Positions 1 to 64,000 of a stretch of 64,000 nt of DNA are shown here, piece by piece; positions within the stretch are counted from its first letter, which is position 1; every line of letters begins with the position of its first letter. A program made the position numbers and the translations under genes. Source of the DNA: a bacterium (lineage in GTDB: Bacteria; UBA8248); assembly GCA_963692865.2 (NCBI GenBank), contig OY843592.1, forward strand, positions 1,600,001-1,664,000, in the 5' to 3' direction. The notes beneath the pieces are model-generated. The model was not told the DNA's origin, ran no database searches, and saw only the letters and a list, made by a program, of their open reading frames with translations.

Positions 1-25
1 CGTGATAGGCGCTTAGGAGCGAGAA

Positions 26-433
26 ATGCTGCAACCGAAAAGAACGAAGTTCAGGAAGATGCAGAAGGGGCGTCTGGACGGCAAGGCCCAGCGCGGCTCG
101 ACGCTCTCGTTCGGCTCCTATGGGCTTCAGACCCTGGAGACGGCGCATATCACGGCGCGCCAGATCGAGGCGGCCCGTATCGCCATGACGCGCCACGTCA
201 AGCGCGGCGGGCGGATATGGATTCGTCTTTTCCCGGATAAACCCATGTGCAAGAAACCGGCCGAGGTTCGCATGGGCAAGGGCAAGGGCGCGCCCGAGTA
301 TTGGGTGGCGCCCGTGCGCGCAGGCAGGATCCTCTATGAGATGGACGGCGTCGCCGACGACATCGCACGCGAAGCGCTTCGTCTGGCCGCCCAGAAGCTG
401 CCGTGCAAAACCAGGATCGTGACCTCTTCCTGA
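26..433 (+). CDS. rplP: 50S ribosomal protein L16
   Basis: [11 protein letters not shown] start and RMGKGKG motif; S10 operon position. Confidence 0.98.
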
Positions 434-446
434 GGGGGATGACGGC

Positions 447-668
447 GTGAAATACAGCGAGGTCCTCGAGTTGAGCGATGACGAGCTCGGCTTCAAGGAG
501 AAGGAATTGCGTCAGGAGTTGTTCAACCTGCGCTTTCGCAAGGCGACGGGCCAACTGGACAACACGGCGCGCATCTGTCTGCTCAAGCGTGATTTGGCGC
601 GGGTGCTGACTTCAAAACGTGAGCGGGAGGGCGCGCAGGCCGCAGGCGCCGAGGGAGAGGAATCGTAG
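447..668 (+). CDS. rpmC: 50S ribosomal protein L29
   Basis: ELFNLRF..ATGQL motif; lies between rplP and rpsQ. Confidence 0.96.
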   Translation: MKYSEVLELSDDELGFKEKELRQELFNLRFRKATGQLDNTARICLLKRDLARVLTSKREREGAQAAGAEGEES

Positions 669-929
669 ATGAGTCAGGTTCGGGGCAGGCGCAAGGTTCG
701 TGAAGGAAAAGTCGTCAGCGACGTGATGGACAAGACCGCCACCGTCGAGGTGGTGCGTATTTTCAAGCATACGACCTTCAAGCGCGTCGTGCGCAGGCGG
801 AAGAAATATCTGGTTCATGACGAGGAAAACTCCCTCAATACGGGAGACAGGGTGCGTATCATCGAAACCAGGCCGCTCAGCCGGCGGAAGCGCTGGCGCC
901 TTCTGGATGTAATTGAACGCAGCAAGTAG
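669..929 (+). CDS. rpsQ: 30S ribosomal protein S17
   Basis: GKVVSD.MDKT, HDEEN and ETRPLSRRKRW motifs. Confidence 0.98.
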   Translation: MSQVRGRRKVREGKVVSDVMDKTATVEVVRIFKHTTFKRVVRRRKKYLVHDEENSLNTGDRVRIIETRPLSRRKRWRLLDVIERSK

Positions 930-941
930 GGAACGGAAAAA

Positions 942-1310
942 ATGATTCAGGTAGAAACGATGTGCAGCGTGGCGGACAATTCGGGGGCGAAGCGCGCCCA
1001 GTGCATCAAGGTGTTGGGCGGCTCGCGCCGCAGGTATGCGCGGATCGGCGACATCATCGTCGTGGCGATCAAGGAAGCCGTGCCGAACAGCCCCATCAGG
1101 AAGGGGGAGGTCAGGCGCGCCGTCGTCGTTCGGACCGTCAAGGAGACCGGGCGCGAGGACGGCACCTACATTCGCTTCGACGACAATGCCATCGTCATCA
1201 TCAATGAAGCGCGTGAACCGATGGGGACGCGCATTTTCGGACCCGTGGCTCGTGAGTTGAGACGCAAGCGGTTCATGCGCATCGTTTCGCTCGCCCCCGA
1301 GGTGTTGTGA
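942..1310 (+). CDS. rplN: 50S ribosomal protein L14
   Basis: [20 protein letters not shown] and SLAPEVL motifs. Confidence 0.99.
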
Positions 1311-1318
1311 GGAAAGAG

Positions 1319-1657
1319 ATGGGCTCGAACCCAAAGAAAACGCACGTGAAAAAAGGCGATATCGTTCAGGTGATCGCCGGTCGTGAGAAGGGAAAAACCG
1401 GGAAGGTTCTTCAGGTGCTTAAACACGAGAACCGCGTGATCGTCGAGAAGGTGAACATGGTGAAGCGGCACACGAAGCCCAGCCAGGGTCAGCAGCAAGG
1501 GGGCATCCTGGAGCGGGAGGGGAAGATACACATTTCCAACGTCATGCCCGTGGATCCGAAGAACAACCAACCCTCCCGGATCCGGAGAAAGCGGCTCGAA
1601 GACGGCGCGCACGTGCGCGTGACGCATCGCAGCGGCGAATTGCTCGACACGGTGTAG
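1319..1657 (+). CDS. rplX: 50S ribosomal protein L24
   Basis: KOW motif VKKGDIVQVIAGREKGK and IHISNV; ATG at 1319 chosen. Confidence 0.97.
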   Translation: MGSNPKKTHVKKGDIVQVIAGREKGKTGKVLQVLKHENRVIVEKVNMVKRHTKPSQGQQQGGILEREGKIHISNVMPVDPKNNQPSRIRRKRLEDGAHVRVTHRSGELLDTV

Positions 1658-1681
1658 AAAGAGATAAGGATTTTGATCGAA

Positions 1682-2233
1682 ATGGCGTACGTGCCCAGAA
1701 TGCTGCAGCTTTATCGCGATGAAATCATGGAAAAACTCCGCAAGGAGTTCGAATACGCCAACGTCATGCAGATTCCGCGGCTTCTGAAGGTCACGTTGAA
1801 CATGGGACTCGGGGAGGCCGTGCAGAATGCGGCGACCCTGGAGAACGGCGTCGCCGAGTTGACGAGCATCGCGGGCCAGAAGCCCGTCATCACCCGCGCA
1901 AGGAAATCCATCGCGAATTTCAAGCTTCGCGAAGGGATGCCAATCGGAGCGATGGTGACGCTTCGCGGCGCGCGGATGTGGGATTTCGTGGATCGCTTGG
2001 TGAACGTGGCGCTCCCCCGCGTGCGCGATTTCAGGGGACTGAGTCCAAAGTCCTTCGACGGGCGCGGGAACTACAGCCTCGGGATTCGCGAGCAGATCAT
2101 TTTTCCCGAAATCGATATCGACAAGGTGGAGAGATCCCGGGGCATCGGGGTGGTCCTGAACACGTCGGCGAACACGGACGAAGAAGGAAGAGCGCTGCTT
2201 CGCGAGTTGGGCGTTCCCTTCCGTGTGAATTAA
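1682..2233 (+). CDS. rplE: 50S ribosomal protein L5
   Basis: [11 protein letters not shown] and FDGRGNY motifs. Confidence 0.98.
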
Positions 2234-2244
2234 GAGGAAATACA

Positions 2245-2430
2245 GTGGCGAAAAAGTGCTTGATTGCGAAACAGAAGAAGACGCCCAAGTTCGGCGTGCG
2301 GGCTTATAACCGCTGCCAGCGTTGCGGGCGTCCGCGAGGTTATTTGAGGCGGTTCAAGATTTGCCGGATCTGCTTCCGCGAATTGTCGCTCAAGGGCGAG
2401 ATTCCGGGAGTCACGAAATCGAGTTGGTAG
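2245..2430 (+). CDS. rpsN: 30S ribosomal protein S14, short zinc-binding form
   Basis: GTG start; 61 aa with CQRC and ICRIC; ends GVTKSSW. Confidence 0.96.
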
Positions 2431-2446
2431 CCGGAGAGCAAACAAT

Positions 2447-2848
2447 ATGAGCATGACGGATCCCATTGCCGATCTTCTGACGCGCATTCGCAATGCGGTG
2501 CGCGCGGGCCATGAAAGCGTCGTGATTCCGGGCAGTCAGCTGAAGGCGCAAGTCGTCGGAATCCTGAAGTCCCAGGGCTACATCAAGGGATACGATGTCG
2601 AACCGGGCCCGACGGGCCAGACCCGGATCAAGGTGGCGCTCAAGCCGCCCCAGGACGGCAAGCTGGTGTTGAGCGGCTTAAGGCGCGTCAGCAAGCCCGG
2701 TCTTCGCGTTTACGTGAACAAGGAGTCGGTTCCCAAGGTGCTCAACGGCATGGGAATCGCCATTCTCACGACGTCGCGCGGCGTGTTGACGGACGAGGAA
2801 GCGAGAAACCTGGGCGTGGGCGGTGAAGTTCTTTGTGAAATTTGGTGA
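2447..2848 (+). CDS. rpsH: 30S ribosomal protein S8
   Basis: TDPIADLLTRIRN, SKPGLRVY and GGEVLCEIW motifs. Confidence 0.98.
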   Translation: MSMTDPIADLLTRIRNAVRAGHESVVIPGSQLKAQVVGILKSQGYIKGYDVEPGPTGQTRIKVALKPPQDGKLVLSGLRRVSKPGLRVYVNKESVPKVLNGMGIAILTTSRGVLTDEEARNLGVGGEVLCEIW

Positions 2849-2858
2849 GGTGGTTTGA

Positions 2859-3404
2859 ATGTCACGCATCGGGAAAATGCCGATTCCCATACCCTCGGGC
2901 GTGGAAGTGAAGCTCGACGGGCGCCGCATCTCCGTCAAGGGGCCTCTGGGTGAACTCGACCTCGAGTTGCATCACAGGCCGAAGGTCGCGATAGACGACG
3001 GGAATATCGTCGTCTCGCGCGTCAGCGAGTCCCGCCAGGACAAGTCGCTGCACGGCCTCACGCGCTCGCTGATCGCCAACATGGTCGAAGGCGTGACCAA
3101 AGGGTTCGAGAAGGAACTCGAGATTATCGGCTTGGGATACCGCGTGGAGGCGAGGGGCAGGGGAGTCGTCCTGAACGTGGGTTATTCGCACCCGGTAAGC
3201 ATCGAACCGATCGAGGGCATCACCTTCGAGGTGCAAAGCGACCGGACCCGAACGGCGATCAAGGTAAAGGGAATCGACAAGCAGATGGTGGGCTGGGTGG
3301 CCGCCGAAATCCGGAAGGTGAAGCCCCCGGAGCCTTACAAGGGCAAGGGCATCCGCTATGCGGGCGAGACGGTTCGCCGCAAGGTCGGCAAGGCCGGCGT
3401 GTAG
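2859..3404 (+). CDS. rplF: 50S ribosomal protein L6
   Basis: MSRIGK start and [11 protein letters not shown] motif. Confidence 0.98.
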
Positions 3405-3421
3405 CGCGGGAGGTTTACGAA

Positions 3422-3802
3422 GTGGGTCGATTGAGCAAACTTGAGGCGCGGCTCAAGCGAAAGGTGAGAATCCGCAAGAAGAGCCGCGGAACGGGCGAGC
3501 GCCCGCGCTTGACGGTCTTCAGGAGCGGCGCGCACATCTATGCCCAGGTGATAGATGACGTTTCGGGCCGGACGCTGGCGGCGGCCTCCTCGCGCGAGAA
3601 GGATTTCGCATCCGAGGCGAAGGACGCCGAGAACGCGGGCGGGAGCAACGTGGCGGGCGCCGTTATCGTCGGCAAGCTGCTGGCCGGCCGCGCGAAGGCC
3701 AAGGGCGTCGGAAAAGTGGTTTTTGATCGCAACGGCTATCTCTATCACGGCCGCGTGAAGGCGCTGGCCGACAGCGTGAGGGATACGGGGGTGAGTTTCT
3801 GA
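3422..3802 (+). CDS. rplR: 50S ribosomal protein L18
   Basis: RPRLTVFRS and [16 protein letters not shown] motifs. Confidence 0.98.
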
Positions 3803-4518
3803 TGGCGCGAGAGGCGAGAAGAGGCCGGGACAGGGAGCCCGAGAATCCCGAAGAGCGTGAGTTCATCGACCGGGTCATCTACGTGAATCGCGTGGCCAAG
3901 GTGGTGAAGGGCGGCAGGCGCTTCAGTTTCAGCGCCCTGGTGACCGTCGGCGACAGAAAGGGACAGGTCGGCATCGGGATGGGCAAGGCGAACGAAGTGC
4001 CCGAAGCCATTCGCAAGGGCGTGGAGAAAGCCCGCAAGGCGATGGTGAAAGTGGCCCTCGACAAGGAGACCATTCCCCACCAGGCGATGGGCAAATACGG
4101 CGCGGGCCGCGTGCTGCTCAAACCGGCGGCGCGGGGAACGGGCGTCATCGCAGGCGGGCCCGTGCGCGCGGTTCTGGACGTCGCCGGAGTGCGCGACATA
4201 TTGACGAAGTGCATCGGCACGAACAACCCGCACAACGCGGCCAAGGCGACGCTGCAGGGCCTATGCTCGCTGCGCAACAGGGATGAGGTTTTGGCGCTCC
4301 GGGGAATCGTTTCGGCCGATGACGCAGCCGAAGCCGCGCAGACCGAAGACGCCGAGGCCGCGGCGGTGGACGCCGAGGTCGAGGCGACGGATGCGGAGGC
4401 CGCTTCGGAAGACGTTGCTGACGGCGAACCCGTTGCCGCCGAGGATGGTGACGCCGCCGAATCCGGTGACGCTGAAGACGCCGGCGCGGACGAAGAAGCC
4501 GGCGCGAAAGAAGAGTAG
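3802..4518 (+). CDS. rpsE: 30S ribosomal protein S5 with acidic C-terminal extension
   Basis: [15 protein letters not shown] and GTGVIAGG motifs; Ala/Asp/Glu-rich tail of about 70 aa. Confidence 0.97.
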
Positions 4519-4526
4519 AGGAAGAG

Positions 4527-4715
4527 ATGGCGCAGGACAAGATTAAAATCACCTTGAGGAAGAGCGTGTCCGGCTCGAACGTGAAGCAGCGCGCCGTTTT
4601 GCATGGTCTGGGTCTGAGGCGCATCAACCAGACGGTCGTGAAGACGGACAACGCCTGCATTCGCGGCATGGTGTTCAAGATCAAGCACCTCGTAGAAGTG
4701 GAGGAGGGGGCCTAG
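4527..4715 (+). CDS. rpmD: 50S ribosomal protein L30
   Basis: [10 protein letters not shown] and [12 protein letters not shown] motifs. Confidence 0.96.
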
Positions 4716-4729
4716 CGTCCCGGATTCAT

Positions 4730-5238
4730 ATGGCCGAGAACGACAAGAAGCCGGAAAATTCGTTTACGGGTCTGGACGATTTGTCCTCCCCAGAGGGGGC
4801 GGTGAAGGCCCGGCGGCGCGTGGGCCGAGGGACCGGCTCCGGCAGGGGAAAGACCTCGACGCGCGGCCACAAGGGGCAGAAATCGCGTTCCGGCTACAGC
4901 CGGAAGGTGGGTTTCGAGGGCGGCCAGATGCCGCTCCAGCGCCGCCTGCCGAAGCGCGGGTTCAACAACCGCTTCAAAAAAGAGTTCTCAGAGCTCAACG
5001 TGGGCCGCCTGAGCGCGCTGGCGGAGGGCGCGAGCGTCGACGCCGACGCCTTGCGGGCCGCCGGCCTCATCCGGAAAGTGGCCAGAGACGGCGTCAAGCT
5101 CCTGGGCGAGGGCGAGGTCGACCGCGCGGTTCACCTCAAGGTCCAGAAATGCAGCGAATCGGCCCGCCGGAAGATCGAGGGCGCGGGCGGAAGCGTCGAG
5201 ATCACGGCCCTCGCCGCGAAGTCGGAGGATAAAAGCGA

Positions 5239-5242
<4 letters not shown>
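4730..5242 (+). CDS. rplO: 50S ribosomal protein L15
   Basis: GRGTGSGRGKT and GFEGGQMPL.RRLPKRGF motifs. Confidence 0.98.
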
Positions 5243-6561
<1,319 letters not shown>

Positions 6562-6564
6562 AGG

Positions 6565-7194
6565 ATGAAAATCATTCTTTTGGGACCGCCGGGTTCGGGA
6601 AAAGGCACCCAGGGCGACGGGCTCTCGAAATCCCTGCAGGTACCTGAAATCTCGACGGGGGACATGTTGCGTCAGGCGGTGGCGGAGAAGACGGCGCTCG
6701 GGCAGCAGGTGGGGGATATCATCAACCAGGGCCGCCTCGTGCCGGATGACCTCATCATTTCGGTGATCGAGGAGCGCATTGCCCGGCCGGACTGCGAGAA
6801 CGGGTTCATCCTGGATGGCTTTCCGAGGACGATTGAACAGGGCGAGGCCCTGGAGAGGGTCTTGCCGGACAGCGTGGATGTGGTTATCTATCTGAACGTA
6901 TCGAGCGAAGCCGTGGTGGCCCGGCTGGCGGGCAGGCTCACGTGCAGGAAATGCGGCGCCGTGTATCCCAACATGGACACCTCGCTTTGCTCCGTGTGCG
7001 GGGGAGACCTCTACCAGCGCGAGGACGACATGACGAGCACGGTGCTTCGGCGCCTCAGGGTGTATCAGGAACATACCGAGCCCTTGGTGGCGTTTTACCG
7101 CGACAAGGGCAAGATCGCGGAAATCAACGGTGAGGGCAGCGTCGAGGAAATTGCGCAGAGGGTGGAGGAAGGTATTGCCCGGGTGCTTGCTTGA
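6565..7194 (+). CDS. adk: Adenylate kinase with zinc-binding LID
   Basis: GPPGSGKGTQ P-loop, GFILDGFPRT, CxxC...CxxC LID. Confidence 0.98.
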   Translation: MKIILLGPPGSGKGTQGDGLSKSLQVPEISTGDMLRQAVAEKTALGQQVGDIINQGRLVPDDLIISVIEERIARPDCENGFILDGFPRTIEQGEALERVLPDSVDVVIYLNVSSEAVVARLAGRLTCRKCGAVYPNMDTSLCSVCGGDLYQREDDMTSTVLRRLRVYQEHTEPLVAFYRDKGKIAEINGEGSVEEIAQRVEEGIARVLA

Positions 7195-7946
7195 TGGCCA
7201 TTATCCTTCGTTCGCGGAAAGAAATAGAACGTTTGCGATCCAGTAACCGGGTGGTGATGAGCGTCATGGCGGAACTCAAGGAAGCGATTCGGCCGGGTGT
7301 AACGACCCTGGAGTTGGACGCCCTGGCGGAACGGGTCATTCGCGAAAAGGGAGCGATACCCGCTTTCAAGGGATACCGGGGCTATCGGCATACGATATGC
7401 GCTTCTATCAACGAAGAGGTGGTTCATGGAGTGCCTTCCGGGAAGAAACTCAAGGAGGGGGATATCGTCAGCGTGGACGTCGGGGCGAAATTGTATGGCT
7501 ACTTTGGGGACCATGCGGTCACCTTCCCTGTGGGCGATGTTGATCCCGAGGCGAAAAAATTGTTGAAATACTGCGAGGAGTCGCTTTTCAAGGGAATCGA
7601 GCAGGCCAAACCGGGCAACCGGCTGTTCGATATCTCACACGCCGTGCAAAAGCACGCGGAAAGCGCCGGTTTTTCGGTGGTTCGCGCCTATGTGGGGCAT
7701 GGGGTGGGAACGGATCTTCACGAAGAACCCCAGGTTCCGAACTTCGGCGAACCCGGCACGGGGCCGGAGCTCAAGGCGGGCATGGTTCTCGCGATTGAGC
7801 CGATGCTGAACATGGGCGTTCATGACGTGAAGGTTTTGAACGATGAATGGACGGTCGTCACCGCGGACGAGAAACTCTCCGCGCATTTTGAGCATTCCGT
7901 CGCCATCACCGAAGACGGCCCGGATATTCTGAGTCTGGCCGCATGA
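7194..7946 (+). CDS. map: Methionine aminopeptidase type I
   Basis: [24 protein letters not shown] and SAHFEH motifs. Confidence 0.98.
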
Positions 7947-8230
7947 GAAGACCGCGCCGCCAGGGAAGCAGGAAGAAGAGAAAGCGCGATCAGGTGGAGC
8001 GCGAGGAGCGGGCTCCCAAGGAAGGCGTGATAGAGGTGGACGGGATCGTCGTGGAGCCTCTGCCGAACGCGATGTTTCGCGTTGAACTCGAAGGAGGCCA
8101 CAAGGTGTTGGCCCATATCTCGGGGAAAATGCGGATGCACTTCATCCGGATTCTCCCCGGAGACAACGTCAAGGTGGAGTTGTCCCCTTACGATTTGACG
8201 AGAGGGCGGATAACGAGTCGCTATAAGTAG
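7943..8230 (+). CDS. infA: Translation initiation factor IF-1 with basic N-terminal extension; start uncertain
   Basis: [29 protein letters not shown] and [10 protein letters not shown] motifs. Confidence 0.96.
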
Positions 8231-8259
8231 ACGTTTCAGGTGAAATCTGGAGTCAGGCC

Positions 8260-8373
8260 ATGAAGGTGAGAAGTTCCGTCAAGCCGATGTGTGACAAGTG
8301 CAAGGTCATCCGCCGCAAGGGTGTCGTGCGCGTCTTGTGCTCGAACCCCAAGCACAAGCAGCGGCAAGGCTGA
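8260..8373 (+). CDS. rpmJ: 50S ribosomal protein L36 (absent from the ORF track)
   Basis: Manual translation gives [37 protein letters not shown]. Confidence 0.97.
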
Positions 8374-8402
8374 GAGCAATAAGGAAATAAAGGAGAACGC
8401 GA

Positions 8403-8777
8403 ATGGCCCGTATCGCCGGAGTGGATATTCCCAACGACAAGAACGTCAACATCGCTTTGACGTATATCTTTGGAATCGGGCGGACTTCCGCGAACAAGAT
8501 AGTGGAAGAAGCGAAAATCGACGCCTTCTCGAAGGTGAAGGACCTCACCGAAGCCGAGGTGCAGGCCCTGCGCGAGATTATCGAGCGCGGCTACGCGGTG
8601 GAGGGCGACTTGAGGAGCAGGGTGACCATGAACATCAAGAGATTGATGGACATCGGCACCTACCGGGGGCTTCGGCACCGCCGCGGCCTGCCCGTTCGCG
8701 GGCAAAGAACCCACACGAACGCGCGCACCCGCAAGGGGCCGCGCAAGACGGTGGGCGCCAAGAAAAAGGACAACTGA
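8403..8777 (+). CDS. rpsM: 30S ribosomal protein S13
   Basis: MARIAGVD start and [18 protein letters not shown] motif. Confidence 0.99.
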
Positions 8778-8815
8778 TTTCTTGATTTCGTCTCATACAG
8801 GGTAGGAGGCTTCAA

Positions 8816-9217
8816 TTGGCGCAAGCGGGCAGGGGAAAGCGCGGCGGGAAACGCCGCCGTGAGAGAAGGGCCATCGGCAAGGGGCAGGCGCACATTCTGG
8901 CGACCTTCAACAACACCATGATCTCGATTTCCGACACGGGCGGGAACGTGGTTTGCTGGTCGACGGCCGGCGGACAAGGTTTCAAGGGTTCCCGGAAAAG
9001 CACGCCTTTCGCCGCGCAGATGGCCGCTGCGGACGTCGCCAAGAAAGCGTTGGATCTCGGCGTGACTTCGGTGGAAGTATACGTGAGCGGCCCCGGTTCC
9101 GGCCGGGAGGCGGCGATTCGATCGCTGGCCGCGGCGGGGCTCGAGGTGAGTCTCATTCGTGACGTAACGCCTATTCCCCACAATGGTTGTCGTCCGCGCA
9201 AGCGGCGTCGGGTCTAG
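8816..9217 (+). CDS. rpsK: 30S ribosomal protein S11
   Basis: [13 protein letters not shown] and [12 protein letters not shown] motifs. Confidence 0.99.
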
Positions 9218-9242
9218 GTCAAGGCAAGAGGGAGTTTGAACT

Positions 9243-9875
9243 TTGGCGCGATACAAGGATTCGGTTTGCCGGCTTTGCCGGAGAGAGGGGATGAAGCTCT
9301 TCCTGAAGGGAGATCGCTGCATCGGCGATAAGTGCTCTTTCGAAAAGCGGAGTTTTCCGCCGGGGCAGCACGGCGCGGCGCGCTCGCGGGGAAAGCTGAG
9401 CGAATACGGGCTGCAGCTTCGCGAGAAACAAAAGGCGCGGCGGGTGTATGGCGTGCTGGAGAAGCAGTTCCGGCTTTACTACAAGGAGGCGGCGCGGCGA
9501 AAGGGCGTCACCGGCGACAACCTGTTTGCGCTGCTCGAATCCAGGCTCGACAACGTCGTGTTCCGGGCGAGTTTCGCGGATTCACGGAATCAGGCGCGGC
9601 AACTGGTGATTCACAACCACGTTCGCGTGAACGGCAGGAAGGTGAATCGCCCGGCGTTCGTCGTGCGAAAGGGCGATGTCGTCGAAATCAAGGAGAAGAG
9701 CAAGAAGATTGCGCTGATCGTGCAGAGCGCGGAAAAGGGAAAAGTGCGCGGCGCTCCCGCCTGGCTCGACGTGGACCACGCCGACCTCCAGGCGCGCGTC
9801 CTGGAGCCGCCCAGTCTGGTCGATTCCCAGGTTGACATCAACGCGCAGCAGATTGTGGAACTGTATTCCAAATAA
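9243..9875 (+). CDS. rpsD: 30S ribosomal protein S4
   Basis: [22 protein letters not shown] and IVELYSK motifs. Confidence 0.99.
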
Positions 9876-9940
9876 ATGACGAGTTCGTTTCGACCTACTT
9901 CTTTCAAAAAGTGGTCAACCGCCGTACGGAGGACCAATAC

Positions 9941-10960
9941 ATGACAGCGATTGCCGAGCTGGTCAAACCCACCGGCCTGGAGCCGCAGCAGGAGAGCTTG
10001 ACCGATACTTTCGGCCGTTTCGTCGCCGAACCCCTGGAGCGCGGGTATGGCGTTACGCTGGGAAATGCGCTTCGCCGCGTGCTCTTGTCTTCACTGCAGG
10101 GAGCCGCTTTCACGGGTGTGCGCATCGAGGGAGTGTTCCACGAGTTTTCGAACATCCCGGGCGTCATGGAGGACGTGACGGAAATCGTCCTGAACCTCAA
10201 GGAAGTCGTCATCGAGGTTGAATCGGAAAACCTGCCGGTTCACATGCACTATCGCCATTCGGGTTCCGCAGGCGTGTTCAAGGCGGGGGACATCGAGGCC
10301 CCCGCGGGCGTGAAGGTGCTGACGCCCGACGTGGAGATCGCCAACATGAACGATGAGGCGGAACTCGAGGTGGAACTCGTGGCGCACATCGGCCGCGGCT
10401 ACGTGCCGGCGGAGAGAAACGTGGATTTGTCCCTCGGCCCCCAGTTCATCCCGGTGGACTCCATTTTCTCTCCCATCCGCCGCTGCACCTTTCAGGTGGA
10501 AAAAACCCGCGTGGGCGACATTACGGACTACGACAAGCTGATTCTCGAGGTGGAGACGAACGGAACCATCGCCCCCGTGGACGCGGTCGCCAACGCGGCG
10601 AAGATACTGAAGGACAACCTCCAGATATTCATCAACTTCGAAGAGGAGCGCGAGCCCCAGGCGCCCAAGGTGGATGAGCGCAAGCAAAGGATGGTGGAGA
10701 GCCTCGGCAGAAGCGTGGAGGAACTCGAGCTTTCGGTTCGCAGCTATAACTGCCTGAAAAACGCGAGGATCCGCACGTTGGGAGAGCTGGTGCAAAAAAC
10801 GGAAGCCGAATTGCTGAGAACGAGGAACTTCGGGCGCAAGAGTTTGAATGAAATTCGTGATATCCTCACGGCGATGGGTTTGTCCCTCGGAATGGATTTG
10901 AGCTATATGAATCTCACGCCGCGCGATTTAAGCGGGCAGGATGATTCCGAACAAGAATAG
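9941..10960 (+). CDS. rpoA: RNA polymerase alpha subunit
   Basis: [22 protein letters not shown] and [11 protein letters not shown] motifs; ATG 9941 follows GGAGG. Confidence 0.98.
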
Positions 10961-10971
10961 GATATGGATTG

Positions 10972-11394
10972 ATGCGGCACCGATGGCATGGAAGAAAACT
11001 GGGACGCACCTCGAAGCATCGCGATGCGATGACGAGGAACATGGTCACTTCTCTCATCGACGAGGAGAGGGTGCGGACGACGCTGGCGAAGGCCAAGGAG
11101 GTTCGCCGCCACGCCGAGCGCATCATCACCACGGGCAAGAAGGGCACGCTCCATGCGCGGCGCCGGGTCGCCTCTTATCTCAAGACCCCAGCAGCGGTCG
11201 CCAAGCTGATGGAGACCATCGCCCCGAGATATGCGGAGCGTCCCGGCGGCTACACTCGTATTCTGCGCCTCCCTCCCCGGCAGGGAGACGCCGCTCCCAT
11301 GGCGCTCCTCGAACTGGTCGACAGAGACACCACGAGAGAAGAAGAAAGACGGGAGCGCCGCCAGAAGAGAAAAGAGGCGCAAGGGGAAGCGTAG
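10972..11394 (+). CDS. rplQ: 50S ribosomal protein L17
   Basis: MRHR..GRKLGR start and RPGGYTRI motif. Confidence 0.98.
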   Translation: MRHRWHGRKLGRTSKHRDAMTRNMVTSLIDEERVRTTLAKAKEVRRHAERIITTGKKGTLHARRRVASYLKTPAAVAKLMETIAPRYAERPGGYTRILRLPPRQGDAAPMALLELVDRDTTREEERRERRQKRKEAQGEA

Positions 11395-11418
11395 GGGTCC
11401 CGATATGAGAGACTCCCG

Positions 11419-11452
11419 AAAGGAGAGCCGATGAGGCTCTCCTTTTTTGTTT
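11419..11452 (+). terminator. Rho-independent terminator of the ribosomal operon
   Basis: Stem AAAGGAGAGCC-gatga-GGCTCTCCTTT followed by a T-tract, just after rplQ. Confidence 0.85.
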
Positions 11453-11479
11453 TGCCTGAAGCAAGTGGAGACCGAGCCA

Positions 11480-11905
11480 TTGTCCGATGTGAGAGGACGC
11501 CCGGATGCGGATGGCTGTTTCGTGTGCGGACCCGCGAACCCGATAGGCCTGAAAATCGCTTTCCGGCTCGATGGCGACGTCTGCCGCGCCGAGTTCACGC
11601 CGCAGTCCGCCCACCAGGGCTACGACGGCGTCACGCACGGCGGCATCGTCTTCAGCGTTCTCGATGACGTCATGGCGAACTGGCTTTTCCTTCAAGGGGT
11701 TCGCGCCTACTCGGCAAAGAGCGAAATCCGCTATCGCGACCCCCTGCCCGTCGGCACCCCCTTGCTCCTGGAGGGGAGGCTCAAGAAGCGAAAGGGCAGG
11801 TTCGTCGTTTTGAAGGGAAAGGCGATACGGGCGGAAGACGGCCGGGCCGTCGCCGAGGCGGAGAGCACGTTCCACGTCGTGGATGAGGGGACGGCGGGAT
11901 CATGA
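11480..11905 (+). CDS. PaaI-family (hotdog-fold) thioesterase
   Basis: CFVCG..NPIGL and HQGY.G..HGG.....LDD motifs; TTG start after GGAGA. Confidence 0.85.
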   Translation: MSDVRGRPDADGCFVCGPANPIGLKIAFRLDGDVCRAEFTPQSAHQGYDGVTHGGIVFSVLDDVMANWLFLQGVRAYSAKSEIRYRDPLPVGTPLLLEGRLKKRKGRFVVLKGKAIRAEDGRAVAEAESTFHVVDEGTAGS

Positions 11906-13029
11906 AAATCGGGCTGCTCCGGGAAATCAAGCAGGACGAATACCGCGTCGCCTTGACGCCCGGGGCCGTTGAGGCTCTCGCGGAGGCGGGCCACGCCGTG
12001 ATGGTGGAAAAAGGCGCAGGCCTCGACGCCGGCATCGCGGATGCGGAATACGAGGCGGTGGGCGCGCGGGTTGTCCCCTCGGCCGAGGAGCTCTGGGCGG
12101 AGGGAGAGATGATCGTCAAGGTCAAGGAACCCCTGGAGCCGGAATTCCCGTTGATGCGCGAGGGGCAGATTCTGTTCGCCTTTTTGCATCTCGCCGCCTG
12201 CCCGCCCCTGGCGCGCGCGCTCGTGGAGAGCGGAGCCTGCGGCGTCGCGTTCGAGACGGTGACTTCGCCCGAGGGGGTTTTGCCCATCCTCCAGCCCATG
12301 AGCGAGATTGCGGGCCGGATGGCCGTTCAGGAAGGGGCCAAGTATCTGGGAAAGAACCTGGGGGGCCGCGGCGTTCTGCTGGCCGGGGCGCCGGGCGTTC
12401 CCCGTGGGAACGTGGTCATCCTGGGAGCCGGCATCGTGGGGAAGAACGCGGCCAAGATAGCGGTCGGGATGCACGCGGGCGTCACGGTGTTCGACATCAA
12501 CCACGCGCGGCTCGAATACATCGACGATATTTTCGACGGGCGCGTCAAGACGCTGGTCTCCACGCGCTTCACCATACGCGAGGCGCTTCGCGAGGCGGAC
12601 TTGGTTATCGGCGCGGTTTTGGTGCCGGGCGGGCGCACGCCGGTTCTGGTTTCGCGCGAAATGCTCGGGGAGATGAACCCCGGCGCCGTCATCGTGGACG
12701 TGGCGGTGGATCAGGGCGGCTGCGTGGAGACGATACGCCCCACCTATCACTCGGAGCCCACCTACGTCGTGGACGGCGTCGTCCACTACGGGGTGGCGAA
12801 CATGCCGGGCGTCGTCCCCCGCACGAGCGCCATCGCGCTCTCGAACGCCGTACTGCCCTACGCGCTGGAGTTGGCGAACTCCGGCCTGAAAGAAGCGGCG
12901 AGGCGCAATCCGCACTTGGCCTGCGGCCTGAACGTGGCCGGGGGGCGCATCACGCACGCGGGCGTGGCGGAAGCCCTGGGCGTGGAGGGCGCAAGCGCGG
13001 GAGAGGCGCTCGCCTGGAGGGGTTGTTGA
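11902..13029 (+). CDS. ald: Alanine dehydrogenase
   Basis: REIK..EYRVALTP, VKVKEP, PMSEIAGR, DVAVDQGGC and HYGVANMPG motifs. Confidence 0.95.
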   Translation: MKIGLLREIKQDEYRVALTPGAVEALAEAGHAVMVEKGAGLDAGIADAEYEAVGARVVPSAEELWAEGEMIVKVKEPLEPEFPLMREGQILFAFLHLAACPPLARALVESGACGVAFETVTSPEGVLPILQPMSEIAGRMAVQEGAKYLGKNLGGRGVLLAGAPGVPRGNVVILGAGIVGKNAAKIAVGMHAGVTVFDINHARLEYIDDIFDGRVKTLVSTRFTIREALREADLVIGAVLVPGGRTPVLVSREMLGEMNPGAVIVDVAVDQGGCVETIRPTYHSEPTYVVDGVVHYGVANMPGVVPRTSAIALSNAVLPYALELANSGLKEAARRNPHLACGLNVAGGRITHAGVAEALGVEGASAGEALAWRGC

Positions 13030-14270
13030 AAAAGTCCTTGCAGGTCAGTCGGTAATCCCGCCTTAGGTCAGACATATATGTCTGATATATCATGCGGCCC
13101 GGCCTTTTTCGCCTCTCCGGCAACGGGCCGCATGATATGCGGCCCCTACAATCCCCCAAAACCCCTTTGCCAGGGGGCTTTTCTTCCGCTTCCCCGCCGG
13201 GGCATTGCCTTTTTTACCTCCCTGACAAGGGGGGTAGGGGGGGTGGTTTTCCAGCCGAGAGGGATGTCTCCTCTACCCCTCGCGGGGAAGTCGTCTGAAA
13301 AGCAGGCGGGTGTGCGCAAGGGCGATGGTTTCGTAGGGGCCGTTCGAGAACGTCCCACATTCGGGAACGGCCCCTGCAATCGAGATTACACGCCGTCATT
13401 CCGGCGCATGCCGGAATCCAGGGACTTTGCTTTTGAATTCGTCTTTTCGCATGATTGTTTTTCATGGTCGTCCTGCGGTTCGAAATTCACATCGGCTCTG
13501 GATTCCGGCATGCGCCGGAATGACGATCAAAACCGTCGAACCCTCCTCGCGGGTCGGACATATATGTCCGACCCGCAAAATCAACCACTCCCCGGTATGA
13601 CGGCGACGGGATACCGCCTTGCCGGAGGGTGTGTAGGGGTCGCATACCATGCGACCCTGATTTTCTCCACAAGGCGGGCCGCATGATATGTCGGACATAT
13701 ATGTCTGACCTACAAAAACCTTTCCTCCCCGGTCGCGTAAAACACTCGTTTATCAGGACTTTTTCAACAGCCCCTTGTCAGGGGGTATAAAAGGGCAACG
13801 TCCCTCACCGGGTCGGGGGGTAGAAAAAGACGGTGCGCCTTGCCGAGCCAAGGGGGTATGAAAAGGCGGCGCGCTCCAGCCGGGTGGAGGGGTTTTGCTT
13901 TTTCTTACCCCCCTGACAAAGGGGCTGTTGAAAAAGCCCCGCCAAGGGCAACGAACGCTCCTTTCCCGGTCGCGTCGAACCCTCATTCCTCAATCGGGTT
14001 CGACCCCCGCAAACCGCCAACGCCTCTTTCTTCACGCTGAGTAGCCACCGAAGGTGGCGTATCGAAGGGCGAGAGGAGCCGAACGCCTCGCGCCGAGCAA
14101 GAGGCAATCGCTCCCGCATTGGTTGCGATTGACCTTCGATACGCGGCTTCGCCGCTACTCAGGATGAGGCAAGGAGGACTTTTTCAACAACCCCGACAAG
14201 GGGGGGCAGGGGGGTTGGTTTTCAGGCCGGGAACAGGGGGCCCCCTCAAGGGGGGAGTGAAGTTGAAGTT
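13019..14270. repeat. Mosaic repeat cluster A: two inverted-repeat-bounded units (13019-13774 and 13921-14194) carrying REP-like palindromes
   Basis: GGGGTTGTTGAAAAA...TTTTTCAACAGCCCC ends; GTAG-type, CGTCATTCCGG-type, CTGAG..CGAAGG-type and CCCCC..GGGGG palindromes that recur in other clusters. Confidence 0.85.
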
Positions 14271-14296
14271 CTTCCCGGTAGAGGGTATCCCCTCGC

Positions 14297-15013
14297 CTAG
14301 CCGCTCTCAGCCGGGGGGCTTTCGTTTTCAGACGTTCTCTTGATGAGGTCCAGCACGAATTTCCCCTGAATTTCCAGGTGCCTGATCACCAGGCGCTCGG
14401 CGCCTCTCCCGTCGTCGTCGAGAATGGCCTGCAGAATTTCGCGGTGCTCGGCCATGGAGCCCTCGAGACGTCCGGGCGCATGGAGCGTGACCACGCGGGT
14501 CTTCATGATCTGCTGCCTGAGGTTCCCGATGAGCCCCTGGAGGCGCGAGTTCCCGCAGGCGCTCGTGATGTGTCGATGGAAATCACGGTTCGCCGCCCAA
14601 TAGGCGTCCACCTCTCCGCGCTCGTGGCGCCGCTTCAAGCGCTCGAAATGTTCATGGAGCTTTCCGTTCGCCTTCCCCTCGCGGAGGTTCGGGGTCGCCA
14701 GGCGCGTGGCGAGGCCCTCCAGCACGCTCGTGATGGCGTAGATGTCCAGCACCTCGTCCTCGCTCACGAGGCTCACGTGCGCCCCCTTGTGCGGGACGAC
14801 GGTGATGTAGCCTTCCGCCGCGAGTTCCCGGAAGGCTTCGCGCAGCGGCGTTCTGCTCACGCCCATGGATTCCGTGAGCGTCGTCTCGACCAGCTTGTCT
14901 CCCGGCTGGAAGATGCCGTTCAGGATGGCGTCCTTTATCTGCTCGGAGGCCATCTTGCTCAGGGATTTGGGTTTTTCGATCTGGACGCCCGGTATACGCA
15001 TATCAATCCCCAA
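14297..15013 (-). CDS. GntR-family transcriptional regulator with FCD domain
   Basis: HTH region MGVSRTPLREA; FCD features N..FH and EH..I..A. Confidence 0.93.
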   Translation of the reverse strand: MGIDMRIPGVQIEKPKSLSKMASEQIKDAILNGIFQPGDKLVETTLTESMGVSRTPLREAFRELAAEGYITVVPHKGAHVSLVSEDEVLDIYAITSVLEGLATRLATPNLREGKANGKLHEHFERLKRRHERGEVDAYWAANRDFHRHITSACGNSRLQGLIGNLRQQIMKTRVVTLHAPGRLEGSMAEHREILQAILDDDGRGAERLVIRHLEIQGKFVLDLIKRTSENESPPAESG

Positions 15014-15026
15014 ACGACCCCTTGTA

Positions 15027-15279
15027 AGATTGTTGAAACAGTCCCCTAAAAGCAGGGAATGGATTTCTCAATCGACATACGCATCATGAAACCACTCCCC
15101 CCTTGAGGGGGCTGTTGAAAAACCCGGAGAGAGACAATTTGTTTGTAGGGGCCGCATATCATGCGGCCCGCCGCCGGAGGGGCGAAAATGCCGGGCCGCA
15201 TGATATGCGGCCCCTACAAAAACCTTTCCTCCCCGGTCGCGTAAAACACTCGTTCATCAGGACCTTTTCAACAGCCCCC
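15027..15279. repeat. Mosaic repeat cluster B, including inverted-repeat-bounded unit 15107-15279 with a GTAG REP doublet at 15145-15217
   Basis: GTAGGGGCCGCATATCATGCGGCCC...GGGCCGCATGATATGCGGCCCCTAC; 15030-15110 is also similar to 23203-23280. Confidence 0.85.
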
Positions 15280-15338
15280 GTATGGAGCGTTGACGGCCGG
15301 ATGCCGGAGAAGCCTCCGAAAGTATCCATGCTTTCCCC

Positions 15339-16529
15339 TCATACCACGCCTTCATCCCGGAGGGCGCTTCTTTGCGCCTCGTCCATGCCGAGGACGGATT
15401 CGAGCACCTCGTCGGTGTGCTGGCCCAGCGCGGGCGGGGGCGTGCGCACGGCGCCCGGGGTCTCGGAGAGCTTGATGGGAACGCCGGTCACCTTCGTGGG
15501 ACCGGCGACGGGCACGTCTACGTCCACCACCATCTCGCGCGCGAGCACCTGGGGGTCGCTCAACACCTGCGCGAGGTTGTTGATGGGGCCGCACGGGATG
15601 CCCGCTCCCCGCAGGGTTTCGAGCGTCTCTCCCACCGTCTTCCCGGCGAAGAAGGCGTCGAGAATCTCCTGGAGCTCCAGGCGGTTGTCCACCCGGTCCT
15701 TGTTGACGGCGAACTTTGGGTCTTCCTTGATGTCCCCCAGCCCCATGGCGTCGCAGAACCTGCGCCAGAGGCTGTCGTTGCCCACGCCGAGGTTGAAGTA
15801 TCCGTCCCTGCACGCATACATCTCGTACGGCGTGATGGAGGGATGCTTGTTCCCCCGCCTGGGCGGAAGCTTTCCGGTCCCGAAGTAGTTGTTCGCGTGG
15901 TAGGTCAGCAGGGCCACCTGCCCGTCGAGCATGCCGACGTCGACCATCTGCCCCACGCCCGTCTTCTCGCGGTGGTAGAGGGAGAGCAGAACCCCCTGGG
16001 CGGCGAGCATTCCCGCCGTGATGTCCGCGATGGACGCGCCGAATTTGCTCGGCGGGCCGTCGGGCTCTCCGGTGATGCTCATGATCCCGCCCTCGCCCTG
16101 GATGACCACGTCGAAGCCGGGCTCGCTCCTTCTGGGGCCCGTCTGGCCGAAGCCCGAGAGCGAGGCGAAAATGACCGCGGGGTTGATGCGGTGAATTTCC
16201 TCCCAGGAAAAGCCGAGCTTGTCCAGCGCGCCGGGCCTGAAATTCTCCACGACGACATCGCCTTTGCGGATCAAATCCCGCAGAAGCTCCTTGCCGCGCT
16301 CGTCCTTCAGGTTGAGCGTGAGGCTTTTCTTGTTGCGGTTGATCGAGATGAAGTACGTGCTCACCCCGTTCAGAAAGGGAGGCCCCCAGCCCCGCGTGTC
16401 GTCCCCGCCCTTGGGATGTTCGATCTTGATGATTTCCGCGCCCATGTCGCCCAGCATCATGGTGCAGTAGGGTCCCGCGAGAATTCGCGTGAGGTCGACG
16501 ACCCGGATTCCTTCCAGTGGTCCAGCCAT
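15339..16529 (-). CDS. Class III CoA-transferase (CaiB/BaiF family)
   Basis: GPYCTMMLGDMGAEIIKIE, NRNKKS, VENFRPG and PALGQHT motifs. Confidence 0.95.
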   Translation of the reverse strand: MAGPLEGIRVVDLTRILAGPYCTMMLGDMGAEIIKIEHPKGGDDTRGWGPPFLNGVSTYFISINRNKKSLTLNLKDERGKELLRDLIRKGDVVVENFRPGALDKLGFSWEEIHRINPAVIFASLSGFGQTGPRRSEPGFDVVIQGEGGIMSITGEPDGPPSKFGASIADITAGMLAAQGVLLSLYHREKTGVGQMVDVGMLDGQVALLTYHANNYFGTGKLPPRRGNKHPSITPYEMYACRDGYFNLGVGNDSLWRRFCDAMGLGDIKEDPKFAVNKDRVDNRLELQEILDAFFAGKTVGETLETLRGAGIPCGPINNLAQVLSDPQVLAREMVVDVDVPVAGPTKVTGVPIKLSETPGAVRTPPPALGQHTDEVLESVLGMDEAQRSALRDEGVV

Positions 16530-16542
16530 GAGTGTCGCTCCG

Positions 16543-17667
16543 TCAGGTTCGGATGAGTGAAATCAGCACGCCGGCCGCAATCGCCGAGCCGATGACGCCC
16601 GCCACGTTGGGGCCCATCGCGTGCATGAGCAGAAAATTTCCCGGATTCTCGTCGGCCCCCACCTTCTGGACGACGCGCGCCGCCATGGGAACCGCGCTCA
16701 CGCCCGCAGCGCCGATGAGCGGATTGATCGGCGTGCGGCTGAACGCGGCCATGATCTTGCCGAATATCACGCCGGTGGCCGTGCCGATGCCGAAGGCGAT
16801 GAAGCCCAGCAGGAGGATGCCGATGGTCTGCCACTTGAGAAAAGTCTCGGCCGTCATCGAGGCGCCCACCGAGACGCCGAGGAAAATCGTCACGATGTTG
16901 AGCAGCGCGTCTTCGGAGGTCTTCAGGAGCCTCTCCACGACGCCGCACTCGCGGAAGAGGTTCCCGAGCATGAGCATCCCGATGAGGGGCGCCGCCGAGG
17001 GCAGGAGAAGGCCCGTGAGCAGCGTCGTGACGATGGGGAAGAGGATGCGGACGGGCTTTTCGATCTCCTTGAGTTGCATCATCTCCCGCGAGCGCTCCTC
17101 CCCGGTGGTGAGCGCCTTCATGATGGGGGGCTGAATCATCGGGACGAGCGCCATGTAGCTGTAGGCGGCGACGGCGATGGGGCCGAGCAGGTGGGGCGCC
17201 AGCTTCGAGGCGGTGTAGATGGCCGTGGGGCCGTCCGCGCCGCCGATGATGCCGATGGCGCCCGCTTCCGAGAGGTTGAAGCCCAGGAATATGCTCCCGA
17301 GCAGCGTGGCGAAGATGCCGAACTGCGCCGCCGCGCCCAGGAGCAGCGTCTTGGGGTTCGCCAGCAGCGGCCCGAAATCCGTGAGCGCCCCGATGCCCAT
17401 GAAGATCAAAGGCGGGAACACGCCCGCCTTCACCCCGAAGTAGAAATAGTTGATGAGGCCGCCTTTGTCGAAAATACCGGTTTCGGGCAGGTTCGAGAGC
17501 AGCATGCCGAACCCGATGGGCACCAGCAGCAGGGGCTCGAAGCCCTTGTGGATGGCCAGGTAGAGCAGGAGGCAGGAAATGCCGAGCATGAGGGCGTCGC
17601 CCGCGCCCAGCGACGAGAACCCGGTGAGGGAGATGAACTCGGCGACCGAGTGGAACAGGCGGCTCAT
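16543..17667 (-). CDS. Na+-translocating decarboxylase beta subunit (OadB/MmdB/GcdB family)
   Basis: [31 protein letters not shown] and [12 protein letters not shown] motifs; start MSRLFH at 17667. Confidence 0.95.
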
Positions 17668-18071
17668 GAGACCTCCAGCAGCAGTTGGGAGGCGTCCACC
17701 TTGTCGCCCTTGCGAACGTGAACCGCCTGCACGACGCAGTCCGAATCCGCGAGGATCACGTTCTCCATCTTCATCGCTTCCAGCACCAGAAGCGTATCCC
17801 CGGCTCTCGCCGAATCGCCCGGGGCGACCTCGACGGAGAGCACCACGCCCGGAAGGGGAGCGAGTATCCTGCCGCCGACGTTCGCCGCCCTGGGCGCGGA
17901 CTTGCGCGCGGCGGCGGAGGGACGGGGAGCGGCGGCGGCCTTCTCCTCCTCTTCCACCTGAACGCGATGCGTCTGTCCGTCCACCGTGATTTCGAGTTCG
18001 TTCGAGCCGGGGCCGCGCTCCACGCTCACCGCGTAGCGTTTTCCGTTGATGGTCAGATGGAAATTTCTCAC
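17664..18071 (-). CDS. Biotin carboxyl carrier subunit (MmdC/GcdC-like)
   Basis: EAMKM biotinylation motif and Ala/Pro-rich linker. Confidence 0.94.
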
Positions 18072-18388
18072 CGCCGCCTCCGCCGGCTGATTTGGCCCTG
18101 GCGGGCGGTTCGCGCCCAGAGGGAATTCGCGTTCCGGCGCACCGGGGGAACGTACGCCTCCGGTGTTTCGGTTTCGAGGAAATAACCGGCGGCGGCGGCG
18201 AGAACGAGTTCCATATCTTCGCCTTCAGACGAGGTTTTCTGCTCCTCGTCGCCCGAGCCTGTTTCTCCACTTCCCGAGCCGAAGAATTTCTCCAGAAGCA
18301 TGATGACCGCCATCAGCACGATCAGGGAGCCGAAGACGACGCCCATGCCGATGATCGTCAGCAAAAATCCGGGTATGAATGCGTCCAC
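18068..18388 (-). CDS. OadG/MmdD-like membrane subunit
   Basis: N-terminal hydrophobic segment IGMGVVF..L; C-terminal W...AR; position in the decarboxylase operon. Confidence 0.85.
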
Positions 18389-18404
18389 GGGGTAATCCTT
18401 ATCC

Positions 18405-19967
18405 TTAAAGCGGAATGTTTCCGTGTTTTTTCCGCGGCCTGTCCTCGCGCTTGTGCGCGGTCATCTCCAAGGCGCGGATGAGCGCCCCCCTCGTCCGGCG
18501 CGGCTCGATGATGACGTCCACCAGCCCGTATTTCGCCGCCGTGTAGGGCGTGGCGAAAAGGCTTCGGTATTCCGCTATCTTCTCCGCCCGCATCTTCTCG
18601 GGGTCCTCTGCTTCGCCGATCTCGCGCCGGAAGATGACGTTGGCCGCCCCTTCGGGACCCATCACGGCGATCTCGGCGAACGGATACGCCAGCACCCGGT
18701 CGTAGCCCAGGCCGAACCCGCTCATGGCGATGTAGGCGCCGCCGTAGCTCTTGCGGACGATGAGCGCGATTTTCGGCACGTTCGCCTCGCTGTAGGCGAA
18801 GAGCACCTTGGCCCCGTGGCGGATGACGCCGCCGTATTCCTGCTGGGCGCCGGGCAGGTAGCCGGGTACGTCCACGAAGTTGACGAGGGGGAGGTTGAAG
18901 GCGTCGCAGAAGCGCACGAAACGCGCGAGCTTGTCGGAGCTGTCGATGTCCAGGACGCCGGCCAGGTGCGCGGGCTGGTTCCCCACGACGCCGACGGGCC
19001 TTCCCTTAAGGCGCGCGAACCCGACGACGATGTTCTTGGCGAAATCGGCCTGAACCTCCAGGAAATCGCCCTCGTCGAAGACGTTGGCCACCAGATCGCG
19101 CACGTCGTAGGCGCTCGTGGCCTCCTGCGGGACGACCCCGTCGAGTTCGGGGTTCTCGTCCGGCGGCCACGCGGGCGGGTCGGACAGGGGAGGGTCGTCC
19201 AGGTTGTTCGAGGGCAGGAAGGAGAGCAGCTTCTTCACCGTCTCGAAGCACTCGCGCTCGTCCCTGGCGAGGAAATGCGCGTTCCCGCTCGTCGAGTTGT
19301 GCACCGCGCCGCCGCCCAGCTCCTCGACGGATACGTCTTCTCCCGTCACCGCCTTGATGACTTCCGGCCCCGTGATGAACATCTTGCTCAGCCCGTCGAC
19401 CATGAAGACGAAGTCCGTGATGGCGGGCGAGTAGACGGCGCCGCCCGCGCAGGGGCCGACGATGACCGATATCTGCGGAATCACGCCCGACGCCTGGGTG
19501 TTGTTGTGGAAGATTTGCGCGTAGCCGTGGAGCGCCAGGACGCCCTCGTGGATGCGCGCGCCGCCCGAATCGAGGATGGTGACGATGGGCGCGCCCGCCT
19601 TCATGGCGAGTTCCTGCACCTTCACGATTTTTTCCGCGTGCATCTCCCCCAGCGAGCCGCCGAGGGCGCCGAAATCCTGCGAGGCCACGAAGACGAGCTG
19701 GCCGTTCACGTACCCGCTGCCCGTGATGACGCCGTCGCCCGGCGTGCGGCGCTTGTCCATCCCGAAATCCGTCGCGCGCGTCTCCACGAAAAGGTTGAGT
19801 TCGGAGAAACTACCGGGGTCGAGGAGCAGGTCGACCCGCTCCCTGGCGGTCAGCTTCCCCTGCTTGTGCTGGCGCTCTTTCGCCGCCTCGCCGCCCAGCG
19901 CCTGCGCCTCCGAGGTGAGGGCTTTCAGTTCGTCTATCGGGTCCGGTCGATTCGGATCGGGCGGCAA
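18405..19967 (-). CDS. Acyl-CoA carboxyltransferase subunit (MmdA/PccB-like)
   Basis: GKLTARER, DSGGARI.EG, CAGGAVYSPA and KKHGNIPL motifs; TTG start at 19967 after AGGAG. Confidence 0.93.
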   Translation of the reverse strand: MPPDPNRPDPIDELKALTSEAQALGGEAAKERQHKQGKLTARERVDLLLDPGSFSELNLFVETRATDFGMDKRRTPGDGVITGSGYVNGQLVFVASQDFGALGGSLGEMHAEKIVKVQELAMKAGAPIVTILDSGGARIHEGVLALHGYAQIFHNNTQASGVIPQISVIVGPCAGGAVYSPAITDFVFMVDGLSKMFITGPEVIKAVTGEDVSVEELGGGAVHNSTSGNAHFLARDERECFETVKKLLSFLPSNNLDDPPLSDPPAWPPDENPELDGVVPQEATSAYDVRDLVANVFDEGDFLEVQADFAKNIVVGFARLKGRPVGVVGNQPAHLAGVLDIDSSDKLARFVRFCDAFNLPLVNFVDVPGYLPGAQQEYGGVIRHGAKVLFAYSEANVPKIALIVRKSYGGAYIAMSGFGLGYDRVLAYPFAEIAVMGPEGAANVIFRREIGEAEDPEKMRAEKIAEYRSLFATPYTAAKYGLVDVIIEPRRTRGALIRALEMTAHKREDRPRKKHGNIPL

Positions 19968-19984
19968 CGCTCTTCTCCTGAAAG

Positions 19985-19999
19985 TGTATATTGCATACA
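19985..19999. promoter_or_regulatory. Candidate GntR/FCD operator palindrome
   Basis: TGTATATTGCATACA immediately upstream of the decarboxylase operon RBS. Confidence 0.45.
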
Positions 20000-20108
20000 A
20001 TCAGCTTTGGGCCGCAAAGTCAAGGGTTTTCAAAAGCCTCGGGAGATATTTTCGGGAGAAAACCGGCGGGGGGGGGAGTGATTGTATATCTCGCGAGGGA
20101 CGGGATTA

Positions 20109-21033
20109 ACCCTCAGGGGGGAGTGTTTCTTCTCTTTCATCGTTCGGACATAACCCAAAAGGGGGAGTGAATTTCTTCTCTCGTCGGTATGCAATGACCC
20201 TCAAGGGGCTGTTGAAAAAGCCTGTTCCGGGGTCGGGCGGACACACAGGTCCGCCCCTGCGTTTCGTTTCGCAGAGGTTGGCAGGTCAGACATATATGTC
20301 TGACATATCATGCGACCCGTATTGTGAAGGCGAAAAGGCAGGGCCGCATGATATGCGGCCCCTACGGTGAGATCCCGACCGGCCCGCAAGGGGTTTTTCA
20401 ACAAACCCGTTAAGGGGGGTAGGGGGGGTTGATTTCAAGCCGGGGAAGGACGAGGGCCTGTCCCTACATTCCCCTCGCGTCAATTCCTCCTCCTCGTGCC
20501 TGCGTAGCCCACCCTCCGCTTCACCCTGAGTAGCGGCGAAGCCGCGTATCGAAGGGCGAAGTTCGAGCTTGCGGGGTCAAACACGATTGATGAATGAGTG
20601 TTTGCGCGCCTCCTATCCTTCGATACGGCGCATGCGCGCCTACTCAGGATGAGGGTTCGGGGCGCCCTTCGATACAAACGCGCCTTTCACGAGGTTGTTG
20701 AAAAAGTCCTCCTCGGTCCGAATTGAGTACCGCCGTCATTCCAGCGAAAGCCGGAATGACGGCGTGTAATCTCGATTGTAGGGGCCGCATATCATGCGGC
20801 CCGTTGCCGGAGAGGCGAAAAAAGCCGGGCCGCATGATATGTCAGACATATATGTCTGACCTACGGCGGGATTACCGACCGGCCCGCAAGGACTTTTTCA
20901 ACAACCCCGTTAAGGGGGGGGGTAGGGGGGGGTGATTTCAAGCCGGAGAAGGACGAGGGACAGGCGCGGGGACCTGTCCCTACGGTCGTCATGATGGTTG
21001 TAACGTAGTGGGCCGTTCTTGAGAACGGCCCAC
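20109..21033. repeat. Mosaic repeat cluster C, with inverted-repeat-bounded units at 20205-20408 and 20691-20908
   Basis: 20775-20908 is a near-exact reverse complement of 13019-13153; direct repeat at about 20407-20467 and 20907-20983. Confidence 0.85.
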
Positions 21034-21086
21034 GCGGAGAAACGAGCGCTTCACGAAGCAAACATTCGCCGTCCGCCCGAATCGCC

Positions 21087-22001
21087 TCAGGACGCCGTTT
21101 CCCATTCGGGGATGCCGGCGTGGAGGAGTTGACCCGGAAGCTGGCGGTTCAGGACCTTCTCCGCGTGGGCGACGGCCTCGAGGAGTTTCGGCAGGTCGAC
21201 CCCCGTTTCAATCCCCATCTCATGGAGCATGTTGATCGCATCCTCGCTCGCGATGTTCCCGGTAGCGCGCGGGGCGAAGGGGCAGCCGCCCAGGCCGCCG
21301 ATGGACGCGTCGAACGTGTCGATACCGACTTCGAGGCCCGCCAGCAGGTTGGCGAGGCCGGCCCCCCTCGTGTTGTGGAGGTGCAGCGCGTAGCGCACGG
21401 ATGGGAATTTTTCGCGTATGTGCGTGGTGAGCCTCTTGATCTCCGCCGGGTTTGTCATGCCCACGGTGTCGGCCAGGCCGATCTCCGCACAGCCCATGTC
21501 CACGTATTCGCCGACTACCCACTCCACGTCCCCATACGAAATGCGCCCCTCGTACGGGCAGCCGAACGCGGCGACCACGCCGCCCCGGAGCTTGAGGCCC
21601 GCGTCCAGCGCCATCCCGGCGACTTCGCGGGCGACGCCGAGCATCGTTTCCCGGCTCGCGCGGATGTTCTTCTGGTTGAACGTCTCGCTGGCGGCGACGA
21701 AGAGCATGACGCCGTCCAGTTCGCATTCGAGGGCGCGCTCCATGCCGCGCACGTTGGGAACCAGCGCCTCGTACTCGGCGTCGGGGCTGCGTTTGCAGCC
21801 AGCCAGCACCTCCTGAGCGTCCCTCATCTGGGGGACGTGCCTGGGACTCACGAAGCTCGTCACCTCGACCCGGCGGACGCCCGCGTCGGTGATGGCGTCG
21901 AGAAGCCGTATCTTGTCCTCGGGCGTGATGTAGGTTTTTTCGTTCTGGAGGCCGTCTCGCGTGCCGACCTCGACGATACCGACCTTCGTGGGGAGACTCA
22001 T
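21087..22001 (-). CDS. Hydroxymethylglutaryl-CoA lyase family protein (DRE-TIM)
   Basis: EVGTRDGLQNE, LADTVG, LHLHNTRG and GGLGGCPFAP motifs. Confidence 0.92.
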   Translation of the reverse strand: MSLPTKVGIVEVGTRDGLQNEKTYITPEDKIRLLDAITDAGVRRVEVTSFVSPRHVPQMRDAQEVLAGCKRSPDAEYEALVPNVRGMERALECELDGVMLFVAASETFNQKNIRASRETMLGVAREVAGMALDAGLKLRGGVVAAFGCPYEGRISYGDVEWVVGEYVDMGCAEIGLADTVGMTNPAEIKRLTTHIREKFPSVRYALHLHNTRGAGLANLLAGLEVGIDTFDASIGGLGGCPFAPRATGNIASEDAINMLHEMGIETGVDLPKLLEAVAHAEKVLNRQLPGQLLHAGIPEWETAS

Positions 22002-22049
22002 CGGGTTCCCTCTCCTGAGCAGTTTGATAATGCGTTCGTTCTTGCAGTC

Positions 22050-23153
22050 TTATGTAGTGGTTCTGGCGATTCTTTCGACGCGGGCGGGGATGCCGACCGC
22101 TCCGTGCCCGGTCGTATCCGCCGCCGTGAACTCGCCGCCCGATATGGCGTGGCGCCACTCGGCGTATGGCTCCTCATCGAGCAGGTGGGCGAGCTCGTGC
22201 GCCCTGTCCGCGTTATCGAGCGAGAGGGCGAGGGCGAAGCCCGCGGATTTCGCGATGTAGGATTCATAGGGCGAACTGAGCAGGGCGGGTTTTCCGGCGG
22301 CGTCGAACACCCGCGCGACCTCCCAGGCGTTCCGGGGGCCGCCGAATTTCGCGATCTTGATGAGGCCGATGTCACAGGCTTCCATGTCGACCAAGCGGCG
22401 CGCGTCGTCGACCGAGAACAACGACTCATCCACGGCGACCTGCATGCCCCGGGCGCGGATTTCGCGGAACACGTCCACGTGCTTCTCCTCCGAGGGCAGC
22501 ACGGGCTGCTCGAAGTGTTCCAAATCGATCTCGACCATCCTGTCCGTGAACCACAGGGCTTCCTCGGGCGTGAACCCGCCGTTGGCATCCGTCCTCAGCT
22601 TGATATCGGGGCCGAACCGCTCGCGCAGCCTGACGATGCGCTCCGCATCCGCCACCGCGTCGACGCCCGATTTCACCTTGAGGGTCGTGACGCCTTTCTC
22701 CACGAGCGGTTCGGCCTTCCTGACGGCTTCATCAGGAGAGAGGAGGCCGATGGGAGCGTCGAGAGTAACGGCGTTTCTTTTGTGGCCGCCGAAGACTTGT
22801 GAGAAGGGCGCCTGGTCGAGTTTGGTTGCCAAGTCGACCGCGGCGATTTCGAGCGCGGTGCGCGCGGCGCCCATGCCCCTGAAGTCCGCGGCGTCGTCTA
22901 GCGCGGCGAGCAGCTCGTCCGCCTCTTTTCCCCGAATGCGGGGGGCGGCTTCACGGAGCGTGGCCGCCATCCCGGAACCCGTCTCCTGGGTGATGTACAT
23001 GAGCGGCGCCGCCTCGCCCCAGCCCTCTTCTCCAGAATCGTCCGTGAGGCGAACCACGACGCGCTCGAGCGTCGCCGCGCCGCCGTAGCGGTTTCTTGAC
23101 CCCTGGGCGACTTCCACGGCGGTATCCCAGACCGTTGCTTCCTGAATCGGCAT
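22050..23153 (-). CDS. Enolase superfamily enzyme, muconate-lactonizing/dipeptide-epimerase subgroup
   Basis: GWGEA, KVK, DANG, EQP, DES and IKIAK motifs. Confidence 0.88.
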   Translation of the reverse strand: MPIQEATVWDTAVEVAQGSRNRYGGAATLERVVVRLTDDSGEEGWGEAAPLMYITQETGSGMAATLREAAPRIRGKEADELLAALDDAADFRGMGAARTALEIAAVDLATKLDQAPFSQVFGGHKRNAVTLDAPIGLLSPDEAVRKAEPLVEKGVTTLKVKSGVDAVADAERIVRLRERFGPDIKLRTDANGGFTPEEALWFTDRMVEIDLEHFEQPVLPSEEKHVDVFREIRARGMQVAVDESLFSVDDARRLVDMEACDIGLIKIAKFGGPRNAWEVARVFDAAGKPALLSSPYESYIAKSAGFALALSLDNADRAHELAHLLDEEPYAEWRHAISGGEFTAADTTGHGAVGIPARVERIARTTT

Positions 23154-23197
23154 GAAAGAATCTCCTGTGTGAACGGAAGGCCGGAGCCTCCGTTATT

Positions 23198-23470
23198 GAG
23201 GGGCTGTTGAAAAAGTCCCCTAAAAACAGGGAAAGGATTTCTCAATCGACATACGCTTAATAAATGACTCCCCCTTGAGGGTTATGACTACCCAAGGAGA
23301 GGGAAACTTTACTCCCCCCTTGAGGGGGAGTCGAAGAGGCCGAGCGCTTTGTGCGAAGGCCGATTCGGTGGGGGGACATGCCACAGAAAAGAGCTCCCCC
23401 CACCAGCGCGACTTCGAGCTTCGCCCTCGTCTTGCTGACTCCCCCTCAAGGGGGGAGTGATTGTTGAGTA
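23198..23470. repeat. Mosaic repeat cluster D: one inverted-repeat end plus an ACTCCCCCCTTGAGGG...CCCTCAAGGGGGGAGT element at 23311-23458
   Basis: The element recurs at 30184-30350 and 44016-44196. Confidence 0.85.
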
Positions 23471-23540
23471 CTCTACAGGGAGAGAGATTTATCTCCTCTC
23501 ACTCCCCGGTCTTCGCCCCTTCGTCTCCTTCGGGCAACGC

Positions 23541-24062
23541 TCATTCAGGCGCGTAGATCCGGATGTCCGGCAGGGTGCGGTACGCCTCGTCGCAGTCCAG
23601 CCCGTAGCCGACCACGAAATGGTTCTCGATCGTGAAGCCCACATGGTCCGCGTGGATATCGACTTCCCGCCTCTCCGGCTTGTCCATCAACACGCACGTC
23701 CTGAGCGTTGCAGGGCGCATATCTCTCAGAATATCAATGGTTTTCGAGAACGTGTGGCCCGTGTCGAGAATGTCGTCGATGAGCAGCACGTTCCGCCCCT
23801 CGACCTCGCCCAGGTGCCTGGCGTCGATTTCCACCTTGCCCGTGCTTTGCGTCCCCTCCTTGTAGCTCGAAGCCGTGAGGAAGCCGAGCGTGGTGTTGCG
23901 CTGAAGAGCGCGGGCGAGGTCGACGCCGAAGACAATCGCGCCTTTCAGAATCATGACGACGTGAACGGGGCCTTCGGGCAGCGCGGCGTTGATCTCGGCG
24001 GCGAGCCCTGTGAGGCGCGTTTGTATCTCCGTCTCCGGTATCAATATCTCGTCAGCGGGCAT
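23541..24062 (-). CDS. hpt: Hypoxanthine phosphoribosyltransferase
   Basis: ILKGA, VLLIDDILDTGHT (PRPP-binding loop) and FVVGYGLD motifs. Confidence 0.93.
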   Translation of the reverse strand: MPADEILIPETEIQTRLTGLAAEINAALPEGPVHVVMILKGAIVFGVDLARALQRNTTLGFLTASSYKEGTQSTGKVEIDARHLGEVEGRNVLLIDDILDTGHTFSKTIDILRDMRPATLRTCVLMDKPERREVDIHADHVGFTIENHFVVGYGLDCDEAYRTLPDIRIYAPE

Positions 24063-24065
24063 CGT

Positions 24066-25208
24066 CTACTCGAGCACGGCCAGCAGAAGGCGCTTTAGAT
24101 CCTCCTGCGTCGAAGGGACGGGGTTCGTGTTGACCTGGTGGCTCTCCGCCGCGTCTTTCGCCAGGACGTCCAGGTCCTCGTTCACGACGTCCGCCGCTCT
24201 CAGACTGGCCGGAATGCCGATGTCCGTGTTGAGTTCGCGGATAGCGTCTATCGCCGCCTCGGCCGCCTGCGGGGCGCCGTCTTTCAGGAGCGGCGCCATT
24301 CGCGCGTACGCTTCGCGCATGACGGGAAGGTTGAACTCCATGACGGGCGGCAGGAAGATGCCGTTCGCCGTGCCGTGGTGCAGCCCGTGGTAGGCGCCCA
24401 GCGGATGCGCGAGCGAGTGCACGATTCCTAATCCTGTATTGGTGAACGCGCGTCCCGCGAGCATGGCGGCCAGCGAGATGGCGTCGGCGGCCTCGGGGTC
24501 CGATGGGTCGTCCACGTAGGCCCTGCCGTGCGCCCCGATGCGCGCGATTGACTCGAACGCGAGCGCCTCCGTCCAGGGGTTGGAAGCGGGCGAGCCGACC
24601 GATTCGACCGCGTGCGTCAGGGCGTCCATCATCGCGCCGGCGGCGATGTGCGAGGGAAGTTTGGCCAGGAGTGCGGAGTCGACGACCGCCACTTTCGCGA
24701 ACAGCGAGTCGTCCGCCAGGACGGTCTTGATCATGAGATCTGTGTCCGTGACGATGGAGCTCATGGTGACCTCGCTGCCCGTGCCCGCCGTGGTGGGGAC
24801 GGTGATGAGCGGCGGGCCGGGATTCGTGGCCTTGCCGCGCCCGTAGTAGTCGCTCGGCGCGCCGCCGTTCGCGACGATGGCCAGCGTCGCCTTGGCGGTG
24901 TCCATCGTGCTGCCGCCGCCTGCGGCGATGAAGCCGTCGCAGCCGTGTTCACTGAAGAAATCGCGCGCCGCGAGGATGCTGGCGTCGGATGGATTCGCCT
25001 CGGCCTGATCGTAGAACCGGTAGTCGATCCTTGAGTCTTCGAGGCCTTTCAGCACCGGGTCGAGCGCCCCGCTCGACGCGAGTCCGGGGTCGGTGACGAA
25101 CATCGGCTTCGCCATCCCCAGGTTCTTCGCCTCCTCGCCGACATGGGTGGCCTCTCCTCGGCCGAAGCGGACGCGCGGGCCGGATGCAATCTGAAACGGT
25201 TTCACCAT
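24066..25208 (-). CDS. Iron-containing alcohol dehydrogenase
   Basis: GGGS..D.AK, PTTAGTGSE, DALTHAVE and HSLAH...HG motifs. Confidence 0.93.
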   Translation of the reverse strand: MVKPFQIASGPRVRFGRGEATHVGEEAKNLGMAKPMFVTDPGLASSGALDPVLKGLEDSRIDYRFYDQAEANPSDASILAARDFFSEHGCDGFIAAGGGSTMDTAKATLAIVANGGAPSDYYGRGKATNPGPPLITVPTTAGTGSEVTMSSIVTDTDLMIKTVLADDSLFAKVAVVDSALLAKLPSHIAAGAMMDALTHAVESVGSPASNPWTEALAFESIARIGAHGRAYVDDPSDPEAADAISLAAMLAGRAFTNTGLGIVHSLAHPLGAYHGLHHGTANGIFLPPVMEFNLPVMREAYARMAPLLKDGAPQAAEAAIDAIRELNTDIGIPASLRAADVVNEDLDVLAKDAAESHQVNTNPVPSTQEDLKRLLLAVLE

Positions 25209-25229
25209 GAATGCACTCCTTCACTGCTC

Positions 25230-25859
25230 TTATGAGGTTTCGGAGAACGTACGAAGCATACGTTCGTAATCTTCTTCCGTGTCGATGTCGAGAAAGATAT
25301 CATCATTGGGGAGTTCGAGAAAAACGATCTGGCCGGGAGATTCGGTTTCCAGCCTTCGGATGATCCCCCGGCCTCCCGCATCGCCGCTCGTCCGGAGCAG
25401 TTCTTCTCTCAAGGAGGCAGAGAACAGCGTGGGGTTTCCGCGCCTGCCCTCGAAGGCCGGCACCGCGAGGAGAGCGTCGGGCCGGGAGGTCTGATACAGG
25501 GAAATCATGTCGTTCACAATCCCGGGCGTCAGCAGGGGCTGATCGCCCAGGACGAACAGATAGGCCTCCGCAGCCTCATGCGCCGCCTCTATGCCTGCGA
25601 TCATGCTCGTGCTCTGGCCCTCGGCGTAGCGGGGGTTGTGCGTGATGCGCAGGTTCAAGCCGCTCACGGCCTCTTTCACCTTCGCCTCCTCATGGCCCGT
25701 GACGAGGATAACCTCGGAAACTGCGCTTGCGAGCACCGCTTTCGCCGTCTTGCGCAGGACGGCCTCACCCCCCAGGGGGAGGAGGAGCTTGTTCCGCCTC
25801 AGGCGTTTCGAGAGGCCTGCGGCGAGGATGATCGCCGTGATGCGGCGCGCGTCCGCCAT
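25230..25859 (-). CDS. MocA-like nucleotidyltransferase (molybdenum cofactor cytidylyltransferase family)
   Basis: ILAAG.S.R..NKLL, LGDQP, GNP.LF, GD.GGR and DIDT.EDY motifs. Confidence 0.88.
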   Translation of the reverse strand: MADARRITAIILAAGLSKRLRRNKLLLPLGGEAVLRKTAKAVLASAVSEVILVTGHEEAKVKEAVSGLNLRITHNPRYAEGQSTSMIAGIEAAHEAAEAYLFVLGDQPLLTPGIVNDMISLYQTSRPDALLAVPAFEGRRGNPTLFSASLREELLRTSGDAGGRGIIRRLETESPGQIVFLELPNDDIFLDIDTEEDYERMLRTFSETS

Positions 25860-25907
25860 AGAGTGCTGTCCGCCGAAAGAGAAAAGTGAAGTTCGGGCTG
25901 CCGCGGC

Positions 25908-25937
25908 ATGGTAAGGAGACGGGCTTCGCGGTGTCAA
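25908..25937 (-). promoter_or_regulatory. Putative sigma70 promoter for the mocA-like, ADH and hpt genes
   Basis: TTGACA-N18-TACCAT on the minus strand. Confidence 0.5.
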
Positions 25938-25949
25938 TTCCGGGCGGGC

Positions 25950-26300
25950 GGGGCTGTTGGAAAAGTTCCGGTTTCGTGATTCGGCGTATGCGCAAGAGGG
26001 GGAGAGAGGCCGTAGGGACAGGTCGAGACCTTGGGCCGCTCACAAAAACGGCCCACTACAAGAGGCGATGCGGTTTTGATCGTCATTCCGGTGTCGGAGC
26101 CGACCGAGGAGGGAGGGTTCGACGGAATCCAGAAATGTCCCACGCGGGACATTTCACTTTGCTTTTGTATTTGACTTTTCGCTTTATCGTTTTTCTTGGT
26201 CTTCCTGCGATTCGGTATCCCCGTCTGCTCTGGATTCCGGCTTTCGCCGGAATGACGGCGGTAGCCAATTCGGAGCCAGAAGAACTTTTCCAACAACCCC
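25950..26300. mobile_element. MITE-like element (cluster E) with a flanking direct repeat
   Basis: GGGGCTGTTGGAAAAGTT...AACTTTTCCAACAACCCC ends, flanked on both sides by GGGCGGGC; internal REP-like palindromes. Confidence 0.7.
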
Positions 26301-26326
26301 GGGCGGGCGCCGCCCGAGCCTTTCCG

Positions 26327-26355
26327 TTGACAACCCCTCACCTCGACCCTAATAT
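26327..26355 (+). promoter_or_regulatory. Putative sigma70 promoter for the cyclase and Zn-ADH genes
   Basis: TTGACA-N17-TAATAT. Confidence 0.6.
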
Positions 26356-26515
26356 CGGGAAGCGCTCAAAACCCACGATATTTCCCACAACACACCCGGA
26401 TGCGGGCGAGTCGTTCCACCGGTTTTGGCGCGGATTGAACGAGCGCGCTTCAAGCAGCGAATCGCAAGGATTCGAACAGTTCACTCATAGCGGAACACCC
26501 CGGAGGAGAATCACC

Positions 26516-27229
26516 ATGGCGTACAAGAACCACGAAATCATCGATCTCTCGCAAGACATCTACCAGGGACAGCCGGTGTTCGTCGGACACCCCGAAACCT
26601 GGCGCTGGACGAACATGACGCACGAGGAAAGCGCCGCCAGCGGACGCTTCAAGAGCGAGATGAGCTATTACTCGGGCATCATCCAGTTCTGCGAGCACGG
26701 CCCCACGCACGTGGATTCGGTCAGCCATCTCGACCCCTCGCCCGACGCGCCGCACATCGACGAGATGAGCTTCGATAACTTCTACAGCCGGGGCATCGCG
26801 ATTGATTTCGAAAACGTCGAGGACAACAGCTACATCAACGCCGACGACGTGAAGCGCAGGCTCGACCACTACAATTACGAGATAAAGCCGGGCGACACGC
26901 TCCTCTACACATACGGGCACTTCAAGCGCCACCACCCGACGCCTCTCTACACCACGGCCTACGCCGGCTGGACGCGCGATGCGGCCGAGTACGTTTATGG
27001 CGAGTGCGGGGCCATCAACGTGGCCACCGACGCTCCCAGCATGGATATGGCCACCAGCCCGGATTATCCCTGCCACCTCGTTTGCCGTGAACTGGGACGC
27101 ATCAACACGGAAAACCTGTGCAACATCGAACTGGTGGTGGGCAAGGAATTCCTCTATATCGGGCTTCCGCTCAAGATCCGGGGCGGGTCGGGTTCGCCGA
27201 TCCGGGCGATAGCCGTGCTGAACGCCTGA
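26516..27229 (+). CDS. Cyclase/kynurenine formamidase family metal-dependent hydrolase
   Basis: IIDLSQ, HGPTHVDS..H, ENL and PLKI.GGSGSPIRAIA motifs; ATG after GGAGG. Confidence 0.9.
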   Translation: MAYKNHEIIDLSQDIYQGQPVFVGHPETWRWTNMTHEESAASGRFKSEMSYYSGIIQFCEHGPTHVDSVSHLDPSPDAPHIDEMSFDNFYSRGIAIDFENVEDNSYINADDVKRRLDHYNYEIKPGDTLLYTYGHFKRHHPTPLYTTAYAGWTRDAAEYVYGECGAINVATDAPSMDMATSPDYPCHLVCRELGRINTENLCNIELVVGKEFLYIGLPLKIRGGSGSPIRAIAVLNA

Positions 27230-27251
27230 TTTCCTCTCGCGCGAGGCGAAC

Positions 27252-28286
27252 ATGAAAGCCCTGGTGAAACAGGCGAAAGGGCCCGGCAACATGGCGCTCC
27301 TGGAAGTGGAGGAGCCTCGCGTAGGCCCCGGGCAGGTGAAGGTGAAAATCGCCTATGCCGGCATCTGCGGCACGGACGTGCACATCGCCTCGGGTGAGTT
27401 TTTCCACTACTTCCCCCCGCTGGTGCTGGGGCATGAGTTCTCGGGCGAGGTGGTGGAAACGGGCGCAGGCGTCGAGGGGGTTCCGCTCGGCGCGCGGGTG
27501 ACGGCCGAACCCACGAAATCGACGTGCCGCGTCTGCCCGCACTGCATCTCGGGCCGCTACAACCGGTGCGAGGAGCGCGACATCGCGGGCGTGGTGAGCA
27601 ACGGCGCCTTCACCGACTACGTGGTCACCCGGGCGGAGTCGATTCACCGCCTGCCAGACGGCGTGAGCCTGAAGGCGGCGGCGCTCTCCGAACCCCTGGC
27701 GGTCTGCGTCCACGGGGTGTGTGAGCAATGCAGCGTGCGCGAGGGGGACGTCGTCCTCATCATGGGGCCGGGCGCCATCGGTCTTGGGTGCGCACAGGTG
27801 GCAATCGCCCACGGCGCGCGCGTGATGGTGGCGGGCGCCGGTAAGGACGCGCACAGGCTCGCGCTCGCCCGCTCGCTGGGTGCGGAGTGGACGGTGAACG
27901 TCGAGAAAGAAAACGTCCTCGAACGTGCTCTGGAAGTCACGAACGGCTGGGGGGTCGATTTGGGCGTAGAGGCGGCGGGGGCTCCCGGCGCGCTAGAAGT
28001 TTGCGTCGAGGCGGTGAAGAAGGGAGGAGAAATCCTCCAGGTGGGTCTGCCCGGCGCGCCCGTTTCGGTCGATATGGACAGGCTGGCGTTCAAGGAGATT
28101 CGCCTGGTCGGCACGTTCGGCCAGAAGCGCTCCGCCTGGCTCCTGGCCCTCGAACTGCTGGAGTCGGGCAGGGTGGACGCCGAGGCGATGGTGTCCGACG
28201 TGCTCCCGCTCGATGAATGGGAGAGAGGCTTCGACATCATGGCGCGCGGAGCGGGGCTGAAGGTGCTCCTCGCGCCCGAGGGATAG
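27252..28286 (+). CDS. Zinc-dependent medium-chain dehydrogenase (threonine/sorbitol dehydrogenase-like)
   Basis: GICGTD, GHEFSG, CxxCxxC and GPGAIG motifs. Confidence 0.92.
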   Translation: MKALVKQAKGPGNMALLEVEEPRVGPGQVKVKIAYAGICGTDVHIASGEFFHYFPPLVLGHEFSGEVVETGAGVEGVPLGARVTAEPTKSTCRVCPHCISGRYNRCEERDIAGVVSNGAFTDYVVTRAESIHRLPDGVSLKAAALSEPLAVCVHGVCEQCSVREGDVVLIMGPGAIGLGCAQVAIAHGARVMVAGAGKDAHRLALARSLGAEWTVNVEKENVLERALEVTNGWGVDLGVEAAGAPGALEVCVEAVKKGGEILQVGLPGAPVSVDMDRLAFKEIRLVGTFGQKRSAWLLALELLESGRVDAEAMVSDVLPLDEWERGFDIMARGAGLKVLLAPEG

Positions 28287-28317
28287 GCCAGGAATCGGGA
28301 ATGACTGCGCAACAGGG

Positions 28318-28570
28318 AAGATTTGACGCGAACGGGGAGGGGCGGTTTTTGTAGGGGCCGCATACTATGCGGCCCGCGTCCCGGCCGGCGAGAAAGGCCG
28401 GGTCGCATAATATGCGACCCCTACACACCCTCTGGCAAGGCAGTATCCCGTCGCCGTCATACCGGTATTGCAGGGTTTTTCAACTACCCCCTCAAGGGGG
28501 GAGTGTATGGTAGGCGCTCTACATAGGTGGAGTGGTTCGGCACGACCTGCAAGGGTTTTTCAACAACCCC
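28318..28570. repeat. Mosaic repeat cluster F
   Basis: GTAG REP doublet at 28351-28424; 28417-28465 is the reverse complement of about 13592-13640; two right-hand inverted-repeat ends. Confidence 0.8.
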
Positions 28571-28680
28571 GCCAGGCGAGGAACGGAGCATGGCCGCGCT
28601 TTTCGCCGGGAAACACGAACTCAGGGAAAGATGAGAGATATTCGGACTAACGTAAAGCATACATATAGAGGATGGCACAC

Positions 28681-29184
28681 ATGAGCATCGACGGAAAAGA
28701 ATTCAGAACCGCCCTCGGCAGGTTCGCCACGGGCGTCACGGTCGTCACCGCGAAAACGTCGACCGAAGCCCGCGGCATGACGGCGAACGCGTTCTCCTCC
28801 CTCTCACTCGACCCGCCGCTCGTCCTGGTGTGTTACGACAACAAGGCGTCGAGCCTGAAGATCGTGCAGGAGGCGAAGAAGTTCGCCATCAACTTCCTGG
28901 CGGAGGAGCAGAAGAACGCCTCCGACTGGTTCGCGGGCAAGGGCCGGGACGCGGAGGATCAGTTCGCCGACATCCCGCATGAGATCGGCGAGAACGGCTC
29001 GCCCGTGCTCACGGGGAACGTGGGCGTTCTCGAATGCGACCTGCACGAGGAGCTTCCGGGGGGAGACCACACCATCGTCGTGGGGCGCGTGACGCGCGTC
29101 GTGCTCGAAGAGGAGGTGCGCGCGCCCCTTCTTTTCTACGGCAGCGCCTACCGGAAGATGGACATGGACGGCGCCTACGACTGA
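28681..29184 (+). CDS. Flavin reductase family protein (HpaC/RutF-like)
   Basis: FR..LGRFATGVTVVT, SLSLDPPL and GGDH motifs. Confidence 0.93.
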   Translation: MSIDGKEFRTALGRFATGVTVVTAKTSTEARGMTANAFSSLSLDPPLVLVCYDNKASSLKIVQEAKKFAINFLAEEQKNASDWFAGKGRDAEDQFADIPHEIGENGSPVLTGNVGVLECDLHEELPGGDHTIVVGRVTRVVLEEEVRAPLLFYGSAYRKMDMDGAYD

Positions 29185-29220
29185 TCCTTCAATCCGGCCC
29201 TATATTCGCAAGGAGTTCCT

Positions 29221-29982
29221 TTGGCTTCATATCGCGCGGTTGCGTTCGACCTCTTCGACACGCTCGTCGATTTCGACATCTCCCTCTTCCCGGTGGTGGA
29301 GATTGACGGCAAGGAGGAGAAGACCACCTCCAAGGCGGCTTACGACGCGCTCTACGAGGGCGGTTTCCTCGTGCCGAACTACCAGGCCTTCCACCAGCTC
29401 TGGCTCCAGAACTCGAAAGAGGTCTGGGGCGAGCGCAACAACGACCCCGAGCTAAAAGAGGTTCGCTCGATAGTCCGTTTCCGTCGCCTCATGGCGCTCC
29501 TGGTGGCGATTCCCGAACAGGACAGGGAACGGGCCGCACTCACGGCCCTGAACGCCCACATGTACGGCATCGAGAATTCCGTGGTGTTCGACGCCGACCG
29601 GCTCGACGTGCTGGGGCGGATAAAAGAAGCCGGCCTGCCGGTAGCGCTCCTGAGCAACTTCGACCATGCGCCCACCGCCCGGCGGATCATCGATCGGATG
29701 GGCATCACGCCGTATATGGATTCCATCTTGATTTCAGAGGATGAGGGCTTCAGGAAGCCCGCGGCGTCGCTGTTCCTCAAGGTGGCCGAGGAGTTGGGCG
29801 TTGCGCCCGGTGAGGCGCTCTTCGTGGGCGATACGTTCGATGCCGACGTGGAGGGCCCGCAAGCGGTGGGCATGCCGTGCGCCTGGCTCAACAGGAAGGG
29901 AGCGCCCGCGCCGGAGGGAAGCCGCGCGCCCGATTTCGAGATTGCGGATATCAGGGAGGCGCTTTCGATACTGGGGTTGTAG
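29221..29982 (+). CDS. HAD-superfamily hydrolase
   Basis: FDLFDTL motif I, LSN, RKP and FVGD...D motifs. Confidence 0.9.
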   Translation: MASYRAVAFDLFDTLVDFDISLFPVVEIDGKEEKTTSKAAYDALYEGGFLVPNYQAFHQLWLQNSKEVWGERNNDPELKEVRSIVRFRRLMALLVAIPEQDRERAALTALNAHMYGIENSVVFDADRLDVLGRIKEAGLPVALLSNFDHAPTARRIIDRMGITPYMDSILISEDEGFRKPAASLFLKVAEELGVAPGEALFVGDTFDADVEGPQAVGMPCAWLNRKGAPAPEGSRAPDFEIADIREALSILGL

Positions 29983-29989
29983 GAGGTCT

Positions 29990-30752
29990 CGTAGGGACAG
30001 GCCCCCGCGCCTGTCCGATGTCGGGGTGAATACAATGGACGGGCGGGCACGGTCGAACATCCCTCCTCGGAAAGCTCGACGCCCCTACGGGTTCGATTCG
30101 AGACGCGGGAGATGCGTAGGGGTGCCCCCCCGTGGTCGCCCGATTGGCTGTGCATGAAACCGATTCGTGAGAAAGGAGACTTCACTCCCCCCTTGAGGGT
30201 TGGGCTTCCCGAGGGGAAAGCCCAACGAAGAGGCCGATCCCTTGGGCGAAGGCCGATTCGGTGGGGGGACATGCCACAGAAAAATCCCCCCCCACCAGCG
30301 CGACTTCGGGCTTCGCCCTCGTCTTGCTGACTCCCCCTCAAGGGGGGAGTGGATTTGAAATTTTCCTCGGTGGGGAGAGATTTTCGTAGGGGCCGCCGGT
30401 CGGGATTGACCCACCGCGCGGCATCGGGCTTCGCAGAACGCTTGACGCCCTCATCCCGAGCAAGCATCCCGAACCCTCATCCTGAGTAGGCGCCTACGCG
30501 CCTACTCAGGGTGAGGAAGGTGGGGGGACGGCGGAGTAGGGACAGGTCGCGACCTTGGGCCGTTCTCAAAAACGGCCCCCCACAAGAGGCGATACGGTTT
30601 TGTTCGTCATTCCGGCGAAAGCCGGAATCCATTTGCGGATGCGGGTGAATCAACGACGGCGTTTCATTCCCCGCTAATGCGCGGGGACTCTGAAGAAAGG
30701 CAAAAGGCGTAAAATGGATTCCGGCTTTCGCCGGAATGACGGTGGTGGTCAA
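29990..30752. repeat. Mosaic repeat cluster G
   Basis: GTAG REPs, a CCCCCCTTGAGGG element at 30184-30350, a CATCCTGAG hairpin and a CGTCATTCCGG doublet at 30605-30741. Confidence 0.85.
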
Positions 30753-30816
30753 TTCAGATTGAGGAGGGACGTTTACAGCCGCCCCCTCCAGGCCCGGTTT
30801 CTACGAGGATAATCAC

Positions 30817-31542
30817 TTGTCGGTTCTCGCGCTTCAGCATGTGGACGTGGAGAGGCTCTCGCTGCTCGAAGAGGTGCTCGCGCAGAAGGGCATTCCCGCG
30901 CGCTACCTGGCCCTCCACAAGGGGGAGCGTCTCCCGGATTCCGTGGAGGACCTGGAAGACGCGAAAGCGGTCGTCGTCCTGGGCGGGCCGATGGGCGTTT
31001 ACGAGGAGGAGAAACATCCCTGGCTGGCCGATGAGATTCGTTTCCTGGGCGATGCGATTCGCGCGGGCGTTCCGGTTTACGGCCTCTGCCTGGGCGCGCA
31101 GTTGATGGCGGCTGCGCTGGGCGCGCGCGTGTATCCGGGAGAGGGGATGAAGGAGATCGGCTGGTTCCCGGTCGATCTGGCGCCGGGGGCGAAAGGAGAC
31201 CCGCTGCTGGGGGATGAGGAGGCGAGCTTCCCGGTCTTCCAGTGGCACGGGGATACGTTCGATATTCCCGAGGGCGCCGTTCATCTGGCCTCATCCGCGC
31301 GCTACCCCAACCAGGCTTTCAGGTGGGGCGAGCGCGCCTACGCCTTTCAGTTCCACCTGGAGATTGGGCTTGAGGACATATCCAAATGGCTGGTCGCGTT
31401 CGAGGACGACATGCGTTCCCCGCGCTCGGACGCGGACGCCGAGGCGATATTACGCGATGCGCCGGGGCATATCGAGGCCTTGAACCGGCGCGCGGCGCGC
31501 TGGTTCGAGCGCTGGCTCGCTCTCGCGGGGCTTGTTGAATAA
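30817..31542 (+). CDS. Class I glutamine amidotransferase-like protein
   Basis: GGPMG, GLCLGAQ (nucleophile Cys), WHGD and QFHLE motifs. Confidence 0.92.
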   Translation: MSVLALQHVDVERLSLLEEVLAQKGIPARYLALHKGERLPDSVEDLEDAKAVVVLGGPMGVYEEEKHPWLADEIRFLGDAIRAGVPVYGLCLGAQLMAAALGARVYPGEGMKEIGWFPVDLAPGAKGDPLLGDEEASFPVFQWHGDTFDIPEGAVHLASSARYPNQAFRWGERAYAFQFHLEIGLEDISKWLVAFEDDMRSPRSDADAEAILRDAPGHIEALNRRAARWFERWLALAGLVE

Positions 31543-31881
31543 CCCCGCAATACCCACCCTCATCCCGAGTAGGCGCGAAGCGCCGTATCGAGGGAGAGGA
31601 CCGGCTCGGTGCAGCCCTTCGATACGCGGCTTCGCCGCTACTCAGGGTGAGGGTTTGGGGTGTGGGGTTGTTGAAACAGTCTACCTCCGAGGAGGGAAAG
31701 AATCCCGATCATCGAATTGTTTACCGTAGGGACAGGCCTCCGTGCCTGTCCTGATGGAGGCCTTCGCCCCGATAAGGACGTAGGACAGGCACGGAGGCCT
31801 GTCCCTACAAAACCATCGCGTCCTCCTACGCCACGTGAACCTCCAGGCCGCCGCTACCGAAACAAGGCTTTTCAACCTCCC
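31529..31881. repeat. Mosaic repeat cluster H
   Basis: Inverted-repeat-end variants at 31529, 31664 and 31866; GTAGGGACAGGC doublet; 31667-31730 matches the reverse complement of about 44452-44518. Confidence 0.8.
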
Positions 31882-31968
31882 GCCCTTGTCGGCGGGGGAG
31901 CGCTCCCCTAATATGCGACTCCCCGCGGGGGTCATCACATTCCGATTCACGACATAAAGGAACCATTC

Positions 31969-33231
31969 ATGGCGGAACCCATTCGCGGCGAAATCGTCGC
32001 CATCGGCACCGAGATGCTGCTCGGCGACCTCATCGACACCAACAGCGCCTTCATCGCGGACCAGCTCAAGTCGGTCGGCGTGAACATGTATTTCAAGACC
32101 ACCGTCGGCGACAATCTCGACCGAATCGCGGGCGTCATCAAACAGGCGCACGACCGCTCCCAGGTGGTCATCACCACGGGCGGCCTCGGCCCCACGGTGG
32201 ACGATCTGACGCGGGAGGCATGCGCCAAGGTGATGGGCGTCGAGCTGGAGTTCCGGCAGGACCTGTATGACTACATCAGCGCCTATTTCAGCCGACGCGG
32301 CTTCCACATGAGCGAGAACAACAGGAAGCAGGCCTTCATCCCCCAAGGGGCCACGCCCATCGAGAACCCGCGCGGCACGGCGCCGTGCTTCATGTGCGAA
32401 GACGAGCGGGGGGTCATCATCGTGAGCCCGGGCGTGCCGCACGAGATGCGCTACATCATCACCCGGTGCGCGGTGCCCATCCTGCAGGAGAAATTCGACC
32501 TGGGCGAGGTCATCCGCACGAAGGTCTTGAAGACGTGCGGCCTCGGCGAATCGCGGGTGGACGAGATGATATCGGACCTCTTCCGCGAGTCCGTCAACCC
32601 GAGCATCGGCGTGCTCGCCCACCCCGGCCAGGTGGACGTGCGGATCACCGCGCGCGCGAAAGACATCGAAGAGGCGAACAACATGATAGCGGGCCTGGAG
32701 GTCAAGGTGCGCGAGATTCTCGGTTCCGCCGTCTACGCCACCGGGAACGCGACGTTGGAAGAGACGCTGGCGCGCGTGCTGGCCCGGAGCGGCAAGACCA
32801 TCTCGATCATCGAGTCGAACACCGGCGGCGCCTTGATCCAGAGGCTGAACGCCTGGCCCGAGCGCGTCCAGTTCTTGAAGCGCGGCGTCGTCGGCCTGCA
32901 CGCGGAGGAGCTCGCGCGCATGTTCGGCGTGGATGGAAGTGATGACCCCGAGAACTTCGCCAGGGCGCTCGCGCGGAGGGTGCGTGAAGAATCGGACGCC
33001 GACTTAGGCCTTGCCGTCTTCGGCCCCAATCCGCCCGAGAACATCGAGCCGGAAAACTCCCGCCGCGCGCCCGCGCTGGGCGACACCCACATGGCGCTCG
33101 ACACGGGCGAAGACGTGTTCACCTTCACGGCGAGCTTCGGGGGCAACGAGCAGTTCGTGCAGTCGCGCGCGCCCATCTACGGGATGGAGCTCGTCCGCCG
33201 CGCGGTGCTGGGCTTGGACCCGCTCACGTGA
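31969..33231 (+). CDS. cinA: CinA-like protein (MoCF domain plus a degenerate PncC domain)
   Basis: IGTE.L.G..DTN, VGD, TGGLGPT.DDLT, PGVP.EM and ES.TGG motifs. Confidence 0.88.
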   Translation: MAEPIRGEIVAIGTEMLLGDLIDTNSAFIADQLKSVGVNMYFKTTVGDNLDRIAGVIKQAHDRSQVVITTGGLGPTVDDLTREACAKVMGVELEFRQDLYDYISAYFSRRGFHMSENNRKQAFIPQGATPIENPRGTAPCFMCEDERGVIIVSPGVPHEMRYIITRCAVPILQEKFDLGEVIRTKVLKTCGLGESRVDEMISDLFRESVNPSIGVLAHPGQVDVRITARAKDIEEANNMIAGLEVKVREILGSAVYATGNATLEETLARVLARSGKTISIIESNTGGALIQRLNAWPERVQFLKRGVVGLHAEELARMFGVDGSDDPENFARALARRVREESDADLGLAVFGPNPPENIEPENSRRAPALGDTHMALDTGEDVFTFTASFGGNEQFVQSRAPIYGMELVRRAVLGLDPLT

Positions 33232-33247
33232 CGCGGGGGGCGGGTCC

Positions 33248-33315
33248 AATTTCTGAAAAATTGGATAAAATTGTATAAATTCACGGGGTTTTTCGACAAA
33301 TTTCCGTAAATTTTC
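33248..33315 (-). repeat. AT-rich element with helically phased AATT tracts, copy 1
   Basis: Reverse complement GAAATTTGTCGAAAAACCCCGTGAATTTATACAATTTTATCCAATTTTTCAGAAATT aligns with 56078-56144. Confidence 0.7.
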
Positions 33316-33319
33316 GAGG

Positions 33320-33371
33320 GGAAATGCGGGGAATTGCGCGTGTGGGATGCGCGCAAATGCGGGCAAATGCG
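33320..33371. repeat. Two copies of the GCAAATGCGG-GCAAATGCG direct-repeat motif
   Basis: GGAAATGCGGGGAATTGCG at 33320 and GCAAATGCGGGCAAATGCG at 33353. Confidence 0.65.
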
Positions 33372-33465
33372 CGCGCAAAGCCGGCGGGATATGTGATCCC
33401 TCCCGAACGATGCGCCTCCCGGTCCTCTCCTCGATGCAGGCGTTCACCAGCCGGCTCCCTTTCGC

Positions 33466-35139
33466 CTAGGCCCGCCCGTAACGGCGGCGGCGCCTGTTGA
33501 TGCCCTCCAGCTTGCGCGAGAGCTTCTCGAGCGTGCGGTCGTCGCTCAGGTTCCCTTCGATGTGGATATGGTAGACGTGCGAGCCGCTTCCGCCCATCTC
33601 TTCCCGTATCGCGTCGCGTATGATGGGCCGCACGCCGCGCTGGAAGAAGTCGATGGATTGGGGGTGGTTCACGTTCATGATGTGCTCGGGCCCCGCCTCG
33701 CCCACGAGCCTGAGCGCCGAGCGCTTGACGAAGCGCCCCGCCGCGTCGCCCTCGAAGACGGGGAGCGCTTTCAAATAGGCGTCGTAAAGCTCCGCGCCGA
33801 AATACCGCCGCACGCCTTTCTGGGGCGAGATGCCCGCCTTGCCGGCCGCCCGCTGGATGAGCTGAAAGGTCAGGCCCGCCTTTTCCATCAATGGAGGATC
33901 CACGCTCATCCGGCCTTCGTAGACCGCCTTGGGAAACGAGAGAAGCCGCGCTTCTTCCGCCACGCCGGTCTTGCGGAATTTATCCAGCGCGATGTACAGC
34001 CCGGCCGCCTGCGCGAGATTCGCTATTCCCATGGTGAAGGGCGTGGATCTTTTTCTGAAGCCCTTGAAGCCGAGGAAGGAGAGCACCTGCTTGATGGCCC
34101 CGCCCTTGTTGAACAGGACGTCGGTGAGCAGAAAAGCGCCCGCAGCCGGCCCGAAGGCGGCGAGCCCCGTGGCGCCCGCGAGCGCGGGGAGGGCACCCGC
34201 GACGTTGATGGCCAGGTTCGCCCCCGTCTTCAGGGTTTTCGGGCCGCTCAGGAAGTCCAGCGCCGAAAAAGCGACCCGCAAGGTCGCCGCCGCTTTCGTC
34301 GCCGCAATCCGCGCGGCCAGAGCGGCGCTCGCCTTTTCACCCGCGGCGGTGGCGATTGCCGTGCCGCCCAGGCGATTCGCCGCCTCGAGCTCGGAGACGG
34401 ACTGGAAAAGACGCATGAGTCCGGCTTCGCCGCCGATTTTCGCCAGCGGCACCACGAGTTCCGGCCCCGCCTCGCCGATCAGGCCCAGGGTGGGCTTTTT
34501 CACCAGGCCGCCCTTGGAGAAGCCGAACACATTGAGCAGGCCCTTGCCCACATCACCCAGCAGGTTCAGCCCCAAATCCTGGAGCGCGCCCACCGCGGGT
34601 TTGATGAATTGCGTGCTCGCCATCTCGGCGGCCGCGTTGCGCACCATGTCGATGGCGTGGTTTTTGAGGTCGCTGAACAGATCCTTGGCGCTTGCGATTT
34701 CGCCGGTGAGGACGCCCGAGAAGAACCGGGTGAGCGTTTGCTCGCTCGCCGAGGCGAAGTCGTTCACTGCCCTTCCGGCGATCCGAAAAGAGGCGGGCAA
34801 GTCCGCGGCTTTCCTTTTGACTTCGCCCAGGCCTCTCGCGAGCGGGCCGGAGCCGAGTCGGGAGCCTGCGCGTTCCGCATTCCTCCACAGGGTGTTCATA
34901 CCCTCGGCGGCGCGCATGGACGAGACGCCGACTCCTTCGAGTCTGTCTGCGGATTGAACGAAGGCGCGGCTCGACTTTTCGAGCGCGCTGCGGGAGCCGA
35001 GGGTTTGCGCCTGGAGTTTTTCCGTGGCGATTCTCGCCCGGCCCGCCGCCTTGGCGAATCGATCGAGCGTCTTGAGGCTGTTCCCGGAGTTCAGGTCTAT
35101 TTTCTTTATCACCGATATCTTGTGGACTTGCTCCGGCAT
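33466..35139 (-). CDS. Phage tail tape-measure-like protein (short, 557 aa)
   Basis: Ala/Gly-rich helical composition; FSKGGLV..PT..LIGEAGPELVVPL and a second VGEAGPE motif typical of tape-measure C-termini. Confidence 0.7.
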   Translation of the reverse strand: MPEQVHKISVIKKIDLNSGNSLKTLDRFAKAAGRARIATEKLQAQTLGSRSALEKSSRAFVQSADRLEGVGVSSMRAAEGMNTLWRNAERAGSRLGSGPLARGLGEVKRKAADLPASFRIAGRAVNDFASASEQTLTRFFSGVLTGEIASAKDLFSDLKNHAIDMVRNAAAEMASTQFIKPAVGALQDLGLNLLGDVGKGLLNVFGFSKGGLVKKPTLGLIGEAGPELVVPLAKIGGEAGLMRLFQSVSELEAANRLGGTAIATAAGEKASAALAARIAATKAAATLRVAFSALDFLSGPKTLKTGANLAINVAGALPALAGATGLAAFGPAAGAFLLTDVLFNKGGAIKQVLSFLGFKGFRKRSTPFTMGIANLAQAAGLYIALDKFRKTGVAEEARLLSFPKAVYEGRMSVDPPLMEKAGLTFQLIQRAAGKAGISPQKGVRRYFGAELYDAYLKALPVFEGDAAGRFVKRSALRLVGEAGPEHIMNVNHPQSIDFFQRGVRPIIRDAIREEMGGSGSHVYHIHIEGNLSDDRTLEKLSRKLEGINRRRRRYGRA

Positions 35140-35232
35140 GGAGTCCCTCACTTATGAACGAGGTGTTGAATGAGATGCGCGAGAGAAGGCGCATCCCCGC
35201 TGCCCGCCGCTTCCATTGGCGGGGAGAGGCCC

Positions 35233-35284
35233 AGTGTATCGGCGGCGGGAGAAGGCCGGGGTACGGCAAATGCGGGCAGTTGCG
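35233..35284 (-). promoter_or_regulatory. Putative activator-dependent promoter of the tape-measure-like gene
   Basis: Direct repeat at 35266-35284, then 27 nt, then TACACT (35233-35238, minus strand). Confidence 0.5.
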
Positions 35285-35336
35285 GGGTTTTGCGGGAGGG
35301 GTTCGGCAAAGTGGCGCGCGCCCCCGATTGTCCGCC

Positions 35337-35459
35337 CTAGTCCGCCCAGGGGTTGATGAAGTGCCACAGGTGGTTCGTGATGAGGCGCGGCTCGAAGGCC
35401 GCGACGACGCACAAGACGGCGGCTGCCGAGAAGAGCGCCGCGAGAAGGCGGGGAATCAT
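35337..35459 (-). CDS. Small 40-aa hydrophobic protein (absent from the ORF track)
   Basis: MIPRLLAALFSAAAVLCVVAAFEPRLITNHLWHFINPWAD*; ATGA overlap with the upstream gene stop. Confidence 0.55.
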   Translation of the reverse strand: MIPRLLAALFSAAAVLCVVAAFEPRLITNHLWHFINPWAD

Positions 35460-35839
35460 GGTTGACGCTCCTTGTTCAGGCGCTCGCCGAGTCTGGCGAG
35501 CGCGATTTCGACCGCGCGCAGGCGGCGCAGGATTTGCGCGAAGGCTTGCGCGTCCTCGCGCGTTTTTTTCACCGAGATCGCTTTCAGCTCACGGAATTCG
35601 AGGTCGGCAATCGTCTTCGCCTCGCGGAGTCGCGTCTCCACTTCCCGGAAGCGGACGCGCGCGCCCGCGTTTTTCTCCAAAAGCCAGGAGTGGCCCCGCT
35701 CGCTCATGTGGGCCGCCAGACGCGCCTCCACGTTCACGATCTGGTTGTAGAGCGGGGTGTAGGCGGCCACCCCGAGGCCGGCGATGCTCAGGATGGACAG
35801 GAAAATCTGGAGTCCTTTGCCGTTTCCCTCCGAAGCCAT
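35456..35839 (-). CDS. Phage-associated membrane-anchored coiled-coil protein
   Basis: MASEGNGK start overlapping the previous stop; one N-terminal hydrophobic segment followed by a helical region. Confidence 0.65.
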   Translation of the reverse strand: MASEGNGKGLQIFLSILSIAGLGVAAYTPLYNQIVNVEARLAAHMSERGHSWLLEKNAGARVRFREVETRLREAKTIADLEFRELKAISVKKTREDAQAFAQILRRLRAVEIALARLGERLNKERQP

Positions 35840-36534
35840 CAGCGCACCGCCTCGAAAGAGGCGGCGGCCTTCGCGAGTTTCGCATCCAGAGCCGCCACGC
35901 TCGCGGTGACGCTCGCATCCTGGGTGTCGCGTACGTACTCGTCGTAGATTTTTACGAGGGAGCCGAGCTTGCCGAGGAGCGCCGTTCTCCGGCTCGTCCA
36001 CTCATCCACCACGCTTTGGCCCGTCGCGTAGCGCGCCGGATAGGCGTCTTTTCTGTTTTTGATGAGCGAGAACCCCGGCTTGGCGAGCTTGTTCTCGTCG
36101 GAATCCTGCGCCCAGGCGTCGGCGAGTTTGGCCTTTTCCCCGTATTCGGCCAGTTTGCCGCCCAGAGCGCTCGTCGGCACGCCGACGACGCGCGCCTTGG
36201 CGCCGTTGAGCAGCAGATTGAGTTTCTCTTTCGCCTCGTCGCGGTGGATTTGCGCCACGCCGTCGGGCGCGTGCGCCGCATGAGCGGCGAGAACGGCGTC
36301 TCGCTGCGCACGGGTGCTCGAATCCGCCACGTGAATGACCCAAGTGTCAACCCCGGGGCCGTGGATTTCGGGGCGGGCGGATTCCGTCTCGCCGCGCCCG
36401 GGCCGCCAGTCGCCGTCAGGCGTCATGGCCGGTTTCAGCCGGTGCGCGCTGCCCAGGTAGATATCCGCGAGTCCGGCGGTTTCGAGTTCATCCCGAAAAT
36501 GCGGGCCGACCGCTTTTGTCACTTCGATTTCCAT
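35839..36534 (-). CDS. Phage hypothetical protein, possible tail-fibre assembly chaperone
   Basis: RBS GGAGG; follows the fibre-like gene; Ala-rich helical C-terminal half. Confidence 0.55.
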   Translation of the reverse strand: MEIEVTKAVGPHFRDELETAGLADIYLGSAHRLKPAMTPDGDWRPGRGETESARPEIHGPGVDTWVIHVADSSTRAQRDAVLAAHAAHAPDGVAQIHRDEAKEKLNLLLNGAKARVVGVPTSALGGKLAEYGEKAKLADAWAQDSDENKLAKPGFSLIKNRKDAYPARYATGQSVVDEWTSRRTALLGKLGSLVKIYDEYVRDTQDASVTASVAALDAKLAKAAASFEAVR

Positions 36535-36543
36535 GTTTGCCTC

Positions 36544-37485
36544 CTAAATCAAAACGACGCTTTGGAAGAGATAATCGCCGATGTTCAGGATGGTCGAACC
36601 CGCCACGCGAAAGACGAGCGTGGAGTGGACCTCGGCGAGCGCCCCTGTGTATATTCGCGTGTTCGCAATGGCGAAGTTGTCTTTCTCGTCGTTCGAGAGG
36701 CGGATGATTTCGACTTCCGGGTAGGCTTGTCCCGTCCCGTTGTACAACCCGAGATTCATATCCAGACCAACGAAGCCCGCGATGCTCGTCGAATTGACCC
36801 AGCCCTGTCCGCCCGCTTCCTGGCGGATGACGTCATGGCCCGGCCACATCAGGATTTCGTGCGTGGCGACGGAGGCCCATTTGGTGGACAGGGTGGTGGC
36901 GAGCGTTCCCTTGGCCTGGGCGGCGTATTCCGCCTTGTTCCAGAAACTTCTGACGTACACGTCGTTCGCGAGAACGAATTGCGACGAGGCGTCCGTTCTC
37001 GCGACCCCGACGAGGGTGCGGCTCTTGTCGTCCGTTTTGTGCGCCAGCCCCGTGGCGGCGTCGAACGCCCAGCTTCCCGTCCCGTCGAATTCGAGCTTGA
37101 GCGAGCCCCCGTCATCGTAGACGAAGACCGCATAGGAGCGGTTCGCCGCAAGGTCCGCGTTCGTTATCGTGATTCCCGCCCAGGGCAAATCCTCGTAGTA
37201 GACGTCTCCCGACGTTTCATCGATGAAGGGCACATGGCGGCCCGCTACGGGATTGACGACGGCGGGATAGTAGGCCGAACCCAGCGTCGGCCTGAACGCC
37301 AGGGTGGTGGCGTTCACGTAGTCGAGTCTGCCCGCGCATTGGATGGGTTGTCCGTTGGCCCTGATTTTTCCGTCCGGGAACAGCGCGGCGAGGGCCAGAC
37401 GGTCGATGACGCGGGCTTTCGTGGGGTGATGGCCGCCGATGGCTTCCTCGGTGTAGCGGGCGGACAGATCGGCTCCGATGGGCAT
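36544..37485 (-). CDS. Putative tail fibre or receptor-binding protein (313 aa)
   Basis: Start MPIGADL after AAGGAG; beta-rich Thr/Gly/Tyr composition; SRTLVGVART and VRSFWN segments resemble phage fibre domains. Confidence 0.55.
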   Translation of the reverse strand: MPIGADLSARYTEEAIGGHHPTKARVIDRLALAALFPDGKIRANGQPIQCAGRLDYVNATTLAFRPTLGSAYYPAVVNPVAGRHVPFIDETSGDVYYEDLPWAGITITNADLAANRSYAVFVYDDGGSLKLEFDGTGSWAFDAATGLAHKTDDKSRTLVGVARTDASSQFVLANDVYVRSFWNKAEYAAQAKGTLATTLSTKWASVATHEILMWPGHDVIRQEAGGQGWVNSTSIAGFVGLDMNLGLYNGTGQAYPEVEIIRLSNDEKDNFAIANTRIYTGALAEVHSTLVFRVAGSTILNIGDYLFQSVVLI

Positions 37486-37496
37486 CGTTTTCTCCT

Positions 37497-38708
37497 TCAG
37501 GCGTAGGTGGCGGCGTCGCGCTCGGCGCCCAGGAGCCAGCCGCCTTCGAGTGTTTTTGTCCCGTCCAGAAGAGGGGAGGACGTCAGGAAAAAGCCGGTGT
37601 CTCGAATTTTGAGTTCCATGCCCTGTTCGCCCAGGTCGTAGTTCACCTCGATCACCTCTCCGATTTGATTCAAGAGGGGTTCGAGTTTCTCCGAACGCAT
37701 CCAGAGCACGCTGAACGCCACGTAGTCGTCCGGTTCGACTTCGAGCGCTCTCAGGGAGCCGTCCTCGATGGTGATCATGCGGGTCGGCTCGTGATAGCGC
37801 GCCACGATGCGCGATTGAACCGTGGCGGCCACGCTCTCGCGCCGGACCCATTTGAGCCTGAGCGGGCTTTGAAGGGGTCTTCTGACGCCATAGAGCCTTT
37901 GGGAGGACGTGTTTTGAGTGGCGCTCCCATCGTCGTGTTTGATGTAGCGCGCGCCCAGATAATCCCTGGCATAGAGCGCCGGAGCCTGATTGATGATGGT
38001 GTCGCGCGCCACCTCCGCCTCGATGCGCGACTGGCCGAAGCGGGGCAAGACCTTTCGGGGTGAAACGGCGGAAGATTCGCCTCCGGCGATGTGGATTTTC
38101 AGGCGGCCGAACGGGTCGATTTCGTATCGCCCGAGGAAATCGCCCAGAAGCGCGGTGAGGACGTCGGCGGGCGCATGGTCGTCCAGAATGATCCCGCCCG
38201 CCCGGTAGCCGAGCGCATTCGCGCCGGCCGCCGCGCGCGCGAGGGCCTGCATGTCGATATCCTGCTCGCTGAACCCCCAGACGCTCGTCATGAGGTACTG
38301 AACGACCTCGGCGGGATTTTCGATGAGCGCGCCCGCCGCGCTCTTCCTGCCCTTGCATACGGCGGTCACGCGCCCCTTCGGCGGGGTGGTGAAAGCGGCG
38401 GTGGCGATGACGCCCCTGCCTTGATGGTTCCGTGCGAGTTCGAGCGTGTAGCCCTCCGGCTCGATGCGGCCGCTGTCGTCGAACAGGGTGACGCCGCCCG
38501 CGATCTCGTGCGCGGCCACGCAGTAGACGCCGCCGTCCGCGGCGTCGATTTTCGGCGGCGCGTAGACGCCTGTTTTCTCGCGCGGAGGGGTGGTCAGGTC
38601 CCCATAGATGATGGGGAGGCTCTGGTCTTCGAATTCAGGGGCGGCGTACCTGGAAGCGCGCCCTATCTGAAACGAATCCGACAGCCGGTCCGTCGTCGGG
38701 TCGGCCAT
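37497..38708 (-). CDS. Putative phage tail-tip or baseplate hub protein
   Basis: LPIIYGD and LIENPA motifs typical of tail-tip proteins; tightly coupled to its neighbours. Confidence 0.6.
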   Translation of the reverse strand: MADPTTDRLSDSFQIGRASRYAAPEFEDQSLPIIYGDLTTPPREKTGVYAPPKIDAADGGVYCVAAHEIAGGVTLFDDSGRIEPEGYTLELARNHQGRGVIATAAFTTPPKGRVTAVCKGRKSAAGALIENPAEVVQYLMTSVWGFSEQDIDMQALARAAAGANALGYRAGGIILDDHAPADVLTALLGDFLGRYEIDPFGRLKIHIAGGESSAVSPRKVLPRFGQSRIEAEVARDTIINQAPALYARDYLGARYIKHDDGSATQNTSSQRLYGVRRPLQSPLRLKWVRRESVAATVQSRIVARYHEPTRMITIEDGSLRALEVEPDDYVAFSVLWMRSEKLEPLLNQIGEVIEVNYDLGEQGMELKIRDTGFFLTSSPLLDGTKTLEGGWLLGAERDAATYA

Positions 38709-39242
38709 TCAGTTTCCCTCGCATTCAATCGTGACCGAGTCGATGCGCTCGATGATCCGGCGGATGGTGAAACTCCCGACAGAGAGAACGTCGGATATGT
38801 TTTGTCCCGAAAACCCGACGCGCACGTCGACCCTCCCGCCGATGAGCGGTTCCGTCGAGAGGATGCGGCTCATGCGCGGGTGGCCGTCCAGGTCGGGGGC
38901 GTTGTTGACGGCCATCGTGAGGCCGGAGAGTTCCTTTTCCCTGAATGCCTCGAGAACGGAGATGCCCTGAAACGCGCCCAGCGAGAAGCGGCCGCCGTCT
39001 TCTATCCAGTCATGGACGCCGAGGAGCACCTCCGCTCCCTCTCCGAGGAGGAAGGAGCCGTCGAGGACCCGGGAGCCGTCGAGGAAATGGATTCTTCCGC
39101 CTTGTCCGATCAGGGAACCGGGAACCTGCTTTCCGCAGAACACGCGCATTCCCCCGGCGGTGGAGAGGTGATAGAGGATGAAAGCCGTTTTCGCCTCGTG
39201 TCCGGCGATGTCGGCGACGGCCTGGTCCGTGGCGCGTTTCAT
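38709..39242 (-). CDS. Putative phage minor tail protein
   Basis: Overlapping start and stop with neighbours; LDGSRVLDGS motif. Confidence 0.55.
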   Translation of the reverse strand: MKRATDQAVADIAGHEAKTAFILYHLSTAGGMRVFCGKQVPGSLIGQGGRIHFLDGSRVLDGSFLLGEGAEVLLGVHDWIEDGGRFSLGAFQGISVLEAFREKELSGLTMAVNNAPDLDGHPRMSRILSTEPLIGGRVDVRVGFSGQNISDVLSVGSFTIRRIIERIDSVTIECEGN

Positions 39243-40318
39243 GCGAGTCTTTCCCTGAGCTCAAGCTCGAAGGAGAAATCATCCGGTCCCGTCTGGCGAG
39301 GCGAAAAGCCGCCCGCGAAATGGGCGAGAATGACCGAATCGGGGTCGTCCACGTCCAGATGAACGAAGAACGGCTTGGCCCGTCCTGCTTCGACGTCCTG
39401 CACCGTCCGGTACATGGTGAGAAATTGCTCGCGCTGTTCGTTCGATATGCGCTCATAGGGGAGGGTGGCCGCGCGGCCGCGATTCAGGAGCACCGGACGC
39501 TCCGCCATGTTTTCCGTGCGCCCCGCCTCCTCGAAGGATTCCTCCCCCACCACGCTTCCGAACCAGAAATGATCGTCGGGTTCAAAAAAGCCGCCCAGGT
39601 AGATTTCCGAGACTTCCAGATGCGCGTCATGCCCGGCGGGGCCGCCTTCGGCCACAAGACGCCAGTGGCGATACGAGCGCGGCGCGGCGGCGAGGTAGTG
39701 GATGAGGATGGCGCTGCGCCAGGTGAGCCTTTCATCGAGCGCGGGCGCGCGCCAGTCCGCGGATGCGTTCGCCTGAATCCTGAGCCTCGCGCCGCGCGGG
39801 AAATTGTGGAGATGGGCGATGAATACGTCGGGAGAGACCCGCGCGCCGAAATCGAGGGCGAGCGCCCAGGGATCTCCCGGCGGAGAAGCGCTTCTCATCC
39901 GCGTGGCGGGGTCGAGATCGTAAATTCTCTTTGGCGAGTGAAAGCGATTCGCCGTCGCCTGCCAATGATCTCCCAAAGCGAAAGCGGGTGAGTGCGGTCC
40001 ATTCACGAAACGGACCTTCACGCCTGAATCGAGGGCGACGTCCCTCAGTGCGGTGGGGATGTTCGAGGCTTCCCAGGCGCCTGCGGGAGTGGAGGTTTTG
40101 CGCCACTTGAAACGGGCGCTTCCGACGTCGCCCGGGGCGTCGATTTCCACGTAATAGACTTGCCCGTCGTCTCCGTCGTAGGCGCCGGAGAATATCATCG
40201 AGCCGCCCGCGCCCGCGACGCGGGGCACGCCCGCGCCGACATATCCCGTTTTGACGGAAGTGGCGGTGATGACCGTCTCGTCATCGATGAAGTTTCGATA
40301 CATGAAGCGATGTCCCAT
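39239..40318 (-). CDS. Putative distal-tail (Dit-like) phage protein with a beta-sandwich insert
   Basis: First gene of the cluster; Trp-rich beta region (LALDFG, RHWRL, LEVSEIYLG); ATG 40318 after GGAG. Confidence 0.55.
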   Translation of the reverse strand: MGHRFMYRNFIDDETVITATSVKTGYVGAGVPRVAGAGGSMIFSGAYDGDDGQVYYVEIDAPGDVGSARFKWRKTSTPAGAWEASNIPTALRDVALDSGVKVRFVNGPHSPAFALGDHWQATANRFHSPKRIYDLDPATRMRSASPPGDPWALALDFGARVSPDVFIAHLHNFPRGARLRIQANASADWRAPALDERLTWRSAILIHYLAAAPRSYRHWRLVAEGGPAGHDAHLEVSEIYLGGFFEPDDHFWFGSVVGEESFEEAGRTENMAERPVLLNRGRAATLPYERISNEQREQFLTMYRTVQDVEAGRAKPFFVHLDVDDPDSVILAHFAGGFSPRQTGPDDFSFELELRERLA

Positions 40319-40414
40319 TCCGATCTCCCGGGCGGGGAGTTCCACGTCGGGAAAACCCCTGGCTCCCGCCTTGTTTCGGCATCACTCCGGCGCAGGAGGG
40401 CGCCGGGGTCACCG

Positions 40415-40466
40415 AATATACGGAAATCGGGGGGGAGCGTTCGCCTCGCAAATGCGGGCAAATGCG
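40415..40466 (-). promoter_or_regulatory. Putative activator-dependent promoter of the tail gene operon
   Basis: Direct repeat GCAAATGCGGGCAAATGCG at 40448-40466, then 27 nt, then TATATT (40415-40420, minus strand). Confidence 0.5.
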
Positions 40467-40475
40467 TGGCAGAAA

Positions 40476-40841
40476 GGGGTTGTTGAAAAAGTCCTGATGA
40501 ACGGAGTGTTTTACGCGACCGGGGAGGAACGGTTTTTGTAGGTCAGACATATATGTCTGACATATCATGCGGCCCGCCTTGTGGAGGCGAAAATCAGGGC
40601 CGCATGATATGCGTGGGACAACCCCGAGGAGGGGTTGTCACCTACAAACAAATTGTCTCTCTCCGGCTTTTTCAACAGCCCCGAGAAAGGAGCGTTTGTA
40701 TCGAAGGGCTTGCCCGAGTCTGTCGAGGGGAGCGCTCCCCTTCTTGGCCGGCAATCGCTCCCGCATTGGTCGCGATTGACCTTCGATACGCGGCTTCGCC
40801 GCTAATCAGGATGAGGCGGAGAGGGCGTTTTCAACAACCCC
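40476..40841. repeat. Mosaic repeat cluster I, with an inverted-repeat-bounded unit at 40476-40682
   Basis: Arms are inverted copies of the 15107-15279 arms; 40750-40841 matches 14103-14194. Confidence 0.85.
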
Positions 40842-40866
40842 GTATGGGGGCGCCGGATATGGAAAT

Positions 40867-40894
40867 TTGAAATATTCAGCGAATCTGCTACAAT
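40867..40894 (+). promoter_or_regulatory. Putative sigma70 promoter of the M23 peptidase gene
   Basis: TTGAAA-N16-TACAAT with a TGn extended -10. Confidence 0.5.
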
Positions 40895-40943
40895 CATAGT
40901 TCAACGGAAGAATGAAGTTTTCTGTTGTACCTGCCGGTTTTAT

Positions 40944-42440
40944 ATGAAGTCCGCCCGATTATCGAAAGGACTTTTGATGCGCAGGAGGTGGGCGCGTCTC
41001 ATCACGCAATCTGGCTCCATACGAAAACCAGGCAGTCGTTCTGCGAGGCTCTGGGCAGTTGGCGTATTGTTGGTTCTGGGCTTCGGCGCGTTGTTGCTCA
41101 GCCGTCCGATAACACCCCCTCCTCCCGAATCGTCCGAAAAGAGCCCCCCGCGTCCGGATGCGCGTGCAGCCGAAAAAGCGCTTGAAGATGAGACGCCGCG
41201 GGAAATCGCCAAAGCGCCCCGGAATCAGGCGCGCGATAGGCCCGAAGAAAATGCTTTGAAGAAAGCCTCTCGGGATCAGCCGGTCAAGAGTCCTGCGAAA
41301 GAAGAAAAACTCACCACCGAAGCAGGCAGATTCTCCAAAGCGGACACCGTCATCGGCGTTTTGATGGCGCATGACGTGCGCCGTTCGGAGATTCAGAAAG
41401 TCCTGGACAGCGTTCGTGAAAAGCGTATTTTTTCGCGCATTCGGGCGGGCCGTCGATATGAAGTGAGAAAAAAAGACGGCGAATTCCGTGAATTCGTTCT
41501 TCAACTGGACAATAAAAGCCGCCTCAGAATCTCGCGAACGCCGAACGGGACGATGAGGGCCTCGAAAGAGGGCATCCCCTATTCGATCAATATCGTTCGC
41601 ATCCAATCCCGCATCAGCAGTTCATTGCATCAAGCCGTCGCCGATGGCGGCGGCTCTCCCGTACTGGCGAACAGGCTGGGCGATATTTTCGCATACGTCA
41701 TTGATTTTCATAAGGATTTGCAAAGAGGTGACCAGGTGGAAGTCCTGGTTGAGCGAAAGCATTTTCGGGGTGAATTCGCCGGCTACGGGAGGATTCTGGC
41801 GGCGGAATTCATGGTGAGGGGCAGGCGGCACACCGCGGTGTATTTCCGGCACGCAGGCGGTAAGTATTACAACTTCGAGGGCGAATCCCTGAGGCGGGCC
41901 TTTTTGCGGTCTCCGCTGCGTTATACGCGAATCAGTTCGCGTTTCTCCAAGAGGCGTTTCCACCCCCTGCTCAAGCGCTATCGTCCCCACTTCGGCATCG
42001 ACTACGCCGCGCCCCGTGGTACGCCCGTCCATGCGGTCGCCGATGGGGTCGTCGCCTGGGTGGGCCGCAAGAGCCAGGCCGGCAAGACGATTAAACTACG
42101 CCATGGCGGTGGTTATCGGACCTCCTACCTCCACCTGTATCGATATGCGCGCGGCATCCGCAAGGGCGGGCGGGTCTTCCAGGGACAGGTAATCGGCTAC
42201 GTGGGTTCCACGGGTTTGTCCACGGGACCTCATCTGGATTACCGGCTGAGCCGCTACGGGCGGTATCTGGATCCCCTGAAAGCGAAGCTCCCCAAGGGCA
42301 TGCCGCTCCCCCGCTCCCTGCGCTCGAAGTTCGGGAAGATTCTGGACGAACGCCGGAGAATGTTTGACAACCTGCCTTTGTTGAAGGACGCTCAGGCTTC
42401 CGCCACGCCCGTGGATCGGTTGTTCGGCGCGGGTGGATAG
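40944..42440 (+). CDS. M23-family peptidoglycan DD-endopeptidase (MepM/OapA-like)
   Basis: HFGIDY (HxxxD), YLHL and STGPHLDY motifs; N-terminal hydrophobic segment. Confidence 0.92.
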   Translation: MKSARLSKGLLMRRRWARLITQSGSIRKPGSRSARLWAVGVLLVLGFGALLLSRPITPPPPESSEKSPPRPDARAAEKALEDETPREIAKAPRNQARDRPEENALKKASRDQPVKSPAKEEKLTTEAGRFSKADTVIGVLMAHDVRRSEIQKVLDSVREKRIFSRIRAGRRYEVRKKDGEFREFVLQLDNKSRLRISRTPNGTMRASKEGIPYSINIVRIQSRISSSLHQAVADGGGSPVLANRLGDIFAYVIDFHKDLQRGDQVEVLVERKHFRGEFAGYGRILAAEFMVRGRRHTAVYFRHAGGKYYNFEGESLRRAFLRSPLRYTRISSRFSKRRFHPLLKRYRPHFGIDYAAPRGTPVHAVADGVVAWVGRKSQAGKTIKLRHGGGYRTSYLHLYRYARGIRKGGRVFQGQVIGYVGSTGLSTGPHLDYRLSRYGRYLDPLKAKLPKGMPLPRSLRSKFGKILDERRRMFDNLPLLKDAQASATPVDRLFGAGG

Positions 42441-42485
42441 AAAATCATTTCTTTGAACTGAAAGCCGAAGGGGGGAGAAGCGCCC

Positions 42486-42995
42486 ATGTTGATTCCCTTC
42501 GAGGGAATGCTGCCCAAAGTCCATGAAACCGCCTGGCTGGCGGAGACCGCCGTCGTCATCGGCGACGTGGAGATCGGCGAGCACAGCAGCGTTTGGTACA
42601 ACTGCGTCCTGCGCGGAGACCATATGCCCATCCGCGTGGGAAAACGCACGAACATACAAGACGGCTCCATTCTGCACATCGAGAGCGGGAAGTACGACTG
42701 CGTGCTGGGCGACGACATTACCGTGGGCCACATGGCCATCGTGCACGGGTGCCATGTGGGAGACGGCGCCGTCATCGCGATGGGCGCCATCGTGTTGAAC
42801 AACGCGAAGGTGGGAGCGGGCGCCGTCGTCGGAGCGGGCGCCGTCGTGTCCGAGAATAAAGTGATCGATCCCGGAACCCTCTGGCTGGGCGCGCCTGCGA
42901 GATATGTTCGCGACCTCAAAGAAGAGGAGATAGAGCGCTTCAAGAACGCGGCCGTCTCCTACATGAACAACAAAGAGCGTTTCAGAAATTCCTGA
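42486..42995 (+). CDS. Gamma-carbonic-anhydrase-like hexapeptide-repeat protein
   Basis: LRGD, NIQDGS.LH and VGH...HGC motifs. Confidence 0.92.
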   Translation: MLIPFEGMLPKVHETAWLAETAVVIGDVEIGEHSSVWYNCVLRGDHMPIRVGKRTNIQDGSILHIESGKYDCVLGDDITVGHMAIVHGCHVGDGAVIAMGAIVLNNAKVGAGAVVGAGAVVSENKVIDPGTLWLGAPARYVRDLKEEEIERFKNAAVSYMNNKERFRNS

Positions 42996-43019
42996 CCACG
43001 CCGGAAATCCTCTATTTTC

Positions 43020-43970
43020 ATGTCTGAACAACCCCGCGCCGACGCCTCGGCCCCGCTCGCCGCGGTGGTGGACTTGGGCACGAACGCGGCCCGCCTGGCG
43101 CTCGCCACGCTCGATGATGCGGGCAGGCTGGAATCGCGGGGCCGCTGGCGCGAACTGATTCGCCTGGGCGAGGGGGTCCGCGAAACGGGTCTGCTCTCGG
43201 AGAACGCCATGGAGAGGGGACTCGCCTGCCTTGCCCGGTTTGCGCAAATCATTCGGGAGCATCGCGTCAACCTCGTCGACGCCCTGGCGACCAGCGCGCT
43301 GCGTGAGGCGCAAAATGCGGATGTGTTTATCGAGCGCGCCTTGCGGCTGGGGGTCGCGATGCGCGTTATTCCCGCCGAGGAGGAAGCGCGTCTGGCGCTG
43401 GCGGGCGTTTTCGCCGGCGAGGAGCGCAGACCCGAGCGAGCGTTGGTGTTCGACGTCGGGGGAGGAAGCCTCGAGATAATTCTCTCCGGGAGTGGCGGGG
43501 TTCGAGAGATGGCGAGCCTTCCCGCCGGCGTGGTGTATTTGACGGAGCGTTACCTGAAAACGATGCCCACGCCGGACGAGCAGGTGCAGGCTTGTTCGCA
43601 TGCCGTGGATGCGATGTTGGCGGATGTCGATTTCGCCGAGGAGGAACCGGCGGAAACCCCCTTTGTCGGCTGCGGGGGCGTGGTGGCGCTGGCATGGTTT
43701 TTGACCGAAGGCGCGCCGCCGGGCGGGCGCGTGGATGGACTCTCGCTGCCGGGTTCTTTTTTCGAGGAATGGGTCGGCCGGTTCGCCGGTCTGACTTACG
43801 GGCAAAGGAGAGAGCTTCGCGGTTTCGAGTCCGGGCGGGAGGACGTGGCGCTCGCCGGGCTCATCGTCGTGCGCGCGCTGTTGCGGTGGGGGCGAAAGCG
43901 GGAGTTCAGCGTATCAACCGGCGGCGTTCGCGAGGGAAGGCTGCTGGAGCTGCTGCGACGGGGCGCATAG
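43020..43970 (+). CDS. Ppx/GppA-family phosphatase, short form
   Basis: VDLGTN, IRLGEG, ATSALREA, EEEA, DVGGGSLE and GVREG motifs. Confidence 0.9.
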   Translation: MSEQPRADASAPLAAVVDLGTNAARLALATLDDAGRLESRGRWRELIRLGEGVRETGLLSENAMERGLACLARFAQIIREHRVNLVDALATSALREAQNADVFIERALRLGVAMRVIPAEEEARLALAGVFAGEERRPERALVFDVGGGSLEIILSGSGGVREMASLPAGVVYLTERYLKTMPTPDEQVQACSHAVDAMLADVDFAEEEPAETPFVGCGGVVALAWFLTEGAPPGGRVDGLSLPGSFFEEWVGRFAGLTYGQRRELRGFESGREDVALAGLIVVRALLRWGRKREFSVSTGGVREGRLLELLRRGA

Positions 43971-43972
43971 AC

Positions 43973-44518
43973 GGGGGTTGTTGGAAAAGACCACAGAAGG
44001 AGCGCACTGAATTTCACTCCCCCCTTGAGGGGGAGTCGAAGAGGCCGAGCGGTTTGTGCGAAGGCCGATTCGGTGGGGGGTAAAACGTGTTTGATCGCCA
44101 TTCTGAATTCTACCCCCCACCGGCTCGACTTCGGGCTTCGCCCTCGTCTTGCCGTCTGGCTTTCCCCTCGGGAAGCCAGACCCTCAAGGGGGGAGTGAAA
44201 TCAAAAGCGTGTGCGCAACTCAAAATTGCTTCCCAGGGGTTTTTCAGCAGCCCCGACAAGGGGAGGGTTAGTTTCCTGCGGGTCAAGGTGGGGTAGGGGC
44301 GGTTCGCGAACCGCCCCTACGGTTCGTCCCGATACGCGAGGTTTCCATAGGGTCAGACACATATGTCTGACCCCCCGTGGCCGCCGGTCGGTCATATTCA
44401 TCCCGATATAGGACAGGCACGGGGACCCCGGACAATCCTTTTGGGTTGTCCGGCTACGGTGAACATTTCGATGATCGGGATTCTTTCCCTCCTCGGGGAG
44501 AATTTTTTCAACAGCCCC
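43973..44518. repeat. Mosaic repeat cluster J
   Basis: Left end at 43974, right ends at about 44254 and 44518; element 44016-44196; GTAGGGGCGGTTCGCGAACCGCCCCTAC palindrome. Confidence 0.85.
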
Positions 44519-44651
44519 TTGCGCTTCGTAGTTTGACACGATTCGACGCCTCCCTATATTTTGAATCCAGGCATGGGGAAGTTGAAGCGCGATGGGACGT
44601 ATGCCCGGCGCGTACGCTCGTCTGGTCGAATACCTCTTCCGGGGAAACGAT

Positions 44652-45188
44652 ATGGGGAAAACACTTCAATTTCCTCTCTCCCAAATTCCGGATGATGGAC
44701 TGGACCTCGCTCTGGATTTGGAGATGGATGATTTGGATGAAGTCTGGTTCAGGGCTTCAAGTCTGAAACTCGCCGGCAGGTTGGAGAAGACGGGTCCTCA
44801 CGAGGTGAACTTCCAGGGCCGGTTGAGCGGTCGGCTTGTGTTGGAGTGCTCTCTCGGGCTGGCGGAATTTGCGCATCCGTTCGATGAGCCTTTGGCCGTC
44901 TATTTTTCTCAAATGCCGCAAGGTTCCGGTTCGGAGGGTGAAATCGAACTGAATGAAGAAGACCTCGATGCCGCATACATCGACAATGAGGCGGTGGATC
45001 TGACTACGCCCGTTCGCGATCAAATCGGGCTGGCGATTCCCATACAACCCAGATGCCCTGAAAAATGTCTGGGGGAAACGCCCGAAACTTGCCGGAAACT
45101 CGATGGGGGAGAGCCCGTCGGCGTGGGCGCGGAGGGAGACCCGCGGTGGGGGGCGCTCAAGGATTGGAAACCGCGAAGCTCCGCATGA
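44652..45188 (+). CDS. YceD/DUF177 family protein
   Basis: DPRW..LK C-terminal motif; conserved position upstream of rpmF. Confidence 0.8.
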   Translation: MGKTLQFPLSQIPDDGLDLALDLEMDDLDEVWFRASSLKLAGRLEKTGPHEVNFQGRLSGRLVLECSLGLAEFAHPFDEPLAVYFSQMPQGSGSEGEIELNEEDLDAAYIDNEAVDLTTPVRDQIGLAIPIQPRCPEKCLGETPETCRKLDGGEPVGVGAEGDPRWGALKDWKPRSSA

Positions 45189-45324
45189 TGCGCCGCGGCG
45201 GTTTGTGTGGGGAAATCTGGAATATGTGGTAGTATACAGAGATTGCGTTTCCGAACATGGGGCCGAAAGGGCCTGGACGGAAATCGCCGTGTTTGACGTA
45301 TTGTTTTGAAAGGAGTGCGGTGCT

Positions 45325-45504
45325 GTGGGACTTCCCAAACGTCGGCACTCGCAGACGCGAGGCCGCAAAAGAAGAACACACTATAAGGCAGCGAAACCAT
45401 CTATGGCGGTTTGCTCGAACTGCAATAATCCGGTGCTGCCCCACCGGGTGTGCAGCGTCTGCGGGTATTACAAGGGCCAGAAAGTTCTGGAAGTGAAGGG
45501 ATAA
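45325..45504 (+). CDS. rpmF: 50S ribosomal protein L32 (absent from the ORF track)
   Basis: Manual translation from GTG gives MGLPKRRHSQTRGRKRRTHY...CSNC...PHRVCSVCGYYKG. Confidence 0.95.
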   Translation: MGLPKRRHSQTRGRKRRTHYKAAKPSMAVCSNCNNPVLPHRVCSVCGYYKGQKVLEVKG

Positions 45505-45524
45505 TACCACCGCTGGAAGAGATG

Positions 45525-46637
45525 ATGAAAATAGCGATAGACGCCATGGGGGGAGACAACGCGCCTTCGGCAATCATCGAAGGGGCGTTGGACGCTCACC
45601 GGGAAGAGGGTATCGAATCCATCCTGGTGGGCGCGCCGGAGCGAATCGAGGCGGAACTCGACCGTCTTGGAGCCTCTAAGGACGTCTTTGAGATTCGCGC
45701 GGCGAGCCAGGTCATCGATATGGGCGAGTCGCCCACGAAGTCGGTGAAGTCGAAGCCCGATTCATCCATGCGCGTCGCTCTCCAGTTGGTCAAGGACGGA
45801 GAAGCGCAGGGTGTATTCAGCGCGGGCGACACCGGAGGCGCCTTCGCCGCGGGTCTGGCCGTCTTGCAGCGCATGCAGGGAGTTCAGCGGCCCGCCATCG
45901 CCGCCCTGATCCCCACCCTCAAAGGATTTTCCGTCATGCTGGACGTGGGGGCGAATCTGACCCCCCGGGCGCAGCACCTGTTTCAATTCGGGGTCATGGG
46001 TTCCGTATATACCCAGGAAGTGTTCAAGAAGCCCGCGCCCACGGTGGGTTTGTTGAACGTAGGGGGCGAAGATTCCAAAGGAACCGACGTGCTCAAGGCG
46101 GTCCATGAGATTTTCGTGAAAAGCGATTTGAATTTTGTGGGCAACGTGGAGGGGAGCACGATTTTTCAGGGCGGCACGGACGTGATCGTGTGCGACGGGT
46201 TCGCGGGCAACGTGGCTTTGAAGGTGAGCGAGAGCCTCAGTGAAATGTTGACGACGCTGCTCAGGGAGGAAATCGTCGGTTCGATGCGCAACAAGATTGG
46301 ATACATGTTCTTGCAAAACGGACTGAAATCCATGCGCCAGAGAACCGATTATTCCGAATATGGAGCGGCGCCGTTGCTGGGTTTGGGTGGAATTTGTACA
46401 ATCGGGCATGGCCGAAGCAACGCGAAGGCCGTGAAAAACGCCATCCGGACGACGGCGAATATCGTCAAGGTCGATCTCAATACCAAGATAGAAAAAGAGA
46501 TCGACAAGCATACTTCCATACAGCGCAGCGGGGATGTGGGGTGGCGTTTGTGGAACCAGATACGAACGGGCATTTTCTACGAGAAGGTAACAGGGGACGA
46601 AAAAAAGAGCGGCGATGAAGAAAATCAGCCCTCTTGA
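45525..46637 (+). CDS. plsX: Phosphate acyltransferase
   Basis: IAIDAMGGD, LDVGAN, DGFAGNVALK and HGRS motifs. Confidence 0.96.
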   Translation: MKIAIDAMGGDNAPSAIIEGALDAHREEGIESILVGAPERIEAELDRLGASKDVFEIRAASQVIDMGESPTKSVKSKPDSSMRVALQLVKDGEAQGVFSAGDTGGAFAAGLAVLQRMQGVQRPAIAALIPTLKGFSVMLDVGANLTPRAQHLFQFGVMGSVYTQEVFKKPAPTVGLLNVGGEDSKGTDVLKAVHEIFVKSDLNFVGNVEGSTIFQGGTDVIVCDGFAGNVALKVSESLSEMLTTLLREEIVGSMRNKIGYMFLQNGLKSMRQRTDYSEYGAAPLLGLGGICTIGHGRSNAKAVKNAIRTTANIVKVDLNTKIEKEIDKHTSIQRSGDVGWRLWNQIRTGIFYEKVTGDEKKSGDEENQPS

Positions 46638-46704
46638 TATCTGAGCCGGTTTTCGACTACGATCACACCTTGGCAGTAATCTCGCCCGCATAGGGAATCA
46701 TACC

Positions 46705-47694
46705 GTGACCCATTCCGTCATCTTGGGGACAGGTTCTTATGTCCCTGAAAGAATTCTCTCGAATGCCGAGCTGGAAAAAATGGTCGACACCAGCGACCAA
46801 TGGATTCGAGAGCGGACGGGAATCAGCGAGCGGCGTGTGGCGAAGCCCGACGAAGCGACTTCCCACCTGTCGATTCATGCCGCCAATCAGGCGCTGGAAG
46901 CCGCGGGGGTGGAGCCTGAGGAAATCGACCTCATCATCGTAACCACCATCACGCCGGATACGATGTGCCCGGCTGCGGCCTGCTGGCTTCAGTCTCACAT
47001 CGGCGCGCACAAGGCCGCGGCGTTCGACTTGAATGCGGCGTGCACGGGCTTCGTCTATGGTCTTCAGGCCGCGGACGCATACATTCGCTCGGGCATGATG
47101 AAGAAAGTGCTCCTGGTTTCCGCCGACGTGATGACGCGGGTCACGAACTGGGAGGACAGGGGCACTTGCGTTCTCTGGGGCGATGGAGCGGGCGCCGTCG
47201 TTGTGGGGGCGTCGGAAAACGGACGAAGAGGCGTCTTGGATTCCAGAGTCTACAGCGACGGCAATGGCGGGGAATTGATTCTGGTGCCGGGCGGTGGCTC
47301 GCGATTCGCCCCGATCACGCCGGGCGATGTGCACAACAAGGAGCATTTGTTGCAGATGAAAGGGAAAGAGACGTTCAAGACGGCTGTGCGTTATTTCCTG
47401 GAAGTCTGTAATGAAATGCTGGAGCGAAGCGGTCTCACATTGGATGATGTGGATATTTTTATTCCGCATCAGGCGAATCTGCGGATTATCGAGGCCGTGG
47501 CGAAACGGCTTGAATTCTCAATGGATAAGGTAATAATCACGATTAACAAATACGGCAATATGTCCGCGGCCACCATCCCGGTAGCGCTGGATGAGTCGGT
47601 GAGGGATGGGAAAATCAGAAGCGGAGATAATGTCCTCATGGCCGCTTTCGGTGGAGGCCTCACCTGGGGTGCGTCATTAGTCGAGTGGAAGTGA
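46705..47694 (+). CDS. fabH: Beta-ketoacyl-ACP synthase III
   Basis: AACTGF, PHQANLRII, YGN and FGGGLTWG motifs. Confidence 0.97.
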   Translation: MTHSVILGTGSYVPERILSNAELEKMVDTSDQWIRERTGISERRVAKPDEATSHLSIHAANQALEAAGVEPEEIDLIIVTTITPDTMCPAAACWLQSHIGAHKAAAFDLNAACTGFVYGLQAADAYIRSGMMKKVLLVSADVMTRVTNWEDRGTCVLWGDGAGAVVVGASENGRRGVLDSRVYSDGNGGELILVPGGGSRFAPITPGDVHNKEHLLQMKGKETFKTAVRYFLEVCNEMLERSGLTLDDVDIFIPHQANLRIIEAVAKRLEFSMDKVIITINKYGNMSAATIPVALDESVRDGKIRSGDNVLMAAFGGGLTWGASLVEWK

Positions 47695-47799
47695 TGATAT
47701 GAACGCTTGGAAAGATTTCGCTTCATCCCCCGCCCTGTTTCATCAACGAGCATAATTGATTAAAGCTTCGCCGTTCATGCCATAGGTAAGGGTTGCCAG

Positions 47800-48738
47800 A
47801 TGGGTGTGAAAATTGCGTTTTTGTTTCCAGGCCAGGGTTCGCAGTATGTCGGCATGGGCAAACAATTCCATGATGAGCATCCACTGGCGCGGGAAGCCTA
47901 TGATCAGGCGAGCGATATCCTGGGGTGGGACCTCGCAAGGCTCAGTTTTGAAGGCCCGAAGTCGGAGTTGACGCTCACCTGCCACACCCAGCCCGCGATT
48001 CTCGTTCATAGCCATATCGCATGCGCTTTGCTGCGCGAGCGCGGTTTCAGCCCCTCTCTCGCACTGGGCCACAGTCTGGGGGAATACTCCGCCCTCCTGG
48101 CGGCCGGGGCCATCGATTTCCATACGGGTGTTGAACTGGTGAAGAAAAGAGGCCGCTTCATGCACGAGGCCGTCCCCGAGCGGGGCGGCGCCATGGCGGC
48201 CTTGCTCGGCATGGAGAGAGAGGCGGCCGAAGCCATATGCGGGGAAGTGGAGGGCGTGGTGGAGGTTGCAAATTATAATGCCCCCGGCCAATATGTCTTG
48301 TCGGGAGACAAGGACGCGGTGGAATCCGCCGCTCGTCTGGCGACGGACGGAGGAGCCAGGAAGGTCGTCATGCTTCCGGTGGGAGCGCCCTTCCATTGTT
48401 CCTTGCTGAGTGAAGCGGCCGAGCGGATGGGTGAGGTTCTCGATGAAGCGGATATCGCCGACCCTTCGGTCCCCGTCTACGCGAATGTGACCGCCCAGCC
48501 CGTTCGGGAGGGAAAACAGGTAAGAGAACTGCTCAAGCGGCAGATTCGCTCCGCCGTGCGCTGGGAGGACGCCGTGCGCGCGGCAGGCGAGGAAAAACCC
48601 GACGTGATGGTCGAGTTGGGCCCCGGGAAAGTGCTCTCCGGATTGAACAGGCGGATATTGAGGGATATACCGGTGCATAATGTGGAAGATGTGCAGAGTC
48701 TGGAGAAAGCGGTTTCGGCCCTGGGCGAGTTCAACTGA
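47800..48738 (+). CDS. fabD: Malonyl-CoA:ACP transacylase
   Basis: FPGQGSQ, GHSLGE and APFH motifs. Confidence 0.97.
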   Translation: MGVKIAFLFPGQGSQYVGMGKQFHDEHPLAREAYDQASDILGWDLARLSFEGPKSELTLTCHTQPAILVHSHIACALLRERGFSPSLALGHSLGEYSALLAAGAIDFHTGVELVKKRGRFMHEAVPERGGAMAALLGMEREAAEAICGEVEGVVEVANYNAPGQYVLSGDKDAVESAARLATDGGARKVVMLPVGAPFHCSLLSEAAERMGEVLDEADIADPSVPVYANVTAQPVREGKQVRELLKRQIRSAVRWEDAVRAAGEEKPDVMVELGPGKVLSGLNRRILRDIPVHNVEDVQSLEKAVSALGEFN

Positions 48739-48909
48739 ATTTCATCCCCGTGTATGATGGTTGATGAGGACATTGAGGGGAAAGGAAAAAAGCAAGTCGT
48801 AGAATTCGGATGAACGCCCCGCGGCAGCGCGAATGAGTATCGGGTCTGATTTCTTGTCGAAAGGACGACCCCATACCGGTTTGATGGAAAGATTTTCGGA
48901 GGAATCGGC

Positions 48910-49158
48910 GTGACAGATGAAATCAAAGCACAAATCAAGGAAATCATTGTTGAGCAGTTGAGTGTGGAGCCTGAAAAGGTGGTGCCGGAAGCTTCATTTA
49001 CCGATGATCTGGGGGCGGACTCGCTGGATACCGTGGAGCTCGTCATGGCGTTCGAGGAGAAATTCGGTATCGAAATACCCGATGAAGAAGCGGAAAACAT
49101 CTCCACGGTTCAGGATGCGTACGACTATATCGGCAAGGTGCCCGGAGCGGGAGATTAG
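48910..49158 (+). CDS. acpP: Acyl carrier protein
   Basis: [14 protein letters not shown] phosphopantetheine site. Confidence 0.98.
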
Positions 49159-49193
49159 AAAAACCCCGTTGGTCTGCAAATCGAAGAGGAAGC

Positions 49194-50471
49194 ATGAATA
49201 ATCTGGATTTGGTGAAGTCGGACGTACGGGTCGCCGTGACGGGGCTCGGATTGATTACGCCGCTGGGCTTGACGGTGGAGGAAAACTGGGAAGCCTTGAT
49301 GCAGGGCCGTTCGGGTATCGGCAAGGTGTCGAAGTTTTGCCCGGATCGCCTGACGTCTCGAATCGGCGGAGAAATCAAGGGGTTCGAGCCGGAAAACTAC
49401 TTGCCCCGCAAAGAACTCAAGAAGATGGATACCTTCATCCAGTACGTTCTTGCGGCCACCCAGATGGCTTTCGATGACGCGAGTCTCGGCGTCCCGGACG
49501 TGGATGAGGCGCCGCGATACGGCGCCATCATCGGCGTGGGGTTGGGCGGTTTGCCCGCCATCGAGGCGAACAAGGAGTTGTTGCTGACCAGAGAGCCGAG
49601 CCGCATCAGCCCCTTCTTCATCCCCATGCTGCTGGGCAACCTGGCCGCTGGCCAGGTTTCAATGCGCTGGGGATTAAAGGGGCCGAACATTTGCACCACC
49701 ACGGCGTGCGCATCCGGGAATCACGCCATCGGGGACGCGATGAAGTGCATTCAGCGCGGACTGGTGGATGTCATGGTGGCCGGTGGGAGCGAGTCCTGCA
49801 TCACGGAGTTGGCCATGGCGGGATTTTGCGCCATGCGGGCGCTCAGCACGCGCAATGATGACCCCGAGAGGGCGAGTCGTCCCTTTGATACGGACAGGGA
49901 CGGATTCGTGATGGCGGAGGGGGCGGGCGTCATGATCCTGGAGCGCTATGAACACGCCGTGGCGCGGGGCGCGAACATTTACGCCGATCTCAGTGGTTAT
50001 GGCCTCACTTCCGACGCCCACCACATCACCTCTCCGGACCCCGGCGGCGAGGGGGCGGCCCGCTGCATGGACATGGCGCTGAGCGATGCGGGGCTTGAGC
50101 CTGACGATGTGGACTACATCAACGCGCATGGCACGTCTACCGGCGCGGGGGACAGGCTCGAAACGACGGCCATCAAAAGAACATTCGGTGAGCATGCCTA
50201 CGAACTTAGTGTAAGTTCCACCAAATCTATGACCGGGCATCTGCTGGGTGCGGCGGGAGGGGTGGAATCGGTTTTCACCATCCTGGCGCTTAAAAACCAG
50301 AGTATTCCTCCCACGATCAATCTGGATACTCCGGATCCGGAGTGCGATCTCGACTATGTGCCCAATTCTGCCCGGAAAGCGGATATCGGCTGTGCCATCA
50401 CAAACTCTTTCGGGTTCGGGGGGACCAACGCGTCGCTCTTGTTCAAGAGAGCGGAAAGCAACGCGGCTTAA
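49194..50471 (+). CDS. fabF: Beta-ketoacyl-ACP synthase II
   Basis: TACASG, NAHGTST, KSMTGHLLGAAG and NSFGFGGTN motifs. Confidence 0.97.
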   Translation: MNNLDLVKSDVRVAVTGLGLITPLGLTVEENWEALMQGRSGIGKVSKFCPDRLTSRIGGEIKGFEPENYLPRKELKKMDTFIQYVLAATQMAFDDASLGVPDVDEAPRYGAIIGVGLGGLPAIEANKELLLTREPSRISPFFIPMLLGNLAAGQVSMRWGLKGPNICTTTACASGNHAIGDAMKCIQRGLVDVMVAGGSESCITELAMAGFCAMRALSTRNDDPERASRPFDTDRDGFVMAEGAGVMILERYEHAVARGANIYADLSGYGLTSDAHHITSPDPGGEGAARCMDMALSDAGLEPDDVDYINAHGTSTGAGDRLETTAIKRTFGEHAYELSVSSTKSMTGHLLGAAGGVESVFTILALKNQSIPPTINLDTPDPECDLDYVPNSARKADIGCAITNSFGFGGTNASLLFKRAESNAA

Positions 50472-50535
50472 AAAAAGCGGTCCCGCCAAAAACGGAAACG
50501 AGGATATCTCCGGTTTCGGGGCAAGGAACGTCGCC

Positions 50536-51213
<678 letters not shown>

Positions 51214-51360
51214 CGACCCCGAGGACCCCGAGTGCCGGGGATGTGATATTTTGCTTTACGGATGCCGGAGAATTCTGATAAGTTATTGATTCCTGCCGCC
51301 CTGGTAGTGTCTTATACCGCCCCCTGAAAATGAAGTTCACTCGCCCGCCGAGGTGTTGAA

Positions 51361-54300
51361 TTGCGATTCCAACGCTTGGAGATGCAGGGGTTCAAGTCCT
51401 TCGTTGAAAAGACCGTAATCGAAATCGGCGAGGGTCTTACGGCTGTGGTCGGACCCAACGGATGCGGCAAGAGCAACGTATGCGATGCCGTCAGGTGGGT
51501 TCTGGGCGAACAGGCTCCGAAGAACATGCGCTCGAAGAAGATGGAGGATGTCATCTTCAACGGCAGCGCCGATCGAAAGCAACTCGGCATGTCCGAGGTC
51601 TCGCTCACCATCACCGACCTCAAAGGAGTGGTGACCTCTCCCGCATTCAGGGATTTTGACGAGGTGGTGGTTACCCGTCGGTTGTATCGCTCCGGGGAAA
51701 GTGAATATCTCATCAATCGCAATCCCTGTCGTCTCAAGGACATCGTCGATTTGTTTCTCGATACCGGCATTTCTCTCGACACTTTCTCCATCGTGGAGCA
51801 GGGCAAGATAGAAACTCTCGTGAACGCGAGGCCAATGGACAGGCGGATTCTGATTGAAGAGGCCGCCGGTATCATGAAATACAAAAGCAGGCGCAACGAA
51901 GCGTTGAGGAAGCTGGAGCTCGCGCAGGCGAATCTGCTTCGTGTGGCCGACATCATGCGCGAAAAAGAATCCCGCCTTCGCTCTTTGCGCCGCCAGGCGA
52001 GGAAAGCGACGTTCCATAAGGAATACCGAACTGAAATTACCGATCTTTCCCAAAAAATCATGGCGCTCGACTACCTGAAACTTGTGGATGAGCTTGTTCC
52101 GGCGGAAAAAGCGTTTGACCGTGTCAAAGAAGAAGAGCAGGCGGTATCGGCGAAACTGTCTTCTCTGGAGGCTGATAGAGAAAAAGGGCTTGTTTTGCTC
52201 GCCGAGCGCTCGGAAGCGTTGGCGGAATCTCGCCGCCGCGCAGTGGAGGTGGAGGGCTGCCTCCAGCGCCTGGAGAATCGAGTCGAGATGCTGGGCAACC
52301 GTCTCGTGGAACTCGACGCGGAAGATGAGCGTCGCGCGGAGGAAATACAGGCTCTCGACGTCGAATCCACGACCTTGGAGAACGAGAGGGTCGGGCTTGC
52401 CTCAACGCTGGAGATGCTTACGGAGCAATCGGATGTTGCGCGCCGGGAGTATGACGTCAGTGTGGCGGAGTTGGCCGCTGTTCGCGAAGCCTTGAAAGAG
52501 TTCGAACGGGTTCTTGATGAGGCCAGGCGCGATCAAGAGGAGGGAAGAGAGCGTTTGAGTGCGGCGCGTCAACAAATCGCATCCATCGAATCGAGGTGCG
52601 GGGGGATGTCCGAATCCGGAGATAGGATTGGCGAAGAGGTCGAGAAAATCAGGCGCCAACTCCAGTCGGCCCGAACCGACGTGGATGACGGGAAGAGACG
52701 GGTCGAATCGCTGGCCGCATCTGAATACCGCGCAAAACAAGAACTTGAACACGCCGGGTCGGAACATGCGAGCGCGGCGGAGTCGCTGAGCCGCCACGAG
52801 GAATCCGCGGCGGAGATCAAGGAGTCGTTGATGGAAGCGAACTCCGCTCTCTCGGTTTTAGAGGGTGTTCTTGATTCCGGCGAGAGCGGAATCGCGGATG
52901 CGGAGGCGTTCATATCCTCCGGCGCCCGAGTGTTGGCGTCTTTCTCCGATGTCATTCGCGTCGACCCGAAATTTGAAAAAGCCGTTGAAGCGGTTCTGGG
53001 AGATAAATTGCCGGGCGTGGTGGTGAAGACGCCGGGCGATGCGGTCAATGCGATTCGCGAGCTGATGGGTTCGGAGGCCGGGCGAGGCGTGGCGCTGCCG
53101 ATGGAACTGGGTGTTCAGGCGAGCGCCGTCGTCCCGCTCGGAGACGGCGTTCTGGGCGCGGCGGTGGATTTTGTGCGTTGCGATGCGGATTATCGCCCTC
53201 TCGTTCAATCGCTGCTCGGCAATGTCGTGGTGGCGGAGAATATCGATGCCGCGCAGGCGGCGTGGTGCAATGGCCCGCAAGGCGTCGTTTGCGTGACATT
53301 GAACGGCGAAATGATCCACGCGAATGGCGCGGTGGAAGGCGGGTTGAGTCGAAATGAAGGTTTTTTGGAGCGATCGAGGAGATGTGAGGAGATGCGTCTG
53401 AAAGCAGGGCGTCTCGAAGAGCAGCTTCTTGAGTTGGGGCCGATTTCTGAACAATTGAGGGGGCAACTCGCAAAAGCGGAAGGAAGAAGCCGCCATGCGG
53501 CCGAGGCGAATCAACGGGCCGAAGTGATGCGCGTGGAAGCCGAAGGGACACTCCGTCTGGCGGAAGAGAAGCGTGAGGACCTGGAAAAACGGTTGGCCGC
53601 GCTAGAGTCCACGAGAGAGGAGACGCAAGCGGAGCACGCGCGCCTCGTTGGGGCTCTCCAGGAGGCCCGGGATGAAAGTCTCCGCTCGGAGGAGATGATC
53701 CTGGAGATCGCCTCCCGGGTCCGGGAGGTCGAGAACAAGGTCGGGGACGCCGGCCTGCGGTACTCGGAGGTGGAGGCGCGCGCCACGGACAAAAAAGTCG
53801 CCTTGACGGAAATCAACGGGCGGGCGGCAGGCGGCCGGGCTGAGGTTCAACGGCTCGACGACGCGATCTCCCGGAATTCGGCCCGCAAAATCCGCAGGGA
53901 AGAAGATCGACTCGGGTCAATCGACAAGAGGAAACGCTTTCAGGAGAGCCTCGATCAGGGGAAAGAGGAAATCCGCGCCCTCCGGCATGAGAAGGCCGAG
54001 GTGGAAGCCGAACAGGCCGAGCGTGAACGCATTTTGCGGGAAGTGCAGTTGCATGATGAGAAATTGGGCGATTCGATTCGCGAGATAAAGGAAAGCCTCT
54101 CTGATCTGAACGATGCGGTCAGCGTGGCGGCGGAGCGGCGTACGACGCTTCGCGTGCAGCGGGAATCGATGGTGGAATCCGCCGAAACGGAATATCAGGT
54201 CAATCTCGAAGAGACGGCGGAGAACCGGCGGGAAGAACTTCCCCGGTACCAGGAGATTTTGAACCGCCTGGAGATGCTGACCCAGAGGCTTTCCCGCATG

Positions 54301-54945
54301 GGGGAGGTGAATCCTCTGGCTGCGCAGGAATACGATGAAATCAACCAGGAATACGTGTTTTTGCAGGAACAGCAGCAGGATTTGGAAAGTTCCATCGCCG
54401 ACCTCCACACGACGATCGAAAGGCTGAACAAGACGACGAAATCCCGCTTCCTGGCGGCGTTCGAGGAGGTGGGCAGCGCCTTCGCGGATATTTTCGGCCG
54501 CCTGTTCCAGGGGGGCGAGGCGCGCATGTACCTGCTTGACCCGAACGACCCGCTGGAGACGGGCGTCGACATAGAGGTGCGGCCGCCGGGCAAGCGTCCT
54601 TCGAACATCATGCTCCTCTCCGCCGGGGAAAAGGCGCTCACCGCCATTTCTCTGTTGTTCGCGGTCTTCAGCGTTCGGCCGAGTCCGTTCTGCATCCTCG
54701 ACGAGGTGGACGCCACCCTGGACGACGCCAACGTCGGGCGTTTCCGGGAAGTCATTGCCGAGCTCGAGGGCCGGAGCCAGTTCATCATCATCACCCATAA
54801 CAAAAAGACCATGTCTTACGCGGATCAACTCTACGGCGTGACGCAGAGGGAAAAAGGCGTCTCGGAGATCGTCTCCGTCAAGCTGAACCGCGAGGAGGCG
54901 AGAGCAAACGGCGTGGGGGAGGCGGTGCTGGAATCACAGGCGTAG
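51361..54945 (+). CDS. smc: Chromosome segregation protein SMC
   Basis: GFKSF, GPNGCGKSN, coiled coils, hinge, LSAGEK and ILDEVD motifs. Confidence 0.97.
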   Translation: MRFQRLEMQGFKSFVEKTVIEIGEGLTAVVGPNGCGKSNVCDAVRWVLGEQAPKNMRSKKMEDVIFNGSADRKQLGMSEVSLTITDLKGVVTSPAFRDFDEVVVTRRLYRSGESEYLINRNPCRLKDIVDLFLDTGISLDTFSIVEQGKIETLVNARPMDRRILIEEAAGIMKYKSRRNEALRKLELAQANLLRVADIMREKESRLRSLRRQARKATFHKEYRTEITDLSQKIMALDYLKLVDELVPAEKAFDRVKEEEQAVSAKLSSLEADREKGLVLLAERSEALAESRRRAVEVEGCLQRLENRVEMLGNRLVELDAEDERRAEEIQALDVESTTLENERVGLASTLEMLTEQSDVARREYDVSVAELAAVREALKEFERVLDEARRDQEEGRERLSAARQQIASIESRCGGMSESGDRIGEEVEKIRRQLQSARTDVDDGKRRVESLAASEYRAKQELEHAGSEHASAAESLSRHEESAAEIKESLMEANSALSVLEGVLDSGESGIADAEAFISSGARVLASFSDVIRVDPKFEKAVEAVLGDKLPGVVVKTPGDAVNAIRELMGSEAGRGVALPMELGVQASAVVPLGDGVLGAAVDFVRCDADYRPLVQSLLGNVVVAENIDAAQAAWCNGPQGVVCVTLNGEMIHANGAVEGGLSRNEGFLERSRRCEEMRLKAGRLEEQLLELGPISEQLRGQLAKAEGRSRHAAEANQRAEVMRVEAEGTLRLAEEKREDLEKRLAALESTREETQAEHARLVGALQEARDESLRSEEMILEIASRVREVENKVGDAGLRYSEVEARATDKKVALTEINGRAAGGRAEVQRLDDAISRNSARKIRREEDRLGSIDKRKRFQESLDQGKEEIRALRHEKAEVEAEQAERERILREVQLHDEKLGDSIREIKESLSDLNDAVSVAAERRTTLRVQRESMVESAETEYQVNLEETAENRREELPRYQEILNRLEMLTQRLSRMGEVNPLAAQEYDEINQEYVFLQEQQQDLESSIADLHTTIERLNKTTKSRFLAAFEEVGSAFADIFGRLFQGGEARMYLLDPNDPLETGVDIEVRPPGKRPSNIMLLSAGEKALTAISLLFAVFSVRPSPFCILDEVDATLDDANVGRFREVIAELEGRSQFIIITHNKKTMSYADQLYGVTQREKGVSEIVSVKLNREEARANGVGEAVLESQA

Positions 54946-55042
54946 CATCGTCTCGTATTTCCACGGAAGGTTTTGTTGAAGACGACCCCGGAGCGCCGGC
55001 GCCGGGGTCGGTTTTGCGCGGCGCGAGTCGGAGGAAACGCCT

Positions 55043-56002
55043 TTGACGTCCGGTTCCGGGAAGAGGAAAGGTTCGGGGAAAGGCGATGGCGCAAAAGGCT
55101 GGTTGGGCAGATTGCGCGACGGCCTCGCGAAGACGAGAGGGGGTTTTCTCGCCCAGGCGAGGGGTTTGCTCGCGGGACGCATCGACGAGGAAACGATCGA
55201 AGAGTTGGAAGAGGTTCTCTATATGGCGGATTTGGGTCCCCCGCTCGTCGAGGCGCTGCTGGAGAGGCTGAAAGCGGGGGAGGGCGCCGGAGCGGACGCG
55301 CAGGCGCGCATCAGGGCGATCATGCGCTCTTGTCTCGAAAGCCCCGTCCGCCCGCCCGCGTTTACGCCGCAGGCTCCTCCTGCGGGCGAACCCGGAATCA
55401 TTTTCCTGGTGGGCGTCAACGGCGTGGGGAAGACGACGACGGCCGGAAAGCTCGCATCGCGGTATTCCGCCGAAAAACTTAAAGTCATGCTCGCGGCGGG
55501 GGATACGTTCCGGGCCGCGGCCGGTGAGCAGTTGGCGGTATGGGCCGAGCGGAGCGGATGCGAAATCATCCGCCACCGGGAAGGAGCGGATTCATCCGCC
55601 GTGGTGTATGACGCCGTTCAGGCGGCGAGGGCGCGCGGCGTCGACATATTGCTCGTGGACACGGCGGGGCGCCTGCATACGAAGAAGAATCTCATGGAGG
55701 AATTAAAAAAGCTCGGGCGCGTGACGCGCCGCCTCGTCGATGCGGCCCCCCATGAGGTGCTGCTCGTGCTGGACGCCACGTCCGGGCAGAACGCGCTCGC
55801 CCAGGTGCGCGAGTTCGGCCCGGCGCTGGGCGTAACGGGCCTCGTCCTCACCAAACTCGACGGAACGGCCAGGGGCGGCGTGGCGCTGGGCGCCGCTTAC
55901 GAGAGCGGCATACCGATAAGATACGTCGGCGTGGGCGAATCGGTGGAAGACCTGGTCGATTTCGACGCCGATGCGTTCATCGAGGCGATTTTCGGCGAAT
56001 AG
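55043..56002 (+). CDS. ftsY: SRP receptor FtsY, short NG-only form
   Basis: GVNGVGKTTT, DTFRAAA, DTAGRLHT and TKLDG motifs. Confidence 0.96.
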   Translation: MTSGSGKRKGSGKGDGAKGWLGRLRDGLAKTRGGFLAQARGLLAGRIDEETIEELEEVLYMADLGPPLVEALLERLKAGEGAGADAQARIRAIMRSCLESPVRPPAFTPQAPPAGEPGIIFLVGVNGVGKTTTAGKLASRYSAEKLKVMLAAGDTFRAAAGEQLAVWAERSGCEIIRHREGADSSAVVYDAVQAARARGVDILLVDTAGRLHTKKNLMEELKKLGRVTRRLVDAAPHEVLLVLDATSGQNALAQVREFGPALGVTGLVLTKLDGTARGGVALGAAYESGIPIRYVGVGESVEDLVDFDADAFIEAIFGE

Positions 56003-56077
56003 TCTTTTGGGCCTTCTCGCGCCCGTTTTTGACAAGAAACGGCGAAACGTTTTGTTTATCAGTAGTTTAAGCCTCAA

Positions 56078-56144
56078 GAAATTTATCGAAAAACCTCGTG
56101 AATTTATCCGAATTTATCTGAATTCATCGAATTTTTCAGGAATT
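56078..56144 (+). repeat. AT-rich element with helically phased AATT tracts, copy 2
   Basis: GAATTTATCC GAATTTATCT GAATTCATC GAATTTTTC units; similar to 33248-33315. Confidence 0.7.
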
Positions 56145-56285
56145 CGCCGTTTTTGAAAAACGGACGGCCCATGGTATCGCAGGGCGATCCTGCCATGCGC
56201 CCGGGAAACCGCCGCGACGCCAAATGCGGGCAAATGCGCCTGACCCGTAATCGGGAGCGGTCGTTTTTCGAGAGTGCGCGGCGCG

Positions 56286-59200
56286 TCAGGCGTCGCCGAC
56301 GACGACCAGCAGATCCTTGGTGTCGACCGTGGTGCCGGCCGGCGCGACGACCTTCTCGACGACGCCGCTCCGCTCGGCGCGGATCACGGTTTCCATCTTC
56401 ATCGCCTCGATCGCCACCAGCACGTCGCCCTCCTCGATCGCCTCGCCCTCACCAAAGAACACCTTGGTCACCATCCCCGGCATCGGCGCGCCGACGTGGT
56501 TGGTGTTTGCTTCCTCGGCCTTGGGCAGCGCCATGACTGCGGCGGCGGCGCTGCGGTCGGCGACGCGCACCGTCCGGGGCTGCCCGTTCAACTCGAAGAA
56601 TACCGTGCATTCGCCTTTCTGATCGGTTTCGCTTCGCGCGAGATAGCGGATGAACAGGGTGCGCCCGCGCTCGATATCGACGGCCACCTCCTCGCCCGGC
56701 TCCATCCCGTAGAAATAAACCGGCGTCGGCAGCACGCTCACGTCGCCGTATTTGCGCCGAGTGGTCGCGTAGTCGGTGAATACCTGCGGGTACATCAGCC
56801 AGGAGGCGAACTCGGCGTCGCTGATCGGGCGCTGGGCTTTCTCTTCGGCTTCCTCGCGAGAGGCTGCGAGATCGGCGTCGGGCAACACCGAGCCGGGCCG
56901 CACGGTGATCGGCTCCCTTTCTTTGAGTATCTTCTCCTGCAGTTCGCGCGGGAAGCCGCCGTGCGGCTGCCCCAACTCGCCCGCGAACAGCGAGACCACC
57001 GATTCGGGAAAGGCGATCTCGCGCTCGGGGTCCGCTACGTCTTCGGGCGTCAGCCCGCCCGTCACCATCATCAGCGCCATGTCGCCGACCACCTTCGAAG
57101 AGGGGGTGACCTTCACGATGTCGCCGAACATGCGATTGACCTCGGCAAAGGCCCGCGAGACCTCCGGCCAGCGCTGGTTGTCGATGCCCAGCGCCCGCGC
57201 CTGCTCGCGCAGATTGGTGTACTGGCCGCCCGGAATTCCGTGGTTGTAGACGTCCGAGGTGCCGGCGCGGAACTCGCTCTCGAAGGCGCGGTAGAGGTTG
57301 CGCACCTGCTCCCAGTAGGTGGATAGGGTCATCACCGTGTCGGGGTCGATTCCGGGGTCGCGCCCGGAGTGGCGCAAGGCCGCGGTGATCGAACCGAAGC
57401 TCGGCTGCGAGGTGAGGCCGCTCATCGAATCCATCGCCGCGTCCACGGCATCCACGCCGGCCTCCACGGCGGCGAGCACGCTGGCCGCGGAAATCCCGCT
57501 GGTGTCGTGGGTGTGGAAGTGGATGGGAATGCCGATCTCTTCTTTAAGCGTCTCGACGAGCGTCCGCGCCGCCGCCGGCTTGCAAAGGCCCGCCATGTCC
57601 TTGAGGCCCAGGATGTGGGCGCCCGCGGCCTCTAGTTCGCGGGCGAGCGCGACATAGTATTCGAGGTCGTACTTGGTCAGGCCCGGGTCGGTGATGTCGC
57701 CGGTGTAGCAGATCGCCGCCTCGCAGAGCTTGCCGGTCTCCAGCACCGCGTCCATCGCCGGGCGCATGTTCTCGACCCAGTTGAGCGAATCGAAGATGCG
57801 GAACAGGTCGACCCCGTTTTCGGCCGATTGTTGTACGAAATAGCGCACCACGTTGTCCGGGTAGGTGGTGTAGCCGACGCCGTTCGACGCGCGCAGGAGC
57901 ATCTGGGTCAGGAGGTTGGGCATCGCGGCGCGCAGCCGCTCCAGCCACGCCCAGGGACACTCGTTCAGGAAGCGCATCGCCACGTCGAAGGTCGCGCCGC
58001 CCCAGCATTCGACCGAGAAAAGCTGCGGCAAAAGCCGCGCATAGACGGGCGCGACCGCGATGAGGTCGTAGCTCCTGACCCGCGTCGCCAGCAGCGACTG
58101 GTGCGCGTCGCGGAACGTGGTGTCGGTCATCAGCACTTGTTCCTGCTTGAGCATCCACTGGGCGAAAGCCTCAGGACCCAGGGCGTCGAGAAGTTGCCGC
58201 GAACCGTCCTGTACCTCGTGGCCTGCCGCCTCCGGTACGCTCGGCGTCTGGCGCGTGGGCGGCTTGGGCCTTCCTTCCACCACGCTGTTGCCGTTGACGA
58301 TCACGTCCCCCAGGTAGCGCAGCAGCCGTGTCGCGCGGTCCCGCCTGTAGGCGAAGGTGAACAGCTCCGGCGTCTCATCGACGAAGCGCGTCGTGCAGGC
58401 GCCTTCCAGGAACCGGGGATGGCCGATGACGTTTTCCAGAAAGGCGAGGTTCGTGGCGACGCCGCGGATGCGGAATTCGACAATCGCCCGCCTCATCCGC
58501 CGGACCGCCTCATCGAACGTCGGCGCCCAGGCCGTCACCTTCTCCAGCAGCGAGTCGTAGAACGGCGTGATCCGCGCGCCCGAATAGGCGGTGCCGCCGT
58601 CCAGGCGCACGCCGAACCCGGTGGCGCCGCGATAGGCGGTGAGCACGCCGTAATCGGGGATGAAATTGTTCTCCGGGTCCTCGGTGGTCACCCGGCATTG
58701 CATGGCGTGGCCGTTCACCCGAACCTCGTCCTGGCCCGGGATTCCGCTCTCGGGCGCGCCGATGGCGGCTCCGCCTGCGATGCGGATCTGCGCCTTCACC
58801 AGGTCGACGCCGGTCACCACCTCGGTGACCGTGTGCTCGACCTGGATGCGCGGATTGACTTCGATGAAGTGGAACGAGCCGGCCTCGTCGTCGACGAGGA
58901 ACTCGACGGTGCCCGCGTTGTTGTAGCCGACCGCGCGGCCTATCTTGAGCGCGCTCTCGTGGATCGCCGCTCGGGTCGCGGCGTCCAGATAATGCGCCGG
59001 CGCCTGCTCGACGATCTTCTGGTTGCGCCGCTGCACCGAGCAGTCCCGCTCGTGGAGATGCGCCAGGTTGCCGTGGTTGTCCCCTAAAATCTGGACCTCC
59101 ACGTGACGCGCGCGGCGAATCAGCTTTTCGAGATAAACCTCGTCATTCCCGAACGCCGCCAGGCACTCGCGCCGCGCGGCCTCGACCGCATCGGCGAACC

Positions 59201-59750
59201 CGGCTTCACTCTCGATCATGCGCATGCCACGCCCGCCGCCGCCCCAGCTCGCCTTGAGCATGACGGGAAAACCGACCTCCCGGGCGCGCCGCGCGGCCTC
59301 GTCCGGATCGCGGGGGAGCGGGCCTGTCGCAGGCACCACCGGGACGCCGGCCGACACCGCGATTTCGCGCGCCGCCACCTTGTTGCCGAGCGCGCGCATG
59401 ATCTCAGGGCCAGGGCCTACGAAGACGATCCCTGCGTTCGCGCACGCCTCGGCGAAGTCGGGGTTCTCGGCCAGGAAGCCGTATCCGGGGTGGATCGCAT
59501 CGGCGGCGTTCTCGCGCGCTACGCGGATCACCTCGTCGATGCTGAGATAGGCCTCTATCGGGCCCATCCCCCGGCCTACCAGATAAGCCTCGTCGGCCTT
59601 GAAACGGTGCAGTGCGAACCGGTCCTCCTGCGAGTAGATTGCGATCGTCGCGATGCCGAGCTCGACCGAGGCGCGAAACACGCGGATGGCGATTTCGCTC
59701 CGGTTGGCGACCAGGATCCGGCGGAAATTGGTCTGCGGCTGGTGAATCAT
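56286..59750 (-). CDS. pyc: Pyruvate carboxylase
   Basis: ANRSEIA biotin carboxylase domain, RDAHQSL, WGGATFD, HFHTHDT and EAMKM motifs; 1154 aa. Confidence 0.97.
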   Translation of the reverse strand: MIHQPQTNFRRILVANRSEIAIRVFRASVELGIATIAIYSQEDRFALHRFKADEAYLVGRGMGPIEAYLSIDEVIRVARENAADAIHPGYGFLAENPDFAEACANAGIVFVGPGPEIMRALGNKVAAREIAVSAGVPVVPATGPLPRDPDEAARRAREVGFPVMLKASWGGGGRGMRMIESEAGFADAVEAARRECLAAFGNDEVYLEKLIRRARHVEVQILGDNHGNLAHLHERDCSVQRRNQKIVEQAPAHYLDAATRAAIHESALKIGRAVGYNNAGTVEFLVDDEAGSFHFIEVNPRIQVEHTVTEVVTGVDLVKAQIRIAGGAAIGAPESGIPGQDEVRVNGHAMQCRVTTEDPENNFIPDYGVLTAYRGATGFGVRLDGGTAYSGARITPFYDSLLEKVTAWAPTFDEAVRRMRRAIVEFRIRGVATNLAFLENVIGHPRFLEGACTTRFVDETPELFTFAYRRDRATRLLRYLGDVIVNGNSVVEGRPKPPTRQTPSVPEAAGHEVQDGSRQLLDALGPEAFAQWMLKQEQVLMTDTTFRDAHQSLLATRVRSYDLIAVAPVYARLLPQLFSVECWGGATFDVAMRFLNECPWAWLERLRAAMPNLLTQMLLRASNGVGYTTYPDNVVRYFVQQSAENGVDLFRIFDSLNWVENMRPAMDAVLETGKLCEAAICYTGDITDPGLTKYDLEYYVALARELEAAGAHILGLKDMAGLCKPAAARTLVETLKEEIGIPIHFHTHDTSGISAASVLAAVEAGVDAVDAAMDSMSGLTSQPSFGSITAALRHSGRDPGIDPDTVMTLSTYWEQVRNLYRAFESEFRAGTSDVYNHGIPGGQYTNLREQARALGIDNQRWPEVSRAFAEVNRMFGDIVKVTPSSKVVGDMALMMVTGGLTPEDVADPEREIAFPESVVSLFAGELGQPHGGFPRELQEKILKEREPITVRPGSVLPDADLAASREEAEEKAQRPISDAEFASWLMYPQVFTDYATTRRKYGDVSVLPTPVYFYGMEPGEEVAVDIERGRTLFIRYLARSETDQKGECTVFFELNGQPRTVRVADRSAAAAVMALPKAEEANTNHVGAPMPGMVTKVFFGEGEAIEEGDVLVAIEAMKMETVIRAERSGVVEKVVAPAGTTVDTKDLLVVVGDA

Positions 59751-59845
59751 AACGTTCCTTGTTTGTTCTCGCGGAACTTCCGCCTGCCGGGGTTGGATGC
59801 CAAGTCCTCGTCATCATATAGCAACTTAAAGCGGGACGCATGCGT

Positions 59846-60546
59846 GGGGCTGTTGGAAAAGTCCCTCTGACAAGGGGGGTTGGTTTCGTAGGGACAACCC
59901 TCCGTGGTTGTCCTTTTACAGGATGGCTGCTATCAGGACAGGCACGCAGGCCTGTCCCTACGGTAGGCAGCGCTTTCTTCTAGGGACCCACGGCGAATTT
60001 GGTTTTCGTTCGTCATTCCGGCGAAAGCCGGAATCCATTTTACGCCTTTTGCCTTTCGTCAGGGTTCTCGCGCATCCGCAGGGAATGAAGCGCCGTCGTT
60101 CATTCACCCGCATCCGCAAATGGATTCCGGCTTTCGCCGGAATGACGGTGAATACTCACGACGGAAGGGCTTTTTCAACACGCCCCTCAAGGGAGGAGTG
60201 ATTCTTCTCTCTACTCGGATGGAATCAACCGGATACAAGGGTCTGTAGGGACAGGCCCCCGTGCCTGTCCGAGGTGTCACGACCTGCCCATATTCATTTG
60301 CGCATCAACGCGATTGTAGGGGACGCATATATGCGTCCCTGCTTTTTTGCCTCCCGGTGATGGGCCGCATGTATGCGGCCCCTACAAAACCATCGCATCC
60401 CCACTCCTTTAGGAAGGCTTTTTCCACAGCCCCGAACGACGACCGTAGTCGGACAGGCACGGAGGCCTGTCCCTACTAAAAAGCAGGCTCCCTCAAGAGG
60501 GGGGTGGTTTGGCTCGGCCCGACAAGGGGGTTTTCGACAACCCCCC
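59846..60546. repeat. Mosaic repeat cluster K
   Basis: One left and three right inverted-repeat-end variants; GTAG doublets; CGTCATTCCGG doublet at 60011-60147. Confidence 0.85.
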
Positions 60547-60692
60547 TTCGAGGGTTTCAATATTTTCAGGCATCAGGGTTTTTCGGAAGATCGATCCGCC
60601 TCGTGGGGCAGGGGAATCCGCCATCGGCCTGGAACGCCCGCCATGGTCCGAGTGCGGGCAAATGCGCACCCGGAATGGAGCGCGTTTGCGCC

Positions 60693-62981
60693 CTAACCGC
60701 CGCTCAGCATCGACGGCAGGCGGGATTTCGGGGGGCAATGCTCGGAGGGCTCCGTCCCCTCCACGAAGGCTTCCGTTATCGGTTCGCCCTCACACCAGGC
60801 GGAGGGCAGGTGGCCGGAGCGGGAATCCACGTTCACCAGGGCGACCCCCGGCGGCGGTTCGGGCGTGCGGACTTCGGTTTCCCCGCCTTCGAGCAGGCCT
60901 TTCATCACTTCGATCCAGATGGGCAGGGCCGCGCCTCCGCCCGAAGCCCGGTAGCCCATGTGCTTGTTGTCGTCGCGGCCCACCCAGACCCCCAGGACGA
61001 GGTCTTCGGAGAAGCCGATGAACCAGGCGTCGCGGTATTCGTTCGTCGTGCCCGTTTTCCCGGCCAGAAATGAGCCGATCTCCCCGGCTTTTTTGCCGGT
61101 TCCGCGCGTGACGACGCCGCGCAGCAGCATTTTCACCTGGTAGGCCGTCTCGGGCGCGATGGCGAGGTGCGTCGTGGGAATGTTTTCCTCCAGCACCCGG
61201 TTTCTCCCGTCGGTGACCTTCGTGATCTCGTAGGGCCGCGCGTATATGCCCCCCGAGGCGAACGGAATGTAGGAGGCCGTGAACTGGTACGGCGTCACCT
61301 CGATGGAGCCGAGCGCAAGCGAAAGATACGGGTTCATTTTCGTGCGGATGCCGAGCCGGTGCGCGAACGTAATCGCTTTTTCCGGCCCCATCTGGTCCAG
61401 CAGCTTGATGGTGGCCAGGTTGAGGGAAGACTCCAGTGCCCTTCTCATGGTGACGGGGCCGTAGAACTTGTTGGTGTAGTTTCTGGGTTTCCAGGCCCTC
61501 GGCGTGCCCGGCATCCGGCGGACGAAGGGGGTATCCATGAGAATGTGGACGGGCGTGTAGCCCTGAGACAGGGCTGTCCCCATGATGATGGGCTTGAATG
61601 CCGAACCCGGCTGGCGCCGCGCCTGCGTGGCGCGGTTGAACGGGAAGCGGCGGAAGTTGGTTCCGCCCGCCAGGGCGCGAAGCGCCCCGGTCCCGGCGTC
61701 GAACGCGATCACGGCGCCCTGCACGGTCTCCTGCCATTCCAGGAAGAGCTTTTTCGAGGCCCGATCCACCCTGATCACGCGCCCCAGGAGCAGGTCGCCT
61801 TCCCGGAGTCTTTGGGGGTCGATGCGTTCGGGAAGAAGCATCTCCGCCTCGTAGTCTCCGACGATTCCGCCAATCGTCTTCCCCGTGATGTCGAGAACGT
61901 GGAACTGGAACCCGTCCCCCAGGCGCGGCGGCCTCCGCATTTTTGTTCCGGGAAGCATGAACCTGCGTCTTTCGTTTATTTTCCCGATGCCGTCGATGAG
62001 CGCCCGGTGAGCGATTTTCTGCAAGTCGATATCGACGGTCGTATGAATTTGAAGGCCGCTCTTGTAAAGGGATCGTCCGAACCTGCGGCTGAGGTCGAGG
62101 CGGGTTTTTTCGATGAAGTAGGCGGCTTCCGGTACGATACTGGCCGTCTTGGGGGCCAGTCGGATCGGCTCTTCGCGAGCGGTTTTCTCCTGCTCCCCGG
62201 TAATGAACCCCGAAGCCCGCATTCTTTTGATGACCAGGTTTCGCCGGTTCATCGCGCTGTCGGGATTTATCCTGGGGTTGAACCGCGTCGGGGCCTTGGG
62301 CAGTCCCGCAATCATGGCGGATTCGGCCAGGGTGAGTTGGGCGGCCGTTTTCCCGAAATAGATCCGGGCCGCCGCCTGCACCCCGTACGCCCCGCTGCCG
62401 AGATATATCTGATTCAGATAGAATTCGAGTATCTCGTCTTTCGTGAAGCGCCGCTCGATCTCGAGGGCGAGAAACGCTTCCCGGATTTTGCGCTTGAGTT
62501 TCCTCTCGGGCGTCAAAAAGAGGACTTTCGCCAGTTGCTGGGTGATGGTGCTGCCCCCCTGCACGAATTGGCCCGCCCGCAGGTTCTTGATGAACGCCCG
62601 GGCGATATCCGGATAGCTCACGCCCGGGTGGTCGTAGAATCGGCTGTCTTCTATGGCGAGAAACGCTTGCTGCAGCGTGGCGGGGATTTGTTTCAGGGGT
62701 ATGGGGCTTCTTCTTTCCTGGTACAATTCGGCGAGGAGTTCGCCCCCCCGGGCGTAGATGCGCGTGATGGAGTTGGGTTTGTAGTTTTGGAGCCGCTCGA
62801 GCTCGGGAAAATCGTATAGATAACCGAGGCTCGCGCCGACACCCAGTCCGCAGACAACGGCCAGGGCGCCCAGCGTGAGAAGGACTGTTTTTCCATGTCC
62901 GGAACGGGGCAGCAACGGAGCGACCCTCTCGGGGAGACGGATTTTCGAGGCGTTCCTCCGCGTCCGGCGGAGACGCTTCAT
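60693..62981 (-). CDS. Class A penicillin-binding protein (PBP1A family)
   Basis: Glycosyltransferase motifs AIEDSRF, GGSTITQQLAK and RKIRE; transpeptidase motifs SAFK, SLN and KTG. Confidence 0.95.
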   Translation of the reverse strand: MKRLRRTRRNASKIRLPERVAPLLPRSGHGKTVLLTLGALAVVCGLGVGASLGYLYDFPELERLQNYKPNSITRIYARGGELLAELYQERRSPIPLKQIPATLQQAFLAIEDSRFYDHPGVSYPDIARAFIKNLRAGQFVQGGSTITQQLAKVLFLTPERKLKRKIREAFLALEIERRFTKDEILEFYLNQIYLGSGAYGVQAAARIYFGKTAAQLTLAESAMIAGLPKAPTRFNPRINPDSAMNRRNLVIKRMRASGFITGEQEKTAREEPIRLAPKTASIVPEAAYFIEKTRLDLSRRFGRSLYKSGLQIHTTVDIDLQKIAHRALIDGIGKINERRRFMLPGTKMRRPPRLGDGFQFHVLDITGKTIGGIVGDYEAEMLLPERIDPQRLREGDLLLGRVIRVDRASKKLFLEWQETVQGAVIAFDAGTGALRALAGGTNFRRFPFNRATQARRQPGSAFKPIIMGTALSQGYTPVHILMDTPFVRRMPGTPRAWKPRNYTNKFYGPVTMRRALESSLNLATIKLLDQMGPEKAITFAHRLGIRTKMNPYLSLALGSIEVTPYQFTASYIPFASGGIYARPYEITKVTDGRNRVLEENIPTTHLAIAPETAYQVKMLLRGVVTRGTGKKAGEIGSFLAGKTGTTNEYRDAWFIGFSEDLVLGVWVGRDDNKHMGYRASGGGAALPIWIEVMKGLLEGGETEVRTPEPPPGVALVNVDSRSGHLPSAWCEGEPITEAFVEGTEPSEHCPPKSRLPSMLSGG

Positions 62982-63149
62982 TATAAATTCGCGGCGTCGT
63001 TTCCGCAATATCCGAAAAATCCGGATGGCGTCTCGGTTGAATGCAAAGGGGGGTTCCTCGCCTTGCCCGGCGGCACCGTGCCTCACGTCGCCAGGCCAAG
63101 CCATGATTCGGCTCGCTCGTATCGCTGTTCGTTCGGCTCGGCTATAGGA

Positions 63150-63357
63150 TTTATTCCACCGCGCCGCCACTCCGTTTTGCGCGATTTCTTTCCGGCGTTC
63201 GGATGACGGCCTGCTCGTCCGCGCCTTGCCGCCCCTTCCGGGTGATTATCCGGTTTTGGGTTTGGAATTCGGTGACTTCACCCGTTGCGATCTTCGCCGC
63301 CTTGACGGGGCAACTTATCGCGTCCCCGGGTCATTCCCGTCCATCGGGTTCGCTCAT
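63150..63357 (-). pseudogene. Degraded gene for a small basic protein (AKIATGE...GGKAR...ERRKEIA...AARW type)
   Basis: MSEPDGRE*PGDAISCPVKAAKIATGEV in one frame and GRGGKARTSRPSSERRKEIAQNGVAARWNK in another; one in-frame TGA plus one frameshift. Confidence 0.6.
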
Positions 63358-63363
63358 GGCCTT

Positions 63364-63684
63364 TTACCCGCTGGTTCGCTCGATGAGGGCCTTCTGCCCT
63401 TCGATGAGAACCCCGAGCGCGGATGTGCTTTCCCTGAGCGCGGATGTGCCTTCCCTCTGCCCTTCGATGAGAACCCTGAGCGCGGACGTGCTTTCCTTGT
63501 GCCCTTCGATGAGAGCATCGAGCGCAACTCTGCTGTTCCTGATCTCTTCCATGTTCTCTTCGTGGCGCCGAATGCTTTCTTGCTCTCGGCGCTCCGTTCC
63601 TTTTCTCATGGAGTGAATGCCGTAAAATATCAGTCCGAGACCGACGTATTGCCCAAAGATGCTGAGCATTTCATAGGAGGTCAT
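63364..63684 (-). CDS. Small membrane-anchored coiled-coil protein with internal tandem repeats
   Basis: RBS AAGGAG; N-terminal hydrophobic segment; repeated LIEG and TSAL units (21/42-bp DNA repeats). Confidence 0.7.
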   Translation of the reverse strand: MTSYEMLSIFGQYVGLGLIFYGIHSMRKGTERREQESIRRHEENMEEIRNSRVALDALIEGHKESTSALRVLIEGQREGTSALRESTSALGVLIEGQKALIERTSG

Positions 63685-64000
63685 GGCGTCTCCTTTCCGT
63701 AGGCGGCTCCCATTCTCCGCCAAAGTCTCGGGAAGCGTCAAGACGCTTTTTGAGCGCCTGCCTTGATCCGAGTTGTAATTCTCCCAATTTCATCATTCGT
63801 GCCGGGAACCCGCCTTGTCTGTCGGGGCTCTCACTGAATACAACAGCCTTACGCTATGGGACTGTTGTTCGAGACCGAGCGGATGGGAGATCGCGAGGTG
63901 GCGCCTCTTCAACAAGACATGCGCCAACGACCTGAAAACACTCGGGAGGCGACTCGTGATGAGAGGGCCGAATACATATACGAATAAGGCGTATGACACC

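Follow-up and report, generated by a model that had tools for sequence, protein, structure and literature searches.

A fixed repeat-promoter layout ahead of dispersed, phage-derived virion operons and a candidate for the protein that reads it

What is the 10-bp direct repeat that stands ahead of two groups of phage tail genes in this DNA, and which protein reads it? Both sites lie on the minus strand of the window, that is, the whole stretch of 64,000 nucleotides that was analysed. At the first site, CGCATTTGCCCGCATTTGC (40466-40448) is followed after a 27-nt gap by TATATT (40420-40415) and, 96 nt further on, by the ATG at 40318. At the second site, CGCAACTGCCCGCATTTGC (35284-35266) is followed after a 27-nt gap by TACACT (35238-35233) and, 93 nt further on, by the ATG at 35139. 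A sequence-only reading of this DNA had described this arrangement, with an exact 27-nt gap and an ATG about 95 nt after the -10 box, and our measurements agree with it. The same reading had stated that the intervening sequences lack a consensus -35; inspection of both spacers showed no TTGACA-like hexamer at the -35 position. The features are listed in Table 1.

Table 1. Positions of the promoter sites, tail genes, dispersed elements and candidate regulators (window coordinates unless a contig is given)
Feature	Position	Strand	Remarks
AT-rich 10-bp-phased array, core of dispersed element	33241..33316	+	same helical phase as repeat units
Four more repeat units, no -10	33320..33371	-	directly 3' of tape-measure gene; end of dispersed element
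Tape-measure-like gene, 557 aa	33466..35139	-	PHROG 1535, E 1.2e-5; 20/22 genus genomes; median dN/dS 0.23
-10 hexamer TACACT	35233..35238	-	27 nt 3' of repeat
Second repeat site CGCAACTGCC CGCATTTGC	35266..35284	-	partial third unit 35285-35294; kept in 6/20 relatives
Two small genes, 127 aa and 40 aa	35337..35839	-	hydrophobic N-termini
Tail-operon gene, 231 aa	35839..36534	-	
313-aa gene	36544..37485	-	tail operon position
Tail-region gene, 403 aa	37497..38708	-	homologs in tail regions of G027 and G032 prophages
Tail-region gene, 177 aa	38709..39242	-	conserved, syntenic
First tail-tip operon gene, 359 aa	39239..40318	-	found in 20/22 genus genomes; median dN/dS 0.24
-10 hexamer TATATT	40415..40420	-	27 nt 3' of repeat; without -35 consensus
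Predicted activator site of tail-tip operon	40448..40466	-	two head-to-tail 10-bp units CGCATTTGCC CGCATTTGC, about -58 to -40
AT-rich phased array of second element	56055..56146	-	one additional 10-bp unit
Promoter of second dispersed element	56187..56238	-	repeat, 27 nt, CAGGAT
Orphan CI-type repressor	C1:2782944-2783678		XRE helix-turn-helix and S24 self-cleavage domain
129-aa activator candidate	G000:C1:3922429-3922818		predicted Xis/BldC/Cox fold; upstream of lysis module

The promoter at 40466 was retained in all 20 genus relatives that possess the gene, with a spacing of 27 in 14 of them and of 26 in 6. Over 21 sequences, the repeat of this site had a column identity of 99%; the spacer had 79% and the upstream sequence 59%. 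The promoter at 35284 was retained in 6 of 20 relatives (4 in full, 2 as a single half-site) and is dispensable, because it is absent in the other 14. The motif no longer rests on two sites: the window holds further copies at 33371, 33338 and 56238 and a weak one at 60666, and most genomic copies lie within repeated intergenic elements.

We then scanned the genome for the motif, allowing up to 2 mismatches, and obtained 102 copies. NANNNT was found exactly 27 nt downstream in 60 of them (3.7 expected per offset) and TANNNT in 28 (0.35 expected per offset). That is, the spacing to the hexamer was fixed, not random. A weight matrix gave 98 matches with a score of at least 22 in the genome and 0 in a Markov simulation. 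The 72 strong promoters fell into 32 unrelated spacer families, and the spacing was 27 in 63, 26 in 7 and 28 in 2. The layout of repeat, spacing and hexamer is far beyond chance. Tandem direct repeats of 10-11 bp are the architecture of the motif genome-wide; CGCA never varies in it, and TTCC often stands in place of the first TTGC.

The genome contained 76 motif-promoters, and the 6 that precede virion operons head all six of these, namely, tail, tape measure, capsid, terminase-portal, terS and lysis. Another 63 motif-promoters face an array. The 7 others were element variants, weak matches, a GntR-gene promoter and an rRNA promoter. The fixed -10 spacing and the conservation in relatives support the earlier claim of a dedicated activator-type promoter that co-regulates the tail genes; the regulon stands, whereas its restriction to tail genes does not. 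It comprises the 63 promoters of non-coding repeat elements and all six virion/lysis operons of a phage gene set that is dispersed and was inherited vertically.

The virion genes, identified by PHROG and Pfam, lie in modules at C1:1.63, 2.78 and 3.87-3.92 Mb. They are spread over 2.3 Mb, and a particle therefore could not carry all of its own genes. They are single-copy, syntenic, under purifying selection (dN/dS 0.20-0.24 for four genes of the system) and present in 20 of 22 genus relatives. The neighbouring genes are the same in G019, G001, G007 (in part) and G015, and the flanks are host genes. The head, portal, terminase, tail and lysis genes are of tailed-phage origin, and the large terminase belongs to the lambda gpA family. 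With queries from the Mu-like prophage of G027, we found no head-morphogenesis (gpF) homolog and no match to transposase A, B or Gam in G000. We regard the set as a putative gene-transfer-agent-like system.

The motif followed these genes among the relatives. The capsid gene, the first tail gene, the tape measure gene and the gene of a 129-aa protein described below were each present in 20 of 22 genus relatives, and the same two genomes, G009 and G010, lacked them. The strict count of motif-promoters was 0 in both. With 2 mismatches allowed, G009 had 0 sites and G010 had 7, all with 2 mismatches and adjoining relics of portal and terS. G015 and G019 had 4 motif sites each, of which the good ones were virion promoters. 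A drifted motif with the 27-nt spacing kept was found before the capsid and tail genes of G024 and before three terS copies of G023; in G023 the capsid and tail genes were not found, though the motif, the 129-aa protein gene and terS are present. In the distant relatives L266 and L268, the terS operon is headed by TTTGC, 27 nt and TATATT.

The chromosome carries about 68 copies of an AT-rich phased array, most with repeat-promoters directed at them and often with an IHF-like site. This site followed the array in 37 of 69 cases, compared with 9.2 in shuffles, with a modal offset of 12. The arrays are intergenic with a median separation of 52 kb, and 23 of 70 elements lie between convergent genes. 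At 33241-33371, the motif and array units have a common ATTT core and a single 10.6-bp phase. Several element copies are near-identical, and elements sit at rearrangement junctions. None of the six virion promoters had an array in the 600 nt downstream of it. The array site at 33241..33316 was empty in G001, G007, G015 and G019; G019 and G015 kept the 129-aa gene and the virion set with no G000-type dispersed array and few motif sites. Small proteins encoded by the elements were rejected, because an RBS-led common-frame ORF ran through the array in only 11 of 44 forward elements and the arrays differ by whole 10-bp units. TerS as the reader of the arrays was not supported: its recognition helix is hypervariable (pN/pS 0.90 versus 0.16) and changes between genomes with unchanged arrays (G011 versus G012).

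The sequence-only reading had placed the regulator outside the window, and our best candidate, the 129-aa protein, is indeed encoded elsewhere (Table 1). Its gene forms an operon with an 81-aa gene at the same place across the family, upstream of the lysis/terS module. Ahead of it lies a consensus promoter that has a palindromic operator, together with the master copy of the array; in 19 genomes that were inspected, this early promoter and its palindrome are conserved. The AlphaFold model of the protein had a mean pLDDT of 67.8, and its top structural matches were excisionases, the lambda gpNu1 DNA-binding domain, RdfS, Rpp, BldC and Cox. In VIA, 7 of the top 9 rows were excisionases, gpNu1, Rpp, BldC or Cox, with Z scores of 5.0-6.0, which lie in the weak range, and a best rmsd of 2.1-2.4 over 52-57 residues. 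Foldseek gave a prob of 0.75 and an E of 0.53, and the best match in the ESM Atlas was an excisionase (0.90). These fold matches are weak and also include the packaging proteins gpNu1 and Rpp. No match was obtained in Pfam (including HTH_17 and Phage_Cox), in PHROG or in a PDB sequence search. A deep homolog search gave only 4 clusters, 3 of them related, and no phage relatives of the protein or of the motif were found in IMG/VR. The gene was not found in the motif-bearing G024 (87% complete, 560 contigs). The 81-aa protein had no informative Atlas match. The co-occurrence evidence consists of two losses among kin, and the pattern is equal for every gene of the system, including the 81-aa gene and a 110-aa gene before terS.

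The palindrome lies immediately behind the consensus early promoter, TTGACA-17-TATATT, and a matrix scan gave no clear second copy of the operator. A CI-type repressor gene (PF00717, E 1.7e-11; PHROG 4, E 6.7e-40), whose Ala-Gly, Ser and Lys motifs were read by eye, was present in 19 of 22 genus relatives; it was missed in G009 and G010 and also in G017, which is 79% complete. It is likely that this gene belongs with the early palindrome, a tie made by co-occurrence only.

We think that the layout of repeat, 27 nt and -10 is likely where a late activator belonging to the system itself binds, with the 129-aa protein as the most probable one, and we put forward this reading, together with the following cascade, with modest confidence. 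The CI-type repressor would occupy the palindrome and hold the early operon of two genes (81 aa and 129 aa) off, and activated RecA would cleave the repressor and release the operon. Two protomers of the 129-aa protein would sit head-to-tail on the DNA between about -58 and -40, each taking one helical turn, and would bring sigma-70 RNA polymerase to these promoters, which possess a -10 but lack a -35. The late promoters would jointly switch on lysis, terS, terL-portal, capsid-neck-tube and the tail tip (40466), and the tape measure (35284) would join this set where its promoter is kept. The output would be tailed particles unable to carry their own genes. The protein would also polymerise on the weaker phased array and IHF-like site in its own leader and damp its own synthesis in the fashion of P2 Cox. 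The dispersed arrays may be later expansions that would fire with the regulon and would soak up the activator or mark DNA for packaging.

It is possible, if rather unlikely, that the regulon is real but is read by another activator, namely, the 81-aa partner, the product of the 110-aa gene that precedes terS, or a host factor, and that the 129-aa protein binds only the arrays. The recognition helix of the 129-aa protein is altered in G001 and G007, where the late-promoter motif is unchanged; binding to the array therefore fits better there than binding to the motif, the helix changes following the array type. In G007 the leader array and the dispersed arrays have a common G007-specific unit. 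In G004 the dispersed array is different and the helix is unchanged. The protein might then be an autorepressor or a DNA-recognition subunit like gpNu1 or Rpp, and in the latter case the arrays would be packaging starts. In VIA, the gpNu1 DNA-binding domain ranks second and the island protein Rpp fourth, level with the excisionases, and the gpA-family terminase, the IHF-like sites and the wide intergenic spacing of the arrays agree with such a role. Among the 23 non-virion elements of G007, G004 and G001, 7 adjoin a gene that bears an array in G000 too, a property of 4.6% of genes. Against this, the 129-aa gene stands under an early promoter with an operator, unlike terS and terL under the late motif, and a separate terS is present. 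The common ATTT core and single phase of motif and array units, and the retention of the gene in G019 and G015 without G000-type arrays, also speak against this reading.

We regard it as doubtful, but worth stating, that the arrays are programmed packaging starts of an independently domesticated gene transfer agent with a full phage cascade, which would make packaging non-random, unlike in known gene transfer agents. Each array with its IHF site would be opened by its own late promoter, the sites would spread because they are packaged, and the chromosome would be written for its own transduction. The cascade kept would consist of the RecA-cleavable repressor, the excisionase-fold activator and the six late promoters.

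The repeat could also be a lineage-specific UP-like element or host-factor site, read by the alpha subunit of RNA polymerase or by a general host activator, with the phage genes simply making use of it. It has the position of a UP element with two A/T tracts one turn apart, and in G000 the rRNA promoter has CGCATTTGCAGGCATTTGC placed 27 nt ahead of its -10, with partial versions in several relatives. However, a set of 244 consensus-like intergenic promoters showed no enrichment of the repeat in their upstream sequence, and at the rRNA promoters of most relatives it was degenerate or absent, among them G015 and G019, whose virion promoters retain it. The motif is gone genome-wide in G009 and decayed in G010, and a constitutive element before endolysin and holin would presumably be costly. 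We consider this explanation improbable. The near-perfect motif with the 27-nt spacing at the G000 rRNA promoter is not explained by a late activator.

Very improbable is the view that the motif is the end of a repeated selfish element, by whose insertion the virion operons gained promoters with no common control. Its basis is that 63 of 76 promoters lie within repeated elements, with near-identical copies and rearrangement junctions marked by them. However, the virion promoters have no array nearby and keep their positions throughout the genus and in other genera, the motif is nearly restricted to them in G015 and G019, and the -10 spacing is constant despite unrelated spacers; G015, G019 and G024 largely refute the idea.

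The same slight chance is left to an OmpR/PhoB-family response regulator, the kind of protein that the sequence-only reading had compared with the repeats. A pair of direct repeats at a distance of one helical turn, with no -35, is reminiscent of such sites. Pho boxes overlap the -35 position, whereas our repeat lies upstream of it and ends 27 nt before the -10. The counts of OmpR-type domains, which are counts and not orthologs, were 4 in G000, 3 in G009, 2 in G010, 2 in G019 and 2 in G001, and were not reduced in G009 and G010, while the presence of the motif follows the phage genes. The likeness is unsupported, given the site position and the excisionase-type fold predicted for the protein that tracks the motif. 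Other regulators were set aside. The Mor/C activator domain PF08765 was found in 0 of 25 family genomes searched. The five HTH_17 matches in G000 were a response-regulator fusion, HspR and members of further mobile or toxin modules; the fusion apparently also occurs in G010, with frame length as the sole criterion. Alternative sigma factors numbered 4, 5, 4, 4 and 4 in five genomes, with no drop in G009 and G010.

To our knowledge, the control circuit is known for few gene transfer agents. The best-studied direct activators, GafA and GafY-GafZ, are from Alphaproteobacteria, and GafA is reportedly the direct activator of RcGTA. One report describes direct activation of the Caulobacter CcGTA by GafY-GafZ-IHF (PMC11150451). 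Like RcGTA and CcGTA, the present system has host-fixed virion genes at several loci, a dedicated activator (here a candidate) and an implication of IHF, and linked replication or integration genes were not found here. Unlike them, it has homologs in a Mu-like prophage and a lambda-type split terL, six operons with their own promoters where they have one cluster with antitermination, an excisionase-type candidate activator, a retained CI-type repressor and about 68 dispersed arrays; its particles and transfer are predictions from gene content.

In another report, the late promoters of Mu C have a -10 and no -35, and the C site is an inverted TTAT-N5-6-ATAA (PMC12867686). Our promoters resemble these in that there are several of them, all predicted to be late, which possess a -10 but lack a -35 and have a predicted activator site upstream; unlike the Mu C site, ours is a direct repeat, and the family genomes searched have no Mor/C-family gene. 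The CII site of lambda, TTGC-N6-TTGC, flanks the -35. The best copies of our motif contain TTGC-N6-TTGC, but the motif ends 27 nt before the -10 and its CGCA is invariant.

Apl of phage 186 is an oligomeric winged-helix protein of the kind of Cox, RdfS and BldC. According to two reports, P2 Cox binds boxes spaced by 10-11 bp, regulates its own synthesis and activates P4 PLL (PMC3936717), and RdfS and BldC bind head-to-tail, RdfS activating promoters (PMC11963761). The 129-aa protein resembles this group in its predicted fold, its early gene, its putatively repressed promoter and the A/T-rich boxes 10-11 bp apart downstream of that promoter, and cases of activation and autoregulation are known in the group. 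Unlike these proteins, which act in mobile-element excision or satellite activation, its proposed targets are the late genes of its own system, with no integrase linked, and it has two insertions and no Pfam HTH_17/Cox match.

The cosB of lambda consists of gpNu1 sites and IHF, and loading of gpA-family terminases uses IHF and repeated sites. Our arrays share with lambda cosB and PICI Rpp the repeated sites with an IHF-like site, the gpA-family terminase and the fold match to the gpNu1/Rpp DNA-binding domain; they differ in having dozens of chromosomal copies with a promoter each, and no nicking site was identified. As repeats that are scattered over intergenic regions, often where two genes converge, and that carry an IHF-like site, they also resemble E. 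coli BIME-1/RIB, but their core has no REP palindromes, they carry regulon promoters, and a master copy lies in the regulator leader.

The sequence thus names a full candidate circuit of repressor, operator, activator and six target promoters in an uncultured family related to Nitrospinota/Tectomicrobia. If this is true, an excisionase-type protein has turned into the late activator of a domesticated phage, and the activator-driven arrays are a built-in lysis threshold or programmed packaging sites. The literature searched, which covered few subscription papers, gave no description of such arrays for a gene transfer agent and no paper on the present system.

As for the tail genes of the window, the 359-aa gene had no PHROG match at E<0.01 and no Pfam match, and its homolog comes after the tape-measure gene in the Mu-like prophage of G027. 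No solved structural relative of the 403-aa protein was found by sequence. The 313-aa gene likely encodes a tail fibre or adhesin, judging from its position. The gene calls were made in this analysis, and some genes were missed, because the coding share was only 73%. The contig depth across the tail genes was flat.

The two promoters in the window have exactly the layout described by the sequence-only reading; that is, a 19-nt motif of two head-to-tail units of about 10 bp precedes the -10 hexamer by 27 nt (see the table). The source genome G000 (4.15 Mb, 97% complete) was scanned for the motif, and 102 copies with up to two mismatches were found. At an offset of 27 nt, NANNNT was present in 60 of the 102 copies (3.7 expected) and TANNNT in 28 (0.35 expected), with minor side peaks of the distance at 26 and 37, and a Markov simulation yielded no motif copies of high score. 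Because many copies are mutually related, we clustered the spacers into families. The 72 promoters fell into 32 families, and the distance was 27 in 63 promoters, 26 in 7, and 28 in 2. An abundant motif with random spacing had been named as the outcome that would speak against a shared promoter; the motif proved abundant, but its distance to the hexamer is non-random. If the hexamer lies at -12 to -7, the motif would span about -58 to -40.

A joint matrix scan gave 76 motif promoters in G000. Six of the 76 stand before phage operons, and 63 are directed at an AT-rich array no more than 600 nt away. The six operons are those for lysis (endolysin, holin), terS (a 110-aa gene and a Mu gp27-like terS), terL-portal, and protease/capsid-neck-tail tube, together with the two in the window. 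The last seven comprise element variants, weak matches, a GntR-gene promoter and the rRNA promoter. Among the window genes, none but the tape-measure gene had a confident family match. Since a Mu-like prophage in G027 has homologs of two of them behind its tape-measure gene, the label "tail" is fair. The transposase, B and Gam of this prophage found no match in G000 when used as queries.

Several features of these operons were also observed. Two genes with a stop-start overlap, one for the ATPase and one for the nuclease, make up the large terminase; all six genomes checked have the split at an identical place. In TerS, pN/pS was 0.90 for residues 44-53 versus 0.16 for residues 55-190 (16 genomes), position 48 carrying six different residues, which may reflect relaxed or diversifying selection. 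In every genome viewed, a diadenylate cyclase-like gene (CdaA, recognised by eye) is arranged divergently with the capsid promoter. Immediately upstream of the tail-tip promoter lie nested REP/MITE-like palindromic repeats of very high repeat depth, and the sequence at that place is unlike in most relatives.

The capsid, first tail and tape-measure genes are single-copy in 20 of the 22 genus genomes and also in G024; they were not found in the other two genus genomes, G009 and G010. In four divergent genomes they are flanked by the same set of host genes, and the dN/dS of four system genes is 0.20-0.24. The strict promoter pattern is present in 18 of the 22 genomes (reversed control, 0). When up to two mismatches are allowed, no motif site is found in G009. 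There are 7 in G010, all decayed, and 9 in G024, of a drifted type; G015 and G019 have 4 each, most of them beside virion genes. The tail-tip promoter is kept in 20/20 relatives, with a motif identity of 99% versus 79% for the spacer. The tape-measure promoter is kept in 6/20, and in 12 of the 14 relatives that lack it the tape-measure gene is part of the upstream operon. The spacing is unchanged in other genera. The observed co-loss counts as two losses and carries no statistic, because kin are not independent. G010 retains relics of portal and terS and decayed motifs at ancestral positions, with the lysis, terL and gp26-like genes deleted; judged from these remnants, it is a case of recent loss of the phage system. 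G023 possesses the 129-aa gene described below, the motif, and three terS-like genes each preceded by a motif promoter, and a homolog search found no capsid or tail genes there.

Each array is a run of 10-bp units, in most cases three or four of them, that precedes a fixed anchor. A profile search found 70 in G000, all intergenic by our own gene calls, at a median distance of 52 kb. Promoters aim at them from one side or the other, and an IHF-like site lies downstream in 37/69 (9.2 expected). An element often ends in bare repeat units, as in one of the window, where array and repeat units share one helical phase. Among 41 genomes, 16 have 32-65 copies of this array type and G004 has 3; the remaining 24 have none. 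G007, G004 and G001 have elements of like plan, each with its own unit sequence; 7 of these 23 elements adjoin a gene that has an array in G000 too, which suggests that certain positions date far back and that the sequence at them evolves in concert. In four divergent genomes no element occupies the site behind the tape-measure gene, and in several others this site marks a rearrangement junction. Some near-identical elements form inverted pairs enclosing 5-14 kb. A peptide-coding role of the array was considered and rejected.

Synteny in G019 and G015 led to a two-gene operon directly upstream of the lysis module. Its second gene, encoding 129 aa, occurs in those 20 genus genomes (of 22) that have the virion genes, plus G023; a search of G024, which is fragmented, did not find it. 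Relatives from groundwater and marine settings, which carry the label Nitrospinota or Candidatus Tectomicrobia, have it at this position too. The protein had no match in Pfam or PHROG. Its predicted model, of moderate quality (pLDDT 67.8), matched excisionases, gpNu1, RdfS, Rpp, BldC and Cox (Z 5-6), and an Atlas search agreed on excisionase at 0.90. In the 19 genomes examined, this early operon has a consensus TTGACA-17-TATATT promoter with a palindrome right behind it, and all of them except G019 also have an array and an IHF-like site in the leader. In G007 the dispersed arrays and the array of the leader have a lineage-specific unit in common, and the protein has a different recognition helix. 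A structured leader of 130-146 nt separates the array from the first gene (81 aa). The 12-pair stem that closes it shows two-sided changes at five positions among 16 sequences, a biased set, as it was picked by pattern. It gave nothing above noise against Rfam and is possibly a translational control element. In G022 the 129-aa gene is doubled within 2 kb, the second copy being without the early promoter. An orphan XRE-S24 repressor gene resides elsewhere on the chromosome in 19 of 22 genus genomes; it was not found in G009 and G010, nor in G017, which is 79% complete.

We consider it very probable that a regulon under the motif promoters exists, and we lean towards the 129-aa protein as its activator. 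The XRE-S24 protein, of CI type, would repress the early operon until RecA lifts the repression; the 129-aa protein would then bind both motif units head-to-tail and bring in sigma-70 polymerase, the leader array would provide autoregulation, and particles would be produced. In the cited excerpts, the closest precedent is P2 Cox, which has boxes 10-11 bp apart, autoregulates and activates (PMC3936717); RdfS and BldC offer one for head-to-tail binding (PMC11963761), and Mu C one for late promoters that lack a -35 (PMC12867686). In the G027 prophage, which is related to the virion genes, the lysis promoter has three CGGACA repeats 9 bp apart and lies directly behind an HTH_17 gene, possibly a parallel use of the excisionase-type fold as a late activator.

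By predicted fold, the 129-aa protein would suit packaging equally well, and terL belongs to the lambda gpA family. Programmed packaging at dispersed sites would be a departure from RcGTA, whose small terminase, in the excerpt cited, binds DNA non-specifically and for which packaging start sites were not found (PMC7947584). Co-occurrence is unable to tell the 129-aa gene from other system genes. Variation in its recognition helix follows the kind of array and does not follow the late motif; G004 contradicts even the array link. Also bearing against late activation by this protein, the rRNA promoter of G000 has a nearly perfect copy of the motif, again 27 nt from the -10 and adjoining TTGACA; this copy is degenerate in most relatives, and no enrichment was found at 244 consensus-like promoters. 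The gene content of G023, where the 129-aa gene, the motif and terS occur and no capsid or tail genes were detected, likewise counts against it. The OmpR/PhoB comparison made earlier finds no support; in the five genomes compared, counts of OmpR-type domains and of sigma factors do not follow the system's presence. No Mor/C gene was found in the 25 family genomes searched.

Coordinates of the features described
Feature	Location	Strand	Remark
Tail-tip promoter	window 40466-40448	-	27 nt, TATATT, 96 nt, ATG at 40318
Tape-measure promoter	window 35284-35266	-	27 nt, TACACT, 93 nt, ATG at 35139
Tail genes with G027 homologs	window 39239-40318; 37497-38708
Nested repeats	window 40480-40860
Bare repeats ending an element	window 33320-33371
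129-aa gene	G000:C1:3922429-3922818
Structured leader	L213 / G000:C1 about 3923100-3923232	-
XRE-S24 repressor gene	G000:C1:2782944-2783678
rRNA promoter	L119 / G000:C1:512661	-
Inverted element pairs	G000:C1:1369020/1383257; 2042994/2057466; 2203607/2209187
Split large terminase	L002:4575-6238
TerS	L003:4403-4972
CdaA-like gene	L001:10672-11964
G027 HTH_17 gene, lysis promoter	L086:11500-11860
G022 doubled gene	L225, L235
G010 relics	L211
G023 terS-like genes	L190, L191, L192

In its genomic features the system resembles a gene transfer agent, and it may be one. Literature searches found no description of such a system in this lineage. In the excerpt cited, control of CcGTA falls to GafY and IHF together with the antiterminator GafZ (PMC11150451), and compared with it the present system is of other ancestry, layout and regulator type.
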